Assembly: GCA_038915815.1 (NCBI GenBank)
Contig: JBCLCL010000003.1
Coordinates: 7,015 to 71,014 of the forward strand
Direction of reading: 5' to 3'
Origin: Candidatus Limnocylindrales bacterium
Lineage (GTDB): Bacteria > Chloroflexota > Limnocylindria > Limnocylindrales > CSP1-4
DNA length: 64,000 nucleotides
The notes under the pieces are model-generated. The model was not told the DNA's origin. It did no database searches and saw only the letters and a program-made list of their open reading frames with translations. The position numbers were made by a program, and so were the translations under genes. Of the stretch, positions 1-64,000 are shown piece after piece (the first letter of the stretch is position 1; the number at the start of each line of letters is the position of its first letter).

Positions 1-1
1 G

Positions 2-1801
2 GGAACCCTGGCCGAGCGCGACGGCAACATCTGCTATCGCTACGCGATCGACCGCGGCGACGTGGATGCGGCGTTCGCGGCCGCGGACATCGTGGTCGAG
101 GACGATTTCGTCTTCCCCAGCGTCTACCAGTACGCCATGGAGACCCACAGCGTGGTAGCCCAGGTGGACGGCGACGGGATCACGATCTGGGCCACTTGTC
201 AGCACCCGTTTCTGGTCAGGGCGGAGATCGCCGCGCTGTTCAACGTTCCGCTCGGGCGCGTCCGGGTCATCGTCCCGTACCTGGGGGGCGGCTTCGGCAG
301 CAAGTCCTACACCAAGATGGAGCCCATCACGGTGGCGCTGGCGCGCAAGGCGGGACGCCCGGTCCGGATCGTGAACCGCGTCGACGAGTCGATGGTCACC
401 ACCCGCCGCCACAACATGAAGGCACGGGTCCGGACGGCCGCGATGAGCGACGGCCGGCTCCTCGCCCGCGATGTCCAGGCCTCGTTCGACACCGGCGCCT
501 ACGCCGACAACGGCCCGCGTGTCACCGCCACGGGCGGCGACGCCGCCCCGGGTCCGTACCGCTGGTCCGCGGTCCGCGTCGATGCCGCCTGCGTCTACAC
601 CAACACGGCGCCATCGGGCTCCTACCGGGCCTTCGGTGCGTCGCACCTCCAGTGGGCCGGCGAGCTCCAGGTCGACGAGGTGGCGCGTCGTGCCGGTATC
701 GACCCGATCGAGATCCGACGACGCAATCTGCTCCGGCCCGGTGAGCAGATTCGAGCCGGCGGCAAGCCGCTCGACGCCGACCTGGTCGGCGATCTCGAGA
801 AGGTCGCCGACGCCCTCGGCTGGTCGCGCGAGAAGGATCCGGGCACGGGCCGCGGCGTCTCCGTCGGGCTCCTCGCCGCCGGGGCTCATCCTGTCTCGAG
901 CGCCGTCGTGCGCATGGAGGCCGACGGGGCGGCGGTCGTCCTGGTCGGCTCGACCGAACTGGGCCAGGGCCAGCGGACGGCCTTCGCGCAGATCGCCGGG
1001 GAGGTCCTGGCGATGCCGGCCGAGCGGATCACCTGCCGGGGCACCGACACGCAGTTCACCCCGTACGACCGCTCGACCGGCGCCAGCCGCTCGACGACGC
1101 TCGCCGGACTCGCGGTCCAGCGGGCGGCGGATGCGATCCGGGTCGACCTGCTCGACATCGCCGCCACCGTCTGGCCTGGAGATCCAAGGGCCATCGAACT
1201 CCGCGACGGCGCCGCATGGTGCGGCGATGAATCCCGGACCTATCCCGAACTCATCGCGAAGCGCTTCGGCTTGAGCGGCGGGCAACTCATCGGCGAGGGC
1301 GGTGTCCATCCCGAGGGGACGGGATCCTACGCGGAGGGCCCGGTCTTCTGGGAGGTCTGCATCGGCGCCGCGGAAGTCCACGTTGACCGTGAGACGGGAC
1401 AGGTGACCGTGCAGCGGACCGCCACCGTGGCCGACGTGGGGCGGGCCATCAATCCCCAACTGGTCGAGCGCCAGGACGAGGGCGCCACGATGCAGGGCAT
1501 CGGCAATGCATTGTTCGAGGAGATGGTCTTCAGCGACGGCCTGCTGCTCAACGACAACCTGCTCGAGTACCGCATCCCGACGATGGAGGACCTGCCCCAG
1601 CACTCATCGTGCGTGATCGTCGAGAACGAGGACGGCCCCGGTCCATTCGGGGCCAAGGGCTGCGGCGAAGGAGCGTTCGCCGGGATCATCGGAGCCATCG
1701 CGACGGCCGTCGCCGACGCCGGCGTGCCGATGACCGAACTTCCATTCACCCCGGAACGCGTGTGGCGAAGGATCCAGGAGTTGAAGGAGCAACCGACATG
1801 A
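2..1801 (+). CDS. Molybdopterin-dependent hydroxylase large subunit (xanthine dehydrogenase / aldehyde oxidase / CoxL family), C-terminal ~600 aa; 5' end cut by window edge
   Basis: ORF 62..1801 continues in frame to nt 2 without a stop. Translation (GGGFGSK..., AYRAFGASH, large a/b hammerhead and MoCo-binding regions) is typical of XDH/CoxL large subunits. Its stop overlaps the next start (ATGA). Confidence 0.85.
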   Translation, partial: GTLAERDGNICYRYAIDRGDVDAAFAAADIVVEDDFVFPSVYQYAMETHSVVAQVDGDGITIWATCQHPFLVRAEIAALFNVPLGRVRVIVPYLGGGFGSKSYTKMEPITVALARKAGRPVRIVNRVDESMVTTRRHNMKARVRTAAMSDGRLLARDVQASFDTGAYADNGPRVTATGGDAAPGPYRWSAVRVDAACVYTNTAPSGSYRAFGASHLQWAGELQVDEVARRAGIDPIEIRRRNLLRPGEQIRAGGKPLDADLVGDLEKVADALGWSREKDPGTGRGVSVGLLAAGAHPVSSAVVRMEADGAAVVLVGSTELGQGQRTAFAQIAGEVLAMPAERITCRGTDTQFTPYDRSTGASRSTTLAGLAVQRAADAIRVDLLDIAATVWPGDPRAIELRDGAAWCGDESRTYPELIAKRFGLSGGQLIGEGGVHPEGTGSYAEGPVFWEVCIGAAEVHVDRETGQVTVQRTATVADVGRAINPQLVERQDEGATMQGIGNALFEEMVFSDGLLLNDNLLEYRIPTMEDLPQHSSCVIVENEDGPGPFGAKGCGEGAFAGIIGAIATAVADAGVPMTELPFTPERVWRRIQELKEQPT

Positions 1802-2718
1802 GTACCTACCAGCGGGTCGCGGTGATGGGCACGGGGACGATGGGACCGGGCATGGGGGCGGTTCTCGCCCGCGCCGGGATGCAGGTGACGATGTACGACA
1901 CCAGTGCGGAGGCGCTCGAGCGCGCGAAGGCCGGCTACGACCTGGCCTGGGGCGTGCTCGACCGGCTTGAGACCCCTGTCCGCGACGGCGGATCGGCCAG
2001 CTATGCGAGCACCGTGGAAAGCGCGCTGGAAGGCGCCGAGTTCGTCTTCGAGGTCATCCCGGAGAAGCTCGAACTCAAGCAGCAGGTCTTTGCCGAGTAC
2101 GAGCGGCATGTCGGCCCGAAGGTGATCCTCGCCTCCAACACCTCGGGCATCCCGTCCACGAAGATCGCCGCCGACCTCGCTCATCCCGAGCGCGTCCTGG
2201 TGATGCACTGGTCCAACCCGCCACACCTGATCCCGATGATCGAGGTCGTCCCTGGCGAGAAGACCTCGAAGGCGACGATCGACGGCGCGATCACGGTCAT
2301 CGAGGAGATCGGCTACTACCCGTCGCTGCTCAAGAAGGAGGTCCCCGGGTTCGTCGAGAACCGGGTCCTCTACGCGATCATGCGCGAGTGCCTTGCCCTG
2401 GTGGACGAGGGGGTCATCGACCGCGAGGGGCTGGACCTCAACGTCAAGTGGGGGATCGGCTACAAGCTCGCGGTCATCCCGCCCATGCAGCTGCTCGACA
2501 TGGCCGGCATGGACATCTACACCATGGTGGCCAGCTACCTGAACCCGGATCTGTCGAACGCGGCCGACGTGTCGCCGACGATCAAGAAGCTCGTTGACCA
2601 GGGGCGGCTCGGGATGAAGACCAAGGGCGGCCTGTTCGACTACACGGACGAGGAGGTCGGCCAACTCCGCGCCCAGCGCGGTGCCAAGCTGGTCGCGGTC
2701 CGCAAGGCGCTCGGCTGA
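1798..2718 (+). CDS. 3-hydroxyacyl-CoA (3-hydroxybutyryl-CoA) dehydrogenase family, NAD-binding
   Basis: ATG at 1798 overlaps the upstream stop. N-terminal Rossmann motif VAVMGTGTMGPGMG and conserved HBD middle/C-terminal regions. The 1609 start in the ORF track is an upstream artefact. Confidence 0.85.
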   Translation: MSTYQRVAVMGTGTMGPGMGAVLARAGMQVTMYDTSAEALERAKAGYDLAWGVLDRLETPVRDGGSASYASTVESALEGAEFVFEVIPEKLELKQQVFAEYERHVGPKVILASNTSGIPSTKIAADLAHPERVLVMHWSNPPHLIPMIEVVPGEKTSKATIDGAITVIEEIGYYPSLLKKEVPGFVENRVLYAIMRECLALVDEGVIDREGLDLNVKWGIGYKLAVIPPMQLLDMAGMDIYTMVASYLNPDLSNAADVSPTIKKLVDQGRLGMKTKGGLFDYTDEEVGQLRAQRGAKLVAVRKALG

Positions 2719-2737
2719 ACCACACGAGGAGAGACCG

Positions 2738-3484
2738 ATGAGGATCTACCTGCTCGACCTGGGCTCGCTGGTCATCGACCGTTCCGACGTCCTGTGGCAC
2801 ATCGACGTCGGAACGGCCGTCCGCTTCCCGGTCTACGGCGTCTACGTAGACCACCCGGAAGGGAAGTTCATCTTCGACACGGGCTACGACCTCGCGCACG
2901 TGAACAAGGTGCTGCCGTTCGAGCTGCCCGAGCAGACGGCCGAGCAGACGATCCCGGCCCAGCTCGCCAAGATCGGGGTGAAGCCCGAGGAGATCGACTT
3001 CGTCGTCAACTCGCACTTCCACTTCGACCACGTTGGCGGGAACCGCTTCCTGACCAATGCGACGCTCCTGACCAGCAAGCTGGAGCTGCGCTCGTGCCTG
3101 GTGCCCGAACCGTTCGAGCGCCTCGGCTACTCCGACCTGAGCTTCTACGCGCCGTCGCTCAAGCGGGAGTACCTCGAGGGCGACGTGGAGATCGCCAGGG
3201 GCCTGAACCTCTTCGAGACGGCCGGCCACACGATCGGCCACTACTCGCTGCTGGCCGAGCCGGAGGGCCGCCGGCCGATGATCTTCGCCGGCGATGCGGC
3301 CTATACCTTCGAGACGCTGGACCGGATGATCATCGGCGGCTTCCACCTTGACCCGGTCGACTCGATCTCGGCGCTGAAGCGGATCAAGGCGATGGCCAAG
3401 CAGCACGACGCCGAGATCTTCCCGTCGCACGAGATGGCACCCTGGCTGACCTGGAAGCACGCACCGGACTTCTACGGCGCCTGA
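2738..3484 (+). CDS. Metallo-beta-lactamase-fold N-acyl-homoserine-lactonase-like hydrolase (AiiA-like)
   Basis: RBS GGAGAG then ATG at 2738. HxHxDH zinc motif (SHFHFDHVGG), later H and D ligands, ~250 aa as in AHL lactonases. Confidence 0.7.
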   Translation: MRIYLLDLGSLVIDRSDVLWHIDVGTAVRFPVYGVYVDHPEGKFIFDTGYDLAHVNKVLPFELPEQTAEQTIPAQLAKIGVKPEEIDFVVNSHFHFDHVGGNRFLTNATLLTSKLELRSCLVPEPFERLGYSDLSFYAPSLKREYLEGDVEIARGLNLFETAGHTIGHYSLLAEPEGRRPMIFAGDAAYTFETLDRMIIGGFHLDPVDSISALKRIKAMAKQHDAEIFPSHEMAPWLTWKHAPDFYGA

Positions 3485-4237
<753 letters not shown>

Positions 4238-4247
4238 CCTCCCGATC

Positions 4248-4649
4248 GTGGCGAACTTCCCGGTACGCCGTGTCGGCTGCATCCTCGCCGTGAGGGATGT
4301 CGGTCGCTCGGTCGCCTTCTACACGGAGCACCTCGGGTTCGCCGTGGATGCGCTGTACGACGACCCGCCGTACGCGACGCTGACCCGCGACGGGGTGCGC
4401 CTCTCGCTCGCGGAGGAAGGCCACCCGGCGCCCGACCGACCCGGGATCGCGCTGGCGGCACCGGCGGACCCGACCCGGCTGTCGGTCGTGCTCGTGCTCG
4501 AGGTGGACGACGCCCGGGCGCTCTACCGGCGCCTCGCCGCCGAGGGCGTCCGGTTCCTCGCCGAACCGTGGGAGGCGCCGTGGGGCGGTTGCCGCTTCTT
4601 CGTGGTCGATCCGGACGGATACCTGGTGGAGCTGGAGCAGCCGGGTTAG
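4248..4649 (+). CDS. VOC (glyoxalase/bleomycin-resistance) family protein
   Basis: GTG start after the SDR stop. ~133 aa with a VOC-like paired beta-alpha-beta-beta-beta layout (FYTEHLGF..., FVVDPDGYLVEL). Confidence 0.55.
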   Translation: MANFPVRRVGCILAVRDVGRSVAFYTEHLGFAVDALYDDPPYATLTRDGVRLSLAEEGHPAPDRPGIALAAPADPTRLSVVLVLEVDDARALYRRLAAEGVRFLAEPWEAPWGGCRFFVVDPDGYLVELEQPG

Positions 4650-5182
4650 GTCGAGGTCGCCGTCGGCTCGTCTCCCGGACGGTGGCTGCGGAGGCGCCGC
4701 CAGAGCCAGCCGGCCACGGCCGCGGCCACGGCACCCTGCGGCAGGACCCACAGGGCGAGTTCCGCGGCCCCTCGATCGGCGATGCCGCCCCAATGGCCAC
4801 CCGCGTCGAAGAACAGTCGCACCGAGACGGGGCCGGGCACGCCCAGGAGGTCGAAGGTGACCGTGGCGCGATGGCCGAGCTGGTCGGGCCGCGCCGCCGG
4901 CCCGGGCTCCGCATGGGCCGCCAGGAGCAGCGGGTGGACCGGCGGCAGACCGCGGCGCAGCGCGGCGTCGACCGTCTCGAGGCAGGCATCCCGGGCCAGC
5001 GCCGGATCGCAGCTCACCTGGAGTGGGCGCACGGCGGCGCCGACCGCGATCCAGGCCGACCCCACGAGCAGCATCACCAGGATCAGCCTGGGTCGCCGCG
5101 TTCGCCGGGTTCGCCGCTCAGCCTCGGGGGCCTGGAGCCAGTTCGAGGTCGTACGCTCGCTGGTGTCCGCCGACTCGATCAC
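4646..5182 (-). CDS. Hypothetical protein with one N-terminal transmembrane helix
   Basis: ORF with typical high-GC codon bias and a hydrophobic segment LILVMLLVGSAWIAVGAAV. No recognisable domain. Confidence 0.35.
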   Translation of the reverse strand: MIESADTSERTTSNWLQAPEAERRTRRTRRPRLILVMLLVGSAWIAVGAAVRPLQVSCDPALARDACLETVDAALRRGLPPVHPLLLAAHAEPGPAARPDQLGHRATVTFDLLGVPGPVSVRLFFDAGGHWGGIADRGAAELALWVLPQGAVAAAVAGWLWRRLRSHRPGDEPTATST

Positions 5183-5191
5183 GAAGCTGGT

Positions 5192-6319
5192 TCAGCCGGG
5201 CGCCGTGAGCCGCTCGGCGGAGAGGGCGAGCACCGTCGCCAGGTCCAGCCCCGCCTGCACCCCGTCCTCCGACGCGAACTGCACGGCGCCCTCCGGCCTA
5301 TGGAACGACCACCCACCGGGGCGGCCGAGCCCGATCAAGGCGGACGGCACTCGCCGGGTGATCGCGCCGAAATCGGTGGCGAACGGCAACGCCATCGGCG
5401 GCTCCACGTAGTCCCGACCCGCGGCGCGCTGGGCCGCGGCGACCTGTTCGCCGACCGATCGGTCCGGGACGATCCCAGGGACCGGGACCCCGCCCTCCCA
5501 ATCCGCCGGCACCGCGGCTCGGAGGCCCGTCGCAAGCTCATCGATCCCCGCCTCGTCCGGGGCCCACAGGAGGAACCGGGCCACGGCGCCGAGGCCCGTG
5601 CCCTCCTCGACGTCGCCGTCGAGTTGCAGCGACTCGAGCATCACCTGCGCGGCGGGGGCGTGGGTCGCCGCGGAGACCATGGCAGCCACCCTTGCCATCA
5701 CCGACGGTGGGGCACCGTCCACCAGGGTCCGACGGCCATGGAGGCGGGCCGTGTCGCGGCGCATCCAGGCGGATGCCGCCCAGACCGTATCCAGGAACTC
5801 AGGGTGCGCATAGAGCGCCGCGTCGATCTCGTCCCACGCCCCGGCGGCCGCGCTGATCGCCTTGCCCCCGCCGCGCGCCACCGTCCCCGGCGAGTGGATC
5901 TCGTCGGCGGGGCAACCCATCACGACCACGCTGCCGCGCAATCGCTCGCGGTCCGCGGCGAGCGCGGCCACGGCGCCGACGACCCCGGCCGCGATCGGTC
6001 CGTGACCGCAGGCGTGGATCGCCTCGAGGACGCCGGACGCGGGGACCGATGGGACAGCGTCGTAGTTCGCCACGAGGCCGACCGTCCGTCCGGGCAGGCC
6101 GCCGCGCAGGGTCGCGCGGAAGGCGGTGGCCATCCCCGCCACGCCGGTTTCGACCGTCAGGCCAAGCTCGCCGAGGACGCGCGCCAGGTGCGCGGCGCTC
6201 TCGTGCTCGTCATGGGCCAGTTCGGGGTGCCCATGGATGAAGGTCATCACCTCCTGGACCAGCGGCCGGCGCGCGGCGACGGCGGCACGGATGGCGTCGT
6301 CCCGGGCCTCGACCGTCAC
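5192..6319 (-). CDS. M20 family amidohydrolase (aminoacylase/hippurate-hydrolase-like; possibly an ureide amidohydrolase)
   Basis: HGHPELAHDEHESAAHL motif and metal-ligand pattern of M20D amidohydrolases. Its stop overlaps the upstream gene. Confidence 0.8.
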   Translation of the reverse strand: MTVEARDDAIRAAVAARRPLVQEVMTFIHGHPELAHDEHESAAHLARVLGELGLTVETGVAGMATAFRATLRGGLPGRTVGLVANYDAVPSVPASGVLEAIHACGHGPIAAGVVGAVAALAADRERLRGSVVVMGCPADEIHSPGTVARGGGKAISAAAGAWDEIDAALYAHPEFLDTVWAASAWMRRDTARLHGRRTLVDGAPPSVMARVAAMVSAATHAPAAQVMLESLQLDGDVEEGTGLGAVARFLLWAPDEAGIDELATGLRAAVPADWEGGVPVPGIVPDRSVGEQVAAAQRAAGRDYVEPPMALPFATDFGAITRRVPSALIGLGRPGGWSFHRPEGAVQFASEDGVQAGLDLATVLALSAERLTAPG

Positions 6320-7197
6320 CTCAGCCGCTCCCGTGCGTCCGCGAGTGCCGCCTGCACCCCACGCCCCACCAGCACGCCCACCAGGTGGCGCTTGTAGTCC
6401 GCCGACCCGTTCGAGTCCGTGACCGGGTCGCTAGCCTCCGCCGCTGCCTGCCCCGCTGCCGCCAGCACCACCGGGTCGGGACCGCCGGCGTCCAGCCCGG
6501 CCAGCAGGGCCTCACCGACCGGTACGCGGACCGGGGCAAGGCCGACCGACCCGACGGCGATCCGCGCCTCCGCCATCGTCCGGTCCACGACCCGGACCAG
6601 GCAGCTCACGGTGACGGCCGGACGCTCATGGAACGCGAAGCGCAGGTGCGCCATCCCGGAGCCCGGCGGCAGCGGTGGCACCTCGATGGCGACCACCAGT
6701 TCGCCAGGTTCGAGGGCCGTGGTGTACGGACCGAGCACGAAGGACGAGAACGGCAGACGGCGGCGTTCATCGCCACGTCCCAGGACCAACCGGGCGTCCG
6801 CGGCAAGGAGGAAGGCGGCCGGGTCGGAGTGCGGGTCCGCGAAGGCCAGGTTGCCACCGAGCGTGCCGGTCGACCGGACGCGCACGTTCGCCACCACCCG
6901 CTCCATCCTCGCGAGCTGCGGCCAGTCGGCCGCGACCAGCGGCGAGCGCTCGATCGCCCGATGGGTCGCCGTCGCTCCGATGCGCAGGACGCCGTCGGCG
7001 ACGTCGATCCCCGCCAGCTCCGCGATCGGCTTGATGTCGACCAGGTGACCGTAGGCCGCGAAGCCAAGCTTCATCAGCAGCAGCAGCTCGGTCCCGCCGC
7101 CGTAGATGACCCCGTCGTCGCCATGCTCGCCGATGAGCGCGGTGGCTTCGGCGACCGAGCCGGCGCGGTGAAGCTCGAACGGCGCCACGGTCGTCAT
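6316..7197 (-). CDS. FAD-binding subunit of molybdo-hydroxylase (CoxM/XdhB-like, medium subunit)
   Basis: Start MTTVAPFELHR at 7197 (ATGA overlap with the upstream stop). GGTELLLLMKLG FAD-binding motif and CO-dehydrogenase flavoprotein C-terminal domain. The six-frame ORF extends artefactually to 7671. Confidence 0.8.
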   Translation of the reverse strand: MTTVAPFELHRAGSVAEATALIGEHGDDGVIYGGGTELLLLMKLGFAAYGHLVDIKPIAELAGIDVADGVLRIGATATHRAIERSPLVAADWPQLARMERVVANVRVRSTGTLGGNLAFADPHSDPAAFLLAADARLVLGRGDERRRLPFSSFVLGPYTTALEPGELVVAIEVPPLPPGSGMAHLRFAFHERPAVTVSCLVRVVDRTMAEARIAVGSVGLAPVRVPVGEALLAGLDAGGPDPVVLAAAGQAAAEASDPVTDSNGSADYKRHLVGVLVGRGVQAALADARERLR

Positions 7198-8369
7198 CGA
7201 CCGGTCGTCGGTCCGCTCGCCGAGAGTGAGGCCAGGGCGGCGTCGAGGCCCGCGCCGATCTCCACCCGGGCGCCGAGGTCGGCGAGGGTGCGGCCGATCG
7301 CCGCCAGACCCGCGACCATCAGGATCGGTCGGGCGGTGGGGCCCATGTGGCCCAGCCGGATGAGGTTGCCCGCGCCCTGACCGGCGGAGAGCTGGACGCC
7401 ATAGTGCGCCCGGGCATGGTCGCGGACGCCGTGGTCGGTCAGACCGTCCGGCACCCGGATCGCGGTCACACAGGCGGCAGCGATTTCCCGACGCGCGGGC
7501 CACGGCCGCAGGCCCATCGCCTCCACGCCCGCCCACGCAGCGGCCGCGACCCTGGTGTGTCTCGCCTCGCTGGCCTCGAGACCTTCCGCCAGGAGCGCGT
7601 CGGCCGCGGCCAGCACTCCGTGCAGGTCGGAGACGGACGGCGTGAACGGGAACTTGCCGTTGCCGTGCCATTGCTCACGCCAGTCGAGCATCGACAGGAA
7701 CGAGCCCCGGGGCGCCGCAGGATTGCGATCGATCGCCGCCCAGGCCCGGTCACTGACCGCCATCAGCGACATGCCGGGAGGTCCGCCGAGGCACTTCTGG
7801 GGACCCGCGACCAGGAGGTCCAGCTGCCAGGCCTCTGCCTGCAGCTCGATCCCTCCGAAGGACGAGACGACGTCGACGATCGTGACCGCGTCATGGGCTC
7901 GCGCGATCGGGCCCAGTTCACGGACCGGGTTGAGTGTCCCGGACGGCGTCTCCGAATGCACCACGGAGACCATCCGGATCTCCGGGTGCGCATCGAGGTA
8001 GGCGGCCACGGCCGCCGGATCGATCGCGTCGTCGTAGCCGACCTCGATCTCGTGGAGTTCCGCGCCGATGGCCGTCAGCCAATAGCCGAATCCCTTGCCG
8101 AAGACACCGCTGACGAGGTTGAGACAGGCCATCCCGGGCGACACGACCGCGCGGGCGGCCGCCTCCAGCCCCAGGACGGCCTCGCCCTGCATCAGGATGA
8201 TCTCGTGGCTGGTCGTCCGGAAGATCCGGCCGATCCGCTCCTCCGCCGCCCGGAACCGCTCGATGAAGACGGGGTCGTAGTGATAGAGGATCGGCGACCC
8301 GATCGCGGCCAGGACCTCCGCCGACAGGTCGTTGGGTCCGGCACTCAGCGTCAGGTCAGCTCGGTCCAT
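7194..8369 (-). CDS. Class V pyridoxal-phosphate aminotransferase (AGXT / ureidoglycine-glyoxylate aminotransferase-like)
   Basis: Strong SD GGAGGAG before ATG at 8369 (MDRADLTL...). Fold-type I class V signature regions and conserved Lys in the SVVHSETPSG.. region. Confidence 0.8.
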   Translation of the reverse strand: MDRADLTLSAGPNDLSAEVLAAIGSPILYHYDPVFIERFRAAEERIGRIFRTTSHEIILMQGEAVLGLEAAARAVVSPGMACLNLVSGVFGKGFGYWLTAIGAELHEIEVGYDDAIDPAAVAAYLDAHPEIRMVSVVHSETPSGTLNPVRELGPIARAHDAVTIVDVVSSFGGIELQAEAWQLDLLVAGPQKCLGGPPGMSLMAVSDRAWAAIDRNPAAPRGSFLSMLDWREQWHGNGKFPFTPSVSDLHGVLAAADALLAEGLEASEARHTRVAAAAWAGVEAMGLRPWPARREIAAACVTAIRVPDGLTDHGVRDHARAHYGVQLSAGQGAGNLIRLGHMGPTARPILMVAGLAAIGRTLADLGARVEIGAGLDAALASLSASGPTTGR

Positions 8370-8841
8370 CGTCGACTCCTCCAGAAGGCCCGTCCCCAAA
8401 AGCAAGCCTGGCCTCGATACAGGCGGCGGCGCGGCTCACCAGCGGACGGCTCACCGCGGCGATGACCCCCTGACCCATCTGGGCGGCTCGACCCTTCAAC
8501 TCCAGGTCCGTCGTGATCCGCACCCTTGACCCCTCGCCCTCCGGCATCACCTGCATCACCGAGCGGACCTTGGCGCTTTCGCCGCCCCCGGAGGCGAGCC
8601 CTTCGCCCTCGATCGATGCGGTGCGCGCGGCTGCGTCCCGCTCGGCGATCCGGACTCGCCCGGCGTAGACGAACTTCATCGGACCGAGCTTGACCGAGAC
8701 ACGGCCGGGATAGACGCCGTCCTGGTCGGGCGCGTCGATCTCCGCGCCCGGGACACAGGGGGCGACCAGGGCAAGGTCCAGGAGCATGGCGTAGGCACGG
8801 TCGGGTGCAGTGCTGATGGTGAACTCGTCGATGAGGCGCAT
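8356..8841 (-). CDS. coxG: CoxG-like SRPBCC domain protein (carbon monoxide dehydrogenase subunit G family)
   Basis: MRLIDEFTISTAPDRAYAMLLDL... is the typical CoxG N-terminus. ATGA overlap with the upstream permease gene. Confidence 0.7.
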   Translation of the reverse strand: MRLIDEFTISTAPDRAYAMLLDLALVAPCVPGAEIDAPDQDGVYPGRVSVKLGPMKFVYAGRVRIAERDAAARTASIEGEGLASGGGESAKVRSVMQVMPEGEGSRVRITTDLELKGRAAQMGQGVIAAVSRPLVSRAAACIEARLAFGDGPSGGVDDGPS

Positions 8842-9776
8842 CAGCGACTCCCTCGCAGGTACGGGAGCCCCAGGGCGGACGGAAGCCGTGCATCTCGGGC
8901 GAAGATCACGAGGACCACGATCACGGACACGAACGGCAGCATCTGGACCACGTCGTTGGGCACATCGATGCCCACCAACTGTAGCGCGGTGGTCAGTGAC
9001 AGCGACATCCCGAACAGGAGCGCGCCGGCGACCGACCACCACGCCCGGCCGCGCGCGAGCATCGCGATGACGATCGCGATGAAGCCCGCGCCGTGGGTCA
9101 CGAACGGCACGAACGTGCCGGCGCTCACGATCGAGATGTAGGCGCCCGCCAGGCCGGCCAGCAGTCCGCATGCCAGTTCGGCCACGGTCCGCACCCGGAT
9201 GACACTCACACCTGCCGCATCGAGCGACGCGGGATGCTCGCCGGCCGCCCTAACGTGCAACCCGGCGCTCGTCTGCCGCAGGACCCAGGCGACGACCCCC
9301 ACCAGGACGAACCCGAGATAGACCACCAGCGGCTGGCTGAACAGGCTGCCGCCAAGGACCGGGATCTCCGACAACAGGGGGATCGGGAAGGTCGGCGCCG
9401 CATCCAGGCGCGGGTATGTATCGCCGAAGAGCGTGCTGTGGAGCACCGCGGTCGCTCCTTCGGCGGTCAGGACGATCGCCACGCCCACCACGATCTGGTC
9501 GAGGCCCAGGCGGATGCAGAAGACCACCATGAGGAGCGAGACGAGCGCTCCCGCGAGTGCGCCGGCGCCCAGGCCGAGCCAGAGGTCGCCCGTGGCGAGC
9601 GTCGTCACGAAGCCCACGAAGGCCCCAGTGAGCATCATCCCCTCGAGGCCCACGTTGAGCACGCCCGCCTCCTCGGCGATGATCTCGCCCAGGCTGGCGA
9701 AGAGCAGCGGGACGCCGGCGAGCAGCCCGCCGCCGATGAGCGCTGTCAGAAAGCCCGCGGTCAGCAGGTCAGGCAT
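8841..9776 (-). CDS. ABC transporter permease (BMP/nucleoside-type, second permease)
   Basis: Multi-TM protein with branched-chain/ribose-type permease features. In operon with the next three genes. Confidence 0.8.
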   Translation of the reverse strand: MPDLLTAGFLTALIGGGLLAGVPLLFASLGEIIAEEAGVLNVGLEGMMLTGAFVGFVTTLATGDLWLGLGAGALAGALVSLLMVVFCIRLGLDQIVVGVAIVLTAEGATAVLHSTLFGDTYPRLDAAPTFPIPLLSEIPVLGGSLFSQPLVVYLGFVLVGVVAWVLRQTSAGLHVRAAGEHPASLDAAGVSVIRVRTVAELACGLLAGLAGAYISIVSAGTFVPFVTHGAGFIAIVIAMLARGRAWWSVAGALLFGMSLSLTTALQLVGIDVPNDVVQMLPFVSVIVVLVIFARDARLPSALGLPYLRGSR

Positions 9777-10886
9777 CGGGCGCCGCCTTGCGCCGGCGTG
9801 GCAGGATCGGCTCGCCGCGGTCGCGCTTGTCGCTCAGGTAGTGCGTCACGACCATGAACAGCAGCACCATCCCGATGACCAGGAGGAGGAAGTCGCTCGG
9901 CAGTTCCGCCCGGCGCGCGGCAAGTTCACCGCCGATCGACAGCACGCTGAAGAAGGCGGCGAACGGGATGACCGCCACCGCGTTGAGCCGTGCCAGGAAG
10001 ACCAGCGGGACGACCTTCAGGCCGTATGCCGGGTTCCAGTCGGCGCGCATGTAGCCAAAGATGCCGAGGATGTCCACGGCGGCCGCCAGACCGATGAGCG
10101 CGCCACTCAGCAGGAACGTGACGATGATGATCCGCGGCACGCCGATCCCCATGTGCTCGGCGGCCCGGACGTTGGCGCCCGTCACGTCGATCCGCATGCC
10201 GAACGACGTTCGCGAGAACATCCAGTAGACGGCCAGCGCGGCGATCAGGGCGACGATGACGCCGATGTGGATCCGCGTGCCCGGCAGGTCGAGCAGCTTC
10301 AGCGTCTGATCGATGACGGCGGTCTGCGGGACGGTGGACGGCCCGTCGAACGGCCCCTTGACGAGCAGATGCGCCAGACCCGAGCCCACGAAGGACATCA
10401 TCAACGTGGTCACGATCTCGTTGAGGCCGTACCGGGCGCGCAACCAGGACGGGACGATCGTCCAGGCCGCCCCCACCGCCATCCCGAGCAGGCCGAGCAG
10501 CAGCCAGCCGGTTGGCGGCGGCACGGCCGTCAGCAGGCCAGGTGCCGTGCCCGCGACCATGGCCGCCGCGAGGAGGTACTGGCCATCTGACCCGAGGTTC
10601 CAGAGCGAAGCCCGGAAGGCGACGATCATCCCGGCGGCGATCAGGAGGATGGGCGCCATCCTCGTGATGCTGTCCTGGAGTCCCGAGGGCCGGAGCAGGC
10701 CAGCCTGGAGGATGTCCGAGTAGAACGCGACCGGGTCGCGACCGATCATCGCGAGCAGCGCACCGCAGGCGATCAGGGCGAGCACGATCGGCCCCACGCT
10801 GCGGACCAGGGCGTCGAGCACCGCGCCTCCGCGCCGGTGCACGGGCCTGGCCTCCATCGATCCGTCCGGAGCGCCCATGGGACCGG

Positions 10887-10890
<4 letters not shown>
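9769..10890 (-). CDS. ABC transporter permease (BMP/nucleoside-type, first permease)
   Basis: 10-TM-like permease. Overlaps neighbouring genes by 4-8 nt. Confidence 0.8.
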
Positions 10891-12515
<1,625 letters not shown>

Positions 12516-12522
12516 GCGGCGC

Positions 12523-13657
12523 CTAGTTGGCCGCGATCAACGCGTCGACGTCGGCCTGACTCGGCGTCACCGGGACGACGACGGAGCCGTCGGCGATGCC
12601 GGCCATGGCGGCCTCGACGGCCGACCATGCGTCGGCGGTGATGTTGGCCGTCTTCAGCAGCGCGATGCCGCCATTGCTGACGTCCTGCACATAACCCGCG
12701 TTGCCGAACGTGCCCGCCTGGATGTCGGCGATCGCCTTCTTGATCGTCGGCGCGAAGTCCCACAGCACGGATGACAGGAGGACGCCCTTCGTGTCGATCG
12801 AGGTCTTGTCACCGATCACGTCGATGAACCAGACCTTGTCCGCGCCCGCCGGAGGCGTCGCGGTCTCGACGGCCTGGAGCATCCCGAACGACGCGCCGTC
12901 GCCCTGGCCGAACACGATGTCCGCGCCGCCGGCGATGATCGCCTCGGTCACGCGCTTGCCACCCTCGGCATCCGCATACGCGTCCGCGCCGATCTGTGCC
13001 TGGAGGAACTTGATGTTCGGATTGACCGACTTGGCGCCGGCGACGAAGCCGCCGTTCGCCTTGTGCCAGCTGGGGGTATCCGCGGAGATGACGAGACCCA
13101 GAATGCCCGTCTTGCTCATCGAAGCGGCAAGCACCCCGGCGAGGTAGGCGCCTTCCTGGGCATTCGTGAGCACATCGGCGACGAGGCCTGGCGTCGTCGC
13201 TGCCGGAGCGTCGTAGACGAGGACCGGGATGCCGGTCTCGGCCGCGAACTCGGGCGCTGCGGTGTTGTAGCCGCTGGCATGCGCCACGATGAACTGTGCG
13301 CCGGCATCGGCGAGCTGGCGAAGGATCGGGCTCGGATCGTCGTACCCGGCGCCGTCGGCGACCTCGATGGAGGCGCCCACGGACTCGGCGGCCGCCTTCG
13401 CGCCGTCGACACCCTGCTGGTTCCAGCCGAAGTCATTGCCCTTCTCGGGGGCGATGACGGCGATCTTCGTGATCTTGTTCTCGGCCGTCGGCTCGGCGGT
13501 CGGGGCGGCGGTCGGGGCGGCGGTCGGGGCGGCGGTGGCCGGAGCCTCGCTGGGGCTGGCGGTCGTGCCAGCCGAGCAGGCCCCCGCGATCAGCGCGATG
13601 GCCCCGAGACTCGCGGCCCAGGCCGAGAGCCGGGAGTGGGTCGGTCGCTTAGGCACG
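12523..13657 (-). CDS. BMP-family ABC substrate-binding lipoprotein (PnrA/Med-like, nucleoside binding)
   Basis: SD GGAGGAG before GTG at 13657. Lipobox LIAGAC. Thr/Ala/Pro linker with a PTAA repeat. BMP-fold body. Confidence 0.85.
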
Positions 13658-13803
13658 TGCGCTCCTCCTCTTCCACTGGATCTGCCGGGCTGGGGCCTGC
13701 CACGCAGGTACCTCTGTCCCGCGACGTACACGCATCGTGCGGCGTAGTATGGTGGCCATCATGTTGACAGTCAACACGCCGTCGGTCGGGCGAGTCGTGG
13801 CGA
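13658..13803. promoter_or_regulatory. Divergent intergenic region between the BMP transporter operon (-) and the GntR regulator gene (+); likely promoters/operator
   Basis: 146-bp non-coding gap flanked by divergently oriented start codons. Lower local GC (e.g. ttgacagtcaacacg at ~13760). This palindrome-like ttgacagtcaa is a candidate GntR operator. Confidence 0.3.
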
Positions 13804-14514
13804 ATGGCTAGCTTCGACAACCAGACACTCAGGGAACGCGTCTACGCGCACCTGAAGCAGGAGATCCTGGACAACCGGATCGTCCCAGGGGCGCTGCTCC
13901 AGGAGGTTCCCCTCGCCGAATCACTTGGGGTGAGCCGCGGACCCATCCGCGAGGCGCTCAGCAGCCTGGCCGCCGAAGGGTTGGTCACGATCACGCCCCG
14001 GCGCGGGGCCGTCGTCACGGAGCTGACCAAACACGGCTTCCTCGAAGCGTACCAGGTGCGTGAAGTGCTCGAGGCGCTGGCTCTCCGACTCGCGGTCCCG
14101 CGGATGTCGAACGAGGAGCTGGACGCCCTGGAGGGTCCACTCGAGGAGATGCTGCGCTGTTCGGCGCGACAGGATGTCTCGGGGTTCTTCGAGGCGAACA
14201 GCGCATTCCACGAGGCATTCGTCGTCGCGTCGAGGAACGCGAAACTGCTCGAGGTCTACCGCCGGCTCATCGGCCAGATGGCGCCGTACAGACGACCCTC
14301 TGCGTTGCTGCGGGGCAGTCTCGACCGGTCGATCGCCGAGCACCGCGAGATCATGGTCGCGGCACGCGCACGAGAGGGCGACCGCGCGGCCGACCTGGTC
14401 ATCGACCACATCCGGGTCCCGCAGCGCCGGCTCGAAGCCCTTACGGAGGAGGAGTTCGCGCAGGAGAACCGGATGCGGTCTCATCCGTCGTCGCCCGGAC
14501 CGGGGAGCCTCTAG
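13804..14514 (+). CDS. GntR-family transcriptional regulator (FadR/FCD subfamily)
   Basis: N-terminal wHTH (LGVSRGPIREAL) and a C-terminal FCD-type helical domain. Confidence 0.85.
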   Translation: MASFDNQTLRERVYAHLKQEILDNRIVPGALLQEVPLAESLGVSRGPIREALSSLAAEGLVTITPRRGAVVTELTKHGFLEAYQVREVLEALALRLAVPRMSNEELDALEGPLEEMLRCSARQDVSGFFEANSAFHEAFVVASRNAKLLEVYRRLIGQMAPYRRPSALLRGSLDRSIAEHREIMVAARAREGDRAADLVIDHIRVPQRRLEALTEEEFAQENRMRSHPSSPGPGSL

Positions 14515-14585
14515 CCGCCATCCGTCACACCCGGTATCGCCTACACTCTCCGCCTCCGACCGTGGAACCAGTGAGAGGGAGCCAG

Positions 14586-16235
14586 ATGACCCAGTATCGG
14601 ATCGACCGGCGGCTGCCGGGCCTGTTCGTCGTCCTCGCGTTGATCGTCGGCGCCTGCGGCGGCTCGACCGCAAGTCCGTCGGCCGGTGGCGATGCGTCCG
14701 GAGGGACAGGGACGCCCACGCAGGGCGGCTCCATCGTCGTCGCCGTGGAGGGCGAACCGGCCTCGATGGACCCGGCGTTCGACTACGACTTCGTCTCCGG
14801 CCTGGCGGTCGGCAGCGTCACCGAGCCGCTGCTCAAGTTCTGCGAGAACGACCAGAAGCTCTGCCCGAACCTCGCCGAGTCGTGGACGGTCAGCCCGGAT
14901 GGCAAGACCTACACGATGAAGATCCGCCAGGGCGTGAAGTTCCACGACGGCACGACGATGACCGTCGATGACGTCGTCTTCAGCATGGACCGGGTCCGCG
15001 ATCCCGACCTGGGCTCGTACGTCGGCTGGATGCTCGCCAAGGTGAGCGATATCACTGCGCCGGATGCCAGCACCGTGGTCATCACCCTGTCCGAGCCGGA
15101 TGCGCTCCTCGAATATGCGCTGGCGAGCACCGCCGCCCACGTCGTCAACCGGAAGTTCGTGGAGGCGAACGGCGACAAGTACGGCAAGCCGGAGGTCGGT
15201 TCGATCGGCACCGGACCGTTCAAGTTCGTCGAATGGAAGAGCGGCGACCACCAGACGGTCGCCCGCTTCGACGACTACTGGGACAAGGCGAACGGCGGTC
15301 CCTATCTCGACCAGGTCACGATCAAGATCATCCCCGAGCCCACGACCCGGGTCGCCGGCCTACAGACCGGCGAGATCGACTTCATCATCAACAACATCCC
15401 GTCGGACCAGTACGCCACGGTCAAGGCCATCGCCAGCGTGGACCTGACGTTCACCGACTCGTACTACGGCGAGTGGATCACCTTCAACACGCAGAAGGCG
15501 CCGTTCGACAACGTCAAGATCCGCCAGGCGCTCAACTACGCGTTCGACAAGAAGGCCGTTCGCGAGCTCTTCTACGGCGCCGACGCGGATCCGACCAAGG
15601 GCACCCTCGTGAATCCGTCGCTCTGGACCTTCGAGAAGGACGCCTGGCAGGCAGCCTGGGATCAGCTCCCGGCGTACGACGTGGACCTCGCCAAGGCGAA
15701 GCAGCTGCTCGACGAGTCGGGCGTGGCCGACCAGTTGAACGGGACGGAGATCGCGTACTACGAGTCCACCCCGTCGATCAAGGGCGCCGCCGAGGCGTTC
15801 ATCGACTCGATGTCCAAGCTCGGGATCACGATCAAGGCCCGCAAGGTCACCTACCAGGAAAATGTCGCGCTCCAGTTCGGCCCTCACGACGACTACGACA
15901 TCCTGGTCGCGAGCTGGGGCTCGGACTTCCCCGATCCTTCCGGAAACCTGCGCCCCAACTTCGCCTCCGAGAACATCGTGGCCGGCGGGGCGAACTCCAC
16001 GGCCTACCAGAACGCGCAGGTGGATACGCTGCTCGCGGAGCAGAACACCCTCCTCGACAAGGCGGAACGGGCGAGGCTCCTGATCGAGGCGCAGAAGATC
16101 ATCGCCGAGGACTCGGCCGTGATCGTCACCGCCTACCCAGGATGGCCGCTCGCGGTCAACAAGCGCCTGGCCGGACAGTCCGTTTCGTCACTCTGGTACT
16201 GGGGGTCTCTCTTCAAGGACATGTACGTCAAGTAG
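14586..16235 (+). CDS. ABC transporter substrate-binding lipoprotein, family 5 (peptide/nickel, DppA/OppA-like)
   Basis: SD GAGGGAG before ATG 14586. Lipoprotein signal LALIVGACGGS. Family-5 SBP regions throughout. Confidence 0.85.
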   Translation: MTQYRIDRRLPGLFVVLALIVGACGGSTASPSAGGDASGGTGTPTQGGSIVVAVEGEPASMDPAFDYDFVSGLAVGSVTEPLLKFCENDQKLCPNLAESWTVSPDGKTYTMKIRQGVKFHDGTTMTVDDVVFSMDRVRDPDLGSYVGWMLAKVSDITAPDASTVVITLSEPDALLEYALASTAAHVVNRKFVEANGDKYGKPEVGSIGTGPFKFVEWKSGDHQTVARFDDYWDKANGGPYLDQVTIKIIPEPTTRVAGLQTGEIDFIINNIPSDQYATVKAIASVDLTFTDSYYGEWITFNTQKAPFDNVKIRQALNYAFDKKAVRELFYGADADPTKGTLVNPSLWTFEKDAWQAAWDQLPAYDVDLAKAKQLLDESGVADQLNGTEIAYYESTPSIKGAAEAFIDSMSKLGITIKARKVTYQENVALQFGPHDDYDILVASWGSDFPDPSGNLRPNFASENIVAGGANSTAYQNAQVDTLLAEQNTLLDKAERARLLIEAQKIIAEDSAVIVTAYPGWPLAVNKRLAGQSVSSLWYWGSLFKDMYVK

Positions 16236-16288
16236 CGGGCGCTCGCTTCTGACCTGAGCTCGATCGGGCGGCCCTCCGCGGCCGCCCG

Positions 16289-17245
16289 ATGAAGGGAGAC
16301 ACGGAGATCGCTGCGTATGCGCTGCGGCGCTTGGCCGCGCTCATCCCCGTGCTCGCCTTCGTCTCGTTCGTCACCTTCGGCCTGGTTCGCCTGGCGCCGG
16401 GGGATCCGGTGCTCATCGTGCTCGGCGGCAAGCGGGTGGACCCCGCGACCATGGAGGTGCTCCGGCACCAGTTCGGCCTCGTCGGGGACCCGTTCAGCCA
16501 GTACGTCGCCTGGCTCGGCCGTGCCCTGCAGGGCGATCTGGGCGAGAGTTTCCGCCTCCGCCAGGATGTCGTGTCGCTCATCGCCGAGCGATTGCCCCTG
16601 ACCCTCCAGCTCGTCGGCCTCTCCATGCTGATCGCGATCGTCGTGGCGATCCCGCTCGGCGTGATCCAGGCCCATCGGCGCAACTCGGTCATCGACTATG
16701 CCGGCAGCCTGCTCGCCCTGATCGGCCTGAGCTCGCCGGTCTACTTCACCGCGATCGTCGGCGTGCTCGTCTTCGCGGTAGGGCTCGGCTGGCTGCCGGC
16801 CTTCGGGTCAGGCCAGGACCCGATCGACCAGCTGCGTCACCTGATCCTGCCGGCGGTCGCGCTCGCCCTCGGAACGATCGCGCTCACGTCGCGGATGACC
16901 CGCTCGGCGATGCTCGAGGCGCTCAGCTCCGACTACATCGAGGCCGCCCGTGCCAAGGGGCTCCCGGAGCGCACGATCCTGGTCAAGCACGCCCTTCGGA
17001 ATGCCCTGATCCCGGTCGTCACGGTCACCTCGCTCCAGATCGGCTTCCTGCTCGTGGGTAGCGTGCTGGTCGAGACGACCCTGGGCCTGGGCGGTCTCGG
17101 GAGCCTGATCACCGACGCGATCCAGAACCGCGACTACCCGGTGATCCAGGCGACGGTCCTCCTCCTGACGGTTGCGTTCAGCCTTCTGAACCTGGCCACC
17201 GATCTGCTCTACGGCGTGATCGATCCACGGATCCGCTACGGATGA
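16289..17245 (+). CDS. ABC transporter permease (DppB/OppB-like)
   Basis: BPD_transp_1 style permease with EAA-like loop. Operon with the flanking genes. Confidence 0.85.
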   Translation: MKGDTEIAAYALRRLAALIPVLAFVSFVTFGLVRLAPGDPVLIVLGGKRVDPATMEVLRHQFGLVGDPFSQYVAWLGRALQGDLGESFRLRQDVVSLIAERLPLTLQLVGLSMLIAIVVAIPLGVIQAHRRNSVIDYAGSLLALIGLSSPVYFTAIVGVLVFAVGLGWLPAFGSGQDPIDQLRHLILPAVALALGTIALTSRMTRSAMLEALSSDYIEAARAKGLPERTILVKHALRNALIPVVTVTSLQIGFLLVGSVLVETTLGLGGLGSLITDAIQNRDYPVIQATVLLLTVAFSLLNLATDLLYGVIDPRIRYG

Positions 17246-18117
17246 GCACCGGCGCCGTCGTCGTCCCGCGCCTCGGCTTCCTGGCCGCGCTCCGCCGCTC
17301 GCCGCTGGCCCGCAACCGGGCGGCCGTCGTCGGGCTCTTCATCCTTCTGCCGATCCTGGTCGCGACGGTGGCCCCGTGGATCCTTACCTCGCTCCAGCCG
17401 AACGCGCAGGACCTGTCAGCCTCGCTCCAGTTCCCCGACGGCCAGCACCTGCTGGGCACCGACAAGCTCGGTCGAGATGTCTGGACGCGGATCGTCTACG
17501 GGGCGCAACCGACCCTCCTCGGCGCGCTTGTCGTGGTGCTCATCAGCGGCGTGCTCGGGATCCCGCTGGGGCTCGTGGCCGGCTACTACGGCGGACGCGT
17601 GGACGCGTTGATCATGCGCATCCTCGATGCCCTCCTGGCCTTCCCGGCCCTGCTCCTGGCGATCCTCGTCGTGGCCACCTTCGGGCGGGGGCTCGGTACC
17701 GTGGTCGTGGCCCTCGGCGTGATCTACGTGCCGGCCATGGCTCGCCTGATCCGGAGCGTGACGATGGTCCAGCGCTCGCTCGCCTACGTCGATGCGGCGC
17801 GCGCCCTCGGCTTCTCGGATGCCCGGATCCTCTTCCGGCACATCCTGCCGAACCTGGTCGCGGCCGTCGTCGTCCAGTCGACGATCGACCTCGCCTACGC
17901 CATCCTGGACATCGCCGCGCTCAGCTTCCTGGGCCTGGGCCAGCAGCCACCGGATCCGGACTGGGGCTCGATGCTCTCCGACGGCCGGGCCTATCTCCTC
18001 CAGAACGCCTGGCCTGCGCTCTCGGCCGGGTTCTCCATCATGCTCACGGTGATCAGCTTCAACCTCGTCGGCGACGGTCTTCGCTCGCAGCTCGATCCCC
18101 GTGAACGGGAGCGCTGA
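17242..18117 (+). CDS. ABC transporter permease (DppC/OppC-like)
   Basis: Second permease. 4-nt overlap with the upstream gene. Confidence 0.85.
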   Translation: MSTGAVVVPRLGFLAALRRSPLARNRAAVVGLFILLPILVATVAPWILTSLQPNAQDLSASLQFPDGQHLLGTDKLGRDVWTRIVYGAQPTLLGALVVVLISGVLGIPLGLVAGYYGGRVDALIMRILDALLAFPALLLAILVVATFGRGLGTVVVALGVIYVPAMARLIRSVTMVQRSLAYVDAARALGFSDARILFRHILPNLVAAVVVQSTIDLAYAILDIAALSFLGLGQQPPDPDWGSMLSDGRAYLLQNAWPALSAGFSIMLTVISFNLVGDGLRSQLDPRERER

Positions 18118-18118
18118 G

Positions 18119-19185
<1,067 letters not shown>

Positions 19186-19189
<4 letters not shown>

Positions 19190-20211
19190 GCAACGACTGG
19201 GCGATCGACTCAGCCCTCGGCCGGGTGGCCGAGGGCGACGCCCTGCTCAGTGTCCGCGACCTCGTGGTCACCTACCCGGGAGCGCGCCGGTTGACCGATC
19301 GCCTGCGCGGGCGCCCAGCGTCCGATCTGACCGCGGTCCGTGGCGTGGACCTGACCATCCGGCGCGGCGAGACGCTGGCCCTCGTCGGGGAGTCGGGCTC
19401 GGGGAAGACCACCGCGGGTCGGGCGATCATCCGGCTGGTGGAGGCAGCCTCGGGGAGCGTGACCTTCGACGGGATCGACGTGCGGGCCACCTCCCGGGCC
19501 GAGCTCCGGCGGCTCCGCGAGCGGATCCAGATCGTCTTCCAGGACCCCTACTCCAGTCTCAATCCCCGGATCGCGGTCGGTGCGGCGATCGAGGAGGTGC
19601 TCCTCGTGCATGGGATCGGGGCGACCGCGGCCGAGCGACGCGAGCGGGTCGGGGCGCTGCTGGCAGACGTCGGTCTCGGCGCCGAGCATGCCGGGCGCTA
19701 CCCGCACGAGCTGTCGGGCGGGCAGCGACAGCGGGTCGGCATCGCCAGGGCGCTCGCGGTGGGACCGGAACTGTTGATCCTCGACGAGCCCGTCAGCGCC
19801 CTCGACGTCTCCGTCCAGGCCCAGATCGTCAACCTCCTCGACGACCTCCAGGAGGAGCACGGGCTGGCCTACCTCTTCATCGCCCACGACCTTGCGGTGG
19901 TCCATCACATCGCCGACCGGGTCGCGGTGATGTACCTCGGCGAGATCGTCGAGGAGGGTCGGGTGGACGAGCTCTTCGCCGACCCGCGCCACCCCTATAC
20001 CCGCGCCCTGCTCGCGTCGATCCCGGGCGCCCGTTCCGGTGGAGAACGGGCTCGGGATGAGCTTCGGCTCGAGCTGGCGGCGGGCCCGGGCTGTCCGTTT
20101 CGCAATCGCTGCCCGGAGCGTCACGACCGGTGCGAAGTCAGGCCACCGTACGTCGAGCTGGCCGACGGGCGGCGGAGTCGCTGTTGGCTGGAGACGGAGG
20201 AGTCGGCATGA
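19186..20211 (+). CDS. ABC transporter ATP-binding protein (DppF/OppF-like)
   Basis: Walker A GESGSGKTT, LSGGQRQR signature. ATGA-type overlap with the upstream gene. Confidence 0.85.
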
Positions 20212-21137
20212 GTCGTTCGCCCTTCCACGTTCGTCGCGATCAGTTCCACCTTGCCTGGGACGGCACGCTCGAGCCCGTCCTGCGCGTGGGCGACGGCGAC
20301 GAGGTCGAGTTCGACGCGCTGGATGCGTCGTGCGGCCAGATCACGGCGACGTCGACGGCGGCGGACCTCGCCCGGCTGGACTTCTCGCGGGTGGACCAGG
20401 TCTGTGGCCCGGTCCATGTGGATGGGGCCGAGCCCGGCGACACGCTGCAGGTGGAGCTGCTCGACTTCAGCCCGGGCGATTGGGGCTGGACGGCCGCCAT
20501 CCCGGGGTTCGGTCTCCTCGCCGACGAGTTCCCGGACGCGGCCCTCCGGATCACCCGGTTGGCCGGCGGCGTCGGGGAGTTCCTGCCCGGGATCCGGATC
20601 CCGCTCGCCCCCTTCTGCGGGGAGCTTGGCGTGGCGCCGGCGGGCGAGCCGCGCTCCACGATCCCGCCCACGGAACTCGGCGGGAACATGGATACCCGCC
20701 ATCTCACCGCCGGCTCGGTGCTCTGGCTTCCCGTCGCGGTGCCCGGGGCGCTGTTCAGCCTCGGCGACGGCCATGCCGCCCAGGGCGATGGCGAGGTGTG
20801 CGGGACCGCCATCGAGACCTCGATGCGCGCCCGCGTGCGCCTGAGCGTTCGCCGCGACGTCCGGGTCACGGCGCCGGAGTTCCGAACGGCGGGGCCATTG
20901 GGTTCCTCGACGAACACCGCCGGCTGGTACGCAGCGGACGGCGTGGGTCCGGACCTGATGATCGCGGCCCGCGATGCCGTCCGCCGGATGATCGACCGGC
21001 TCGGGGCTGAGCACGGACTCGCCGGGCTGGACGCCTACCTGCTCCTGAGTGTCGCCGGCGACCTGCGGATCAGCGAGATCGTGGACCAGCCGAACTGGAT
21101 CGTCACGGCCTACTGCCCGCGCTCCATCTTCGGCTGA
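20208..21137 (+). CDS. Acetamidase/formamidase family amidohydrolase (FmdA/AmdA)
   Basis: ATG 20208 overlaps the upstream stop. Conserved FmdA_AmdA blocks (GPVHVDGAEPGD, GNMDTRHL, GDGHAAQGDGEV). Confidence 0.8.
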   Translation: MSRSPFHVRRDQFHLAWDGTLEPVLRVGDGDEVEFDALDASCGQITATSTAADLARLDFSRVDQVCGPVHVDGAEPGDTLQVELLDFSPGDWGWTAAIPGFGLLADEFPDAALRITRLAGGVGEFLPGIRIPLAPFCGELGVAPAGEPRSTIPPTELGGNMDTRHLTAGSVLWLPVAVPGALFSLGDGHAAQGDGEVCGTAIETSMRARVRLSVRRDVRVTAPEFRTAGPLGSSTNTAGWYAADGVGPDLMIAARDAVRRMIDRLGAEHGLAGLDAYLLLSVAGDLRISEIVDQPNWIVTAYCPRSIFG

Positions 21138-21301
21138 TCCCCGTCACATCCGGCGTCGCGAGCCTCGCGGGTCGGGGAACGGTGCAGCCAGTTGTCCGAT
21201 CTCACCGATGCGGTCGCCACCGCGCCATGATCGCCCGGGGAGGACGAGACGCTAGACTCGGACCAGCGGCGTAGCCAGGTGAATGTCACGAAGGAGAACG
21301 A

Positions 21302-21661
21302 ATGAACCTGAACGGTATTCTGATCGGGTCAGAGGATCCGCAGCGCCTGGCGGACTACTACACCAGGCTCTTCGGCGAGCCGGTCTGGGATGTAGGCGGG
21401 TACACCGCATGGCAGCTCGGCACTGGCGGGATCACCGTGGGGCCGCACGACGCGGTCAAGGGTCGGAACACGCACCCGGGCAGGTTGATCTGGAATGTCG
21501 AGAGCTCCGACGTACAGGGCGACTTCGACCGGTTCAAGGCGGCCGGCGCCACGGTCGTCCGGGAGCCCTATCACCCGGGTGAGATGCCCGAGGCGTCGAT
21601 CGCCACGTTCTCCGATCCGGACGACAACTACTTCCAGCTCATCTCCCCGATCCAGTTCTGA
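21302..21661 (+). CDS. VOC/glyoxalase-like small protein
   Basis: RBS AAGGAG 8 nt before ATG. 119 aa with glyoxalase-like fold hints. Confidence 0.55.
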   Translation: MNLNGILIGSEDPQRLADYYTRLFGEPVWDVGGYTAWQLGTGGITVGPHDAVKGRNTHPGRLIWNVESSDVQGDFDRFKAAGATVVREPYHPGEMPEASIATFSDPDDNYFQLISPIQF

Positions 21662-21721
21662 TCCGCGTGCTGGAGTGACCTCGGGGTCGCGCGGGGGGCG
21701 ATGTCGGGCCGAACGTAGAGC

Positions 21722-23068
21722 TTGGTGGGGATCGTGCCGCACAGCTACTGGAACGAGGCGATCGAGACGATGTCGCCGGGCGACGTGCGCCGGCTGGAGG
21801 ACGACCGGCTCGTCGAACAGATCGCCTACGACTACGCGGCCAGTCCCTTCTACCGCGCGAGGCTCGACGCCGCCGGCGTGACGCCTGACCGGATCCGCCA
21901 CGCCGAGGATCTCGCGCGCATCCCGTTCATGGAGAAGAGCGAGGTCGCCGAGTCGCAGGCCGACGGCACGCTCCTCGGCGTGAACCAGTGCGCGCCGCTC
22001 GACAGGATCGTCCGGATCCAGGCGACGGGCGGCACGACCGGTCGACCGATGCGGATCGGGCTGACCCGTCGGGACATCGCGGATTACTGCGAAACGGGGG
22101 CGAGGGCCCTGTGGGCGATGGGCTGCCGTCCGGGCGACATCGTGTTCGAGTGCATGAACTACAACCTCTACGCGGGTGGCCTGAGTGACCACCTGACCTT
22201 CGAGACCGTGGGCGCCGCCACGATCCCCTTCGGTGTCGGCCAGAGCGAGCGGCTGCTGACGATGATGGCCGAGCTCAAGGATCCTGTCGGCATCTGGGCG
22301 ACACCGTCCTACGCCGTCCGTCTCGCCGACGTCGCGCTCCAGCTCGGCATCGAGCCACGATCCGTCGGCCTGCGCAAGGGGTTCTTCTCGGGCGAGGCGG
22401 GGATGCAGGTGCCGGGCTACCGCGAGCGGATCCAGGAGACCTGGGGCATGGTCGCGCGCGACCAGTACGGGACCGGCGAGCTCGGGCTCCATTCGGGGGA
22501 ATGCGAACACCAGAACGGGGTGCACTTCGGGGGCACCGGGATCGCGATCGCGGAGCTGATCGACCCGGAGAGCGGCGACGTCCTGCCCTTCACCGACGGC
22601 CAGCAGGGCGAGGTGGTCTACACGTCGATCCATCGCGAGGCCTGCCCGCTGCTGCGGATGCGGTCGCACGACCTTATGCAGGTGTTCACCGATCCGTGCC
22701 CGTGCGGGCGGACGAGCTTCCGGTTCCGCATCCTCGGGCGGTCGGACGACATGTTCATCGTCAAGGGCGTGAACGTCTTTCCGCTGTCGATCCAGGCCGT
22801 GCTGATGAAGCTCGCGCCGCGCCTGACGGGCGAGTTCCGCGTCGTCATCGACCGCCCGCCGCCGATCGACTATCCCGTTCCACTTACGGTCGAGGTCGCC
22901 CGCGACCTGCCCGCGGCGCACTACGACGCACTCACGCGCGAGTGCGTGGCCCGGCTCCAGGCGGAACTCAACTTCACGGCGGCGGTGACGATCGTCCAGC
23001 CGGGCGGCATCGCCACCGAGAAGAAGACCCGCCGGGTCATCCGCAGCTACCGAGGGGAGGTGTACTGA
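21722..23068 (+). CDS. paaK: Phenylacetate-CoA ligase (PaaK family adenylate-forming enzyme)
   Basis: PaaK-type N-terminus (WNEAIETMSPGDVRRLEDDRLVEQIAYDYAASPFYR), AMP-binding core, C-terminal FIVKGVNVFP motif. Start TTG/GTG around 21722-21734 is uncertain. Confidence 0.85.
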   Translation: MVGIVPHSYWNEAIETMSPGDVRRLEDDRLVEQIAYDYAASPFYRARLDAAGVTPDRIRHAEDLARIPFMEKSEVAESQADGTLLGVNQCAPLDRIVRIQATGGTTGRPMRIGLTRRDIADYCETGARALWAMGCRPGDIVFECMNYNLYAGGLSDHLTFETVGAATIPFGVGQSERLLTMMAELKDPVGIWATPSYAVRLADVALQLGIEPRSVGLRKGFFSGEAGMQVPGYRERIQETWGMVARDQYGTGELGLHSGECEHQNGVHFGGTGIAIAELIDPESGDVLPFTDGQQGEVVYTSIHREACPLLRMRSHDLMQVFTDPCPCGRTSFRFRILGRSDDMFIVKGVNVFPLSIQAVLMKLAPRLTGEFRVVIDRPPPIDYPVPLTVEVARDLPAAHYDALTRECVARLQAELNFTAAVTIVQPGGIATEKKTRRVIRSYRGEVY

Positions 23069-23826
23069 TGGCCATCGTCGAGGTCGAGACGCGGGGTGAC
23101 GTCGCGCTCATCACGCTCACGCGGCCAGAGAAGCTGAACGCGATCAACGACGAGATGCTGGACGGCCTGTACGACGCGGTCGAGGCGATCGGCCGGTCCG
23201 AGACGATCGGTGCGGCGGTGCTGACCGGCCGCGGTCGGGCGTTCTCGGCCGGGGGCGACATCGCCGCGATGGCGGCCATGGACGAACGAGCCTTCGCCGA
23301 TACGATCGCGCGGTACATGCGCATGGCGGCAGCGTTCCGGGCCTGCCCACGGCCGATCATCGGGGCGATCCATGGATACGCCCTCGCGGGCGGCTTCGAG
23401 CTCGCCCTGCTGTGCGACGTCCGGTTCGCGGCCAGGGGCACGAAGTTCGGCCTTCCGGACACCGCCCTGGGCCTCAGTCCCACGAGCGGCATGACCTGGC
23501 TCCTGCCGCGGATCGTCGGCCTCGGCCGGGCGATGCACCTCACCCTCTCGGCGGAGCAGATCGAGGCCGAGGAAGCGGAGCGGATCGGTCTGGTGGACCG
23601 GGTGACGGAACCCGAGGCGTTGCTGGCCGAGGCCGAAGCCTTCGCGCGCCGGATCGCGTCGTATCCGCGGGTCGGCGTCGCCTGGACCAAGCTCGGGTTC
23701 CAGCGTGCCCTGGAGAGTGACTTCGGGGCAGCGACGCGCAGCGAGGAGGAGGCCGAACTCGCCTGCTTCCGTTCGCCGGACACGCGGGCGCGCTTCCGCG
23801 CCTTCGTCGACCGCCAGCGCGGCTAG
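23068..23826 (+). CDS. Enoyl-CoA hydratase/isomerase (crotonase) family
   Basis: ATG at 23068 overlapping the paaK stop. Crotonase motifs (GRGRAFSAGGDI, GYALAGGFELALLCD). The 22501 ORF in the track is a wrong-frame extension. Confidence 0.85.
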   Translation: MAIVEVETRGDVALITLTRPEKLNAINDEMLDGLYDAVEAIGRSETIGAAVLTGRGRAFSAGGDIAAMAAMDERAFADTIARYMRMAAAFRACPRPIIGAIHGYALAGGFELALLCDVRFAARGTKFGLPDTALGLSPTSGMTWLLPRIVGLGRAMHLTLSAEQIEAEEAERIGLVDRVTEPEALLAEAEAFARRIASYPRVGVAWTKLGFQRALESDFGAATRSEEEAELACFRSPDTRARFRAFVDRQRG

Positions 23827-23935
23827 GACGTCGTAGGCGTGGCACGGCTGGCACGGTCGCAGGAATAGGTCCATGCCCTATGACCTGGGCCGGTTCCTGA
23901 ACAGCGTGGCGCCCGCCACGAAGATGCGCTAGCGT

Positions 23936-24193
23936 ATGCACATGCGCAACCTTGAACGTCGCGTCCAGCTTCTCCTCGACGAACCCCGCTTCCGGAAGGT
24001 GGCAGGCGAGGCAGGGCGCCGCCACGTGTCGGTGGCGGCGGTCATCCGCGAGGCGATCGATCGGTTGCCGGCAGGGGCCGATCAGCGTCGAGCCGCGATC
24101 GCCGAGATCCTCGCGGCCGAGCCGATGCCGCTGCCAGCTGATCCGGCCGAGCTCCGGCGTGAGCTGGACGTCGCCCGCGAGCGAGCGGGATGA
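23936..24193 (+). CDS. vapB: Type II antitoxin (VapB-like, ribbon-helix-helix)
   Basis: 85 aa. ATGA overlap with a downstream PIN gene. Typical TA architecture. Confidence 0.7.
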   Translation: MHMRNLERRVQLLLDEPRFRKVAGEAGRRHVSVAAVIREAIDRLPAGADQRRAAIAEILAAEPMPLPADPAELRRELDVARERAG

Positions 24194-24618
24194 TCATCCT
24201 CGACACGACGATCCTCGCCTACGCGGTCGGGGGCGAGCATCCCTTCCGCGATGCCTGCCGCCGGCTGCTTGAGGCGCACGCTGACGGTCGAGTCGAGGCG
24301 ACCACGACCGTCGAGGTGATCCAGGAGTTCGCTCACATTCGGGCCCGCCGTCAACCCCGGCCGGACGCCGTCCATCTCGCGCGTCAGTACGCGGCCGCCC
24401 TCAACATCCTGGTCACGACGCCAGACGATCTGGACCGCGGCCTCGGCTTGTTCGAGCGGTACCCCGCGCTCGGCGCGTTCGATTCGGTACTGGCGGCCGT
24501 CGCCCTGGGGCACCGCGCGCAGGCGCTCGTCTCCGCCGACAGAGCGTTCGCCTCCGTCCCGGGCCTGCCGTGGGTCGACCCTGCCACTCCCGCCCTGCTG
24601 CGACTCCTCGGGGACTAA
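24190..24618 (+). CDS. vapC: PIN-domain toxin VapC
   Basis: N-terminal ILDTTIL (first acidic residue) and the rest of the PIN acidic quartet. 142 aa. Confidence 0.8.
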   Translation: MIILDTTILAYAVGGEHPFRDACRRLLEAHADGRVEATTTVEVIQEFAHIRARRQPRPDAVHLARQYAAALNILVTTPDDLDRGLGLFERYPALGAFDSVLAAVALGHRAQALVSADRAFASVPGLPWVDPATPALLRLLGD

Positions 24619-24688
24619 CGGACAAGACCTGCGTGGCGGGTTGGTTGAGGTCGTCGCGTCGCCCGGGCTAGAATGGCGACTCTCCCGA

Positions 24689-24764
24689 GCGGGAGTAACT
24701 CAGCTGGCAGAGTGTCTGCTTCCCAAGCAGAATGTCGCGGGTTCGAATCCCGTCTCCCGCTCCA
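24689..24764 (+). tRNA. tRNA-Gly (anticodon CCC)
   Basis: 76-nt cloverleaf. Acceptor GCGGGAG/CTCCCGC, D-arm, anticodon stem TCTGC/GCAGA with loop TTCCCAA, T-arm GGTTCGAATCC, and an encoded CCA end. Confidence 0.9.
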
Positions 24765-24767
24765 CTT
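24719..24767 (+). repeat. attL: 49-bp direct repeat (3' half of tRNA-Gly)
   Basis: cttcccaagcagaatgtcgcgggttcgaatcccgtctcccgctccactt recurs at 29874..29922 with a single mismatch. Confidence 0.85.
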
Positions 24768-25039
24768 CCCAATCCGTGCTCACGGACTGACTGTCGGCGT
24801 CAACTGACGCTCGTCAAGCCCGAAGATTGAGCGGAGTTGTGGGGTGAAGGGCGGTTGACCGGTACCCGGCCTCGCCGGAGATCACCGCATCGATCGGCCG
24901 ACGACATTCTGCCCACCGGAGTCGCGTGCTCCGCGGGACATTCTGCTCAAGATCCGAGCCAGTCGATCCCGACCGCCGGGTGGGCCGAACGGGGCGACGC
25001 ACGGAGTCGCCCGGCGGGTTCCGGCGAAGGATCTCGACC

Positions 25040-26119
25040 ATGGCCTACCCGTACGACGGCGAGCCGAACCTACGCCCCGGCGCCGAGCGCGCCGCCCACA
25101 GCCTCGCCCCGCGCTTCGACCCGGAGCTCGCGCTCAACGAGCTGTTCGAGGACTTCCTCGCGGGCTCCGCCTCGCTCATCAACGCACGGACCGAGCGCAC
25201 CTACCGCTACGACTGGGGCCTGTACCGGGCGTGGCTCACCGAGACCGCCACGCCGGCCGTGCTCGGCACGATCACCAAGCAGCACCTCATCGACTACATC
25301 GCCTTCCTCCAGCGCCGGCCGAAGGCCAAGGGCAGGGGCACCCTCTCGTCGCACTCGGTCCACGCCTACGTCCGGGTCATCCGGACGTTCGTGCGCTGGC
25401 TGGTGACCGAGACCTACTACCCGATCGATCCGCTCGCCGGGGGCAAGCGCGGCGCGATGCCGCGTCTCGGGCCGCGCGTGCTCAAGGTCGCCAAGTCGAC
25501 CGACGTCGAGACCCTGCTGGCAGGGTCCGCCAAGGGCGAGGCGCGCGGCGCGATCGAGCGGGCGGGCCGGGGACGCGACGAGTTCATCGTCGTCCTGGTG
25601 ACCGACACCGGGCTGCGCAACAGCGAGGTCTGCGCCCTGCGGGTCGGCGACGTCGACGTGGCCGACGGCTGGGTCCTGGTCAAGGCCGGCAAGTGGGACC
25701 GCGAACGGCGCGTCCCGCTCAGTCGCGAGACGGTCGCGGCGCTGCGCCTCTACCTGCGGCGCAACCGGCCCGTCCTGTCGGGGCGGGCGCCCGAGTTCGT
25801 CGCCGCGGACGACGTGCTCGTGCTGTCGCGGACCGGCGCGCCGCTCACGCCCCCGGGCCTCTACCAGGCGATGGGCCGCGCCTATCGCCGGGGCGGGGGG
25901 ACCGGCCGGTTCGGCCTCCACCGCCTGCGCCACCTGTGGGGGACGACCGCCGCCGAGGGCGGGATGCACCCGCGCATCAGCCAGTCGATCATGGGCCACG
26001 AGGACGAGAAGAGCGAGCGCGTCTACCAGCACCCGTCGGACACCGCGATCAAGCGCGAGCACGCCCGGGTGACGCCGCTGCGCGACCTCGCCCCCGCCTG
26101 TCGCCGGCGGCTCGCGTAG
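25040..26119 (+). CDS. Tyrosine-type site-specific recombinase / phage integrase
   Basis: N-terminal SAM-like core-binding domain. Catalytic-domain motifs (R...HxLRH: GLHRLRHLWGT) and C-terminal Tyr (RVYQHPS). Confidence 0.85.
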   Translation: MAYPYDGEPNLRPGAERAAHSLAPRFDPELALNELFEDFLAGSASLINARTERTYRYDWGLYRAWLTETATPAVLGTITKQHLIDYIAFLQRRPKAKGRGTLSSHSVHAYVRVIRTFVRWLVTETYYPIDPLAGGKRGAMPRLGPRVLKVAKSTDVETLLAGSAKGEARGAIERAGRGRDEFIVVLVTDTGLRNSEVCALRVGDVDVADGWVLVKAGKWDRERRVPLSRETVAALRLYLRRNRPVLSGRAPEFVAADDVLVLSRTGAPLTPPGLYQAMGRAYRRGGGTGRFGLHRLRHLWGTTAAEGGMHPRISQSIMGHEDEKSERVYQHPSDTAIKREHARVTPLRDLAPACRRRLA

Positions 26120-26129
26120 GTTAAAACGG

Positions 26130-27044
26130 TCACGGTTGGGCGGCTTCCTCGGGATTCTGAGGGCTTGACTCGCGAAGGCCAGCGATAGTTGCGTCGGCGA
26201 GGTCTCTGAGGCGTTGAAGCTGCTCTACCACGACGCTGCGCGAGTTGTCCGAGAGATCGCCGCGTTCCCAAGCATCCGACACCTGATCGAGAACGCGCCC
26301 CTCAATAGCCCACGCTTGAGACAGAGTCGCGGTTAGCCGCTCGGCCGACGCGAGATGCTCCTCTCTTGGTTCTCGTCGCCGTTCCTTGATGTCCGCGAGC
26401 AGGTCGCCTCGCCCATTCGCAGACATGATGCCGGCGAGCTTGGCAGCCCCGTCTTGAGCGACCATCGGTCCATGGCGGGTCGCGTGTGCGCACCATCGGA
26501 CCGCGAGTTGCCCTTGCCCCTCGGCATCGAGTGCAACCAGTCGTGACGGCCGAGTCTCCGGGCCGAGTAGAGACGGCAAGTACACCGAAAACGCTCGTTG
26601 GAGCTCGACGATACCGCCGTCGAAGCCCAACTCTTCGTCCGGTGGCAGGGCGAACAAACCGAAGTTGCCGGGCCGCACATCACCGATTTCCGCCGCAGGC
26701 GCTGGTCGCACGGCCGCGAGGACCACCCGACCGCGGGGTCGGCCACCCTCGCGACGACCCTGAAGACTCTCCATCTCGCAATCGTCCGTGAGGATGATCG
26801 CTCGGCGAGGATTGCCGAAGCCGAGCGCTGCGTCACCGAACTCTGCGTGGCTGGCGATCACATCCTTGCCGGGTTCCCGCCCACTGTGCGGTAGCGTCGC
26901 ACGAGGGACGTAAACGACGCTGCCCCCCTTAGGTCGCGGTTCGAGGGCAATCGCATCGTGACGAAGGTAGAGGTCGAAGAGCCAGGTCGCCTCAAGCACA
27001 TCTCCGAAGCCGAGGCGTTCGTCTGGAGCTGGTGTTCGATACAC
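26130..27044 (-). CDS. Hypothetical protein (island cargo gene C, 304 aa)
   Basis: Good codon bias. GTG start 6 nt after the gene-B stop and in the same frame. No domain recognisable by eye. An acidic cluster ILTDDCEMES is present. Confidence 0.55.
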   Translation of the reverse strand: MYRTPAPDERLGFGDVLEATWLFDLYLRHDAIALEPRPKGGSVVYVPRATLPHSGREPGKDVIASHAEFGDAALGFGNPRRAIILTDDCEMESLQGRREGGRPRGRVVLAAVRPAPAAEIGDVRPGNFGLFALPPDEELGFDGGIVELQRAFSVYLPSLLGPETRPSRLVALDAEGQGQLAVRWCAHATRHGPMVAQDGAAKLAGIMSANGRGDLLADIKERRREPREEHLASAERLTATLSQAWAIEGRVLDQVSDAWERGDLSDNSRSVVVEQLQRLRDLADATIAGLRESSPQNPEEAAQP

Positions 27045-27050
27045 CTCCGA

Positions 27051-28217
27051 TCACCGTGTGCGGCGGTCGTAGAGGCTGAGATCGACGCCATAACGGGCGA
27101 GATCTGGCTGCCAAGCATCGATGCCCTCCAGTCCGGCGGCTACTTCTTCCAGCAGCCCAGGCTCGGACGGGACAGCCGGCTGATAGTGGAAGTCGGCCCA
27201 CGCTCGCTCTGACTCGCCCACAAGAAACGCCGACCAGGAATCCTGACCGAACGCCTCATCCCGAAGGATGGCGTCAGCGCGCCGTCGGAACTCAGCAACG
27301 GCCTCGGGCGACATGACGAGTAGAAACTCCCAATCGTCTTCCACGGGATCGCCTTCTTCGACGGCATGGATACTCTTTTCCATCCGCATGGCGGCCGCGA
27401 CTCGTTCCGAAGTTCGGGCATCAACGGTCGGCGCGAGATACCGAATGAACTGCACGATCTTCCCGAAGGCACCTGCCTCGATGATGCCCAGGACCTCGTC
27501 TACCTCGCTGCTGGAAACGGTCGGTCTGACCTCGGTCTCGAGCATCGTTGCTCGATGACGAACGGCGTTGTGGAAGAGACCTTCAAGTTCGTCCAGGCGA
27601 CCCTCCGCCAACAGGTCGGCCACCTCCACCGTGCGCTGACGGCACAGGTCCGCGGCAACCCGCATGTTCCGGGCAGCGAGTCGGTGCAAGAAGGCGACGC
27701 GATCCCCGATGGTGGCGAGCCTCTCTGGAGGAGGTTCCTCCCCCGCTCGAAACTCGTAGTAGCGACGCGTAGACACCCCGATCAGCTTCGCGAGAGCCCG
27801 AGCGCTCAGATTCAGCTCTTGGCGGAGTCGGTCGAGTGCCTCACGAATCGCGGCCGCGGATAGGCCGACAACCTGCTCAGTTGCGGCCGGCAACGTTGGC
27901 TTCGCGATCCAACGGACGGATAGGCTCCGACTTGGCGGGCCGATCTGGGTATGCGCGGCCAGAAGACCGGCCGAGATCGCGCCGGGCGCCGAAATGAAGG
28001 TGGGCGCGCCCTCCGGGTAGATCTCGCAGAATCGGAACGCGACGTCACTTGGATCGGTGGGCCAGAGGAACTCATCAGAGCCCGAGTACAAGCGGTTGAC
28101 CACGTCTGCGTCGAGAAGGGTCCAGTCGCCAGGCTCCGACCGTTCGGTCAAAGGCATCCCATTTGGCAGCGAATGCCGCGCGAGCGCTGGCTCCCACAAC
28201 CCAATCGGTGTCGTCAT
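27051..28217 (-). CDS. Hypothetical protein with central Xre-type helix-turn-helix (island cargo gene B, 388 aa)
   Basis: ATGA overlap with gene A. HTH segment LSARALAKLIGVSTRRYYEFRAG flanked by an unknown N-terminal ~120-aa domain and a C-terminal ~230-aa domain. Confidence 0.6.
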   Translation of the reverse strand: MTTPIGLWEPALARHSLPNGMPLTERSEPGDWTLLDADVVNRLYSGSDEFLWPTDPSDVAFRFCEIYPEGAPTFISAPGAISAGLLAAHTQIGPPSRSLSVRWIAKPTLPAATEQVVGLSAAAIREALDRLRQELNLSARALAKLIGVSTRRYYEFRAGEEPPPERLATIGDRVAFLHRLAARNMRVAADLCRQRTVEVADLLAEGRLDELEGLFHNAVRHRATMLETEVRPTVSSSEVDEVLGIIEAGAFGKIVQFIRYLAPTVDARTSERVAAAMRMEKSIHAVEEGDPVEDDWEFLLVMSPEAVAEFRRRADAILRDEAFGQDSWSAFLVGESERAWADFHYQPAVPSEPGLLEEVAAGLEGIDAWQPDLARYGVDLSLYDRRTR

Positions 28218-28993
28218 TCACCAGTCCCCCCAAGCATCTCGATCGCGGCCGGCGTGATGCTCCGCCGGAAGAGGTTCCAAGCCCATCGATGGTAGAGGTC
28301 AGCGCGTGCCAGCAGCTCATCGACCACGAAAGGAACATGTTGCTCGGTGAAGATGTCGGTATCCATGACATAGGTTGACGGATACTCCGCCCCGGCTGGG
28401 TTCCTCACGAATCCATAAGTCAGGTTGATCCCGTTGTCATCGATTGACATGGACACCTGCTGGATGCTGCGCTTTACACGCGCATCGATCCAAGGAGCGT
28501 TGGCATCGCCGAATAGGCTCGGTGCGATGTACCTCTGCCAATCAGGAACCGCCACCGCCTCCGCGCTCACGATCTCGTCCACGTACCGAATCCCGAGACG
28601 CTCGACACGGGTCACCCGTCCTCGGGCGACGACGATCTCCAAGAGTTCTCGCAGCCGATCCCGAAAGTCGACCCACGAGTCGTAGCGCGTTGTCTCCAAG
28701 CTGGCCATGTCCGGGCCTACGCTGACGACCCAGGTACCCGTTTCATCTCCGAAACGCGCCGGCCCTGGTTGAACGACCGGCGGGATAGGCGCGCCGGGGC
28801 CCGCGACGATCGTCATCTCTTGAATCCGCGGTAGCGACGTGGGGTAGCGCGTCGACAATGCGGTTTGCGTAGCCGCAAGGCCGGTCGGATCCGCCAACGC
28901 GTAGGCCGGTGGAAACCGAATCTGGGCGACCACGACCTTCAGCGGATTCCGCACGAACACGATCCGCTCATGGGTCTCTTGGTCGAATGTCAC
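28214..28993 (-). CDS. Hypothetical protein (island cargo gene A, 259 aa); N-terminus resembles the uncharacterised TIGR04255-type family
   Basis: AGGAGG SD 6 nt before the GTG start. N-terminal motif NPLKVVVAQIRFPP. First gene of the three-gene minus-strand cassette. Confidence 0.6.
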   Translation of the reverse strand: MTFDQETHERIVFVRNPLKVVVAQIRFPPAYALADPTGLAATQTALSTRYPTSLPRIQEMTIVAGPGAPIPPVVQPGPARFGDETGTWVVSVGPDMASLETTRYDSWVDFRDRLRELLEIVVARGRVTRVERLGIRYVDEIVSAEAVAVPDWQRYIAPSLFGDANAPWIDARVKRSIQQVSMSIDDNGINLTYGFVRNPAGAEYPSTYVMDTDIFTEQHVPFVVDELLARADLYHRWAWNLFRRSITPAAIEMLGGTGE

Positions 28994-29048
28994 CTCGAAC
29001 CTCCTGATCGCACATCCATCGCACTAACTGACACAGATCATAGTCGGT

Positions 29049-29822
29049 GTGCGGTTGGCGTGCGTCAAGATGCCGTTGGTCCTATTTGACGATGCGCCCT
29101 GCTTCACACAGGAACTCGCCGAGAGGGCATCTCACCATCGATTTGGCTGGCGAGCGGCGTACGACGAGGCGGTTGCGCTGGCCATCGGCCTCGATGACCC
29201 ATTCCGGCTCGGGATGGTCCTGTCGATGCGGGCGTGGGCCGAGGCCCCGGTCGACCCGGTCGCGGCCGAGGGCTGGCTGGAGCAGGCGGCCGAGGCCGCA
29301 CGCCGGACAGGCAACCCCGGGGCGATCGCCAGCCTCATGCTGATCCGCGGACGCATCGCCAGCGGTATCGATCGGCATTCGGACGCCCAGCGATGGTTCC
29401 GGGAGGCGCAGGCACAATTCCAGGCCGTCGGCGACACGCGGTTGGAGATCTCAGCCCAGAGCGAACTTGCGCATTCGCTCCGCCGCGCCGGCGCCACCGA
29501 CGAGGCCGAGGCGGAGTACCGTCACACGATCCTCGGGTGGCAGCGCAGTGGCAACCGCGGGGCGGTCGCCAACCAGCTGGAGTCGCTCGCGTTCACGGCG
29601 CTGCCCAGGGGTGACGGCGTCCAGGCGGCCCGCCTGCTCGGTGCCGCGGAAGCCCTGCGCGAGGCCGCCAAGGACCCCATGACAGCCTTCGAGCGCGCGG
29701 AGTACGACACCGAGGTGGCGCGTTTGCGCACGCAGCTCGACCCGCAGACCCTGAGTGACGCGGGGGCCGAGGGCCGCGCGCTTTCGATGGATGACGCCGT
29801 CATGTTCGCCATCTCCGGGTGA
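29049..29822 (+). pseudogene. 3' fragment of a large STAND/TPR-type regulator (C-terminal TPR region only)
   Basis: The translation ends ...AEGRALSMDDAVMFAISG, the characteristic C-terminus of actinobacterial ATPase-TPR (AfsR/cyclase-ATPase-like) regulators. No ATPase/N-terminal domains are present. It lies just inside attR. Confidence 0.45.
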
Positions 29823-29873
29823 CTCAGGCGTTCACACCTTCCGCACGACACCATGACGCTCACGAGCTCAGGA

Positions 29874-29922
29874 CTTCCCAAGCAGAATGTCGCGGGTTCG
29901 ATTCCCGTCTCCCGCTCCACTT
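29874..29922 (+). repeat. attR: 49-bp direct repeat of tRNA-Gly 3' end
   Basis: 48/49 identity with 24719..24767 (gaatcc vs gattcc). Confidence 0.85.
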
Positions 29923-30015
29923 TCGCCCGCTGATCTCCTGGCCGAGTCAAGCCCTTGCCGCGGAGCGTCCTCCCGTGTAAGGTGACTACCTGACTAGTCA
30001 CCTTAGAGGGTAACC

Positions 30016-30252
30016 ATGGCGGAGATCGGGGTCAAGGAGCTGAAGGCGACTGCGTCCGCGGTGATCGAGCAGGTCGAGGGCGGTGCCGCATACATCATCA
30101 CCAAGCGCGGCCGCCCCGCTGCGGTCCTGCTGCCGGTCGACGAAGCCGAGGATCTCGTCCTTGCCAACGCCGACGAGTACGTGCGGATGCGCCGCGAAGC
30201 TCGTGCGGCCTACGCCAAGGGTCGGACGACCAGCCTCGGGGATCTCGTCTGA
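30016..30252 (+). CDS. Phd/YefM-family type II antitoxin
   Basis: 78 aa. MAEIGVKELKA... YIITKRGRPAAVLLPVDEAEDL is the canonical Phd/YefM motif. Confidence 0.8.
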   Translation: MAEIGVKELKATASAVIEQVEGGAAYIITKRGRPAAVLLPVDEAEDLVLANADEYVRMRREARAAYAKGRTTSLGDLV

Positions 30253-30545
30253 GTCCGTATCGCGTCGAGCTCGGGCCGTCGGCAGCCAAGGCGTTCAAGA
30301 AGTTGCCGCCCGAGGTCCGTGCCAGGGTGCAGCAAGCTCTTGAGAAGCTGGGACGGGACGTCGCGCCGCCGGGTCGCATCGGCGGCAAGGCCGTCAAGAC
30401 GATCCAGGGTGTGGGCGACTCGTTCCACCGACTCCGCGTCGGCGACTCCCGGGTGATGTACGACGTCATCGACGAAGACCAGGTGATCCTGGTCCTTGGC
30501 ATCGTTCATCGCGGCGACCTCGAGCGGTGGCTTCGGAACCGATAG
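30249..30545 (+). CDS. RelE/ParE-family type II toxin
   Basis: SPYRVELGPSAAKAFKKLPPEVRARVQQALEKL... is the canonical ParE/RelE N-terminus. Start codon uncertain (CTG 30249 or TTG 30303). Overlaps the antitoxin stop. Confidence 0.7.
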   Translation: MSPYRVELGPSAAKAFKKLPPEVRARVQQALEKLGRDVAPPGRIGGKAVKTIQGVGDSFHRLRVGDSRVMYDVIDEDQVILVLGIVHRGDLERWLRNR

Positions 30546-30559
30546 CGCGGACGGGGAAC

Positions 30560-30930
30560 GGGCCAATGCGCCAGCTCCCTCCGGGACAAGGTCACCCGGA
30601 AGCCGGTCGATAAGCGCTGGCGGACGCTGCGGGAGGCAGCGTCGGAGACGGCCGACCCGGATCGACCTGCCGGATGATCGGCCTCGACACGTCGGTCATC
30701 GTGCGCTACCTGGTCGGAACGCCGCCATCCCAGGCGCGGCGCGCGACCGCCATCGTCGATGGCGCGGACGACCTGTGCCGTGGAGGCGCTGGTCCGCGCG
30801 CGATCGGTGCCGGGGAGCCCGATCCCGGATGCGTTCATCGCGGCGACCGCACGATGGGCGGGCGCCGTGCCCCTGTATGCGTTCGACGAGGGGCTGCATC
30901 GTCACGGCACGCCCGTGGCGACACCCTGAC
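30560..30930 (+). pseudogene. Degraded VapBC module (antitoxin remnant plus frameshifted/internally deleted PIN domain)
   Basis: MIGLDTSVIVRYL (PIN N-terminus) at 30674 in one frame. PIPDAFIAATARWAGAVPLYAFD (PIN C-terminus) in another frame ~30780-30930. Total too short for an intact PIN. Short upstream antitoxin-like remnant. Confidence 0.5.
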
Positions 30931-30939
30931 CGTTCGACC

Positions 30940-31341
30940 TCAGTCGGGCTCGATCCGTCGAACCGTGGTGACCCGGTCGATCGAGCGGTCGAAGGAGGCG
31001 ATCGTGCCCACCCCGGTTCGCTCGGCCGAGGCGACCAGGTAGGCCTCGGCGAAGTCGAGCCGGTCGTGCTCGTAGACCTCGATCGCCCGGTGCAGGAGGT
31101 CGCGATCGACGACCTCGATCGGGGGAAAGGCCAGGATCGCGCGCAGGATGCCGGCGACGGCGGGACGCGGCGCCTCGTAGTAGGACTCGAGCACGTAGGC
31201 CACTTCGGCGAGGATGAGATCGGCCAGGAGCATTGCCTCGGCGCGCTCCAGGAACCGCGTCGCGCGCTCGGCCTGGTCCGGTGGGTCGCCCGTGACGTGA
31301 CGCACGAGGACGTTCGTGTCGACGAACATCGACGCCGTCAT
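30940..31341 (-). CDS. vapC: PIN-domain toxin VapC
   Basis: MFVDTNVLVRH... with PIN acidic residues. 133 aa. Confidence 0.8.
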   Translation of the reverse strand: MTASMFVDTNVLVRHVTGDPPDQAERATRFLERAEAMLLADLILAEVAYVLESYYEAPRPAVAGILRAILAFPPIEVVDRDLLHRAIEVYEHDRLDFAEAYLVASAERTGVGTIASFDRSIDRVTTVRRIEPD

Positions 31342-31586
31342 GGGCGCTCGGCGGCGCGGGCTCGTCGGGTCTCGCGAAGGACGCCTGACCAGGGTGTGCC
31401 GCGCTTCGCGGCCGGGACCGGGATCGAGCCGGCCAGGGCGAGCAGGTCGGGCGTCCGCGCCAGGACAGCTCGCTCGCCCTCGACTCGAAAGACGACGCGG
31501 TCGCCGTCCTTGAGGTCGAGCGCCTTCCGAACCGCGCTCGGGACCGTGATCTGGCCCTTCGATGTCATGCGCGCCGAGATCTCCAT
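31338..31586 (-). CDS. vapB: AbrB/MazE/SpoVT-type antitoxin (VapB)
   Basis: SKGQITVPSAVRKALDLKDGDRVVF is the swapped-hairpin AbrB motif. ATGA overlap with vapC. Confidence 0.8.
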   Translation of the reverse strand: MEISARMTSKGQITVPSAVRKALDLKDGDRVVFRVEGERAVLARTPDLLALAGSIPVPAAKRGTPWSGVLRETRRARAAERP

Positions 31587-31637
31587 GTTGGACGACTCCT
31601 TACTCTATCGATGAAGTAAGGATAGCGCATCCTGGCC

Positions 31638-32867
31638 CTACGTGCGCCCGCGAACCAGATCGATCAGGCGATCGAGCACCCGCTCGCCGTCGGCGCGCAG
31701 GCCGTTGTGGACGTACTCGTCGGTGATCCACGGTCGGAGCCCACGGATGGCCGCGGCCGTCTCCTCGGCGAAGGCGCGCTCGACGTAGAGGTCATCGACG
31801 TAGATCGTGGCCGCGACGGGGACCTCGTTGACCGCGAGCTGCGCCGCGTCATAGAGGCGTGGCCATTCGTGCCCGGCGAGGATCGCGGCCGCTGCCCCGT
31901 GCGGCTGGAGCGCTCGGTAGTCGTCGAACATCCACGGGTAGACGTGCTCCCCGGTGAAGGCCACGCCGTTGCGGATCTCGTCGGGCAGGAGCCGGTGGGC
32001 GGACCAGCGCGTGGCGACACCGTCGGCGTACGACGACTCGTGCAGCGTGGCGTAGAGCGGGTTACGACCGAATCGCGCCGCCGCCCCCACGTCGGAGCGG
32101 AAGGCGGGCGAATCCATCGGGAGCTCGAGGACGTGGTGGAGCAGCTCCCAGCCCGCACTGTCGCCGAGCCAGAGCCCCAGCTGCCGGAATCGCCGCGACG
32201 TCAAGCGCTCGCCGGTCTCGAGCAGAAAGACCTCGTCGTCGAGGCGTCGATGGATCGCCCCGACGCGCGCGCGATCCTCCGGATAGCGCTCGTAGTACCG
32301 CGTGTTGCGCTCGATGACCCGGCGATAGGTCGCGCCATAGATATCGTCCACCGCTCGACCGATCGGTGCGAGGCCGCCCGTGATGAACGCCTCGCGAAGC
32401 CCCTCCGGGGCGATCGAGAGGTAGGTCATCGACGTGAATCCGCCGAAGCTCTGTCCGAGCACGCTCCACCGCTCGATCCCGAGCTCGCACCGGATCTGCT
32501 CGGCGTCGCGCACGATGGAATCGGCGCGGAAGTGGGTCAGGTACGCGGCCTGTGCCTCGGGCGTCGCGCCCGGGATCTCCGTCCCCACCGGGGTCGACCG
32601 ACCGGTCCCCCGCTGGTCGAGCAGCAGTACCCGGTAGTCGCGCAGCGCCCGTTTCATCCAGCCGGTCGGCGGGCTGGTCGGCCGCGTCGCCTCGAAACCG
32701 GGGCCACCCTGGAGGAAGACCAGGTACGGCCGGTCAGCCCCGTCGGGGTCGGCGACCTCTCGCGTGAAGAGGGTGATCGCCGCTCCGTCGGGCTGGGCAT
32801 GGTCGAGCGGAACCACGTGCTCTCGCTCGGTGAGGATCGCGCCGGGAACTCGGGTGGTGAAGCTCAT
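31638..32867 (-). CDS. Alpha/beta-hydrolase, prolyl aminopeptidase (S33) family
   Basis: GQSFGG nucleophile elbow, HGGPG-like oxyanion region (LQGGPGFE). 409 aa. Confidence 0.75.
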   Translation of the reverse strand: MSFTTRVPGAILTEREHVVPLDHAQPDGAAITLFTREVADPDGADRPYLVFLQGGPGFEATRPTSPPTGWMKRALRDYRVLLLDQRGTGRSTPVGTEIPGATPEAQAAYLTHFRADSIVRDAEQIRCELGIERWSVLGQSFGGFTSMTYLSIAPEGLREAFITGGLAPIGRAVDDIYGATYRRVIERNTRYYERYPEDRARVGAIHRRLDDEVFLLETGERLTSRRFRQLGLWLGDSAGWELLHHVLELPMDSPAFRSDVGAAARFGRNPLYATLHESSYADGVATRWSAHRLLPDEIRNGVAFTGEHVYPWMFDDYRALQPHGAAAAILAGHEWPRLYDAAQLAVNEVPVAATIYVDDLYVERAFAEETAAAIRGLRPWITDEYVHNGLRADGERVLDRLIDLVRGRT

Positions 32868-32980
32868 ACCCGAACTCTAGGCTGAACAGCCTCCGGGATG
32901 CAGCGACACGTCTCGGTGTCGCGCAGGCGGTGAACCAGTTCGAGCGGATCGTCAGGACCGACCTCGGGCGGTCGCGAACC

Positions 32981-33406
32981 TCAGCCGAACGGATTCTCGA
33001 TGCGGACGCCGCCGATGGAGCGTCCGCCCTGGAGGTCCTCGGTCATCAGGCGCGTCGCACCGGCGCGTCTCGCCGCCTCGATGACCAGCGTGTCCCAGTA
33101 CGAGAGGTGGTGCCGTTCCTCGAGCTGCGATGCCGCCAGGATGAGCGGCAGATCCACCTGGACGAGCGGCCAGCTGCCGTACAGGGCGACGACCTCGCGG
33201 GCGGCGCGGCGGCTCATCGGCGGGTCGAACTTGCGCGTCGCGACAACGTAGAACTCCTGGAGGATCTGGGTGCTGAGCGCCCCGGTCCGGGTCGCCCACA
33301 GCTCTTCGAGCAGCGCCCGGGCGATCGGCTGCTTCCGGACCTCCGAACGGTCATGCGCATAGACGAGGATGTTCGTGTCGACGAACGTCAGCGCGCCGGC
33401 GACCAT
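32981..33406 (-). CDS. vapC: PIN-domain toxin VapC
   Basis: FVDTNILVYAHD..., conserved PIN acidic quartet. 141 aa. Confidence 0.8.
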   Translation of the reverse strand: MVAGALTFVDTNILVYAHDRSEVRKQPIARALLEELWATRTGALSTQILQEFYVVATRKFDPPMSRRAAREVVALYGSWPLVQVDLPLILAASQLEERHHLSYWDTLVIEAARRAGATRLMTEDLQGGRSIGGVRIENPFG

Positions 33407-33412
33407 CGGGCG

Positions 33413-33646
33413 CTATCGGTCGTGGAGCTCGTCACGCCGCCAGGATCTGCCACCCCGGGCGATCGCTTCCCGGATGATCTCCTGGGCGCGACGCTGGGCC
33501 TCCTCGTAGCGGACATCCTGCTCGACCAGCGCATCCAGCTCGCGGGCGACCATGGCGCTGACCGACGTCCCGCGTTTGGCGGCGACGACGCGCGCACGCC
33601 GGATCACATCCTCGTCCAGCTGCAACGTCAGGTTCGTCCGCGCCAT
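33413..33646 (-). CDS. vapB: Ribbon-helix-helix antitoxin (VapB-like)
   Basis: GGAGG SD before ATG at 33646. MARTNLTLQLDEDVIRRARVVAAKRGTSVSAMV is an RHH motif. 77 aa. The 192-aa track ORF is an upstream extension. Confidence 0.7.
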   Translation of the reverse strand: MARTNLTLQLDEDVIRRARVVAAKRGTSVSAMVARELDALVEQDVRYEEAQRRAQEIIREAIARGGRSWRRDELHDR

Positions 33647-33675
33647 CGCTCCGCCCTCCACAGTCTCATGCGTGG

Positions 33676-33991
33676 ACCACAGCATACCACGGTCTTGGCA
33701 AACGGCGAAGTCTCGACCTATCCGAATGGCCGGGTTGCGGAGCGGGATCTGGGTCACGCAGCTGGTCAGCCGGATGGACTTCGTGGCGGCAGCCAGCCCG
33801 GTGAGCGCCGTCCAGGACTCGAACCACGGGCTGGGCGGGTTGGTCCAGTCCACGAAATGGTCCGCCAGCGCCGCCACCTCGATGCCGAGTTCCTCGAGCC
33901 GGACGAAGCGCTGCTTCAGGTCGAGCCACGGGACGTTCGGCAGCGAGAGGACCTGGAATCGCAAAGGGGGACGCACGCCGCATTCTGGCAC
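33676..33991 (-). pseudogene. N-terminal ~105-codon remnant of a luciferase-like monooxygenase (LLM/F420-dependent) family gene
   Basis: LRFQVLSLPNVPWLDLKQRFVRLEELGIEVAALADHFVDWTNPPSPWFESWTALTGLAAATKSIRLTSCVTQIPLRNPAI matches the LLM N-terminal TIM-barrel strands. The frame then runs straight into the antitoxin gene, and no C-terminal part is found anywhere. Confidence 0.5.
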
Positions 33992-34094
33992 GGGCCGGTC
34001 GCACAGACGACGGCCTCCGCCGAGAGCGCGATGGCGCCCAACGCCCCGGGCGCCTGCTGTAACCTCGCACCCTCATGTCGACTGGGAGCCTTCG

Positions 34095-37000
34095 GTGATC
34101 TGCTCGAGCTGCGGGACGGAGAACGAAGCCGGACGCAAGTTCTGCGGTGAGTGCGCGGCCCGATTGGCCGCCGTCTGCCCGTCCTGTGGAGCCACGAACG
34201 CCGCGACGTCGAAGTTCTGCGGTGAGTGTGCGACCCCGCTCGTCGCTGGAGCAGTCGCCTCCCCCTCGATGACCTCCGTACCCGGTCTATCGACGCCGGC
34301 CGCAGCCACCTCTCCCACCGCCGAGCGCCGCCTCGTCTCGGTCCTGTTCGTCGACCTCGTCGGCTTCACCCCGTTCTCCGAGGAGCGCGACAGCGAGGAA
34401 GTCCGCGAGATCCTGACCCGCTATTTCGACATCGCGACCGAGGTCATCACCCGCTACGGCGGCCTGGTCGAGAAGTTCATCGGCGACGCGGTCATGGCAG
34501 TCTGGGGGACCCCGACCGCCCGGGAAGACGATGCCGAGCGAAGCGTCCGAGCCGCACTCGATCTCGTCGATGCGGTACGGGTCCTCGGCAACGGGATCCA
34601 GGCCCGGGCTGGCGTCCTCACCGGGGAGGCCGCCGTCACCCTCGGGGCGACGAACCAGGGGATGGTCGCGGGCGACATCGTCAACACCGCCGCGCGGCTC
34701 CAGTCAGTCGCCCCACCGGGTGCCGTCCTCGTCGGCGAGGCGACCCACCGTGCCGCATCCTCGGCGATCGCCTTCGAGCCGGCCGGGGAGCAGACGCTCA
34801 AGGGCAAGGTCGCCCCCGTTCCGGCCTGGCGGGCGCTGCGGGTCGTCTCCCAAGTCGGCGGGCGCGGCCGGTCGGACGCCCTCGAGGCGCCGTTCGTCGG
34901 GCGCGACGATGAGCTGCGGCTGCTCAAGGACCTCTACCACGCGACCGTCCGCGAGGGGCGCACCCGGCTGGTCAGCATCACCGGAATCGGCGGGATCGGC
35001 AAGAGCCGCCTCGCCTGGGAGTTCGAGAAGTACCTCGACGGGATCGTCGGGTCCGCGTGGTGGCATCGTGGCCGCTCGCCCGCCTACGGCGAGGGGATCA
35101 CCTTCTGGGCACTCAACGAGATGATCCGCGGCCGGGCCGGCCTCGCTGAGACAGACGACGAACGGACGACCCGGGCGGCGATCGACACCCTCCTCGATGG
35201 CCTCACACTGGCCGAGGGGGAGCGACGCTGGATCGAGCCGGCGCTCCTCACCCTCCTCGGTGTCGAGACCGGGATCGGCGCCGAGCAGCTCTTCGGCGCC
35301 TGGCGGACCTTCTTCGAGCGCCTCGCCGCCACGGGCCCGGTCGTCCTCGTCTTCGAGGACCTCCACTGGGCGGACCCCGGCACGCTCGACTTCATCGACC
35401 ACCTGCTTGAGTGGAGCCGCTCGATCCCGCTCTACATCGTGACCCTCGCGCGGCCCGAGCTCCTCGACCGCCGTCCCGACTGGGGCGCCGGTCGGCGGAA
35501 CTTCTCCAGCCTTTATCTCGAGCCGCTCGCCGACCCCGCGATGCGGGCGCTCCTCGCGGGGCTCGTGCCCGGGCTCCCCGAGACCGCGGTCCGGGCCGTC
35601 GTCGCCCGGGCCGAGGGGATCCCGCTCTACGCCGTGGAGACGGTCCGGATGCTCGTCGCCGAGGGCAAGCTCGCCGCCGCGGGGGACGGGACGTACACCC
35701 CGACCGGCGACCTGAGCACCCTCGCCATCCCCGAGACGCTCACCGCCCTCATCGCCGCCCGCCTCGACGGCCTCGATCCTGCCGACCGCAGCCTCGTCCT
35801 CGACGCCGCGGTCCTCGGTCAATCCTTCGTGGTCCCGGGGCTGGCCGCCGTCTCGGGGATCCTCGAGGTCGACCTCGAGGCCCGACTTCGCGCCCTCGTC
35901 CGGCGCGAGCTCTTCGCCCACGAGACCGACCCACGCTCACCCGAGCGCGGCCAGTACGTGTTCGTCCAGGCGCTCATCCGCGAGGTGGCGTATAACACGC
36001 TCGCCCGCAAGGATCGCAAGACCCGCCACCTCGCCGCGGCCCGCTTCTTCGAGTCGCTCGGCACCGACGAGATCGCGGCGGGCCTTGCGGGCCACTACCT
36101 CGCGGCCCGCGACAACGCGACCGATGGCCCCGAGGCGGACGCGCTCGGTGCTCAGGCCCGCGTCGCGCTCCGTGGCGCGGCCGAGCGAGCCGGCGCTCTC
36201 GGTGCCCACGAGCAGTCGCTCACCTTCCTCGAGCAGGCACTCCAGGTCACGACGGATCCGACCGATCGGGCGGAGCTGCTCGAGCGGGCGGGGGAGGAGG
36301 CCTCGGCCGCCGGCCGGCACGACGCCGCCGAGCGTCACCTCCGGGCCGCATTGGAGGCGAGGCGAGCGATCGGCGAGCGATCGGCGATCGCCTGGGCGAT
36401 GACCGGGCTGGGTCGCGTGCTGAACATGGGTTCGCGCTCTTCGGACGCAGTCGTCCTCCTGCAGCCCGCCGCCGCCGAGTTCACCGACCTCGCCGCCGAC
36501 CCGAACGTCATCGCCCTCGGCGGGCAGCTCGCCCGGGCGCACTTCCTCGTCGACGACAACGCCAAGGCGATCGAGGTCGCGGATCGGGTTCTCGCGGCGG
36601 CCGAGCATGCCGACCTCGGCGTCATCGTTGCCGATACGCTCGTGACGAAGGGGACGGCGCTCGTTAACCTCGGCCGGGCGACGGAGGGCCTCGGTGTCCT
36701 TCGGGCAGGTCAGGAACTTGCGGAGGCCCTGGATCTCGGACTCACACGGCTCCGCGGGTACATCAATCGGTCAAGCATCGAGGCACCCCGCGATCCACGA
36801 CAGGCGGTTGAGACCTGCCGCGAGGGACTCCGACTCGCCCGACAGCTGGGCCAACGGAGTCCGGCCGTGGTCCTGCTCTCCAATGGTGTGGAGGGTGCGC
36901 TGCGGACCGGCGACTGGCCGTGGGGGCTCGCGGAGCTGGAGGTCGCACTCGCCGACGAGCTTGACGCCGCGGACCGGCTCTACCTGCTCGGCGCAGCCGT

Positions 37001-37634
37001 CGGCCTCCGAGCCCTGCGCGGCACGGGTGACGAAGCGCTCCTCGACGAGATGCGGCAGCTTGTCGACACCAGCACCGACCCGGCCCGTCTCACCAGTCTG
37101 ACGGCTGCGCTCGCGCTCACGGCCTTTGGGGCCGGGCGGCTCGGCGACGCACGGAGCGCTTGGCATCAGGCGGCCGGTCTCAGCTCGAACCTCCTGCCGG
37201 ATGCCCTTGCCAGATCCTGCCGGGCGAGCCTCTGGGCAAGCGACGCGAGTGGGGTCCGGGACGATCTCGCGGCTCTCGACGCCTCCGGTGCCCACGGTCG
37301 TGCGATCGAGGCCGACCGGGCTACCATCCGTGCCGGGCTCGCTGCGCTCGAGGGCCGGAAGGCGGAAGCGCTTGCCCTCTACCGCGAGGCGCTCCGAGCC
37401 TGGCGAGACCTCGGCCTGGCATGGGATGAAGCGCTCACCGGGGTCGACATGGCGACGCTCCTCGACCCCGCCGAACCGGAAGTCCGCGCCGCCGCCGAGG
37501 CGTCCCGCGATATCCTGGTTCGCCTCGAGGCCGCTCCGTTCATCGCCCGGCTCGAGGCGGCATCGGCGCGGTCATCGGACCGGGCGGTTCCGTCTGCCGC
37601 ACCCACAACGCTGGCGTCGGTGCCCTCTTCCTGA
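34095..37634 (+). CDS. Multidomain signalling protein: double zinc ribbon, class III adenylyl/guanylyl cyclase, STAND (AAA/NB-ARC-like) ATPase and TPR repeats (~1180 aa)
   Basis: GTG start at 34095 after the LLM remnant. CxxC-x-CxxC twice. Cyclase core (LVSVLFVDLVGFT... FIGDAVMAVWG... GDIVNTAARLQ). Walker A GIGGIGKSRLA. Long TPR-like helical C-terminus. The track ORF starts artefactually at 33552. Confidence 0.8.
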   Translation: MICSSCGTENEAGRKFCGECAARLAAVCPSCGATNAATSKFCGECATPLVAGAVASPSMTSVPGLSTPAAATSPTAERRLVSVLFVDLVGFTPFSEERDSEEVREILTRYFDIATEVITRYGGLVEKFIGDAVMAVWGTPTAREDDAERSVRAALDLVDAVRVLGNGIQARAGVLTGEAAVTLGATNQGMVAGDIVNTAARLQSVAPPGAVLVGEATHRAASSAIAFEPAGEQTLKGKVAPVPAWRALRVVSQVGGRGRSDALEAPFVGRDDELRLLKDLYHATVREGRTRLVSITGIGGIGKSRLAWEFEKYLDGIVGSAWWHRGRSPAYGEGITFWALNEMIRGRAGLAETDDERTTRAAIDTLLDGLTLAEGERRWIEPALLTLLGVETGIGAEQLFGAWRTFFERLAATGPVVLVFEDLHWADPGTLDFIDHLLEWSRSIPLYIVTLARPELLDRRPDWGAGRRNFSSLYLEPLADPAMRALLAGLVPGLPETAVRAVVARAEGIPLYAVETVRMLVAEGKLAAAGDGTYTPTGDLSTLAIPETLTALIAARLDGLDPADRSLVLDAAVLGQSFVVPGLAAVSGILEVDLEARLRALVRRELFAHETDPRSPERGQYVFVQALIREVAYNTLARKDRKTRHLAAARFFESLGTDEIAAGLAGHYLAARDNATDGPEADALGAQARVALRGAAERAGALGAHEQSLTFLEQALQVTTDPTDRAELLERAGEEASAAGRHDAAERHLRAALEARRAIGERSAIAWAMTGLGRVLNMGSRSSDAVVLLQPAAAEFTDLAADPNVIALGGQLARAHFLVDDNAKAIEVADRVLAAAEHADLGVIVADTLVTKGTALVNLGRATEGLGVLRAGQELAEALDLGLTRLRGYINRSSIEAPRDPRQAVETCREGLRLARQLGQRSPAVVLLSNGVEGALRTGDWPWGLAELEVALADELDAADRLYLLGAAVGLRALRGTGDEALLDEMRQLVDTSTDPARLTSLTAALALTAFGAGRLGDARSAWHQAAGLSSNLLPDALARSCRASLWASDASGVRDDLAALDASGAHGRAIEADRATIRAGLAALEGRKAEALALYREALRAWRDLGLAWDEALTGVDMATLLDPAEPEVRAAAEASRDILVRLEAAPFIARLEAASARSSDRAVPSAAPTTLASVPSS

Positions 37635-37660
37635 CGACGCGACGCTGCCAGCCGAGCCGC

Positions 37661-38455
37661 TCAGTCCTGCGCTGACCGAAGGAAACTGCGGACCTCTGCG
37701 TTGAAGGGCTCCGGCGCCTCCAGGTTGACCAGGTGACCCGCTCCGGGCACGACCACGAGGCGTGATGCGGGAATCCTGGCGTGGAGGTGCTCAGCCACGC
37801 TGAGTGGGGACCGGCGGTCGGCGTCGCCGTAGAGGAGCAGGGTGGGCACGTCGATGCCCGGAAGCACGTCACGCAGATCCGCTTCGGCAAGCGCGTGGGC
37901 CATCGCGCGGTACCCGGCGGGGTGGAAGTCGGACATCATCGCAACGACGTCTTCGACCAGCTCCGCGGGGGCGGATCCGGTGAGCAGGCCCGGGATCCAT
38001 CCGCGGATGAATCGCTCAGGGGGCAGGTCAGCCTCCCGGAGCACCTGCCGGAGGCGTTCCTCGACGACCTCGGCCGGGAGGGAACCCGCCCACCCCGCGT
38101 AGGCGGAAGCCAGCACGAGCGTCCTCGCGATTCGCGGGTGCCGGCGGCAGAGTTCGAGAGCGAGCGCCGCGCCGAGCGACAGGCCGAGCACGTGCGGTCG
38201 CGCCAGGCCGAGCGCCTCGATGAAGACAGCGAGGCAGTCGGCGTACTCCGGCATACGGAAGGTTTCGGGTGGATCGGATGACCGGCCGCAGCCCGGCGCG
38301 TCCCACGCCACCACGGTGAACTCGTCGGATAGGGCGTCGAGCTGCCTGCGCCACGCGCGACTGTCCTGGAGGATCCCGTGGAGCAGGACCAGCGGCGGCC
38401 CGTCGCCGCGTCGCTCGAAGGCGATGTCGAGGCCCTCGAGCCTGATCTCCTCCAT
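37661..38455 (-). CDS. Alpha/beta-hydrolase fold protein
   Basis: HGILQDS start of the ABH core, GLSLGA nucleophile elbow, C-terminal His in GAGHLVNLE. Confidence 0.75.
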   Translation of the reverse strand: MEEIRLEGLDIAFERRGDGPPLVLLHGILQDSRAWRRQLDALSDEFTVVAWDAPGCGRSSDPPETFRMPEYADCLAVFIEALGLARPHVLGLSLGAALALELCRRHPRIARTLVLASAYAGWAGSLPAEVVEERLRQVLREADLPPERFIRGWIPGLLTGSAPAELVEDVVAMMSDFHPAGYRAMAHALAEADLRDVLPGIDVPTLLLYGDADRRSPLSVAEHLHARIPASRLVVVPGAGHLVNLEAPEPFNAEVRSFLRSAQD

Positions 38456-38587
38456 AGCGACTCCCTTTCCAAAGGCCCGGCTCGGGACGCCGCGATCGTA
38501 CAGGGAGCGCGTTGCCGAGGTCGTTGTCCGTGGGTGGCCGACGCGGTAGCGTAGCCAGCCGGCGACGGATCAGGTAAGGAGGCTCCG

Positions 38588-38995
38588 ATGGCGACCGGCA
38601 CCGGCACGAAGGACGATCCCTGGGTCCTGCAGACCCCACCCGGCACCTCGGAGTACCGGATGTGGCGTGACGATGCCGGCGACCCGCCGGCGATCGTCTG
38701 CCAGGTGGGTGGCACGCAGCTCAAGTACGACGCACGCGCCATCACCGACCTGCACACGATGCTCAAGGCGCGCGGCGACTGGATGCCGCTCGGTGGCGCC
38801 GATGAGCAGAAGCCCGCCGCCGACGGCACCGTCGAGGCCTGGGGTCGGTCGGAGGGCAACCCGATCGGTGGCTGGTACGGCCTCAAGAAGGGCCTTCGCG
38901 GCCGCTTCGGGGTCTACATGCCGCCGCTCCTCGAGGCCCTGGGCCTGGCCGAGGTCACCCATGACGCCAAGAACAACCGGATGCGCGCCCGCTGA
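38588..38995 (+). CDS. Conserved hypothetical protein (135 aa)
   Basis: Strong RBS AAGGAGG before ATG. Good codon bias. No recognisable domain (KDDPWVLQTPPGTSEYRMWRDD...). Confidence 0.55.
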   Translation: MATGTGTKDDPWVLQTPPGTSEYRMWRDDAGDPPAIVCQVGGTQLKYDARAITDLHTMLKARGDWMPLGGADEQKPAADGTVEAWGRSEGNPIGGWYGLKKGLRGRFGVYMPPLLEALGLAEVTHDAKNNRMRAR

Positions 38996-39335
38996 CCCAG
39001 GGCACCGAGGCCGGCGGCGATCGTCCGACCTAGCCTTCGACCGGACGGCCCGTGACCGGAGTCGTGCGCTGGCGGGGGTGCCCCACGACGATGGGGACGA
39101 TGAGGGCTGCAGCGCCTCTCCAGATCAGCGCCCAGAGACTGGTAGGCAGGAGTTCGAGCCTGCAGGGCCGGTCACGGTGGCAGATCCACGCTCAGCGCGA
39201 GGCTGCAGGCGGCCGTGAGAGCCTGGATTCGGGCCATGTGAGGCCGGATCCGGTGCCTACCAGTCCCGTGAAGAGTCGATGGCAGGACTGGCGACCCTGG
39301 ACGCGCCGCCAAAGGCCCCGATAGGCGAGCCCCAG

Positions 39336-40049
39336 CTACAGGCCGAAGGTCAGCCGCAGGTTGTCCAGGTTGACGATCAGATCGCCGACGCCGACGCCGA
39401 CCAGCAGGACCCCGCCGACGATCTCGATCGCTCGGTGGTGGCTGGTGACGTACCGGACGATCTGCTGTCTCCGCGCCCCCGCAAGAAGCGACAGGAGGAC
39501 GAGCGGCAGACCGAAGCCGAGACCGTACGCGATGAAAGTGAGGATGCGTGGCAACGTCTCGGCGAGACCCACCGAATAGGCGATCAGCGACAGCGCGAAC
39601 GCGCCGGCGCATGGCAGCGCGAGCGGGCCGAGCATCAGCCCGTAGAGGTAGGCCTGGCCGAACGGGTTCGCCACGATCGGCACGACCGTTCCCGGGAGGC
39701 GTTCGAACGGGTTGCGACCGGCCAGGAGCAGGGCACCGAGCAGGATGAGCAGGCCGTCCACGAGCGGGATCAGGTAGCCAAGCACGACCCCGATCGGGAC
39801 CGCCACGATCACCAGGACGAGCGCCACCGCGAGCATGGTGGTGAGGACGCCCAGCAGGATGATGAGCCCGAGCAGGCCGGTCCCACGGCGACCGGCCAGG
39901 GCGGTCGTGTTGGCCGACAGGTAGGCCAGGAAGCTCGGGTAGAGCGGGAGCAGGCAGGGGCTCGCAGCGCTCGCGAGTCCAAGCGTGAACGCGAGCCAGA
40001 GGCCGTCCAGGTCAGGCCCCGTTGGCCACGGCCAGGGCCACGATCTCAT
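39336..40049 (-). CDS. ccdA: Cytochrome c-type biogenesis protein CcdA (DsbD-like thiol-disulfide transporter)
   Basis: ASPCLLPLYP and second Cys-containing helix (LPCAG). 6 TM helices. Start overlaps the upstream tlpA-like gene by ~38 nt (start choice uncertain). Confidence 0.75.
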   Translation of the reverse strand: MRSWPWPWPTGPDLDGLWLAFTLGLASAASPCLLPLYPSFLAYLSANTTALAGRRGTGLLGLIILLGVLTTMLAVALVLVIVAVPIGVVLGYLIPLVDGLLILLGALLLAGRNPFERLPGTVVPIVANPFGQAYLYGLMLGPLALPCAGAFALSLIAYSVGLAETLPRILTFIAYGLGFGLPLVLLSLLAGARRQQIVRYVTSHHRAIEIVGGVLLVGVGVGDLIVNLDNLRLTFGL

Positions 40050-40668
40050 CGGGGCTCTTGGGCCCGAACTCGGTCAGGGTCACCGTGCCGTCCGTCCCGA
40101 CCACGAGCATCGGGGTGGACGGAGGGTTGAGGAACTGGTCGCCGAACTCAGCAGCGAGCGCCCGGGCGAGATCCTTTCCGGCGACGGCATAACGGCCCTC
40201 GAATCCGTTCTGGATTCGGTAGGCCGCGAGGCTCTTGCCGTCCTCGTTCGGGTCCACGTCGAGCACGACGTAGACCACGTCGGCGGCCGGAAGCCGTGCA
40301 AGCGCTGCCTGGACGTTGCCCTGCTGGATCCTGCAATTCGAGCACCAGATGGCCATCGTTTCGATGATCACGACCTTGCCGGCGTGATCGGCGATCCGGA
40401 ACGTCTCCCCGGTGGAGACGTCGACGAGTTCGGCCGTCGCCCAGACCTGGGCCAGGACGGGGAGCGGGGCCGCGCTCGATGGGCCCGACGAGGATCCGAC
40501 CGACGCCGCCGGCGGGGAGGAGGCCGGGACCTGTGACGATCCGTTCGTCGCAGCCGGCTCCGGAGCCGCGCTGGTCGGAACCCCGGCCGAACCACCACAC
40601 GCGGCGAGCGCGATCAGGGCGCCGAACGCCAGGGCGACTTGAGCGGCGGGTCGCCGGCGGTCCTTCAT
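40012..40668 (-). CDS. Thioredoxin-fold thiol-disulfide oxidoreductase lipoprotein (TlpA/ResA-like)
   Basis: Lipobox LAACGGS, Ser/Pro linker, active-site WCSNC. Start ATG 40668 (MKDRRRPAAQ). Confidence 0.8.
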   Translation of the reverse strand: MKDRRRPAAQVALAFGALIALAACGGSAGVPTSAAPEPAATNGSSQVPASSPPAASVGSSSGPSSAAPLPVLAQVWATAELVDVSTGETFRIADHAGKVVIIETMAIWCSNCRIQQGNVQAALARLPAADVVYVVLDVDPNEDGKSLAAYRIQNGFEGRYAVAGKDLARALAAEFGDQFLNPPSTPMLVVGTDGTVTLTEFGPKSPDEIVALAVANGA

Positions 40669-40946
40669 CCGCGCATCATGCGGCACCCCGATGACAGTCC
40701 CGTGTCGGTCGTCGCTTTACCATGACCCTGGCCTCCGGGGCCGCGAGAACGGGGCTCTACGTCGGACTGTTGGCTTACTGGTTCATCCCGGATCGGCGGA
40801 TGGAGCGCGCCCTCAGAAGGTAGCCGGGTCCGACGACGGCGCTCGCAGGGCGCGCGGCGCGCGAAACTCGCGTTGCAGCGGCCCCCGGCGGTGACGCACA
40901 ATCGCGCGATCCGGGGGCAGGCACAGGGACGAGAGGGACGTCGAAC

Positions 40947-42389
40947 ATGACAGGATCCGCGAGCCCGGGCGCCGAGGCCGGCGTCGGCACGATCGAGACG
41001 CGCTCCATCGACTACGTGCCTGAATCCGAGCGTCACGGCACGGTCTGGCAGCAGGGCCGGTTCTGGTTCCTGGGCAACTTCCAGTTCTTCACCGTCTTCA
41101 TCGGATTCATCGGACCGTCGATCGGCCTGACGATGCTCCAGACGGTCGTGGCCGGGACGCTCGGCATCGCGTTCGGGACCCTGTTCATGGCCTTCCACGC
41201 CACGCAGGGCCCGCACCTTGGGCTGCCGCAGATGATCCAGTCGCGCGCCCAGCTGGGTTACCGCGGGGTCGTCATCGCCCTGTTCGGGTCGTTCGTGACG
41301 TTCATGCTGTTCAACGTCGTCGACGTGATCCTGCTCGGCCTCGGTCTGAACGGCATCTTCGGCTGGGATCCGCTGGCGATCGCCATCGGGACCACGGTCA
41401 TCGCCGCGGCCCTCGCCATCTACGGCCACGACCTGCTCCACAAAGTCTTCCGGCTGCTCTTCTTCGTGGCGCTCCCGTTCTACGTGATCCTGACCGCGGC
41501 GATCGTCACCGGGAACTTGGCCGGCACGGAGGCGCCCGCGGGTGAGTTCGCCTGGGCGGCCTTCGTTGCCCAGTTCATCGCCGCCGCCGCCTACAACATC
41601 ACCTACGCGCCCTACGTCTCCGACTACTCGCGCTACATGCCTCGTTCGACCCGGACGAGGCCGATCGTGCTGTCGGTCTTCCTCGGGGCGGGCGGCTCGG
41701 CGGTCTGGCTCATCGCGATCGGGGCCTGGCTGGCGACGAACCTGGGCGCCACAGACCCGCTGGTGGCCCTGCGCGACGCCGGCGACCTGGTCTTCGGCGG
41801 GCTCGGATCGCTGCTCGCCATCCTGTCCGTCCTGGCGCTCGTCGCCACGATGGGGATCAACGCCTACAGCGCGATGCTCTCGACCGTCACCGCGATCGAC
41901 TCCGTCCGGCCGATCAAGCCGACCCGCACCCTGCGGATCGTGACGATCGTGGTCCTGGCGCTGGTCTGGGCCGCGGCCGCGATCTCGTTCGGCGGCGACG
42001 CCGTCGGCGCGCTGTTCAACAGCCTCATCGTGATGCTCTATCTGATCGTCCCGTGGACGGCGATCAACCTGGTCGACTACTTCTTCGTCCGGCACGGTCG
42101 CTACGCCATCACGGACCTGTTCACGCCGACCGGGATCTACGGCAGTTGGGGACAGCGCGGCCTGACCGCCTATGCGATCGGGCTGGTCTCGATGCTGCCG
42201 TTCATCGTCATCCCCGGAGTCGTCACCGCGCCGATCGCTGAACAACTCGGCGGCACGGATATCTCGGCCGTTGTTGGGCTGTTCGTGTCGGCCGTCGTCT
42301 ACTACATCCTGACCCGCTCGCTGGACCTGGCATCCGAGACGCCGGCCATCGAGGCCAGTGAGCGGACCATCGCGGAAACCATGCCATGA
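40947..42389 (+). CDS. NCS1-family nucleobase/cation symporter (cytosine/purine/hydantoin/allantoin-type permease)
   Basis: 12-TM. CodB/NCS1 N-terminal motif (SIDYVPESERHG...GNFQFFTVFIG). Confidence 0.8.
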   Translation: MTGSASPGAEAGVGTIETRSIDYVPESERHGTVWQQGRFWFLGNFQFFTVFIGFIGPSIGLTMLQTVVAGTLGIAFGTLFMAFHATQGPHLGLPQMIQSRAQLGYRGVVIALFGSFVTFMLFNVVDVILLGLGLNGIFGWDPLAIAIGTTVIAAALAIYGHDLLHKVFRLLFFVALPFYVILTAAIVTGNLAGTEAPAGEFAWAAFVAQFIAAAAYNITYAPYVSDYSRYMPRSTRTRPIVLSVFLGAGGSAVWLIAIGAWLATNLGATDPLVALRDAGDLVFGGLGSLLAILSVLALVATMGINAYSAMLSTVTAIDSVRPIKPTRTLRIVTIVVLALVWAAAAISFGGDAVGALFNSLIVMLYLIVPWTAINLVDYFFVRHGRYAITDLFTPTGIYGSWGQRGLTAYAIGLVSMLPFIVIPGVVTAPIAEQLGGTDISAVVGLFVSAVVYYILTRSLDLASETPAIEASERTIAETMP

Positions 42390-42814
42390 GCGACGCTGAG
42401 TCGGAGGTGGGCGCCGCCGCGGCGGCGCTCGTCGCTGCCTTCGGCGCGCACGATGTGGATGGCTACTTCGGGGCGTTCGCCCCGGAGGCCACCTTCCTCT
42501 TCCACACCACGCCGCGACTGCTCGAGTCGAGGGCCGCCTACGAGGCAGAGTGGAGATCGTGGGAGGCCGACGGGTTCCGGGTGCTGGCCTGCCGGTCGCT
42601 CGAGCCGGAGGTCCACCTGTTGACCGCCGATGTCGCGGTCTTCACCCATCGGGTCCGGACGCGCATGCGCGATGCCGACGGCGAGCACGACCTTGCGGAG
42701 CGCGAGACGATCGTCTTCCGGCGCGAGCAGGACGGCCGCTGGCTTGGCGTCCACGAGCATCTGTCGGCCGAGCCGAGCGCCGAGCCGAGCGCCGAGCCGA
42801 GCGCCCGGTCGTGA
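42386..42814 (+). CDS. SnoaL-like/NTF2-fold small protein with C-terminal (AEPS)3 repeat
   Basis: DUF4440/SnoaL-like pattern. 12-nt tandem repeat gccgagccgagc x3 at its 3' end. ATGA overlap with the permease. Confidence 0.6.
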
Positions 42815-43791
42815 GCGAGGCCAGGGGTCGGAAGCCGGAACCGGACCCAAAGCCCGTCGAGCCGCCGGATGCGCTCGCCGTCCCGCGCTTCGCGGGTCCG
42901 GACACGTTCGCCCGGTTGCCCCGCCTCGAGGACGTCGGCTCCGCGGCCGTGGCGATCGTCGGCGTCCCGTTCGACTCGGGCGTCTCCTACCGGAGCGGCG
43001 CCCGCTTCGGCCCGGCGGCGATCCGTGCCGGATCCAAGCTCCTCCGGCCGTATCACCCCGCCCTCGACGTGGAGCCGTGGCGGATCCAGCAGGTTGCCGA
43101 CGCCGGCGACATCGCCTGCAATCCGTTCGACATCATGGAGGCGGTCGGTTCGATCGAGGCCGCCGCGATCGACCTGCTGACGCGGGCCGACCGTCTCGTC
43201 ACGCTGGGCGGCGATCACACGATCGCCCTGCCACTCCTGCGGGCCATGCACCAGCGCCATGGGCCGATCGCGCTCATCCATTTCGATGCCCACCTCGACA
43301 CCTGGGACACCTATTTCGGCATGCCGTACACCCACGGCACCCCGTTCCGCCGCGCCTTCGAGGAGGGCCTCCTGGCCGCCGACCGATCCGTCCACGTCGG
43401 CATTCGGGGCCCGCTCTACTCCACCCATGACCTGACCCAGGACGCGGGGATGGGCTTCGCGATCGTCTCGACCGCAGACGTCGCCCGCCACGGGGTGGAG
43501 GTCGCCATCGCGCGGATCCTCGAACGCGTCGGCAGCGGGGCGGTCTACCTCAGCGTGGACATCGATGTGCTCGACCCCGCACACGCGCCGGGAACGGGAA
43601 CGCCCGAGCCCGGTGGACTGACGACCCGAGAGCTGCAGACGATCCTGCGCGGGCTCGACGGGCTGGACCTGGTGGGTGGCGACGTCGTCGAGGTCGCCCC
43701 CGCGTACGACCACGCCGAACTGACGGCCCTGGCGGCGGCCAACGTCGCCTACGAATACCTCGGCCTCTTCGCCCGGGCCCGGTCGCGGTAG
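42811..43791 (+). CDS. Arginase/agmatinase-family ureohydrolase (agmatinase/guanidino-acid hydrolase-like)
   Basis: GTGA overlap start at 42811. Mn-ligand motifs [25 protein letters not shown]. Confidence 0.8.
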
Positions 43792-43795
43792 GCCC

Positions 43796-45232
43796 ATGGC
43801 CTCCGGCCCGTCTTCACCGATCCGGTCGGTGGCCGCGGCGGTCTCCGCCCGGCGCACCAGCGCCGTCGCGATGGTCGCGGAAGCGCTCGAACGGATCGCC
43901 CGTCTCGACCCGGCGATCAACGCCGTCGTCGCCCTTCGTGCCGAGGAAGCCTATCGCGAAGCCGAGGCCCTTGACGCCGCGGTGGCGAGGGGCGAACCGG
44001 CGGGCCGCCTGGCGGGTGTCCCGGTCCTGATCAAGGACCTCGAGGACGTGGCCGGGATGCCCACGACCCAGGGGTCGCGGCTCTTCGCGGATGCCCCTCC
44101 GGCGGTCGAGGACAGCCTCATCCCCGCTCGCCTCCGGGCCGCCGGCGCGATCGTCGTCGGCAAGTCCAACCTGCCCGAGTTCGCGACCGAGGGCTTCACC
44201 GCCAACCTGCTGTTCGGAGCGACCCGGAACCCATGGACGCTCGCCAATTCGCCGGGAGGATCCAGCGGAGGCTCGGCCGCGGCGGTGGCAGCCGGCCTCG
44301 TGCCGATCGCGACCGCCACCGACGGCGGCGGTTCCATCCGGATCCCGGCGGCGTTCTGCGGACTGGTCGGGCTGAAGCCGACCCACGGGGTCATCGGCGG
44401 CTACCCGCCACACGACTGGATCGACTTCTCCACGTTCGGGCCGCTGGCCACGTCGGTCGCCGACCTTCGCCTTCTCCTCGAGGTCGAGTCCGGACCGGTC
44501 GCCGGCGACCCGACGGCTCGCCCACGCGGTTGGGCCATGGATCCGACGCCCCCACCCTCCCGCCTCTACGCGGCGCAGCGGACGAGCGATCTTGGCCCGC
44601 TGCCGCCAGGGATCGCTCGCTCGTTCGAGGAGGCGGTCCGGGCGCTGGCCGAGGTGCTCTCCCTGCCGCTGACCTGGCTCGAGCCGCGCGACTTCTTCAC
44701 GGACGGCGATCCGGACCTGGACTGGTTCACCCTGGCCACCGCCGAACACGTCGCCGCGCTCGGTCGCGAGCGGCTGGTGGCCGACCTCGGGCTGTTGCAT
44801 CCGGCCACGCGGGCGTTCATGGAAGTCGGCCTGGCGGTCGGGATCGACGAGTACCTCGCGGCGCGTCGCCGCCGGTTCGGCTACGTCCGGCGCCTCGACG
44901 ACCTGCTGGGTCGCTCGGGCCTGCTGCTGACCCCGACGGTCGCGGTCGAGGGCTGGGATGCGGACGGTCGCCTGACCCCGGACGGTGAGCCGGGCATGCT
45001 CCCGCCGGAGGTCCTCTCGACGGCCGTCCAGAACGTGACCGGGCACCCCGCGATCTCGCTGCCCGCCGGACGCTCCGCGAATGGTGTCCCGTTCGGCCTC
45101 CAGGTCACGGGGCCGCGCCACGCGGACGATCTCCTGCTCGACGTCGCCGGGGCCTGGGAAGCTGCCCATCCCTGGCCGGAGGTGGCGCCAGGGTACGAGC
45201 CGTTCGGGAATTCGGTCATCGCTCCGGCCTGA
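43796..45232 (+). CDS. Amidase-signature (AS) family amidase
   Basis: GGSSGGSAAAVAAG signature and Ser-cisSer-Lys triad context (KDL... GGSIRIPAAFCG). Confidence 0.85.
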   Translation: MASGPSSPIRSVAAAVSARRTSAVAMVAEALERIARLDPAINAVVALRAEEAYREAEALDAAVARGEPAGRLAGVPVLIKDLEDVAGMPTTQGSRLFADAPPAVEDSLIPARLRAAGAIVVGKSNLPEFATEGFTANLLFGATRNPWTLANSPGGSSGGSAAAVAAGLVPIATATDGGGSIRIPAAFCGLVGLKPTHGVIGGYPPHDWIDFSTFGPLATSVADLRLLLEVESGPVAGDPTARPRGWAMDPTPPPSRLYAAQRTSDLGPLPPGIARSFEEAVRALAEVLSLPLTWLEPRDFFTDGDPDLDWFTLATAEHVAALGRERLVADLGLLHPATRAFMEVGLAVGIDEYLAARRRRFGYVRRLDDLLGRSGLLLTPTVAVEGWDADGRLTPDGEPGMLPPEVLSTAVQNVTGHPAISLPAGRSANGVPFGLQVTGPRHADDLLLDVAGAWEAAHPWPEVAPGYEPFGNSVIAPA

Positions 45233-45253
45233 CGTGGTGTGCTGTCGGGCCGC

Positions 45254-45532
45254 TCAGCCGATCCGGCGGTAGGTGCTTTCGGACCGGCGCGCGACCCTGA
45301 GGACGACGATCAGGCGCTCGCGGTCATCGACCAGGTAGACGACCCGGAGGTCGCCGACCCGCAGCCGCTGATATCGAGTCCCGACGAGTGGGGAAGAGTC
45401 CCGGGGTCGCGGCTCGCCGGCAAGCGCGATGATCGGAACGCGGAGTCGAGCCGCGTCGCCCGGCGGGAGTCGCGCCAACTGGCGCTGGGCCGCCGGCGAA
45501 AGCTCGACCCGGTACGGGGCCGGGCGGGTCAC
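45254..45532 (-). CDS. RelE/ParE-family type II toxin
   Basis: YRVELSPAAQRQLARLP... LRVGDLRVVY: RelE/ParE fold motifs. 4-nt overlap with the antitoxin. Confidence 0.75.
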   Translation of the reverse strand: MTRPAPYRVELSPAAQRQLARLPPGDAARLRVPIIALAGEPRPRDSSPLVGTRYQRLRVGDLRVVYLVDDRERLIVVLRVARRSESTYRRIG

Positions 45533-45813
45533 GTCGTCGGGTCGGAAGCCGTCGGGTCGCCCTCCATCGCCCCATAGGTCTCGCGGGTCTCGGCTGCGAG
45601 ACGCTCGTAGTACGCGACGGCTCCGACTCCGCCGTCCCGTCGATATTCGGCAAGCGCGACGTCGGCCGAGGCTCGGTCCTCCGCGGACTCGAGATCTTCA
45701 AGCCAGCCACCGATGGCTTCCTCGAATACGTCGCGAACGCTGCGGTCGGAGCGTGCCGCCTCCACCTTGACCGCTCGGTAGAGGTCCGCATCCAGGTCAA
45801 CGGTGATCTTCAT
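45529..45813 (-). CDS. Ribbon-helix-helix antitoxin (ParD/CopG-like)
   Basis: MKITVDLDADLYRAVKVEAARSDRSVRDVFEEAI is an RHH motif. 94 aa. Confidence 0.7.
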   Translation of the reverse strand: MKITVDLDADLYRAVKVEAARSDRSVRDVFEEAIGGWLEDLESAEDRASADVALAEYRRDGGVGAVAYYERLAAETRETYGAMEGDPTASDPTT

Positions 45814-45920
45814 CGGCCAAGGATACCAGCATGCTGGGTTACTGATGCCACCGGCACGTGGCTCGACACGGCGATGCCAGGCGGGCCGATGATCGTGGCT
45901 CGGGGTAGACTCGGACGTCC

Positions 45921-47564
45921 ATGTCGATCAGTAAGCGGGCCGGCCTTCCTGCCGAGGCGTCGATGCTGGTCGATGTCGAGCGCCTGATCGATGCCTACTA
46001 CGACCTGTGCCCCGACCCCGCCGAACCGGTCCAGCGCGTCGCCTTCGGGACGTCCGGCCATCGCGGGTCCGCCTTCAACAGGTCGTTCAACGAGGCGCAC
46101 ATCGTCGCCACGACCGAGGCGATCTGCCGCTACCGCAGCGCGCAGGGCACGGACGGCCCGCTGTTCATCGGGCGCGACACCCATGCGCTCTCCGAGCCGG
46201 CGTTCCGTTCCGCCCTGGAGGTGCTGGTGGCCAACGGCGTGGACGTCCGCGTGGACGCCGCCGACGGGTACACCCCGACGCCCGTGATCTCGCACGCGAT
46301 CCTGGTCCACAACCGTGGTCGAAGCGCCGGGCTGGCCGACGGGATCGTGGTGACCCCGTCGCACAACCCGCCCGAGGACGGCGGCTTCAAGTACAACCCG
46401 CCCAACGGCGGGCCGGCCGATGCGGACGTGACCGGCTGGATCGGGAACGAGGCGAACGGGCTGCTGGCGACCGCCGTGGACGCTGTCAAGCGGGTCCCGT
46501 TCGAGCGGGCGCGGGCCACCGCGACCCCCCACGACTTCCTCGGCTCCTATATCGGCGATCTCGATGCGGTCATCGACATGGAGGCGATCCGGGCGTCCGG
46601 CCTCCGCCTCGGCGTCGATCCGATGGGCGGGGCGAGCGTCGCGTTCTGGCCGGCGATCGCCGAGCGCTACGGCCTGGACCTGACGGTGACCAACGACGTC
46701 GTGGATCCGCAGTTCGGGTTCATGACCGCCGACTGGGACGGCCGGATCCGGATGGACCCCTCGTCGCCGCACGCCATGGCCCGCCTGGTCGAGCTGCGCG
46801 ACCGCTTTGACGTCGCGTTCGGCAATGACACCGACGCCGATCGCCACGGGATCGTCACCCCCGGTGCCGGACTGCTGAACCCGAACCACTTCCTGTCGGC
46901 CGCGGTCGCCTACCTGTTCGGCGCCGGCCGCGAGTGGCGGGCGGAGGTTGCCGTCGGCAAGACCCTGGTCTCGAGCGGGATGCTGGATCGCGTCACGGCC
47001 GACCTGGGGCGCCGGCTGCTGGAGGTGCCGGTCGGGTTCAAGTGGTTCGTCCCGGGGCTGCTGGCCGGCGAGCTCGGGTTCGGCGGCGAGGAGAGCGCCG
47101 GGGCGTCGTTCCTGCGCCGCGACGGCACGGCCTGGACGACCGACAAGGACGGGATCATCGCCTGCCTGCTGGCCGCCGAGCTGACAGCCCGAACCGGGCG
47201 GGATCCAGGCGAGGCCTACCGCGACCTGACCGATCGATTCGGTTCCCCGGTCTATCGCCGGATCGACGCGCCGGCCAGCCCGTCCCAGAAATCGGCGCTC
47301 GCGCGCCTCTCGCCGGACCGGGTCAGCGCGTCCACGCTTGCCGGCGAGCCGCTGACCGGGGTCCTCACAGTGGCGCCCGGCAACGGCGCCCCGATCGGCG
47401 GACTCAAGGTCACGGCCGAACATGGCTGGTTCGCCGCCCGTCCATCTGGAACCGAGAACGTCTACAAGATCTATGCAGAGAGCTTCCTCGGCGAGGAGCA
47501 CCTGGAGCGGATCATCGACGAGGCTCAGGCGGTCGTGAGCCAGGCCCTGGCCGGCGCCGTCTGA
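45921..47564 (+). CDS. pgm: Phosphoglucomutase (alpha-D-glucose phosphate-specific)
   Basis: GTSGHRG active-site serine loop, Mg-binding DTDADR, sugar-binding GEESAG. 547 aa. Confidence 0.9.
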
Positions 47565-47635
47565 CCAGCCTGGCAAGTCAGGCAGTCGGCCGCGTGCGGC
47601 TGCGCTTATCAGCCGGCCGCCTCGCCATGCGCGAC

Positions 47636-47724
47636 GGCCCCTCGCCAGCCGGGGCCCCCTCGCCAGCCGGGGCCCCCTCGCCAGCCGGTGCCCCCTCGCC
47701 AGCCGGGGCCCCCTCGCCAGCCGG
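47636..47724 (+). repeat. Tandem repeat, 18 bp x 5 (ggccccctcgccagccgg)
   Basis: Five near-perfect head-to-tail copies in the pgm-downstream intergenic region (copy 1 is 17 bp; copy 4 has g->t). Confidence 0.9.
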
Positions 47725-48010
47725 GGCCGATTCTGCCCGGAGCATCAGTTCCAGCAGGAGTTGGGCCATAAGCAGCCGATGGCGCCGCTCGCCAGCCGCC
47801 CCGGCTGACCCTGACCAGGGACCTCGCCGCCACCAGCATCACCAACGCCCGACACTCCCGATAACGACTGGTTCCGGGGCCTTGCTCCGGAACTGCCGAC
47901 CACCAGGGCCGGGATCCCGTGCGCAAACTGATGCCCCCAGCATCATTGTCGATCGGAGGGCCACGGCCGTAGCACGGGCCGACGTGGCGTGCGCGTGGTG
48001 TAATCCGGTC

Positions 48011-49708
48011 ATGAGCGCGCCGGTCCCCGAACACGACGTCGAGATCCCGCTTCGACTCCAGCCCGTCGTCGCGCGACCGCAGGGCTGGAGGGGACGTTCG
48101 AACAGCCTGGTCGCGGTCGGCCTGGTCGGCTTCATCGTGGTCGGCATCGTGCTTGGCACGGCGCTCGACGACGAAGGCCCCGCGAGCTCAGCGGCGGTCG
48201 CGATCGCATCGACCGCCCCGACGTCGAGCTCGGCGGCGCCGACGAAACGCCCGACCCCCACCCGTGTGCCGCTCGCGACCCCCCTGCCGACGCTGGAGAT
48301 CGTGGGCGGGCAGATCCCGACCGAGCGCCGACTCGTCTGGGCGCAGGGCCTGCAGGTGCTGGATCTAGGGACCGGGACCCTGGCCCCGCCGCCGCCCCAG
48401 AACCCGTACGACTACCAGATGATGCCGCTTTCGGACAACCAGCTCGTGTGTGCCTGCGTCCTCCGGCCCGGCACGCCGGTCGGAGACTCCACGGTGAAGG
48501 ACCCGATCCTTCGCTTCGCGCGGTTCGATCTGACCGGGGCCCCGATCGTCGAGCGGGACGTCGCGACCTTCGACGGCGCCACGCCGGTGCGCGACATGAC
48601 CGACGGGTTCAACGTCGTGGCGTCGCTCGATGCCGATCAGCGGTACCTGTTCGTGTCCGCCGTGGTCCGGCGCCCGCCGGTCTGGACGGTCGAGCTGTAC
48701 GTCTTGGATGTGGAACATGGCGAGCTGGTCAGCGCTAAAGTCCTCGACCGCCTTCCGGTCGATCTGGAGGAACCCGGTCCATCGGCGTCACCGCATACGG
48801 GCCACGCGCCCGATGGGGTCTACGCGCCCGATGGGGTCTACGTCTGGGCCAGCATGTTGGCGATCGCCCCCGACGGCGGGACGATCTATGCCGCGATCAA
48901 CCGCTCCGAGGTTCGCAGCGAGACCTGGACGAACAGCTCTCGTGAATGGATGATCCCCGTCCACGACGGGACGCTCTCCACCCCGGCTCCGCTCCCGCCG
49001 GAGGTGAGCCTGGCCCCCGACGCCTGGTGCCTCGGTCGACCGACCTTCATCGATCAGGAGCGGCTCGTCCAGGTCTGCACGCCCACCGCCGGTGGAGCGC
49101 CCGGCAGTTCGTACTACGTTCGTCGACTGACGACCGCCGGCACGTCGATCGGCGACGTGGCGATCCCAAGCGGGCAGCCCGTCGACGGGTACGTGGCGAC
49201 ACCCGTCGTGGACCGCGCGAGGCGTGCCGTCTTCGTCTGGGATCCGTTTCGCCACACCATGACCCGTATCGGGATCGATGACGGTCCGATCATCGGCGGG
49301 ACCGTTCCGGGATCGATGCTGCCGGGCGATCGGAACCTGAGCGGGCGGGGCTACCTGGGCGTTGAACCGGGACTCACCGTCTCGCCTGACGGGCGACGGG
49401 TCTACGCCCTCGGGATCGGACCTGGCGCCGGCCAGACGAGCAGGTCCACCGGCGTCTGGGTCTTCGATTCGATGACGCTCGCGATGATCGACCACTGGGA
49501 GCCGCGAGCCGTCCTCACATCACTGGCGGTCTCGGCCGATGGGCGCTTCGTCTACGCGACCGGTGCGCCCGGCTACGATGCTGCAGGGCATGAGAACGGG
49601 CGCTGGCCGGCATCGGTCACCGTCTACGACGCCGCGAGCGGCGAGATCCAGGTGGTCTACGGCGCCGTCGCGCGAGACACCTGGGTCTCCTTCGCGATCT
49701 GGCAGTAG
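48011..49708 (+). CDS. Membrane-anchored protein with Ser/Thr/Pro linker and predicted beta-propeller (YVTN-like) ectodomain
   Basis: ATG 48011. TM LVAVGLVGFIVVGIVLGTAL. STAPTSSSAAPTKRPTPT linker. Repeated DGxxVYA / DGRFVYATG beta-propeller-like motifs. The upstream part of the track ORF (46934-48010) has low GC3 and is not coding. Confidence 0.6.
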   Translation: MSAPVPEHDVEIPLRLQPVVARPQGWRGRSNSLVAVGLVGFIVVGIVLGTALDDEGPASSAAVAIASTAPTSSSAAPTKRPTPTRVPLATPLPTLEIVGGQIPTERRLVWAQGLQVLDLGTGTLAPPPPQNPYDYQMMPLSDNQLVCACVLRPGTPVGDSTVKDPILRFARFDLTGAPIVERDVATFDGATPVRDMTDGFNVVASLDADQRYLFVSAVVRRPPVWTVELYVLDVEHGELVSAKVLDRLPVDLEEPGPSASPHTGHAPDGVYAPDGVYVWASMLAIAPDGGTIYAAINRSEVRSETWTNSSREWMIPVHDGTLSTPAPLPPEVSLAPDAWCLGRPTFIDQERLVQVCTPTAGGAPGSSYYVRRLTTAGTSIGDVAIPSGQPVDGYVATPVVDRARRAVFVWDPFRHTMTRIGIDDGPIIGGTVPGSMLPGDRNLSGRGYLGVEPGLTVSPDGRRVYALGIGPGAGQTSRSTGVWVFDSMTLAMIDHWEPRAVLTSLAVSADGRFVYATGAPGYDAAGHENGRWPASVTVYDAASGEIQVVYGAVARDTWVSFAIWQ

Positions 49709-49744
49709 GCGGCGAGGCCGCGGGGTCGCCGGCGACGCGCTAGG

Positions 49745-51805
49745 ATGAACGCCCTGCCGGCGTTCACCCGGACCATCCGTCCCCGGGAGCGCCCGGACCC
49801 CACCCCGAACCCCACAGGAACGATGCCGAAGTCGGTTCCGGTCCCCTCGGACGCCACCCCGATCGCCACCGGACGACCGCCGATCGAGGCCGACCTGCGC
49901 TCTTTTGGACACCTCGGCGGCCTCGATGGCTTGCGCGCCATCGCGGTGCTCGCGGTCGTCGTCTACCACGCCGGGATCGGCGGGCTCTCCGGCGGATTCC
50001 TCGGCGTCGAAGTCTTCTTCGTCATCAGCGGCTTCCTGATCACCGCACTGCTGCTGGCCGAACATCGCCTGACCGGGCGGATCGATCCCATCGCCTTCTG
50101 GCTGCGCCGGGCCCGGCGGCTCCTGCCGGCGCTCTTCTTCCTGCTCGCAGTCTGCCTTGCGTTCGCCGTCCTGGTCGTGCCGGACGAGATCGCACAGCTG
50201 CGGAGCGATGCCCTGGCAGCGCTCGCCTACGTCACCAACTGGCACCTGATCGCCGGCGAGCAGTCGTACTTCGAGTCGATCGGGCGGCCATCGCTGTTCA
50301 TCCACCTCTGGTCGCTGGCCATCGAGGAGCAGTTCTACCTCTTCTGGCCGATCGCCCTCGCTGTGCTCCTGCTGGCCGGGCGTCGGGTCGCCCTGGCGCT
50401 GACCCTGCTGGGCGCGGCCGCGTCGGCTGTCTGGATGGCCCTGCAGTTCGACCCGTCCCTCGATCCGTCGCGGATCTACTACGGGACGGACACGCGCCTG
50501 ACCGGCCTGCTGCTCGGCGCCGCCCTGGCGTTCGTCTGGGTGCCGACCGCGTCCTCGCTGCCCTCGGCCTCCTCGGCGCGGCTGAGCCGTCGGAAGCGCC
50601 GGCGGCTCCTCGCGGCAGCGGCGGCGGCCGGGCGCTGGGGCGACGTTCGGCTCGGGCGTGCGCTCGATCTCGTCGGCGTCGCGGCCCTCGTGGGGCTGGC
50701 TGCCTTCTTCGTCGGCGCGGACGCCTTCGAGCCGTTCCTCTACCAGGGCGGACTGGCCCTCCTGGCGCTGGTGACCGTCGCCCTGATCGCTGCGGTGGTC
50801 CATCCGCGGGCCCGCATCGGCCGTGCCGTGGATCTCGATCCGATGCGCTGGATCGGGACCCGGTCCTATTCGATCTACCTGTGGCACTGGCCGATCTTCG
50901 CGCTCTCCCGCCCTGAGCTGGACCTGCCGATCGGCCCCTTGCCGGCGCTCGTGCTTCGGCTCGTGCTGACCGCGGGGCTCGCCGAGGTGTCGTACCGGTT
51001 CGTCGAGACTCCCGTCCGCCACGGTGCGCTGGGGAGGGCCTGGGCCTGGTTGCGCTCGACGGAGCCCGTCACGAGCCGGCCGACCCGGCGGTGGACGGTG
51101 CCGGCGGCGGCCGGGGGGCTGGCCGTGATGCTGTCGGTGCTGCTCGTGTCGGTGGCGATCGCGACCCCGCCTCCACCGCCGGACGGGATGGTGACGACCT
51201 CGATCAACGAGCTGGTGCTGGACCCGGATGGACAGCTGGGCGATCTGCCGACGACGTCGGCCGCGTCAGCCAGCCCGACGTCCGCGCCGCCCACGGCGCC
51301 GACCGCCTCACCGACGCCATCGCCGAGTCCGACCCCCACCCCGATGCGGAGCATCCTCGCCTTCGGCGAGTCGGTGATGATCCAGGGCGCCCGGGCGCTC
51401 GCGAAAGACCTCGGGCCCCTGCGCGTGGACGCCGCCGTCGGACGCCATATCGCCGAGGGGACCAGGATCCTGGAGCGCCGCGCGGTAGACGGCGAGCTTG
51501 CCGACACCGTCATCGTCCAGCTGGGCAACAACGGACCCTTCCGGGCCGGGCAGTTCGACGCGGTGATGGACGCCCTGCGCGACGTGCCCACCGTCGTCTG
51601 GGTCAACGTTCGGGTGCTGCGCGACTGGGAGGCGCACAACAACCGGATCATCGAGAGCGGGATCGCCCGCTATCCGAACGCGCGGCTGGTGGACTGGTAT
51701 GACGCCACCGCGGGACACCCGGAGCTCTTCTGGAGGGACGGCTACCACCCGCGACCGAAGGGCGCAGCGCTCTACGCCGACCTGATCGCCGCGGCGCTCG
51801 ACTGA
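49745..51805 (+). CDS. Acyltransferase family 3 (OafA/YrhL-like) membrane protein fused to C-terminal SGNH hydrolase domain
   Basis: Acyl_transf_3 motifs (LDGLRAIAVLAVVVYH, multi-TM). C-terminal SGNH-like domain after a Pro/Ser/Thr linker. Start at 49745 or 49823. Confidence 0.8.
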   Translation: MNALPAFTRTIRPRERPDPTPNPTGTMPKSVPVPSDATPIATGRPPIEADLRSFGHLGGLDGLRAIAVLAVVVYHAGIGGLSGGFLGVEVFFVISGFLITALLLAEHRLTGRIDPIAFWLRRARRLLPALFFLLAVCLAFAVLVVPDEIAQLRSDALAALAYVTNWHLIAGEQSYFESIGRPSLFIHLWSLAIEEQFYLFWPIALAVLLLAGRRVALALTLLGAAASAVWMALQFDPSLDPSRIYYGTDTRLTGLLLGAALAFVWVPTASSLPSASSARLSRRKRRRLLAAAAAAGRWGDVRLGRALDLVGVAALVGLAAFFVGADAFEPFLYQGGLALLALVTVALIAAVVHPRARIGRAVDLDPMRWIGTRSYSIYLWHWPIFALSRPELDLPIGPLPALVLRLVLTAGLAEVSYRFVETPVRHGALGRAWAWLRSTEPVTSRPTRRWTVPAAAGGLAVMLSVLLVSVAIATPPPPPDGMVTTSINELVLDPDGQLGDLPTTSAASASPTSAPPTAPTASPTPSPSPTPTPMRSILAFGESVMIQGARALAKDLGPLRVDAAVGRHIAEGTRILERRAVDGELADTVIVQLGNNGPFRAGQFDAVMDALRDVPTVVWVNVRVLRDWEAHNNRIIESGIARYPNARLVDWYDATAGHPELFWRDGYHPRPKGAALYADLIAAALD

Positions 51806-51866
51806 CGCGTCGGCAGAGCGGCCGCCGGCTGTCCCGCCCGGGGGAGGGCTGCCGTACCCTGATGCG

Positions 51867-53927
51867 GTGGCACGCGACTGGCCGATCTTCGGGCGCGATG
51901 GCGACGGCGTGGCCTGGCGGCCCGACGGCGAGTCCCTCCGTGAGTCGCACCTGGCTCGATTCCTTCGCGCCACGGGCGAGCGCTCGCTCGAGTCCCTCCA
52001 GGCGCGTGCCGTGGCCGACCCGGGCTGGTTCTGGGGCGCGGCCGCGGAGGACCTGGGGATCGCCTGGGGCGGACGGCCCAGCTCCATCCTCGACGCGAGC
52101 CGTGGTCCAGCCTGGGCTCGCTGGTGGTCCGGCGGGGACCTGAACCACGCCCGAGCCGCGCTCGAGCCCCGGGTCGGCCGGGACCCTGACGGCCCCGCGC
52201 TGGCTTGGGAAGGCGAGGACGGCGAGGTCCGCCGTGTGACCAATGCCGGTCTGGCCACGGCCGTCGAGACCGCGACCCGCCGCCTGCATGCGCTGGGCGT
52301 GCGCCCGGGCGACCGGGTCGGGATCCTGCTGCCGATGCTCATCGAGACGGTCGTGGCGGTCCTGGCCCTCGGTCGGCTGCGGGCCATCTTCACGCCGATC
52401 TTCTCGGGCTACGCGGCGCCGGCCATCGCCGCACGACTGGCCGACTGCGAGGCGTCGGTCCTCATCACCGCCGACGGGTTCCTCCGGCGCGGTTCGTGGG
52501 TCCCGCTGAAGGCGGTCGCCGACGAGGCAGTGGCCGCGGCGCCCTCGGTCCGGCGGGTCGTCGTCGTCCGGCGGGCCGGCGACGCCATCGCCGTCCGGTG
52601 GGTGGAGGGCCGCGACGCCTGGTGGCACGCGCCGGTCGCCGGCGAGGACGAGCCGGCCGAGCCGGCCGAGCCGGCCGAGCCGGCCGAGCCGGCCGAGCCG
52701 GCCGGGCCGGTCGGGCCGGTCGTGGACGCACCCACGGACCCCGAGACCCCCTACATGCTGATCTACACCTCGGGGACGAGCGGCCGGCCCAAGGGCGCGG
52801 TCCACGTCCACGGCGGTTTCCCGATCAAGGCCGCGCAGGATCTCGCTCACCAGTTCGACCTGGGCCGTGGCGACACGCTCTTCTGGTTCACCGACCTCGG
52901 CTGGATGATGGGTCCGTGGGCGATCTCCGGCGCCCTGCTGCGCGGCGCCCAGCTCGTGCTCTATGAGGGCGCGCCAGACTTCCCCGGCCCGGACCGCCTC
53001 TGGTCCATCGTCGCTCGCCACCGGATCACCCATCTCGGCCTGGCGCCGACCGTGATCCGGGCGTTGATGGCGCACGGTGAGGAGCCCGTCCGCGCCCACG
53101 ATCGCTCCTCGCTCCGGGTCCTCGGCTCGACCGGCGAACCGTGGAACCCGGACCCATGGTGGTGGTATTTCCGGGTCGTCGGCGAGGGCCGCTGCCCGAT
53201 CATCAACTACTCGGGCGGGACGGAGGTCTCGGGCGGCATCGTCGGTGGCAACGTCCTGGGGCCGATCAAGCCGGCGTCGTTCTCGGGACCGTGCATCGGG
53301 ACGGCCGCCGACGTGGTGGACGAGGCCGGAGGTTCCCTGCGCGGCACGGTCGGCGAGCTGGCCATCCGGGCCCCGATGCCGGGCATGACCCGAGGCTTCT
53401 GGCGGGACGACGAGGGCCGCTACGAATCGACCTACTGGGCGCGCATCCCCGGGACGTGGGTCCATGGCGACTGGGCGGTGGTGGATCGGGATGGCTTCTG
53501 GTACATCCATGGCCGGAGCGACGACACCCTCAAGATCGCCGGCAAGCGAGTCGGGCCGGCCGAGGTCGAGAGTGCGGCGATCGCCCATCCCGCCGTGCTC
53601 GAGGCGGCGGCCATCGGCGTCCCGCACGAGATCAAGGGTGAGGTCGTGGTCGTCCTGGTCGTGCTCCACCCGGGCCAGACCGACGATCCGGACCTGCGCG
53701 CATCGATCGGTGCGACCGTCGCGACTCAGCTCGGGAAACCGCTCAGGCCGGAGCGGGTGGCGGTGGTCCCGAGCCTCCCCAGGACCCGATCCGGCAAGGT
53801 CATGCGCCGGGCGATCAGGGCCGCCTGGCTCGGCCTGGATCCGGGCGACCTATCCGGTCTGGACGACCCACGAGCACTCGAGGCGATCCGCGCGGTCGCC
53901 ACGGCCCATGAAGGAGGCAGCGCCTGA
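51867..53927 (+). CDS. AMP-forming acyl-CoA synthetase (acetoacetyl-CoA/acetyl-CoA synthetase-like) with internal (EPA)n insertion
   Basis: GTG 51867. ACS N-terminal domain. AMP-binding motif YTSGTSGRPKG, GWMMGPW, LKIAGKRVGPAEVES. 9-bp in-frame tandem repeat at 52650-52721. Confidence 0.85.
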   Translation: MARDWPIFGRDGDGVAWRPDGESLRESHLARFLRATGERSLESLQARAVADPGWFWGAAAEDLGIAWGGRPSSILDASRGPAWARWWSGGDLNHARAALEPRVGRDPDGPALAWEGEDGEVRRVTNAGLATAVETATRRLHALGVRPGDRVGILLPMLIETVVAVLALGRLRAIFTPIFSGYAAPAIAARLADCEASVLITADGFLRRGSWVPLKAVADEAVAAAPSVRRVVVVRRAGDAIAVRWVEGRDAWWHAPVAGEDEPAEPAEPAEPAEPAEPAGPVGPVVDAPTDPETPYMLIYTSGTSGRPKGAVHVHGGFPIKAAQDLAHQFDLGRGDTLFWFTDLGWMMGPWAISGALLRGAQLVLYEGAPDFPGPDRLWSIVARHRITHLGLAPTVIRALMAHGEEPVRAHDRSSLRVLGSTGEPWNPDPWWWYFRVVGEGRCPIINYSGGTEVSGGIVGGNVLGPIKPASFSGPCIGTAADVVDEAGGSLRGTVGELAIRAPMPGMTRGFWRDDEGRYESTYWARIPGTWVHGDWAVVDRDGFWYIHGRSDDTLKIAGKRVGPAEVESAAIAHPAVLEAAAIGVPHEIKGEVVVVLVVLHPGQTDDPDLRASIGATVATQLGKPLRPERVAVVPSLPRTRSGKVMRRAIRAAWLGLDPGDLSGLDDPRALEAIRAVATAHEGGSA

Positions 53928-54403
53928 TGGAGACCGAGACGACAGCGCCCGAGCGCGACATCGTGAGCTGGGACGACCTGGACCGCCTGATCGCAGCCCT
54001 GGCCGAGCGACTGGCCAGCGAACCGTTCGACCTGATGCTCGCCATCACCCGCGGCGGGCTGGTCCCGGCCGGCATGCTGGCCTACCGATTGCGCATCCGG
54101 AACATCGTCGTGGCAGCGGTGGAGTTCTACGACGACCACGGCCAGCCCGGCCCCCATCCGACCTTCCTCCAGTTCCCCGCGGATCCGCTGCTGCGCGGGC
54201 AGCGGGTCCTCGTCGTCGACGAGGTCTGGGACAGCGGCACCACGATCCGGGCGGTCACCGAGCGGGTCCGCCAGGCCGGCGGGATCCCGACGACCGCGGT
54301 CCTTCACTGGAAGCCGGCCCGCTCGCTCATGCCCGGCGCGCCCGACGTGCACGCCGTCTCCCCGGACGCCTGGGTCGTCTATCCGTTCAAGGCCGGCGGC
54401 TGA
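53927..54403 (+). CDS. Phosphoribosyltransferase (xanthine-guanine PRT-like)
   Basis: PRPP-binding motif VLVVDEVWDSGTT. 158 aa. TGATG overlap with the upstream stop. Confidence 0.8.
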   Translation: METETTAPERDIVSWDDLDRLIAALAERLASEPFDLMLAITRGGLVPAGMLAYRLRIRNIVVAAVEFYDDHGQPGPHPTFLQFPADPLLRGQRVLVVDEVWDSGTTIRAVTERVRQAGGIPTTAVLHWKPARSLMPGAPDVHAVSPDAWVVYPFKAGG

Positions 54404-54457
54404 TATCGTCCGGTCGATCGCGATGCGGTTCGGCGCGACTGGTCGCTCCGGAGGCCG

Positions 54458-54846
54458 ATGTGTGGGGGCATCGGGATCCACGGCCTCATCGTGGAACCGG
54501 CGAGCGGGCGATCCTGGCGGCCGGCAGCAGCCCCTGGTTCGGCGAGGTGGTCTGGTGGAGCGACGATCTCGGCGAGACCTGGAGCCATTCCTCGGCGGGT
54601 CTGGCCTACGGCGACCACGGTCCGTCGATGCGCGCTGTCTGGAGCCTGGCGGCGACCGACTCGACCCTGTTCGCCGGCGTGGAGCCGGCCGGCCTCTTCC
54701 GAAGCGCGGACGGCGGCGCCACGCGGTCTCGGGCGGCTGAGTCGTCGCGCGGTCGAGGTGCCTCCGAGGCGCCTGGCCGGCGGCCGACCGAGTCGCACGG
54801 CTGGCGGCGGACCGAGTCGCCTGATCGGCGGCCGAACCGCGCCTAG
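54458..54846 (+). pseudogene. Frameshifted fragment of a BNR/Asp-box repeat (sialidase/Ycf48-like) protein
   Basis: MCGGIGIHGLIVEPAS in one frame, then a +1 shift into AILAAGSSPWFGEVVWWSDDLGETWSHSS...LFRSADGGAT (Asp-box SxDxGxTW-like). Only ~100 codons. Confidence 0.35.
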
Positions 54847-55125
54847 CCCAAGCGCCTCGACCCGGCGGTATCGCTGACAACGTTGTGTGAGGGGGTAGCA
54901 GCGGCCCAAGGGACGCGGTCGGCCGCGCATCGGGCGTGGATGGGCTCCAAGGAGGAGTGGACAAGCGTGGATTCGGTCTGCCGCAAGTCTGTCCGCGGCT
55001 CATCGCTCAGCCTATCGCCCTGGATACCCAGAACCAAACGGTACCGGCGATATCGGGGTTGGCAAGCCCGCCGAACACCCTCATGCCGGTCGGTCACGCA
55101 ACCGCGCGCCGTCGCGGCGCCGCGC

Positions 55126-56769
55126 TCAGCCGCGCGGGCCCAGCCTGGACTCGAACGGGTCGAACCCCTCGGTCCGCTCAGCGACGGCGTCGCGTCCACC
55201 ACCCGCCGCCCGTCCTGCGCCCGGCCCGTCGCCGGCAACCGTTCGCCAGCCCTGGTCGGCAAGTTGCTCCAGCGTGGCCATGGCGGCGCCGACCATGGAT
55301 CGCGCGTGCTCGAGCGCGAGCCCGGTCAACTCGCCGGGGCGCGTCGCCGCGGCGATCTCTGACGCGATGGCCGAGCCTGCACGGAGGCCCCGGGCCGCCT
55401 CGCCATCCCCGTCTGACCCGGGATCGTAGCGGCGCAGGATGACGGCCACGTCGCCGGCATGGACGGCGACCGCAGCGTGCAGATATGGCCAGACGACCGA
55501 GCCGGCCTGGCCGGGCGGCGGCTCCACGAACACGAAGGGATGACCCGGGAAGAGCGCCCGCCGGACCGCGACCTCGGCGATCGCCTGGGCGGCTGGCGCC
55601 GGTTCGTCGGTCACCCAGGGTGGCAGGGCGCCCAGGACGATCTGATCTGCCGGCAACCCATCGCTGCGAGCGAGGGCCACCCCGATGAGCTGGAGGGCCA
55701 TGGCCCGACCCGCACGCGTCGCCGGATCCGACGGAACGCCGGCCGACAGGTCCGGTGCGACGACCAGCGGCCCCGCCCCGATCACGACCCCGGTCCCGGC
55801 CCGGAGCGCGATCCGGTGCGCGAAGGCGTGGTCGGCCAGCGCGCGATCTGGCTCGACACCGTCCGCCACGATCTCGGCGATGGCGTCGGACGCGATGAGA
55901 TCGATCCGCTCGAAGGCTGCCACCACCGCGCCCTCCGGCGCTCCGAGCGCCGGCAGCACGGTCGCCAGGCGGACGTATCCATGGCGCTCGGCGGAGGCGC
56001 GATCCACCGCCAGGCGAAGCATCGCCAGCGCGCGCTGGCTGCCGATCGGGGCGGGATCCGCGAGTTCGCGGCCGGGCGCGCCCCGGGCTCCCTCGCGAGG
56101 CCGCCACTCGGGCGCCTCCAGACCGGCCTCGCCCAGGCGCGTCGCCAGCTCTCGCCCGATCGGCACTTCGATCTGGATCAGGTCCAGGCCGGCGGCGATC
56201 AACGCGGCCGCTTCATGGATGGCCAGGTCCTCGTCGGGCTGGCCGAGGGTCGTACCCAGCCATGGCCGGGGCGCGTCGCCGACGATCGTCATGGTCTCGT
56301 CGCGGACGGTCCGTTCGGCATCGATCCGGTCGATGGCCGCGCTCGCCAGACGGCGAGCCTCCATCTCGGCGACGGCGCGCCGATCCGGCTCGCGCAGGAG
56401 GGCGGCCTCCAGCCCAAGATCCACGGCGCCCGACGCCACGTCGAGCGCCAGCTGTTGTGGATCGAGGTCGTATTCGAGCAGCGCCATCGCGAACGGCAGG
56501 GCGATCCCGCTGCCGAGCCGACGCCGGTCGGCGGCCAGCCAGCGGTCGACGGTCGATCCGGCCAGCGGGCGACCGACCGTATCCAGCCCGGAGACACCGA
56601 AGAGGCGAAGGATGGCGCGCTCCTGGCCGACCGTCGTGGACGCACGGGCGCGCGCGCCCCAGGCACCCGCGAGGGCCTCGGCCTGGGTGTGAAGCCGATC
56701 GAGCGGACCCCACGCTTCGGCGCCGCTGGAGCGTGCCGGCCCGCCGGCGCCGGCCCCGGCCCCGGTCAC
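55126..56769 (-). CDS. Lysine 5,6-aminomutase alpha-subunit (KamD)-like TIM-barrel protein, no adjacent B12-binding partner
   Basis: By-eye alignment of the ILRLFGVSGLDTV and GYVRLATVLPAL regions to KamD, recalled from memory. 547 aa. Confidence 0.6.
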   Translation of the reverse strand: MTGAGAGAGGPARSSGAEAWGPLDRLHTQAEALAGAWGARARASTTVGQERAILRLFGVSGLDTVGRPLAGSTVDRWLAADRRRLGSGIALPFAMALLEYDLDPQQLALDVASGAVDLGLEAALLREPDRRAVAEMEARRLASAAIDRIDAERTVRDETMTIVGDAPRPWLGTTLGQPDEDLAIHEAAALIAAGLDLIQIEVPIGRELATRLGEAGLEAPEWRPREGARGAPGRELADPAPIGSQRALAMLRLAVDRASAERHGYVRLATVLPALGAPEGAVVAAFERIDLIASDAIAEIVADGVEPDRALADHAFAHRIALRAGTGVVIGAGPLVVAPDLSAGVPSDPATRAGRAMALQLIGVALARSDGLPADQIVLGALPPWVTDEPAPAAQAIAEVAVRRALFPGHPFVFVEPPPGQAGSVVWPYLHAAVAVHAGDVAVILRRYDPGSDGDGEAARGLRAGSAIASEIAAATRPGELTGLALEHARSMVGAAMATLEQLADQGWRTVAGDGPGAGRAAGGGRDAVAERTEGFDPFESRLGPRG

Positions 56770-57962
56770 GACGGCAGCCGCCCGGCCGTCCGCAGGAGCT
56801 CGAGCGTCCGCTCGACCGGCAGGCCCGGGGCGACGTGGCCGTCCCGCCCCTCCACGGTATCGGCCCGGAAGAGCGAGTCGAGGACGGCCGCCTCGGTCGC
56901 CTCGACCACCGCCGCAAAGAAGGGATCGAGGTACTCGTCGTCGATCAGCTCGACGGTCCGCAGCGCGGCCCCCGCGCCGCGCGGGATGCGCGTCCCGGTC
57001 GAGAAGGCCAGGAAGATCTCGCCCGAACCGTGACCCACGGTCGAGCCGGTTCGCGCCAGTCCCAGGCCGGCGCGCCGCGCCAGGCGCTCCAGGGCGTGCC
57101 CAAGGAGGGGAGCATCGGTCGCCACGACCACGACACAGCTGCCTCGTTCACGCTCGCGGCGAGCCCCGGCGTCGGGCCAGCCGTCGGCGACCAGCGCCTC
57201 GCCGACCCGGACGCCATCCACCGTCAGCCGCTCGAGCCGGCCGAAGTTGGTCAAGGCCAGGACGCCGATGGTGTAGGTCGGCGCGCTCGTGCCCAGGCCA
57301 TTTCTGCGGTGGCCGGCCGTCGCCCGCAGGGCCCGTCGGTCGATCGGCTGGACCACGCGCGAGGCGGTGCCGATGCCGCCCTTCAGTTCGTGGCAGATCA
57401 TCCCGGTCCCGGCCCCGACCGCGCCGCCCGCCGTGGGCCCGGCCTCGGCGCCAACTGCCGCGGCAAGTGCCGCTCGCACGTCCGCGTCGTCAACCTGGAC
57501 CTGGCGCGACGCGTTGAGCCAGCCGTCGTCACATTCGGCCACGACCGGCATCAGGGCATCGTCGTCACCGGCCAGGTCGTCCAGCCGGACGAGCTCCGCG
57601 ACCGCTGCGTCGTAGACCCGACCGATGGCCATCGAGCTGGTCAGGAAGATCGGGCTCTCCAGCGTCCCCCACTCCCCGATGCTCGTGATCCCGATCGCCT
57701 CGCCAGCTCCATTAAGGACGGCCGCACCGGCCGGGACGCGCGAGCGGAAGAGCTCGCCGACACCGAACGGCACGATCGCGGTCACCCCGGTCCGGGCGAC
57801 CCCGCGGCCGTCCGGTGGCGGCGGCTCGTCGCGCCAGACGGTCCGGTGGCCGACCCGGACGTTCGCCACGTCCACGATCGAATCGGTCGGTCCGGGTGGC
57901 AGCGTTCCGATCCGGATCCCGAAGTCGCCGGGGCGTTGACGGGCGGGCGGTGGCGACGACAC
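56766..57962 (-). CDS. DmpA/OAT-fold aminopeptidase (peptidase S58, D-aminopeptidase/L-aminopeptidase family)
   Basis: Self-processing GS/T site context (LGTSAPTYTIG...TNFG) and DmpA-type core. 398 aa. Confidence 0.7.
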   Translation of the reverse strand: MSSPPPARQRPGDFGIRIGTLPPGPTDSIVDVANVRVGHRTVWRDEPPPPDGRGVARTGVTAIVPFGVGELFRSRVPAGAAVLNGAGEAIGITSIGEWGTLESPIFLTSSMAIGRVYDAAVAELVRLDDLAGDDDALMPVVAECDDGWLNASRQVQVDDADVRAALAAAVGAEAGPTAGGAVGAGTGMICHELKGGIGTASRVVQPIDRRALRATAGHRRNGLGTSAPTYTIGVLALTNFGRLERLTVDGVRVGEALVADGWPDAGARRERERGSCVVVVATDAPLLGHALERLARRAGLGLARTGSTVGHGSGEIFLAFSTGTRIPRGAGAALRTVELIDDEYLDPFFAAVVEATEAAVLDSLFRADTVEGRDGHVAPGLPVERTLELLRTAGRLPS

Positions 57963-57987
57963 CGCGACAGTATGGCCTGACGAGCCG

Positions 57988-58060
57988 CTGTCGAGTTCAG
58001 TCGAGTTCAGTCGAGTTCAGTCGAGTTCTCGAGCTCAGTCGAGCTCTCGAGCTCGGTCGA
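57988..58060 (+). repeat. Tandem repeat: tcgagttcag x4 followed by degenerate tcgagctc copies
   Basis: Perfect 10-bp copies at 57991-58020, then variant copies to ~58060. Overlaps the 3' end (stop 58035) of the DppA-like gene. Confidence 0.85.
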
Positions 58061-58880
58061 TCCCGCCGGCCAGCCGGTTCCCCGCGAGGAAGCCCCGAAA
58101 GGCCATGACCGGATCGTCCGAGCTGAAGCGGACGCTTCGATCGCCGAACCGCTCGGCCCCGGGCACGATCGCCGCGAAGTCGGCCTGGACCCCGCGGGCG
58201 TAATCGACCTCGATGACGATGGGCGGCCCCACCTGGAGGAGCCTGAGCTCCCCGGTGGCGGCGCGGCGGACGGCTCGCTCCGCCCCGGCCCGCACGAGAT
58301 CCGCGGCGACGGCTGGATGGAGCGACGCGGCCGACCTTCCCCCGGTGGCCGTCTTGACCACCACCCGCTCGGCCCACGGCAGCCAGCCCTCGACCTCCGC
58401 GGCGACCGCGTCGTCGCCGGCGACCAGGCCGACGGGCACGCCCCACGCCCCCAGCGCGACGGCGTTCAGGCCGTACTCGCCCGTCGGTCGGCCGTCCAGC
58501 CGCGTCTCGACCGGCGCGCCGGAATAGGTGTGCGCGATCGTCCCGGACGGATGGCCGGCGCGGGCGTGATAGCCGACGAAGAGGGCGACCGCGAAGCCGG
58601 CGTCGGGCCCTGCGCCGGCGATCATCGACCAGGGCTTCTGGCCCTGCAGCAGCCGCGCCGCGCGGTGGATCCGGTCGGGCAGCAGGTTGTACATCTCGCC
58701 GTGGCTGTCGTTGACCAGGATCTCCGTGGCACCGCCGGCCAGCGCGCCCTCGATCGCTGCGTTGGTCTCGCGGATCATCAGGTCCACGGCGTCCGGGTAG
58801 CGCGCGTGCTTCTGCCCGGTCGGACCCGGATGGTTGACGCCGGCGATGCCTTCCATGTCCACGCTCAGGTAGACCTTCAC
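58035..58880 (-). CDS. D-aminopeptidase DppA (peptidase M55 family)
   Basis: MKVYLSVDMEGIAGV is the hallmark M55 N-terminus. 281 aa. Confidence 0.8.
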   Translation of the reverse strand: MKVYLSVDMEGIAGVNHPGPTGQKHARYPDAVDLMIRETNAAIEGALAGGATEILVNDSHGEMYNLLPDRIHRAARLLQGQKPWSMIAGAGPDAGFAVALFVGYHARAGHPSGTIAHTYSGAPVETRLDGRPTGEYGLNAVALGAWGVPVGLVAGDDAVAAEVEGWLPWAERVVVKTATGGRSAASLHPAVAADLVRAGAERAVRRAATGELRLLQVGPPIVIEVDYARGVQADFAAIVPGAERFGDRSVRFSSDDPVMAFRGFLAGNRLAGGIDRARELD

Positions 58881-59707
58881 GTTCCCTCCTCGATCGCCGC
58901 GGGTCCGGTTCGAGCCTGGTGGCCGATCCAGACATGCCCGTCGGCGAATCGCTCGGCCTTCCAGATCGGCGCGCGCGCCTTGGTCTCGTCGATCGCGTAG
59001 CGGGCGGCCGCGAAGGCGGCGTCCCGATGCGGGGCGGCGGCCCCGACCGCGATGGAGGGCTCGCCCAGTGGGACCTCGCCGGTCCGATGGACGATCGCCA
59101 GCCGCTCCACGCCGAACCGGGTCGCCGCTTCATCGGCGATCGCGGCCAGGACTGAGAGCGCCATGGAATCGTGGGCCTCGTAGTCGAGGGCCTCGACCGC
59201 GCGGCCGGCGTGGCGCGCCGCCTCCGCCTCCTGCCCGGGGGCGGGAGTCCCGGGCGTGGAACGCGTCCTCCCAAGGAACCCGACGAATGCGCCGTCCTCC
59301 GGCACGGCCAGCCGGTCGGCCAGCTCGGCCAGGATGGCGGCGCTGAACGGGGTCTCGCGCAGCTCGAGGATTCGGCGGGGGGCTGCGGCGCCGGCGTCCG
59401 CGGCCTCGTGGCCGGAGGCGCCGGCGTCCGCGGCGCCGCTCGCGGCCTCGCCCGTCGCTCCGCCCGAGACCGGCGGGATCATCGCCACCTCGTCGCCGTC
59501 GGCGAGCCGGGTCGAGGGCTCGGCGTAGTCCCCGTTCCGCGCGAAGCGAAGCGAGCTGCGACCCGGGGCGAGGACCGGGTGCCGCGCCACCAGGGCGCTC
59601 CAGGCCGCCTCGACATCGGAACCGTCCGGGAGCTCCAAGCGCACCTCACGCGCACCGGCCAGCTCCCGCTGGATGGCGAAGAGGCGGATCCGGACCGCGA
59701 TGATCAT
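58877..59707 (-). CDS. Molybdopterin synthase MoaD-MoaE fusion (MoaX-like)
   Basis: N-terminal MoaD beta-grasp ending ...MIPPVSGG. Gly/Ala-rich linker. C-terminal MoaE (ILELRETPFS...HRTGEVPLGEPSIAVGAAAPHRDAAF). Start ATG 59707 (MIIAVRIRLFA). The upstream part of the track ORF is not coding. Confidence 0.7.
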   Translation of the reverse strand: MIIAVRIRLFAIQRELAGAREVRLELPDGSDVEAAWSALVARHPVLAPGRSSLRFARNGDYAEPSTRLADGDEVAMIPPVSGGATGEAASGAADAGASGHEAADAGAAAPRRILELRETPFSAAILAELADRLAVPEDGAFVGFLGRTRSTPGTPAPGQEAEAARHAGRAVEALDYEAHDSMALSVLAAIADEAATRFGVERLAIVHRTGEVPLGEPSIAVGAAAPHRDAAFAAARYAIDETKARAPIWKAERFADGHVWIGHQARTGPAAIEEGT

Positions 59708-59723
59708 GGCACGTCCCGTCCCG

Positions 59724-60392
59724 TCAGCCGCGCCAGGCCGCGACGAGCAAGCCGTCGCCGACCGGCAGGATCGTGGCACTGAACCGCGAATCGGCCAGGA
59801 CGGCGGCATCGAAGGCGCGGAGGGCGTCCGTGTTCGCGTCCCTCGCGGCCACGGGACGAGCACCGGAGACTCGCCCGCTCCACAGGACGTTGTCGGCGAC
59901 GACCAGCGCGCCCGGCGTGAGCCGGCCGACCAGCGCCTCGAGATAGGCGCCGTACTCGGGCTTGAGCGCGTCGATGAAGACGAGATCGAACGGACCCGCG
60001 AGCGCGGGCTCACCGGCCGCGAGGGCGTCGAGCGCCGGGACGTTGACGACGGTGATCCGCTCGTCGGCGATGCCGGCCTGGCGCCACCAGCCGCGGGCGA
60101 GATCGGTTCGCGACCGGTCCGGATCGATCGTCACGATCGTGCCGTCGGGCGGCTGGCCGAGCGCCAGCCAGAGCGTGGAGTAGCCGTAGGCGGTGCCGAC
60201 CTCGACGATCCGCCGCCGACCGGCGGCAAGCACCGAGAGGACGCGGCCGCTGTCTCGGTCCACGATCGGGATCCCGTCCGGCCCGGCCGCGGCCTCGATC
60301 GCCGCCAGCGCGGGTGAGAGCGGCGTCGCGATCGACTCGATCCAGTCGAGATCGACGCCGCCCGGGATCCAGCCCTGATCGCTTTTGCTCAT
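59724..60392 (-). CDS. Class I SAM-dependent O-methyltransferase (family 3, caffeoyl-CoA OMT-like)
   Basis: VEVGTAYGYSTLWLA SAM-binding motif, DLVFIDALK, VVADNVLWSG. Confidence 0.75.
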   Translation of the reverse strand: MSKSDQGWIPGGVDLDWIESIATPLSPALAAIEAAAGPDGIPIVDRDSGRVLSVLAAGRRRIVEVGTAYGYSTLWLALGQPPDGTIVTIDPDRSRTDLARGWWRQAGIADERITVVNVPALDALAAGEPALAGPFDLVFIDALKPEYGAYLEALVGRLTPGALVVADNVLWSGRVSGARPVAARDANTDALRAFDAAVLADSRFSATILPVGDGLLVAAWRG

Positions 60393-60402
60393 GGTCTGCT
60401 CC

Positions 60403-61242
60403 TCATACCAGCAATCCGGCACCGAAATAGAGGCCCGCCGCCAGGATCGTCCCGGCCGCGATCGACCCGACGTTGATGTAGAGCAGCCCGGTCGCCGATT
60501 CCATCGAGCGCGAGCGTGCCGTCTGGACCGCCGCCCACGATACGACCAGCGGGAAGATCAGGCCGACGATCAGGCGCAGCCAGACGAACAGCGCCCACGG
60601 TCCGGTGAGCGCGGAGAATGGGGGCCCGCCGGCCGGGCCCGCGCCGGTCGCGACCCACGCCCAGAAGAGCACGACCTGGAGTGCCACGACGGCCAGCAGG
60701 CTCCGGGCGAGCAGGATGAGCGGCGCCTCGGGGAGCTTGGGCGTGACGAGGTACCAGTGGCCCAGGATCATCGCCGCGAAGACACCGCCCGTGGCCGCGC
60801 AGACGATGAGGAGCTGGATCAGCAGGCCCACGGCGCCGAGCGGGCCACCACCCCACCCGAGGGAGCCGAACAGGAGGGTCGCGCCGGCCGCGGCGAGGGC
60901 CACCCACTCGACGGCCCGTGCCGCCGGAGGCGCGACCCGGCGAGCGATGAGACCCGCGGCGGCAAGGATGCAGAAGGCCGCCAGCGCCACGCCCCGTGGG
61001 CCGTCCCAGGCGGGGTCCACCACGACCGGCGAATCGCCGAGCGTCGTCGGCAGGGTGCCGTCGGAGAGCCAGGCCAGGATCCCGAACCCGGTGGCGCAGG
61101 CCGTCACAAAGCCGAGGTAGCCGCCGGTCGCGCTGGTCCTGTGGCGGAGCAGGACGACCGCGGCGTAGGACCCCATGGCGAGCCCGGTCAGCACGGTCCA
61201 GTTCACAAAGACGAGGTTCTGGGCGATCTGTGTGGCTGGCAC
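60403..61242 (-). CDS. Hypothetical integral membrane protein (~7 TM)
   Basis: Continuous hydrophobic helices, codon bias consistent. Start GTG 61242 (or ATG 61176). No domain recognised. Confidence 0.5.
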   Translation of the reverse strand: MPATQIAQNLVFVNWTVLTGLAMGSYAAVVLLRHRTSATGGYLGFVTACATGFGILAWLSDGTLPTTLGDSPVVVDPAWDGPRGVALAAFCILAAAGLIARRVAPPAARAVEWVALAAAGATLLFGSLGWGGGPLGAVGLLIQLLIVCAATGGVFAAMILGHWYLVTPKLPEAPLILLARSLLAVVALQVVLFWAWVATGAGPAGGPPFSALTGPWALFVWLRLIVGLIFPLVVSWAAVQTARSRSMESATGLLYINVGSIAAGTILAAGLYFGAGLLV

Positions 61243-61293
61243 GCACGCGAGTGTAGCCGCGTTGCTAGCATCACCCGTGGAGGTGCCTGCGCG

Positions 61294-62025
61294 ATGGGAC
61301 TCGACCGAGACACGACGTTCACCTGGTACGGCCATGCCTGCGTGGAGGTCCGGACACCCGGCGGCAAGGTCATCCTGATCGACCCCTGGTTCGGCAATCC
61401 GCGCAGCCCTCGCGCGGCCGACTCGATCGACCGCTGCGACCTGCTGCTGGTGACCCACGGCCACGGCGACCACATGGGCGACGCCGTCGCTCTGGCCTCA
61501 CGGCTGCGCCCGGCCTGGCCATGCATCCACGAGATGTCGTTGTGGCTGGCCCGGCGGCTGCCGGGAGGGGCGGACGCGGCGATCGGGATGAACAAGGGCG
61601 GCACGGTGGAGGTGGCCGGGCTGCGCGTCACGATGGTCCACGCGGAGCACTCGGCGGGCGACTGGAACCCGGGCGGCGAGACGACCCTCTACCTGGGCGA
61701 GCCGGCCGGCTTCGTCGTCGAGGTCGAGAACGGCTTCCGCTTCTATCACGCCGGTGACACGGCGGTCTTCGGCGACATGCGCCTGATACGGGATCTCTAC
61801 CGACCGGACCTGGCGCTCCTGCCGATCGGTGGTCATTACACGATGGGCCCGCGCGAGGCGGCACTGGCCGTCGAGTTGCTGGGGGTCAAGCACGTCATCC
61901 CGATCCACTACGGGACGTTTCCGGTGCTCGCCGGCACGCCGGATCAGCTGCGGGCCGAGCTGTCGGCGCGGGGGCTGCACGACGTGGAGGTCCACGAACT
62001 CGAGCCGGGCGGCACGCTGCGCTGA
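61294..62025 (+). CDS. Metal-dependent hydrolase, MBL fold (UPF0173/UlaG-like)
   Basis: VTHGHGDHMGD zinc motif. 243 aa typical of the family. Confidence 0.8.
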   Translation: MGLDRDTTFTWYGHACVEVRTPGGKVILIDPWFGNPRSPRAADSIDRCDLLLVTHGHGDHMGDAVALASRLRPAWPCIHEMSLWLARRLPGGADAAIGMNKGGTVEVAGLRVTMVHAEHSAGDWNPGGETTLYLGEPAGFVVEVENGFRFYHAGDTAVFGDMRLIRDLYRPDLALLPIGGHYTMGPREAALAVELLGVKHVIPIHYGTFPVLAGTPDQLRAELSARGLHDVEVHELEPGGTLR

Positions 62026-62350
62026 CAGTCCCGGCAGCCACAGGCGCGGGCGCCGGTCGGGGGCGGGCCCGGGCGCGGCCCCGTCGCGGCCCCGTCACGG
62101 CCGCGGCGCCGAAGCCTCGCCGATGCACGTTCCGGCGGCGAATATCGCTGACACCAATTGATCCAGGGCAAGACCTGCCATATGGGCCGCCCGGCAACCC
62201 CGATCGCTCGAGTTCACCGCCCAACCGAGCGTGGAACAGGTGCGCGGACCAACCGTCTCGGTCGCGGCCCAGCCCTTGTCGCCCCGCCTGCCCGGAAACT
62301 ACTACTGTCAGCGATTCGGACCTGGACAGCCCGCCCGCCCCGCACCGCGC

Positions 62351-62470
62351 CTGAGGCCCCCGCCAGGCAGACGATTTCGGCGCCCCGGACGGACCAACTG
62401 TGCCGGAACTGGCCGCGCGCGGGTCGGAGGACGTGGAGGTCCGCGCGCTCGGGCCGGGCGGGACGCCGCC
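62351..62470 (+). pseudogene. Diverged duplicate of the 3' end of the upstream MBL-hydrolase gene (~35 codons)
   Basis: FGAPDGPTVPELAARGSEDVEVRALGPGGTPP vs gene end FPVLAGTPDQLRAELSARGLHDVEVHELEPGGTLR. DNA gacgtggaggtcc...gggccgggcgg is shared. Confidence 0.4.
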
Positions 62471-62530
62471 AAGGAGGGCCGTGCTCAGCTCGAGGCGGCC
62501 ACCGGGATCGTGACGCCGGTCCTTCGCTGC

Positions 62531-62935
62531 CTACCGGCCAGGGATCACCTGGAACCCCTGCGTCTCGAAATCCGCATCGAAGGCGAACGCCCGGTCGATG
62601 CCCAGCTCACGGATCACGACGAAACTCGTCCGATCGACGAGCGATACGCCCCGATCGAGTGACCCGACCATCGCCGCCGTCGCCAACCGGTGCGTCGATT
62701 CATCGATCCAATGGATTCGGACGGCCGGCAGGATGTCATCGAGGAAGACCCGAACGGCTTCCGCGCCGAGTCGGCGCTGGATGAGCGCCGAGCTTTCAAC
62801 GACGACGTAGTTGTGCGTGACGAGATCGTCACGAGCCTCGATCAACTCCGGGAGCGTCTTCCGTGCGGACGGATGGAGCGAGTCGCGGACGTCCAGGTAG
62901 GCGTAGAACGCCGACGAGTCGACAAACGTCACCAA
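62531..62935 (-). CDS. vapC: PIN-domain toxin VapC (no intact cognate antitoxin upstream)
   Basis: VTFVDSSAFYAYLD, full PIN acidic residues. 134 aa. TTG/GTG start. Confidence 0.75.
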   Translation of the reverse strand: MVTFVDSSAFYAYLDVRDSLHPSARKTLPELIEARDDLVTHNYVVVESSALIQRRLGAEAVRVFLDDILPAVRIHWIDESTHRLATAAMVGSLDRGVSLVDRTSFVVIRELGIDRAFAFDADFETQGFQVIPGR

Positions 62936-63033
62936 CCGTGGGGGTCCTCGGCCAGGTAGTCGTCATGGCGTTCGCTCACGTCAACCAGGCCAGTCAGGTT
63001 GACTATTCACTCGCTTAGAGTGATACTCTGGTC

Positions 63034-63909
63034 ATGTCGCGATTGGTTGCTTCTGACAATGCGCTCCGGGCACTGTTGCTCCTGTCGCAGGGTACGGACG
63101 GACTTCGTACGTCCGTGGTTGGCGACGCGCTCGAGATCTCGTACACCGGGGCGCAGAAGGCGCTCGACATCCTCATTGCCGATGGCTTGGTGAACCGTTC
63201 GGAACGCCGCCATATGGTCGCCCCGTCGCCCCGCACGCAGGAGGTCGTCCGCTTCGCCCTCGCGTTCCTGCCGATGGACGTGGCGCTCGCGGCGCTTGCT
63301 CGTGGTAACGAGGCCATCGAGTTCGCGGGCATGGACGAGCAGGGAGCGCTCATCGTGTTCCGCCGCTTCACGGATCCGGCGGCAGAGGTCCGGATGCTCG
63401 ATGCTGTGGCGATCCTGCGACAGTTCGCGCCCGACAGCGTGATCGAGTTCGCGACCAAGGAGGACTTGCGCGACCAGCTTCAGGCCGACCTCTCGCCGCG
63501 CAACCGGGCATCAGGAATGCGTGTGCTGTACGGCACGGTCGACCGAACCTTCCCCGACAGGACCCCGCACGCTGCCATCCAGGCGCACCCGCTGGGTCAC
63601 TTGAACGAGGCCGTTTCTGCGCCCAGTGCCCGGCGTATGCGTGCCCTCGCACGCGACTACGGCCTGCGACGCATCCTTGCCTTCGGGTCTGCCACACGGG
63701 CGGATTTCCGGCCCGATTCGGACATCGACCTGCTCGTTGAGCCCGCGGCGGGACGCCATCTCGGCCTCGCTGAGCGGGTCGACCTCACGGCGAAAGCGGA
63801 GCAGCTCTTCGGCCGCGATGTCGACCTCTTGACATCGCCCGTGCGGCGACTCTCACTCGCCCAGCAAATCGGCCGCGATGCGGTGGTGCTTTATGACGCC
63901 GCGCGATAG
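63034..63909 (+). CDS. Two-domain protein: N-terminal winged-helix (MarR-like) domain fused to MNT-type nucleotidyltransferase (HepT/MNT antitoxin family)
   Basis: C-terminal ILAFGSATRADFRPDSDIDLLVE is the minimal nucleotidyltransferase GSxxRG...DxD motif. N-terminal ~180 aa has wHTH character. Overlapped by a downstream HepT-like start. Confidence 0.65.
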   Translation: MSRLVASDNALRALLLLSQGTDGLRTSVVGDALEISYTGAQKALDILIADGLVNRSERRHMVAPSPRTQEVVRFALAFLPMDVALAALARGNEAIEFAGMDEQGALIVFRRFTDPAAEVRMLDAVAILRQFAPDSVIEFATKEDLRDQLQADLSPRNRASGMRVLYGTVDRTFPDRTPHAAIQAHPLGHLNEAVSAPSARRMRALARDYGLRRILAFGSATRADFRPDSDIDLLVEPAAGRHLGLAERVDLTAKAEQLFGRDVDLLTSPVRRLSLAQQIGRDAVVLYDAAR

Positions 63910-64000
63910 GGAAGCGCTCGAGCGAATCGTCGAGTGCGTCGACGTGATCGCGGAGTACGTGTCGCGAGTTGGTGCGGATTGGCCCACAGATGGCATGGCC
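63893..64000 (+). CDS. HepT-like (DUF86) toxin, 5' portion; cut by window end
   Basis: ATG 63893 overlapping the MNT gene by 17 nt. MTPRDREALERIVECVDVIAEYV resembles the HepT N-terminal helix. Confidence 0.45.
   Translation, partial: MTPRDREALERIVECVDVIAEYVSRVGADWPTDGMA

Follow-up and report, generated by a model that had tools for sequence, protein, structure and literature searches.

The tRNA-Gly(CCC) gene of a Limnocylindrales-like member of the Chloroflexota houses a 5155-bp integrative island, whose own tyrosine integrase very probably carried out the insertion. The island is an ordinary, textbook kind of element, whereas the three-gene cassette that it carries is a possible new toxin-antitoxin or defence module. 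Of the two, the cassette is the more useful lead: it is testable by heterologous expression and would offer a first way into the TIGR04255 family, which is unannotated.

The window, that is, the whole 64-kb stretch of DNA analysed, contains at 24689-24764 (+) a single tRNA-Gly(CCC) gene on which ARAGORN and Rfam agree (RF00005, 68.2 bits). A sequence-only reading had associated this gene with a 49-bp direct repeat carrying one mismatch, and alignment of 24719-24767 against 29874-29922 reproduced the claim exactly. Both copies lie on the same strand with a start-to-start spacing of 5155 bp, extend from tRNA nt 31 to nt 76 plus three nucleotides (CTT) past the CCA end, and differ only at core position 29 (tRNA nt 59), with A at 24747 and T at 29902. 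The 49-mer gave 0 matches, with up to 3 mismatches allowed, in 100 dinucleotide-preserving shuffles of the window, and no third or degenerate copy of the core occurs within the 64 kb. The displaced copy at 29874-29922 is not called as a tRNA by Rfam. The features of the island and its target are as follows:

24689..24764, +, tRNA-Gly(CCC), regenerated target; nt 1-30 native, nt 31-76 island-supplied (A59) (ARAGORN, Rfam, alleles)
24719..24767, +, attL core, 49-nt identity block (repeat; start of homology in sister assembly L002)
24768..25039, +, left arm (P' arm of attP) and region upstream of the integrase (blocks conserved in two diverged relatives)
24903..24912, -, inverted copy 1 of the core decamer GCAGAATGTC (GACATTCTGCCC on the + strand), candidate integrase-binding box (decamer search, conservation)
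24937..24946, -, inverted copy 2 of GCAGAATGTC, candidate integrase-binding box (decamer search, conservation)
25040..26119, +, tyrosine integrase, 359 aa (PF00589, E 9e-25; phrog_1 integrase; catalytic motifs)
26130..27044, -, cassette gene C, 304 aa, putative toxin/effector (predicted fold)
27051..28217, -, cassette gene B, 388 aa, putative regulator/antitoxin/sensor (HTH_3, E 1.7e-4; alignment)
28214..28993, -, cassette gene A, 259 aa, TIGR04255 family, first gene of the operon (NCBIfam)
29049..29822, +, TPR ORF, 257 aa (homology from residue ~26; C-terminal matches)
29848..29873, +, right arm adjoining the core (P arm), 18-26 nt of it also at the right end of further elements
29874..29922, +, attR core, displaced native tRNA 3' fragment (T59), joined to the native right flank (repeat, empty-site identity)

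The limits of the island are established by sister genomes, all of which are draft assemblies and probably MAGs. In at least four near-identical assemblies (L082/L092, L084, L099 and L100) the tRNA-Gly site is empty and agrees base for base, across both junctions, with the window once 5155 bp are taken out; the flanks of the conspecific assemblies are 97.6-99.99% identical to the window, and those of the four with the empty site 97.6-99.9%. In the sister assembly L002 homology to the window begins at exactly position 24719. The empty site that the sequence-only reading had suggested looking for in related genomes is thus found, exact to the base, and bears out the proposed attL-int...attR arrangement. 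No relative was found that carries the 5 kb without the repeat, nor do the relatives all share the repeat as a fixed tRNA fragment.

The single mismatch is informative as to the origin of the two halves of the tRNA gene. T59 is found in every empty site and every attR, and A59 in every tRNA that precedes an element of the 3' type; the attR core shows no difference from the 3' half of the tRNA in genomes with an empty site. This pattern indicates that the island brought the present 3' half of the tRNA: judged from the alleles, the native 3' half is the attR copy and that of the working tRNA came with the island. It also places the strand exchange to the left of nt 59 and brackets it between nt 31 and nt 58. 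The identity blocks of 3'-type elements start at nt 31 and those of 5'-type elements end at nt 40, overlapping only around the anticodon loop, within which strand exchange is probably located.

These data show that the attP of the circular element contained a copy of tRNA nt 31-76. Its recombination with the chromosomal tRNA linked the island's copy of the 3' half to the 30 native nucleotides at the 5' end, leaving the tRNA intact (attL, A59), and displaced the native 3' half 5.15 kb downstream (attR, T59). In the proposed model, strands would be exchanged in the anticodon loop, with the integrase binding a GCAGAATGTC half-site beside the loop together with its two inverted left-arm copies. 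The exact decamer occurs only four times in the 64 kb, in the two cores and the two left-arm boxes, the latter being spaced by about 35 nt. Unrelated metagenomes contain two relatives of the integrase, with 72% and 63% identity, each ~260 nt downstream of a tRNA-Gly(CCC), and both share the two GACATTCTGCCC boxes though the surrounding DNA has diverged; the decamer box is conserved in L114 and L115. On the right arm, 18-26 nt next to the core (ACGCTCACGAGCTCAGGA) recur where further elements inserted at the tRNA-Gly site have their right ends.

The integrase gene lies, as had been claimed, immediately inside the tRNA-proximal end and reads inward: its ORF, a PF00589 member whose ATG at 25040 was read from the sequence, starts 272 bp in. 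The catalytic set R193, K215/K218, H294, R297, H320 and Y329 (R-K-H-R-H-Y) is complete. The ORF is intact, with all catalytic residues kept, in the four assemblies retrieved out of four; the protein is identical in two of them and differs by 2 substitutions in L086 and by a 3-aa insertion in L083.

Among some 14 draft assemblies of a single uncultured species the tRNA-Gly(CCC) gene is occupied in various ways, with at least six different occupants as well as tandem arrays. Because the genomes are drafts, the arrays in L002 and L083 might conceivably result from erroneous joining at the repeat. Genes carried by other occupants encode a Drt6/Drt4-class reverse transcriptase (DRT; E 2e-142) and a type IV restriction-like enzyme together with a Dcm methyltransferase; integrase-less islets and elements targeting the tRNA 5' half are also present. 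The island is of value as a clean worked example: within one species-level population of an uncultured Chloroflexota lineage the tRNA gene is seen with an empty attB, with the island in place, in tandem arrays, with islets that lack an integrase, and with elements of both the 3'- and the 5'-fragment type, and these states combined delimit the crossover region without experiment.

The island may still be able to excise. No attP junction or excised circle was found, also not in IMG/VR. The island and its flanks diverge about equally among sister genomes (99.6-100% versus 99.3-99.99% in L086/L096, L083/L093 and L002/L097), which would fit vertical inheritance after one integration equally well as ongoing mobility. 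An alternative to be taken seriously, though the balance leans against it, is that the island integrated a single time long ago and persists in one sub-lineage as a fixed remnant unable to move, with ancestral empty sites and an integrase that no longer excises. This parallel divergence would be expected of such a remnant; likewise, no excisionase (Xis/RDF) is recognisable, the island is known from this one site only, and its truncated TPR gene implies that the element has already undergone rearrangement. However, the integrase is preserved in the four retrieved assemblies, the repeats differ at the attP/attB allele alone, and the many occupants and tandem arrays show a site that is active in the population.

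The cargo is not one block. The TPR ORF is probably the 5'-truncated remnant of a cyclase-STAND NTPase-TPR gene: for all of the best 150 of its 9721 matches the alignment ends at or near the C-terminus of the target, and the full-length relative P0120 combines Guanylate_cyc, NB-ARC/AAA_16 and TPR domains. GC3 is 0.97 for the integrase, 0.85 for the TPR ORF and 0.66-0.73 for genes A, B and C, as compared with 0.89-0.92 for host genes. A low-GC three-gene cassette next to a truncated TPR remnant makes the island a mosaic, composed of a host-like high-GC integrase, the TPR remnant and a recently acquired low-GC A-B-C operon.

In the operon the stop of gene A overlaps the start of gene B by 4 nt. 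Protein A matches TIGR04255 with 125.1 bits (cutoff 30) over residues 14-252 of 259; its invariant Arg/Asp/Glu residues are enzyme-like, and it weakly resembles catalytic domains of the guanidino-kinase or glutamine-synthetase type. Protein B consists of a hypervariable N-terminal region of ~125 aa, a central Xre-type HTH (residues ~126-170) and a helical C-terminal part; the Xre-like HTH was detected in 5 of the 16 family members, and only 12 homologs of B occur among 5.8 billion proteins. Protein C has an N-terminal domain with a predicted MazF/CcdB/Kid fold followed by a C-terminal helical bundle. The fold call comes from a predicted model, which shows the SH3-like barrel of MazF/CcdB and has low-confidence loops at residues 27-33 and 55-77. 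A Pfam search with the 34 members of the C family found no match, including to the PemK_toxin and CcdB profiles, and hhalign of C against E. coli MazF gave a probability of 0.1%. No small antitoxin of the MazE/Kis/CcdA type is adjacent to C, the upstream partners being the 388-aa Xre-HTH and 259-aa TIGR04255 proteins.

The cassette travels as a unit, having been found in at least seven unrelated contexts, and it is strictly co-inherited, sporadic and very rare (between 12 and 41 clusters of homologs among 5.8 billion). Its recurrent neighbours are RhuM, AAA_14/DUF4143, Schlafen/AlbA_2, methyltransferase-restriction and RadC genes; in two contexts (L102, L106) the neighbourhood is one of ordinary metabolism. 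The cassette is absent from IMG/VR and C304 from 72,556 plasmids, and a search of PADLOC-DB 2.0.0 with the integrase, A, B, C and TPR proteins at E <= 0.01 gave no match to known defence models.

A rare, co-inherited cassette that encodes a protein of predicted MazF/CcdB fold and is sited where sister genomes hold DRT and restriction systems constitutes a concrete toxin-antitoxin or defence candidate. We tentatively favour, at somewhat under an even chance, a module of three parts that works in toxin-antitoxin fashion or by abortive infection. In it C would act as toxin, B would bind DNA and serve as regulator, antitoxin or sensor for C, and A would be an accessory of enzyme-like character; the cassette would stabilise the island and/or guard the host against phage, as do the known defence genes that other occupants bring to this hotspot in sister genomes. 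More speculative still is the fuller proposal that the operon at 26130-28993 is a previously undescribed tripartite system of this kind in which the hypervariable N-terminus of B acts as sensor or specificity element. If true, the TIGR04255 family, described as 'sporadic', would gain a first functional context; its distant members likewise lead short operons. Somewhat unlikely, in our view, is a regulatory or metabolic operon in which A is an enzyme, B a transcription factor and C a protein that binds nucleic acid or a ligand. The enzyme-like residues and weak similarities of A, the metabolic surroundings at L102 and L106 and the lack of any defence-model match would agree with it, but not the sporadic, very rare distribution of the cassette, its mobility as a unit between unrelated contexts, its repeated neighbours from RhuM to RadC, the predicted fold of C, or its location in a hotspot shared with DRT and restriction systems.

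The sequence-only reading had considered the island too small for a prophage and called it a minimal cargo island, which holds: PHROGs matches essentially the integrase alone, apart from a marginal second match of the B388 HTH to a transcription regulator (E 0.005), and Pfam reveals no replication, packaging or transfer genes. It is very improbable that the island is a degraded prophage, a phage satellite or the remnant of an integrative conjugative or mobilisable element. A tyrosine integrase beside a tRNA is typical of all these classes and the truncated TPR gene shows the loss of part of an older element. Nevertheless, the island has no capsid, terminase, primase/Rep, replication or packaging-hijack genes (PHROGs, Pfam, NCBIfam), the five ORFs contain no relaxase, coupling protein or T4SS domains (Pfam, NCBIfam), although an oriT may remain, and the absences from IMG/VR and the plasmids point the same way. 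Scarcely credible is a segmental duplication in which the 49-nt copy is a tRNA pseudogene fragment, the 5 kb ordinary chromosome and the empty sites RecA-mediated deletions, since, although homologous deletion between 49-bp repeats also leaves one copy and the four empty sites are perhaps not independent events, it leaves unexplained the confinement of A59 to tRNAs preceding inserted elements, the integrase lineage beside tRNA-Gly(CCC) in unrelated metagenomes, the conserved arm boxes, the foreign composition of the cargo and the many different inserts with the same bounding core.

Compared with MazF/Kid/CcdB type II toxins, protein C lacks a sequence-level family match, is ~3 times larger and bears a C-terminal helical bundle; those systems have a small MazE/AbrB or CcdA antitoxin, whereas the partner of C is a 388-aa Xre-HTH protein and a third gene, of the TIGR04255 family, is obligatory in the cassette. 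The family itself is described in NCBIfam as 'sporadically distributed' and uncharacterised; no function is attached to it and no mention of it was found in the literature searched. Distant plasmid members (24-28% identity) also lead short operons; of the three plasmid loci examined, one has a confirmed Xre-HTH gene in second place, and the third gene differs between lineages.

Defence-carrying integration hotspots have been mapped in the E. coli pan-genome (PMC10121019). There, as here, one site is empty or holds varied elements with varied defence cargo; the cargo of the present island differs in that it matches no known defence system. The tRNA-Gly(CCC) site indicates that such hotspots occur well outside the model Proteobacteria.

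The island itself is closest to the Islander-type islands in tRNA/tmRNA genes, probably to those with anticodon-centred attP (class 'A', Williams 2002; PMC4383910), with which it shares the tRNA-proximal tyrosine integrase, the regenerated tRNA with a displaced direct-orientation 3' fragment, the identity block from anticodon loop to 3' end and the tandem arrays at one tDNA. The defining marks of Islander-type islands were found here: (i) an intact tDNA and a direct-orientation cognate fragment on one replicon, (ii) a tyrosine integrase gene between them, (iii) a presence/absence polymorphism with exact limits in close relatives, and (iv) as the A59/T59 alleles indicate, regeneration of the split target gene by island sequence. 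Islander comprises 3919 islands, of which 3760 have 3' fragments and 159 have 5' fragments, with 2083 anticodon-centred and 125 tandems (PMC4383910). At 5.15 kb the present island is well under the Islander size peaks of 13.6 and 39.9 kb (PMC4383910), and its host belongs to an uncultured Chloroflexota lineage. Elements with 5' fragments, rare in Islander, use the same anticodon loop in the sister genomes studied here.

The only tRNA gene that ARAGORN finds in the window, tRNA-Gly(CCC) (Rfam 68.2 bits), is partly duplicated at the far end of the island. The duplicated part, nucleotides 31-76 of the tRNA followed by CTT, forms a 49-nt direct repeat with a spacing of 5155 bp and one mismatch between its copies (A24747 versus T29902), as found both by the repeat finder and by pattern search. 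Dinucleotide-preserving shuffles gave no match to the repeat (0/100), and the window contains neither a third nor a degenerate copy. The sequence-only reading, which had claimed this repeat and a tyrosine integrase at the tRNA-proximal end, was right on both points. The features of the island are the following, gene C being also designated C304.

24689-24764, plus strand, tRNA-Gly(CCC)
24719-24767, attL core copy of the repeat
25040-26119, plus strand, tyrosine integrase of 359 aa (PF00589, E 9e-25), starting 272 bp inside the tRNA-proximal end
26130-27044, minus strand, cassette gene C, 304 aa, without family match
27051-28217, minus strand, cassette gene B, 388 aa, with a weak central Xre-type HTH
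28214-28993, minus strand, cassette gene A, 259 aa, TIGR04255 (125 bits; cutoff 30)
29049-29822, TPR ORF, 9721 homologues
29874-29922, attR core copy of the repeat

Sister genomes were retrieved by exact-protein look-ups with the integrase, the left-flank VapC and the right-flank Phd, giving about 14 draft assemblies (GCA_038915135 to GCA_038916335), in which the flanks match the window at 97.6-99.99% identity. The empty tRNA-Gly site that had been suggested as a check in related genomes is present in four of them (L082/L092, L084, L099 and L100), where VapC, the tRNA and Phd follow one another without anything in between. Base for base, these sites equal the left flank of the window, tRNA nucleotides 1-30, the attR core copy and the right flank. 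The 5155 bp are a presence/absence polymorphism with precise boundaries, and the divergence of the island tracks that of its flanks.

The direction of the exchange can be read from nucleotide 59 of the tRNA, which is T in every empty site and in every attR copy, and A in every tRNA followed by an insert that duplicates its 3′ part (3′-type). From this pattern, the A59 3′ half came with the island, which pushed the native T59 half out to attR, and strand exchange took place to the left of nucleotide 59. The identity block starts at nucleotide 31, one base ahead of the anticodon loop, and the homology of sister locus L002 to the window starts exactly at 24719. In elements that duplicate the 5′ part of the same tRNA (5′-type) the block ends at nucleotide 40. 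Since the two kinds of block overlap at nucleotides 31-40 only, that is, the anticodon loop and its flanking bases, we infer that the crossover would lie in the anticodon loop. In one assembly the displaced attR fragment (L083:9859-9907) carries an extra G-to-T change (CGCTGG, not CGCGGG), as expected of a fragment no longer selected as part of a tRNA.

The integrase contains the canonical residues R193, K215/K218, H294-x-x-R297, H320 and Y329, and is intact in the four retrieved assemblies that carry the island, being identical in two, with two substitutions in one and with a 3-aa insertion in the other. In a metagenome scan, short contigs of unrelated samples yielded two relatives, with 72% and 63% identity. 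Each of them follows an identical tRNA-Gly(CCC), A59 allele included, at a distance of about 260 nt and in the same orientation, so this integrase lineage is dedicated to that tRNA. The left arms of the island and the two relatives have a mean column identity of 83%, counting the invariant tRNA, and all three diverged arms keep two GACATTCTGCCC boxes about 35 nt apart. In inverted orientation the boxes repeat GCAGAATGTC, which in the core directly follows the anticodon loop on its 3′ side, and the exact decamer occurs in the 64-kb window at the two cores and the two boxes only. Their conservation makes them candidate integrase-binding sites. The tRNA itself holds a near-direct repeat (window 24707-24736, GCAGAGTGTC ... 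GCAGAATGTC) with one copy on either side of the anticodon stem-loop; its second copy is the motif recurring in the island left arm, and the first may be the other core half-site for the integrase. No excisionase-like ORF was recognisable on the island, and neither an attP junction nor C-family genes were found in IMG/VR.

The same tRNA is used by several elements in the sister genomes. All comparison genomes are drafts, probably MAGs, and the tandem arrangements among the following occupants could reflect mis-joins at repeats.

Empty: at least four assemblies
Only this island: GCA_038915965 and GCA_038916205
A 3.0-kb element without integrase, encoding an 852-aa BNR_4 protein, followed by this island: GCA_038916335 (L083:1715-4743)
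A larger element followed by this island: GCA_038915285
2.0-kb integrase-less islet with 426-aa and 74-aa proteins without Pfam match: GCA_038915755.1 (L081:7857-9907)
Element with a 311-aa integrase adjoining the tRNA: sister assemblies
Two elements on the tRNA 5′ side: L095:10470-10539 with L085:9826-9907 (GCA_038915435.1), and L090:3204-3282 (GCA_038915495.1)

The 2.0-kb and 3.0-kb inserts have the same tRNA core repeats at both ends, and at their right ends about 70 nt also occur at the right end of a larger element with an integrase (L002, L087, L088). Such inserts might be what deletions left behind, or a resident integrase could mobilise them in trans. One of the 5′-side elements is about 13.2 kb long and the other carries a DUF3631 gene; their integrases have 320 and 331 aa. 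They duplicate tRNA nucleotides ~1-40, leaving a displaced 5′ fragment that keeps the native promoter and an intact tRNA at the right end. Upstream of this intact tRNA the element end has GGCTAGAAT, resembling the −10 region of the native tRNA promoter (GGGCTAGAAT, window 24666-24675).

Two of these elements carry genes of a defence type. The element with the 311-aa integrase beside the tRNA in GCA_038915285.1 encodes a 543-aa reverse transcriptase (L097:14923-16554; PADLOC Drt6 E 2e-142, Drt4 E 8e-135) that is a defence-associated reverse transcriptase from an uncultured Chloroflexota lineage. The 13.2-kb 5′-side element (L095:10813-16395) has a Mrr_cat-helicase (type IV methyl-directed restriction-like, PADLOC E 8e-37), a 791-aa HATPase_c_3 protein with no PADLOC match, a Dcm-type methyltransferase and an HhH-GPD glycosylase, and these four genes look like a modification-dependent restriction/defence cluster. 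Toxin-antitoxin genes also crowd around the tRNA:

23936-24618, VapB-like/PIN
30016-30545, Phd/ParE
30674-31042, PIN ORF
30940-31586, MazE/PIN
32981-33406, another PIN

A 33-nt repeat, its copies 82% identical, lies at the start of two PIN genes (24185-24217 and 30669-30701). As the toxin-antitoxin genes are present in the empty-site genomes as well, they are chromosomal and outside the island. A contig scan for cross-species empty sites through the upstream PaaK-like ligase returned 78 Chloroflexota loci (75-88% protein identity) and was uninformative for that purpose. Its matches place the organism with Chloroflexota of the Limnocylindrales/'Chloroflexia' MAG type. All of the loci retrieved from other Chloroflexota species lack a tRNA-Gly nearby, and synteny with those species stops right after an enoyl-CoA hydratase (window ~23826); the tRNA-Gly, with the toxin-antitoxin genes crowded around it, is therefore specific to this lineage.

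The cargo of the island is a mosaic. GC falls from about 0.70 to 0.60-0.66 across 26.1-29.1 kb, and GC3 is 0.89-0.92 in the flanking host genes, 0.97 in the integrase, 0.85 in the TPR ORF and 0.66-0.73 in the minus-strand genes A, B and C. In all 150 listed of the 9721 matches to the TPR ORF, the best alignment runs to the C-terminal end of the target or nearly so and begins no earlier than query residue ~26, and the full-length relatives are cyclase-STAND NTPase-TPR proteins. These C-terminal matches and the architecture of the relatives indicate that the TPR ORF is most likely what is left of the 3′ part of a longer gene, truncated at the edge of the low-GC cassette. Paralogy with the nearby 1179-aa cyclase-STAND-TPR gene was not supported, tblastn giving no match in the window at 1e-3.

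Genes A and B overlap by 4 nt (A stop/B start). Homologues of the cassette are very rare: 12 clusters for B, and 34 and 41 for the other two genes, among 5.8 billion proteins. In every retrieved context the three genes stand together with unchanged order and overlaps, in surroundings that are mutually unrelated:

L101: RhuM, AAA_14/DUF4143 and RNase_T exonuclease adjoin
L104: UDG and a Schlafen/AlbA_2 protein adjoin
L105: N6/N4 methyltransferase-restriction fusion and RadC adjoin
L102 and L106-L109: metabolic genes around

The integrase is absent from all these contexts and C is not adjacent to either integrase relative, so integrase and cassette assort independently. In the closest tier A and C are 71-95% identical and B, which diverges faster, 48-86%; the first ~125 residues of B are not alignable to the second tier. 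C304 was skipped by gene callers in some strains, but it is intact everywhere and is not a pseudogene. Apart from TIGR04255 and the weak HTH, nothing in the cargo was matched by PADLOC, PHROGs or Pfam, and PADLOC has no model for the A-B-C cassette. PDB searches with single proteins and profiles gave no match for A, B or C, the plasmid collection contained no C304 homologue, and literature searches found no mention of TIGR04255 or of the assembly accessions.

The predicted structure of C (AlphaFold2, pLDDT 81.5, pTM 0.73) has an N-terminal beta domain (residues ~1-172) and a C-terminal helical bundle, and Foldseek ranks MazF first with it (probability 1.0, E 2e-3). No sequence-level signal links C to the MazF/CcdB families, and hhalign found no similarity between the C family and E. 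coli MazF; hence C is described by its predicted MazF/CcdB fold and is not placed in the MazF family. The invariant residues of the C family (R28, D30, T86-D87-D88-C89-E90, H187, R190 and H191) suggest an active site. Our best reading of the cassette, tentative and somewhat less probable than its converse, is a toxin-antitoxin or abortive-infection module of three parts in which C would be the effector; the hotspot location raises its prior.

Distant plasmid-borne TIGR04255 genes (Chroococcidiopsis, Rhizobium, Paenarthrobacter) are likewise first in short operons. The second gene of the Chroococcidiopsis operon encodes an Xre-HTH protein, a weak homologue of B (hhalign E 9e-5). The third genes of the plasmid operons are unrelated to C by sequence, and hhalign of the C family against that of Chroococcidiopsis found no similarity. 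On plasmid pCB3060_2 of Rhizobium sp. CB3060 the TIGR04255 operon (L119:1180-3477) adjoins genes annotated as multiubiquitin-domain protein, ThiF-family adenylyltransferase and DUF6527, with an IS110 transposase also near. Ubiquitin-like conjugation clusters of the multiubiquitin/ThiF type are linked to anti-phage defence.

As an element, the island is of an ordinary, well-understood kind; it is small, its boundaries are clean, and naturally empty sites confirm it. We infer that it belongs to class A (anticodon-loop crossover) of Islander, the database of tRNA-gene islands, which accounts for 2083 of its 3919 islands. The two 5′-side elements of the sister genomes are of the 5′-fragment type, represented there by only 159 of the 3919. 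The tRNA-Gly site as a whole matches the picture of integration hotspots whose elements carry defence systems (PMC10121019).

Follow-up and report, generated by a model that had tools for sequence, protein, structure and literature searches.

Among the systems that come closest to the locus analysed here are the MazEF, Kis-Kid and CcdAB toxin-antitoxin (TA) modules, the tripartite TA systems and the type II Gabija system. Tripartite TA systems, which include HigBA-SecB ('TAC'), CmdTAC, HipBST and PaaR-PaaA-ParE, add to the TA pair a third protein that modulates it, and some of them are proven anti-phage systems. In type VII TA systems, e.g. MntA-HepT and TomB-Hha, the antitoxin is an enzyme. 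More generally, antitoxins and specificity partners tend to diverge fast. In type II Gabija (Liu-DS1), the validated defence effector GajC is a MazF-like protein with a helical insertion that was recognized by structure only (PMC13069673). The locus described below, which lies in a 64-kb stretch of DNA (the window), joins three genes, designated A, B and C, in a cassette of 2.9 kb that is most likely a three-part TA or phage-defence system, and its function seems to be undescribed so far. The parts of the locus are as follows.

24689-24764, forward strand: tRNA-Gly(CCC), called by ARAGORN (24689-24767 as a feature together with attL)
24719-24767, forward strand: attL, the 3' part of tRNA-Gly(CCC), from a direct-repeat search
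24926-26119, forward strand: tyrosine integrase (Pfam Phage_integrase, E 1e-24)
26130-27044, reverse strand: gene C, 304 aa, GTG start (ORF call)
27051-28217, reverse strand: gene B, 388 aa, ATG start (ORF call)
28214-28993, reverse strand: gene A, 259 aa, GTG start (ORF call)
29000-29068, reverse strand: promoter/operator and Shine-Dalgarno (SD) sequence of the operon (TTGACG, 29068-29063; TATGAT, 29042-29037; AGGAGG, 29005-29000)
29049-29822, forward strand: ORF of 257 aa with tetratricopeptide repeats (TPR_12, E 2e-7)
29874-29922, forward strand: attR, a 49-nt copy of the tRNA 3' end with one mismatch to attL

Two claims of an earlier note on this DNA, that the cassette sits in a tRNA-integrated island and that the surroundings are dense in TA genes, are both borne out. 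The island measures 5.15 kb and is delimited by the 49-nt repeats; it has the tRNA gene, the repeat of its 3' end, an adjoining tyrosine integrase and an atypical composition, GC being 62-66 % over the cassette and approximately 70 % in the flanks, where PIN and PhdYeFM genes are found. In sibling genomes, a second element stands in tandem at the same tRNA. The integrase is convergent with C, with 10 nt between the two stops, and no separate excisionase is visible on the island. GC at third codon positions is host-like in the integrase (0.955), 0.66-0.73 in the cassette and 0.85 in the TPR ORF, and the cassette is probably a later acquisition than the island because its value differs so sharply from that of the integrase. 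The same note had taken A-B-C to be the only cargo, which is incorrect, given that the TPR ORF also lies inside the island. This ORF is called as a gene in NCBI assemblies and is divergent from A, and its annotated start overlaps the operator upstream of A. It does not stand beside A in six related loci (L001-L006) and lies outside the conserved cassette.

The three minus-strand genes are as tightly coupled as had been described: 6 nt lie between the SD sequence and the GTG start of A, genes A and B share a 4-nt ATGA overlap, and 6 nt separate the stop of B from the GTG of C. Across close loci the A/B overlap is kept at 4 nt, and the B/C junction ranges from a 1-nt overlap to a gap of 6 nt; B and C are neighbours in every C-family locus examined. 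The layout is that of a type II TA operon, in which a DNA-binding partner and a putative toxin are encoded side by side on one strand, with tight coupling, and are conserved as a unit. The annotated start of C is supported by its N-terminal MYR, which is conserved in 34 homologues. Two NCBI assemblies of sibling strains lack a call for C, and inactivation of the gene was considered and rejected; since identity at the DNA level is 99.8-100 % and every sibling has an intact C, the missing calls are a gene-caller artefact. In the window and six other loci, B and C are in one frame with a spacer of 3 or 6 nt, and their fusion via stop-codon readthrough was also considered. It was dropped on the 1-nt overlap in L011, which is in a different frame, on the 4-nt overlaps in L013 and L053, and on the stop codon, which is either TGA or TAA.

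Upstream of A there are four CGCAC half-sites, which form two inverted CGCAC-N6-CGCAC pairs (29049-29064 and 29009-29024) on either side of the -10 element, with the paired inverted half-sites 11 bp apart. The motif occurs three times in the 64 kb against 0.74 expected, and this pair accounts for two of the three. Approximately 95 nt upstream of A are conserved in L002 and L006, with identical half-site geometry, and the flanks farther out are unrelated. The promoter region moves along with the cassette and not with the island. Additionally, L006 has a 23-nt inverted repeat and distant loci have a related motif. Judged from sequence, the paired half-sites are a candidate binding site of B. A strict sigma-70 scan returned no promoter, the TTGACG-TATGAT spacing being 20 nt versus the 16-18 nt covered by the tool, and in a terminator scan the sole terminator-like site fell within gene B, with no stable hairpin after C.

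According to the earlier note, none of the three proteins has a domain that can be assigned by eye to a described defence family. For C this stands at the level of sequence and profile, but not at the level of structure, and A, as set out below, belongs in full to a curated family. In the structural model, the N-terminal domain of C (approximately aa 1-172) is predicted to be an SH3-like barrel of the MazF/Kid/CcdB fold, and the C-terminal part (approximately aa 174-300) is a helical bundle. C as a MazF recognizable from sequence is rejected, as a Pfam search with 63 C-family members gave no match at E <=10, and hhalign placed C against a MazF profile, validated on PDB MazFs, at a probability of just 0.4 %. 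C89 and R190 are the sole positions kept nearly without exception throughout the superfamily; R28 and T86 show no variation within the close subfamily but do vary beyond it, and the catalytic Arg/Thr of MazF could not be mapped on C. The subfamily motifs are WLFDLYLRHD, TDDCE and CAHxTRHGP, and confidence in the model is low for the loop with the RHD motif. A scan of GTDB species representatives with the motifs of C found no relative, and PDB sequence searches with A, B and C yielded nothing significant.

TIGR04255 is a curated NCBIfam family of 'sporadically distributed' hypothetical proteins from several bacterial phyla, and a literature search found no paper mentioning it. The resemblance of A to this family, which had been placed in the N-terminus only, extends over its whole length (from position 3 to 249 of the 252-position profile; 125.1 bits, E 4.1e-36, with the curated NCBIfam cut-off at 30), and the A genes of L004, L011 and L013 likewise score above the cut-off. 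Weak matches of its structural model suggest a curved-sheet alpha+beta fold that is TBP-like or guanidino-kinase-like; these matches include the ATP-using guanidino kinases McsB and arginine kinase as well as glutamine synthetase/GCL, and a viral fold search gave generic or TBP-like matches only. Across the superfamily, A has the richest invariant polar cluster, made up of T101, Y104, R132-x-G134-x-R136-Y-V-D139 and D211-x-D213.

For B, the earlier note had described a central Xre-type helix-turn-helix (HTH) between two domains. Its position (approximately aa 125-170, flanked in the alignment by an N-terminal domain and a conserved C-terminal domain) and its recurrence uphold that description, but its score does not reach the Pfam threshold (HTH_3, 22.0 bits versus a cut-off of 23, E 1.7e-4). 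Families of the Xre type match eight of 16 B homologues, all below threshold, and the short B' forms carry the HTH at the same relative position, again below threshold. The N-terminal domain is limited to the close clade of the window and its nearest relatives. The C-terminal domain conserves W296, F298, R319, F323, W328 and F331, and the protein terminates in a basic tail, YDRRTR. B also diverges fastest, with 27-33 % identity where A retains 45-51 % and C 39-50 %.

The co-occurrence of the three genes beyond this strain, on which the earlier note had let its proposal depend, was found in every neighbourhood examined, and no profile places the genes in a housekeeping pathway. A and B precede C in 14 of 14 C-family neighbourhoods that have enough upstream sequence (L001-L006, L011, L013, L019, L021, L022, L027, L053 and L054); the flanks of these loci are unrelated, and the named carriers are Chloroflexota MAGs. 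Homologues of A, B and C stand together across many unrelated genomes and phyla. At TIGR04255 loci in named genomes, the second gene is B-like in 29 of 32 and the third is C-like in 22 of 32. The homology of these third genes to C is given by hhalign with the diverse A4 profile (95 % probability, E 3.7e-8), the A1 versus A5 comparison being weak alone (P 0.0066) and only the more diverse A4 convincing; as an alignment, A4 is too variable for pattern scans. No B or C is detectable among the genes that follow A in a Burkholderia phage, on a Rhizobium plasmid and in about eight genomes, and third genes that are not C-like have no recognizable effector domain in Pfam. Mobile carriage recurs: a conjugative plasmid of Chroococcidiopsis carries the full triad next to a recombinase, and in Burkholderia prophages TIGR04255 genes are flanked by the integrase on one side and a HigBA-like pair on the other. 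Neighbours at some loci include GmrSD, Mrr_cat, MTase plus REase, HigBA, SLFN/AlbA_2 and AAA_14-DUF4143. The neighbourhoods are mixed, some with defence or mobile genes and many with ordinary metabolic genes, and are not uniformly defence islands; most triads have no integrase nearby. PADLOC-DB v2.0.0, which does not cover systems described after 2023, has no match to A, B or C at E <=1, and no description of an A-B-C system was found in the literature.

The reading that we favour, with confidence that is about evenly balanced, is that A-B-C is an autoregulated three-component TA-like (possibly abortive-infection) operon that moves horizontally as a unit. TA or addiction is preferred specifically because of the toxin-type fold of C, the fast-evolving HTH partner and the conserved operator. 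C would be the effector, a helical bundle joined to a divergent toxin domain of the MazF/CcdB fold, and once released it may stop growth, either by cleaving RNA or by poisoning a target protein in the manner of CcdB. B would serve as cognate antitoxin and as transcriptional repressor, with its Xre-type HTH on the four CGCAC half-sites and with C kept inactive by the tail and the conserved C-terminal domain. A would be an obligatory third partner whose polar cluster, enzyme-like or ligand-binding, sets or senses the state of the B-C complex, be it as modifier, sensor or stabilizer. Several observations count against the TA reading, i.e. C resembles PemK, MazF and CcdB neither in sequence nor in profile and its invariant Cys and Arg do not match the pattern of MazF, B has a sub-threshold HTH, the RHD loop is of low confidence, the neighbourhoods are mixed, and there are TIGR04255 loci without detectable B or C downstream. 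The earlier proposal of an undescribed defence or addiction cassette stands in part: conservation, the lack of a match to known families and the TA traits speak for it, but the mixed neighbourhoods do not.

An anti-phage role is plausible from genomic context, and the carrier settings (islands, conjugative plasmids, prophage accessory regions, defence neighbours) are compatible with defence. In its dedicated form, that of abortive infection, A or B would sense a phage cue and free C, so that the infected cell is killed or arrested. This version, which we judge possible rather than probable, gains from the carriage on islands, on conjugative plasmids and in the prophage accessory region beside the HigBA-like pair, from the defence genes near some loci (GmrSD, Mrr_cat, MTase plus REase, SLFN/AlbA_2, AAA_14-DUF4143), from the quick divergence of B and the sporadic distribution, and from the precedent of a MazF-like effector in type II Gabija. 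However, the PADLOC search was negative, many neighbourhoods are metabolic, and the same features would suit a purely selfish addiction module. Abortive infection overlaps the TA reading, as it adds a biological role and not a different mechanism. Since A looks more enzyme-like than C, the effector could instead be A, a toxic or antiviral TIGR04255 enzyme with B as its regulator or antitoxin and C as a MazF-fold adaptor, sensor or substrate. The superfamily-wide cluster of R132, R136, D139, D211, D213, T101 and Y104, the weak fold matches to guanidino kinases and glutamine synthetase/GCL, the retention of A alone when the downstream genes change (Burkholderia phage, Rhizobium plasmid) and the absence of MazF sequence signatures from C all point that way, and we nonetheless consider it unlikely. 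It is highly improbable that A-B-C is no independent system but serves this integrative element for regulation or maintenance, acting for example in excision or immunity. Its position between integrase and attR, the lack of a visible separate excisionase and the recombinases that adjoin in two other carriers, the Chroococcidiopsis plasmid and the Burkholderia phage, would agree with such a role, but most triads are far from any integrase, the third-position GC of the cassette is far from that of the integrase, and the promoter region moves with the cassette.

That TIGR04255 is linked to proteins with an HTH and with a MazF fold is a new context for the family. If the three-component TA-like reading is true, it would give TIGR04255 its first functional context, add to the toxins of the MazF/CcdB fold a new branch that escapes TA and defence finders working from sequence, and introduce a three-part layout in which the third protein belongs neither to the chaperones nor to the known regulators. 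A broader conjecture, rather unlikely as it stands, is that TIGR04255 forms the core of widespread, undescribed three-gene conflict systems that travel on prophages, conjugative plasmids and integrative islands and protect against phages by abortive infection, in which A, as enzyme or sensor, would control new MazF-fold toxins through or with a fast-evolving HTH partner, maybe by covalent modification of the invariant Cys or Arg of C, with partners exchangeable between lineages. Because the module is small, has a defined candidate operator and rides on mobile elements, toxicity, neutralization, DNA binding and phage protection are all directly testable.

Set against MazEF, Kis-Kid and CcdAB, the predicted fold of C is alike, yet no sequence or profile similarity accompanies it. 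C is also approximately three times as large, approximately 130 aa of it being an additional helical bundle, and its invariant residues are Cys and Arg, unlike the Arg/Thr pair of MazF. Its partner B is an Xre-type HTH protein of 388 aa in place of an AbrB or RHH protein, and a TIGR04255 gene comes first, as an obligatory third gene. By analogy only with the type VII systems, an enzyme-like A could modify C, which has a single invariant Cys and Arg. Like C, GajC combines a divergent MazF-like domain, seen by structure only, with helical elements. The two are likened by architecture alone, which differs in that a helical insertion interrupts the MazF domain of GajC and the helices of C form a bundle at the C-terminal end; moreover, the partner of GajC is a UvrD-type helicase (GajB), whereas those of C are the TIGR04255 and HTH proteins. 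The cassette has no SecB-like chaperone as its third component and so is not a TAC system, but with HigBA-SecB, CmdTAC, HipBST and PaaR-PaaA-ParE it shares the organization of a three-gene operon.

ORF calls bear out the three minus-strand genes that the earlier note had read as a translationally coupled cassette:

28214-28993, minus strand: gene A, 259 aa, GTG start
27051-28217, minus strand: gene B, 388 aa, ATG start
26130-27044, minus strand: gene C, 304 aa, GTG start

The coupling is likewise as described on the minus-strand reading: AGGAGG (29005-29000) stands 6 nt ahead of the GTG start of A, an ATGA is shared by the end of A and the start of B, and 6 nt separate the TGA of B from the GTG of C, a start supported by conservation of an N-terminal MYR in 34 C homologues. 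In the window (27044-27053) and six related loci (L001-L006), B and C lie in one reading frame with 3- or 6-nt spacers. A B-C fusion made by readthrough is unlikely, since homologous loci L011, L013 and L053 break the frame rule and the stop codons vary; the shared frame may be a relic of an ancestral in-frame arrangement. Among the sibling NCBI assemblies, C is intact yet uncalled in L007 (GCA_038916335.1) and L009 (GCA_038916205.1), where a 98-aa opposite-strand ORF is annotated instead, and is annotated from a shorter start (289 aa) in L010. The missing calls are an annotation artefact, which would conceal the family from protein-based surveys.

The cassette is conserved as a unit. Co-occurrence of A-B-C homologues in other genomes, which the earlier note had offered as a check on its reading, was found: all 14 C neighbourhoods with enough upstream sequence (homologous loci L001-L006, L011, L013, L019, L021, L022, L027, L053 and L054) have the order A (~260 aa, TIGR04255), B, C, in flanks that are mutually unrelated. 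The C family, whose members are all stand-alone proteins of ~260-330 aa, is rare but real, with 34 clusters at 90 % identity and, by exhaustive HMM search, 157 at 50 %; a search of GTDB species-representative genomes with C-specific motifs gave no relatives. Three Chloroflexota MAGs are the named genomes that carry all three genes with B in its long form. Across 32 TIGR04255 loci in named genomes, spanning Actinomycetota, Chloroflexota, Alpha- and Gammaproteobacteria, Gemmatimonadota, Myxococcota and Spirochaetota, iterated profiles recover a B-like second gene in 29 and a C-like third gene in 22. As iterated-profile E-values are lenient on a small database, C-likeness was checked separately by hhalign, and a diverse C alignment matched third genes from 12 distant loci (95 % probability, E 3.7e-8) across a conserved core that contains the invariant Cys. 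Neither of the two genes downstream of A is recognisable as B or C, or has a Pfam domain, in about eight TIGR04255 loci and also in a Burkholderia phage and on a Rhizobium plasmid, so A may have alternative partners. Over the same genome pairs B is much the fastest-diverging protein (27-33 % identity, vs 45-51 % for A and 39-50 % for C).

The earlier note had confined the TIGR04255 likeness of A to its N-terminus, but the whole model is matched (positions 3-249 of 252, E 4e-36). The same central segment of two distant TIGR04255 proteins, A (aa 100-141; window 28570-28695) and the A protein at homologous locus L042, is weakly matched (E 0.02 and 0.006) by phrog_5464, a PHROG family of unknown function with a 248-position profile that may represent the phage branch of TIGR04255. 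The central Xre-type HTH that had been read in B is seen at ~aa 125-170 and recurs in 8 of 16 homologues and in shorter B-like proteins of distant loci, although its HTH_3 score is sub-threshold (22.0 bits, cut-off 23). The C-terminal domain of B is conserved in alignment, and within its own clade B carries a basic tail, (Y/F)DRRxR. C is predicted to resemble MazF/CcdB toxins in fold only: none of 63 C-family members matches PemK/CcdB, and in hhalign a MazF profile that had been validated on PDB MazFs gives 0.4 % probability. Its close subfamily shares WLFDLYLRHD, TDDCE and CAHxTRHGP, with C89 and R190 as the only near-invariant residues superfamily-wide.

The components of a tRNA-integrated island were all found, as were toxin-antitoxin (TA) genes in its flanks, so that the setting is the TA-dense accessory region previously described:

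23936-24618: TA pair, PIN gene overlapped by a small ORF upstream
24689-24764: tRNA-Gly(CCC)
24719-24767 and 29874-29922: 49-nt direct repeats, one mismatch
24926-26119: tyrosine integrase
29049-29822, plus strand: TPR ORF, 257 aa, divergent from A, with TPR_12 and a weak NsdA-like match
30016-30545: TA pair, PhdYeFM and an unclassified 80-aa partner ORF
30940-31586: TA pair, AbrB-like ORF and PIN
32981-33406: PIN-like ORF

A-B-C is not the sole cargo, as had been claimed, the TPR ORF being a fourth. This ORF, which may be a regulator fragment, was not found beside A at other loci. GC drops to 62-66 % over the cassette in a high-GC genome (70 %), and cassette GC3 (0.66-0.73) is far from that of host genes (0.85-0.92) and the island integrase (0.955; TPR gene, 0.85); the cassette therefore seems to have been inserted separately and later, as lower-GC DNA, into an island that was already adapted to the host. 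Four sibling NCBI assemblies carry the island at 99.7-100 % identity. In two siblings (L007 and L010; ~6451-6526), identity to the window stops exactly at the att repeat (24719-24767). Beyond it comes another att-like copy, similar to attR together with 18 nt from the end of the island, and the genes after that are different ones, with BNR_4 in one sibling and SHOCT in the other. Hence, tRNA-Gly(CCC) looks like a hotspot for tandem integrative elements.

About 95 nt 5' of A are conserved among the window and homologous loci L002 and L006, whereas farther flanks differ. The stretch holds:

29068-29063, minus strand: TTGACG
29042-29037, minus strand: TATGAT (-10 element)
29049-29064 and 29009-29024: two pairs of CGCAC half-sites, four in all

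Half-sites are 11 bp apart, and the pairs flank the -10 element in inverted orientation, as expected for an HTH repressor that binds as a dimer of dimers. The 64-kb window has three copies of the paired motif (0.74 expected), two of these being the pair around the -10. The geometry is identical in L002 and L006, the latter forming a 23-nt inverted repeat in its operator region, and more distant loci retain TTGAC[CG]GCAC-N6-GCAC. From this candidate operator we infer that B would autoregulate the operon. The longest start of the TPR ORF overlaps the pair at 29049-29064.

TIGR04255 genes are also found on plasmids (seven, of which six are conjugative) and in seven Burkholderia phages of ~36-37 kb. 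On Chroococcidiopsis pCHRO.01, the full triad adjoins a tyrosine recombinase. In the phages (vB_FKKS3, L056, 4983-7013, and six relatives), the TIGR04255 gene heads a trio in an accessory region of the prophage, with the integrase on one side and, on the other, a HigBA-like pair adjacent to the portal gene; in L056 the two coupled genes that follow (175 and 236 aa) are not recognisable as B or C and make up a different partner set. The phage site is of a type with accessory regions such as P2-like hotspots, in which defence genes are often found. On a conjugative Rhizobium sp. CB3060 plasmid (L059, 1180-6162), a TIGR04255-led trio comes right after a multiubiquitin/ThiF adenylyltransferase/DUF6527 cluster, with an IS110 transposase beyond it, the whole resembling a conflict-system island. 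Neighbours elsewhere include GmrSD, Mrr_cat, MTase-REase, SLFN/AlbA_2, RhuM, AAA_14-DUF4143 and a group II intron RT, along with ordinary metabolic genes.

Given about an even chance here is that A-B-C forms an autoregulated tripartite TA-like module, in which C would act as toxin, B would serve as both antitoxin and repressor, and A, with an enzyme-like site, would be the obligatory third partner. The predicted toxin-like fold of C and the candidate operator are consistent with this assignment; the role of A is its least constrained part. The main rival, judged rather improbable, casts A as effector, with C as an adaptor or substrate. The occurrence of A with partners other than B and C sits readily with that rival, and the order A-B-C in every C neighbourhood counted with the tripartite module. 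For the latter, a defence (abortive-infection) role would be compatible with the carriers and some of the neighbours.

The earlier note's view of the system as undescribed stands, post-2023 reports under other names aside: literature searches gave no description, no paper in the literature searched mentions the name TIGR04255, and PADLOC v2, a check it had suggested, has no model for A, B or C. Being widespread, compact and directly testable, the cassette is of moderate-to-high interest. Its proposed TA-like logic and predicted toxin fold are of a known kind, and the families and three-part architecture are new. For a MazF-like likeness seen in structure alone there is a published precedent in the type II Gabija effector GajC, which also has helical elements (PMC13069673).

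Follow-up and report, generated by a model that had tools for sequence, protein, structure and literature searches.

Genes B and C of a conserved three-gene cassette on a small tRNA-Gly island are probably separate genes joined by translational coupling

Within the stretch of 64,000 nucleotides that was analysed (the window), three co-directional genes, here called A, B and C, lie on the minus strand between a tRNA-Gly gene and a second copy of the 3' half of that gene. The features of this region are as follows.

24689..24764, plus strand: tRNA-Gly(CCC), the integration target (ARAGORN; Rfam tRNA, 68 bits)
24719..24767, plus strand: attL, 49-nt direct repeat of the tRNA-Gly 3' half
25040..26119, plus strand: tyrosine integrase, 359 aa, convergent with C (ORF list; PF00589)
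26130..27044, minus strand: gene C, 304 aa, with a GTG start at 27044..27042 (ORF list)
27051..28217, minus strand: gene B, 388 aa, Xre-type helix-turn-helix (ORF list; Pfam)
28214..28217, minus strand: ATGA overlap in which the A stop TGA (28216..28214) lies over the B start ATG (28217..28215), read from the sequence
28214..28993, minus strand: gene A, 259 aa, TIGR04255 family, first in the operon (NCBIfam)
29000..29005, minus strand: canonical Shine-Dalgarno AGGAGG, 6 nt upstream of the A start GTG (28993..28991), read from the sequence
29049..29822, plus strand: TPR-like ORF, divergent from A (ORF list; faint TPR_12 match in loci L018-L021)
29874..29922, plus strand: attR, 49-nt direct repeat with a 48/49 match to the tRNA-Gly 3' half, closing a 5.15-kb island

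The layout is that of islands that target tRNA genes, with a tyrosine integrase and its cargo beside tRNA-Gly and the 49-nt repeat of the tRNA 3' half at the far end, a repeat for which 0 of 100 shuffles gave a match. As in such islands the base composition is below that of the host, both in G+C (62-66% in the island against about 70% in the flanks) and in GC3 (0.66-0.73 against 0.82-0.94 for host genes). The integrase was assigned by a match to PF00589 (Phage_integrase) made in the identical loci L019-L021 and then mapped back to the window, and an Rfam scan of the island matched the tRNA alone. On these features the segment is a 5.15-kb integrative island at tRNA-Gly with the A-B-C cassette as its main cargo. 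Unlike typical tRNA islands it is very small, its whole content being the integrase, A-B-C and the one TPR-like ORF. This last ORF lies outside the conserved cassette, and the orthologous loci have no such divergent neighbour in their gene calls. The cassette has different neighbours at different loci, among them RhuM, AAA_14/DUF4143, SLFN_AlbA_2, a methyltransferase and RAMA.

Gene A matches the NCBIfam family TIGR04255 with 125.1 bits (cut-off 30; E 4e-36) over profile positions 3-249 of 252, and a homologue of A is found upstream of B wherever the contig reaches; a literature search for TIGR04255 turned up no papers. Gene B carries a helix-turn-helix at about residues 126-170 (nucleotides 27708..27842), for which the matches to Pfam HTH_3 (E 1.7e-4) and Xre-like-HTH (E 0.012) both lie below the gathering score. 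The structure model of B is poor (pLDDT 58.6) with the helix-turn-helix core alone being interpretable, and this confidently modelled core resembles the Xre-type antitoxins and repressors NatR, HipB, MbcA, HigA2 and DdrO with E-values of 0.2-1. B evolves faster than A and C. PADLOC 2.0 returned no family for A, B or C at E <= 1, and PDB sequence searches with the three proteins gave nothing meaningful.

Attention was drawn to this cassette by the boundary between B and C, which on the minus strand reads ...CGC ACA CGG TGA TCG GAG GTG TAT CGA... and contains the following elements.

27053..27051, minus strand: B stop codon TGA, read from the sequence, its position conserved in orthologues
27050..27045, minus strand: 6-nt spacer TCGGAG between the B stop and the C start, taken to be untranslated (direct sequence reading)
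27044..27042, minus strand: C start GTG, in the same frame as B
27048..27045, minus strand: GGAG directly abutting the C GTG, read from the sequence
27055..27049, minus strand: GGTGATC spanning the B stop, complementary to the 16S rRNA 3' tail GAUCACC (duplex -12.5 kcal/mol)

In the ORF list B (388 aa, ATG start) and C (304 aa, GTG start) occupy one frame. The sequence-only reading had described the placement of TGA, TCG GAG and GTG in a common frame, which is borne out on the minus strand, and had put B plus C at about 695 residues, a figure that agrees with 388 + 3 + 304 = 695 codons. It had gone on to propose that a nonsense mutation or a sequencing error could have split a single protein into B and C, or that C is made by stop-codon readthrough or by re-initiation, and had asked whether the cassette is a two-gene or a three-gene system. 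It had further held that the GGAG abutting the GTG was the only Shine-Dalgarno-like element; the GGAG does abut the start, although it is not the sole such element, GGTGATC (27055..27049) having been overlooked. The predicted RNA fold around the junction is unremarkable (z = -1.24), and the conservation of a small hairpin over the C GTG is not clear.

The contigs of 24 loci were fetched and 16 distinct junctions compared, the window (WIN) being counted as one. The order A-B-C is kept at every one of the 24 loci whose contig extends far enough; there A is 34-83% identical to its counterpart in the window, B 23-60% and C 30-81%, while over the 16 distinct cassettes the identity of C was put at 30-92%. 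The (A/G)TGA overlap of A and B was found in 11 of 11 loci checked. The B/C junctions, with the stop of B and the start of C in capitals, are these.

WIN: TGA tcggag GTG, gap 6, in frame
L001: TGA tcgaag GTG, gap 6, in frame
L004: TGA tcgagg GTG, gap 6, in frame
L002: TAA ccgcag GTG, gap 6, in frame
L005/6: TAA tcgatg GTG, gap 6, in frame
L007/16: TGA cctgcg ATG, gap 6, in frame
L009: TAG ccggcc GTG, gap 6, in frame
L010: TAG gcggac GTG, gap 6, in frame
L003: TGA gcc ATG, gap 3, in frame
L011: TGA gtc ATG, gap 3, in frame
L014/15: TGA ccc GTG, gap 3, in frame
L017: TGA gcg ATG, gap 3, in frame
L012/13: TAG tc GTG, gap 2, out of frame
L008: TAG tc ATG, gap 2, out of frame
L022/23: TGA cc ATG, gap 2, out of frame
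L024: TGA c GTG, gap 1, out of frame

A stop is present at all 16 distinct junctions (TGA in ten, TAG in four and TAA in two) and is followed after 1, 2, 3 or 6 nt by GTG or ATG, while the base 3' of the stop varies between T, C and G. The frame is shared at 12 of the 16. The gap at the other four is 2 nt (L012, L008, L022) or 1 nt (L024), and there too both genes are intact. Neighbour-joining on C groups the in-frame loci in a single clade, within which L012 is the one reversal; each of the three outgroup lineages has its junction out of frame. On this tree the sharing of a frame is an inheritance within one clade and no conserved property of the family. Two adjacent co-directional genes have a one in three chance of sharing a frame. 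Among the window's other gene pairs, too, overlapping or very short junctions are common. With four junctions of 16 out of frame and the in-frame state inherited in one clade, the common frame of B and C carries no statistical weight. Selection for the frame, considered in view of the 12 in-frame junctions, was rejected on the same distribution of one clade, one reversal and three out-of-frame outgroups.

Further evidence that B and C are distinct coding units came from protein searches and from codon comparisons. A search with C returned 34 close homologues of 42-92% identity, all of 287-336 aa, and one with B returned 12 homologues, all of 357-394 aa. A profile of the C family run against 1.84 billion (1.84e9) representative proteins gave 157 matches, the longest being of 361 aa, and the full-length matches align from their own residue 1-25. 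No fused B-C protein was found in the collections of 5.8e9 and 1.84e9 proteins, whether among the 34 + 12 close homologues or the 157 representatives, nor did any orthologue contain B and C as one ORF, all 16 junctions being interrupted by a stop. The C-terminal tail of B, GVDLSLYDRRTR, is conserved in alignment through its final residue, and 32 of 34 homologues keep the N-terminus of C (M-Y-R...RLGFGD). When the codons of the window were compared with those of four close orthologues, codons 2-16 of C showed 25 synonymous against 5 non-synonymous differences and the last 12 codons of B showed 11 against 4, whereas the two spacer codons showed 0 against 5. The spacer is thus free of protein-coding constraint while both flanks are constrained. 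Relaxed constraint on a B or C fragment was not found in this comparison, the differences on either side being mostly synonymous.

Four other NCBI assemblies (L018-L021) carry a B that is 100% identical and the identical TGA junction. Their cassette DNA is 99.84-100% identical to that of the window, with 0-5 SNPs (five in L018 and two in L020), all of which lie away from the junction. Two SNPs are common to L018 and L020 and leave the B and C proteins unaltered; three more in L018 lie at the 3' end of C, where one pair alters a single residue (A302V).

The strength of the possible start signals was assessed by pairing the 16S tail GAUCACCUCCUUUCU with the 20-22 nt that precede each start codon. 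For this tail, which is a generic one and may differ in this genome, the median energies are -12.4 kcal/mol for A (12 loci), -9.8 for B and -5.3 for C, and the AGGAGG of A in the window forms a duplex of -12.4 kcal/mol.

The reading that we favour, with a probability of roughly 0.8, is that A, B and C form a conserved operon of three genes, B and C being separate, and that C is made by translational coupling, that is by termination-reinitiation. This mode of starting is proposed for C because the short distance from stop to start and the conserved start codon are common to the lineages, most of which have no 16S-complementary element. Translational coupling calls for co-directional genes with a conserved overlap of stop and start, or a conserved distance of no more than about 10 nt between them, and here a gap of 1-6 nt was found at 16 of 16 junctions. 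On this reading the TGA at 27053..27051 is the true stop of B, and C is translated from its own GTG at 27044..27042. A alone has a ribosome-binding site that is both canonical and correctly spaced, and the start of B lies within the stop of A in the ATGA overlap. A ribosome finishing B would most likely remain on the mRNA and restart at the GTG 6 nt on, possibly aided in the window's lineage by pairing of GGTGATC with the 16S rRNA across the stop. Translation of C would in this way depend on translation of B, and the level of C, which may be a toxin-like effector, would be tied to that of B, which may be a helix-turn-helix antitoxin or regulator. Re-initiation is the best supported of the four alternatives listed by the sequence-only reading, and its question as to the number of genes is answered by a three-gene system (A, B and C). 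That reading had expected genuinely separate genes to show in orthologues as two genes with a proper intergenic ribosome-binding site; the two genes are there, but most orthologues lack the site.

Termination-reinitiation at overlapping or closely spaced stop-start pairs has been shown in E. coli, Haloferax and M. tuberculosis (PMC6728339, PMC11260477). In the coupled operon pairs (PMC6728339), of which uPPE2-PPE2 of M. tuberculosis is one (PMC11260477), the genes are co-directional with the start within a few nt of the stop, the second gene frequently has a weak Shine-Dalgarno and the arrangement is kept in orthologues, and B and C are alike in each of these respects. The pairs that have been studied experimentally are mostly 1- or 4-nt overlaps (UGAUG, AUGA); the A/B overlap is of the classical ATGA form, whereas the B/C gap is 1-6 nt. 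The B/C junction is ordinary operon coupling of a known kind and opens no new question.

An alternative that we consider unlikely, though it fares best among the rivals, is that free ribosomes start C independently at GGTGATC (27055..27049) or at GGAGGTG, translation of B being unneeded. GGTGATC is a perfect 7-nt complement of GAUCACC and is placed about 9 nt from the GTG in the canonical GGAGG register, a Shine-Dalgarno spacing within the working range. The duplex energies of this stretch in the window, L001 and L004, where it is present, are -12.5 to -16.7 kcal/mol (-12.5 in the window and -16.7 in L004), and it may be a ribosome-holding or Shine-Dalgarno-like element for C in the window's lineage. 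However, it is weaker or absent elsewhere, pairing before C being only -1.9 to -5.7 kcal/mol in L002, L003, L011, L012, L014, L017 and L022, and C is nonetheless kept. Its letters are moreover largely set by the last Arg codon of B and the stop. The two modes are in any case not mutually exclusive, as coupling and de novo initiation can coexist (Huber et al. 2019, PMC6728339). In the window's subclade the strong GGTGATC could support independent initiation, with coupling then needless there.

Of the bacterial stop codons TGA is the leakiest, and together with the frame shared by B and C in the window and at 12 of the 16 distinct junctions this could be taken to favour programmed readthrough, or selenocysteine insertion, at the TGA, giving a functional 695-aa B-C fusion beside B alone. 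We regard this as very improbable. B and C are intact at the four out-of-frame junctions, so C cannot depend on readthrough, and selenocysteine is excluded by a stop that is TAA or TAG in six lineages. Neither a frame kept across orthologues, nor a constant UGA, nor a conserved downstream RNA signal was found among the junctions compared: the in-frame state belongs to one clade with one reversal and three out-of-frame outgroups, the stop and the base after it vary, the spacer codons are unconserved, the local fold has the z of -1.24 given above and the island holds no recoding RNA family, the tRNA being the only Rfam match. Separately from any such programme, the 12 in-frame junctions could give a low level of B-C fusion through leaky termination.

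That one B-C gene was recently broken by a nonsense mutation, or that the TGA is an assembly or sequencing error, has in its favour only the shared frame and the poor GGAG-to-GTG spacing and can practically be dismissed, both forms of this proposal being refuted by a stop that is conserved, as any of three codons, in cassettes down to 30% C identity, by the lack of a fused homologue among 5.8e9 or 1.84e9 proteins, by the conservation of the B tail and the C N-terminus right up to the boundary, and by the identical junction in four other assemblies, with 0-5 SNPs in other parts of the cassette.

The possible function of the cassette is a matter separate from the junction. In the AF2 model of C (pLDDT 81.5, pTM 0.73) a beta domain at the N-terminus (residues ~1-172) is followed by a C-terminal helical bundle. 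In a Foldseek search of the PDB with this model the top 12 matches were all MazF toxins (E 2e-3 to 1e-2, with MazF matches reaching 1e-1), with a probability of ~1.0 and a target-normalised TM of 0.58-0.69. C was assigned to no family in Pfam, NCBIfam, PADLOC or PHROGs, and none of the 34 members has a Pfam match; when the C profiles were aligned by hhalign to two approximate MazF sequences, the probability was below 1%. A BFVD search of viral folds with C returned nothing, and a scan of the genome contigs with the C alignment found no relatives. The profile searches gave no support to the resemblance to MazF seen by Foldseek, and the model of C is weakly suggestive of a MazF-like fold. The family has the conserved motifs TDDCE and CAHxTRHGP, and the picture of C as part of a module would comprise a MazF-fold-like domain fused to a helical bundle, the DDC and RxGP motifs being invariant.

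In type II toxin-antitoxin systems whose toxin has the MazF/PemK fold, a helix-turn-helix gene lies immediately upstream and is tightly coupled to the toxin gene, and B and C (the latter by Foldseek) are alike in this. Also as in type II toxin-antitoxin operons, the cassette is on a mobile island and occurs in varied contexts, with B evolving faster than C. B and C differ from these systems in protein size, being three times larger (388 and 304 aa), and in having a third conserved gene beside them, A (TIGR04255). Unlike in MazF operons, the C profile does not match the two MazF sequences compared, C belongs to no family and B has only the sub-threshold helix-turn-helix. The predicted structures and gene arrangement suggest that the cassette may be a mobile toxin-antitoxin-like or defence-like module in which coupling would tie synthesis of C to that of B. 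Going further, and as a tentative proposal that we hold to be more doubtful than probable, A-B-C might represent a toxin-antitoxin or defence module of three components, as yet undescribed and spread by small integrative islands, the near-zero spacer between B and C preventing C from being made without B. In a rarer extension of the module reading, leaky termination in the in-frame clade may yield a little tethered, regulatory B-C fusion. The cassette, uncharacterised, conserved and lying on a minimal 5-kb island, is a reasonable candidate for a new system of toxin-antitoxin or defence type.

Annotations and models of the cassette should have three genes, the start of C being the GTG at 27044. 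This is worth stating as gene callers mishandle C: automatic calls skipped it in two of the four near-identical assemblies, whose cassettes differ from that of the window by 0-5 SNPs, and picked a downstream start for it in two other loci.

The cassette of three minus-strand genes (A, encoding a TIGR04255 protein; B, an Xre-type HTH protein; C, a protein of weakly MazF-like fold) lies with the integrase and a TPR-like ORF in a 5.15-kb integrative island delimited by a pair of 49-nt repeats. The G+C content and GC3 of this island are lower than those of the host genes. Its surroundings are rich in toxin-antitoxin genes, among them some just beyond the repeat at one end (attR).

24719..24767 and 29874..29922: direct repeat, 49 nt, 48/49 match, copies of the 3' half of tRNA-Gly(CCC)
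30016..30252, plus strand: PhdYeFM-type antitoxin ORF, just beyond attR
30940..31341 and 31338..31586, both minus strand: MazE-like/PIN (VapBC-type) pair with a 4-nt overlap, just beyond attR
26130..27044, minus strand: C; residues noted are D87, D88, C89, E90, H187, R190, H191, G192, P193, K202 and W245

Further PIN genes were seen close by in the gene calls of L018-L021, four assemblies in which the locus is identical or nearly so. Although these share the same cassette, their content differs past the integrase and the tRNA (locus coordinates about 9200 onward), with a BNR_4 protein in L018, PIN genes in L019 and L020 and SHOCT genes in L021. This difference suggests that the tRNA is either a variable integration hotspot or the site of tandem islands.

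The N-terminus of C is conserved and begins at a GTG or ATG just after the stop of B. Automatic annotation nevertheless omitted the intact C ORF from the gene calls of both L018 and L020 (7174..8088) and placed its start 15 codons too late in L021 (6206..7075) and in the homologous locus L002 (5001..5867), probably because C has no standard ribosome-binding site. In L009, another such locus (contig WBZO01045386.1, 1686..1946), the C ORF ends after 86 codons while similarity to C runs on to residue 229; the early stop reflects a frameshift, gene decay to a pseudogene, or an error in the contig.

The family of C carries no annotation. Its TDDCE and CAHxTRHGP motifs show no variation among 34 close homologues, and D87, C89, R106, R190, G192, P193, K202 and W245 are nearly invariant in 68 distant family members, making the conserved residues candidates for catalysis or binding. 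Despite a prediction of disorder (pLDDT below 50), the C-terminal tail of B (residues 350-388; 27051..27167) is conserved over its final 12 residues, GVDLSLYDRRTR, right up to the terminus. Tails that bind a partner, such as those of antitoxins, typically show this pattern.
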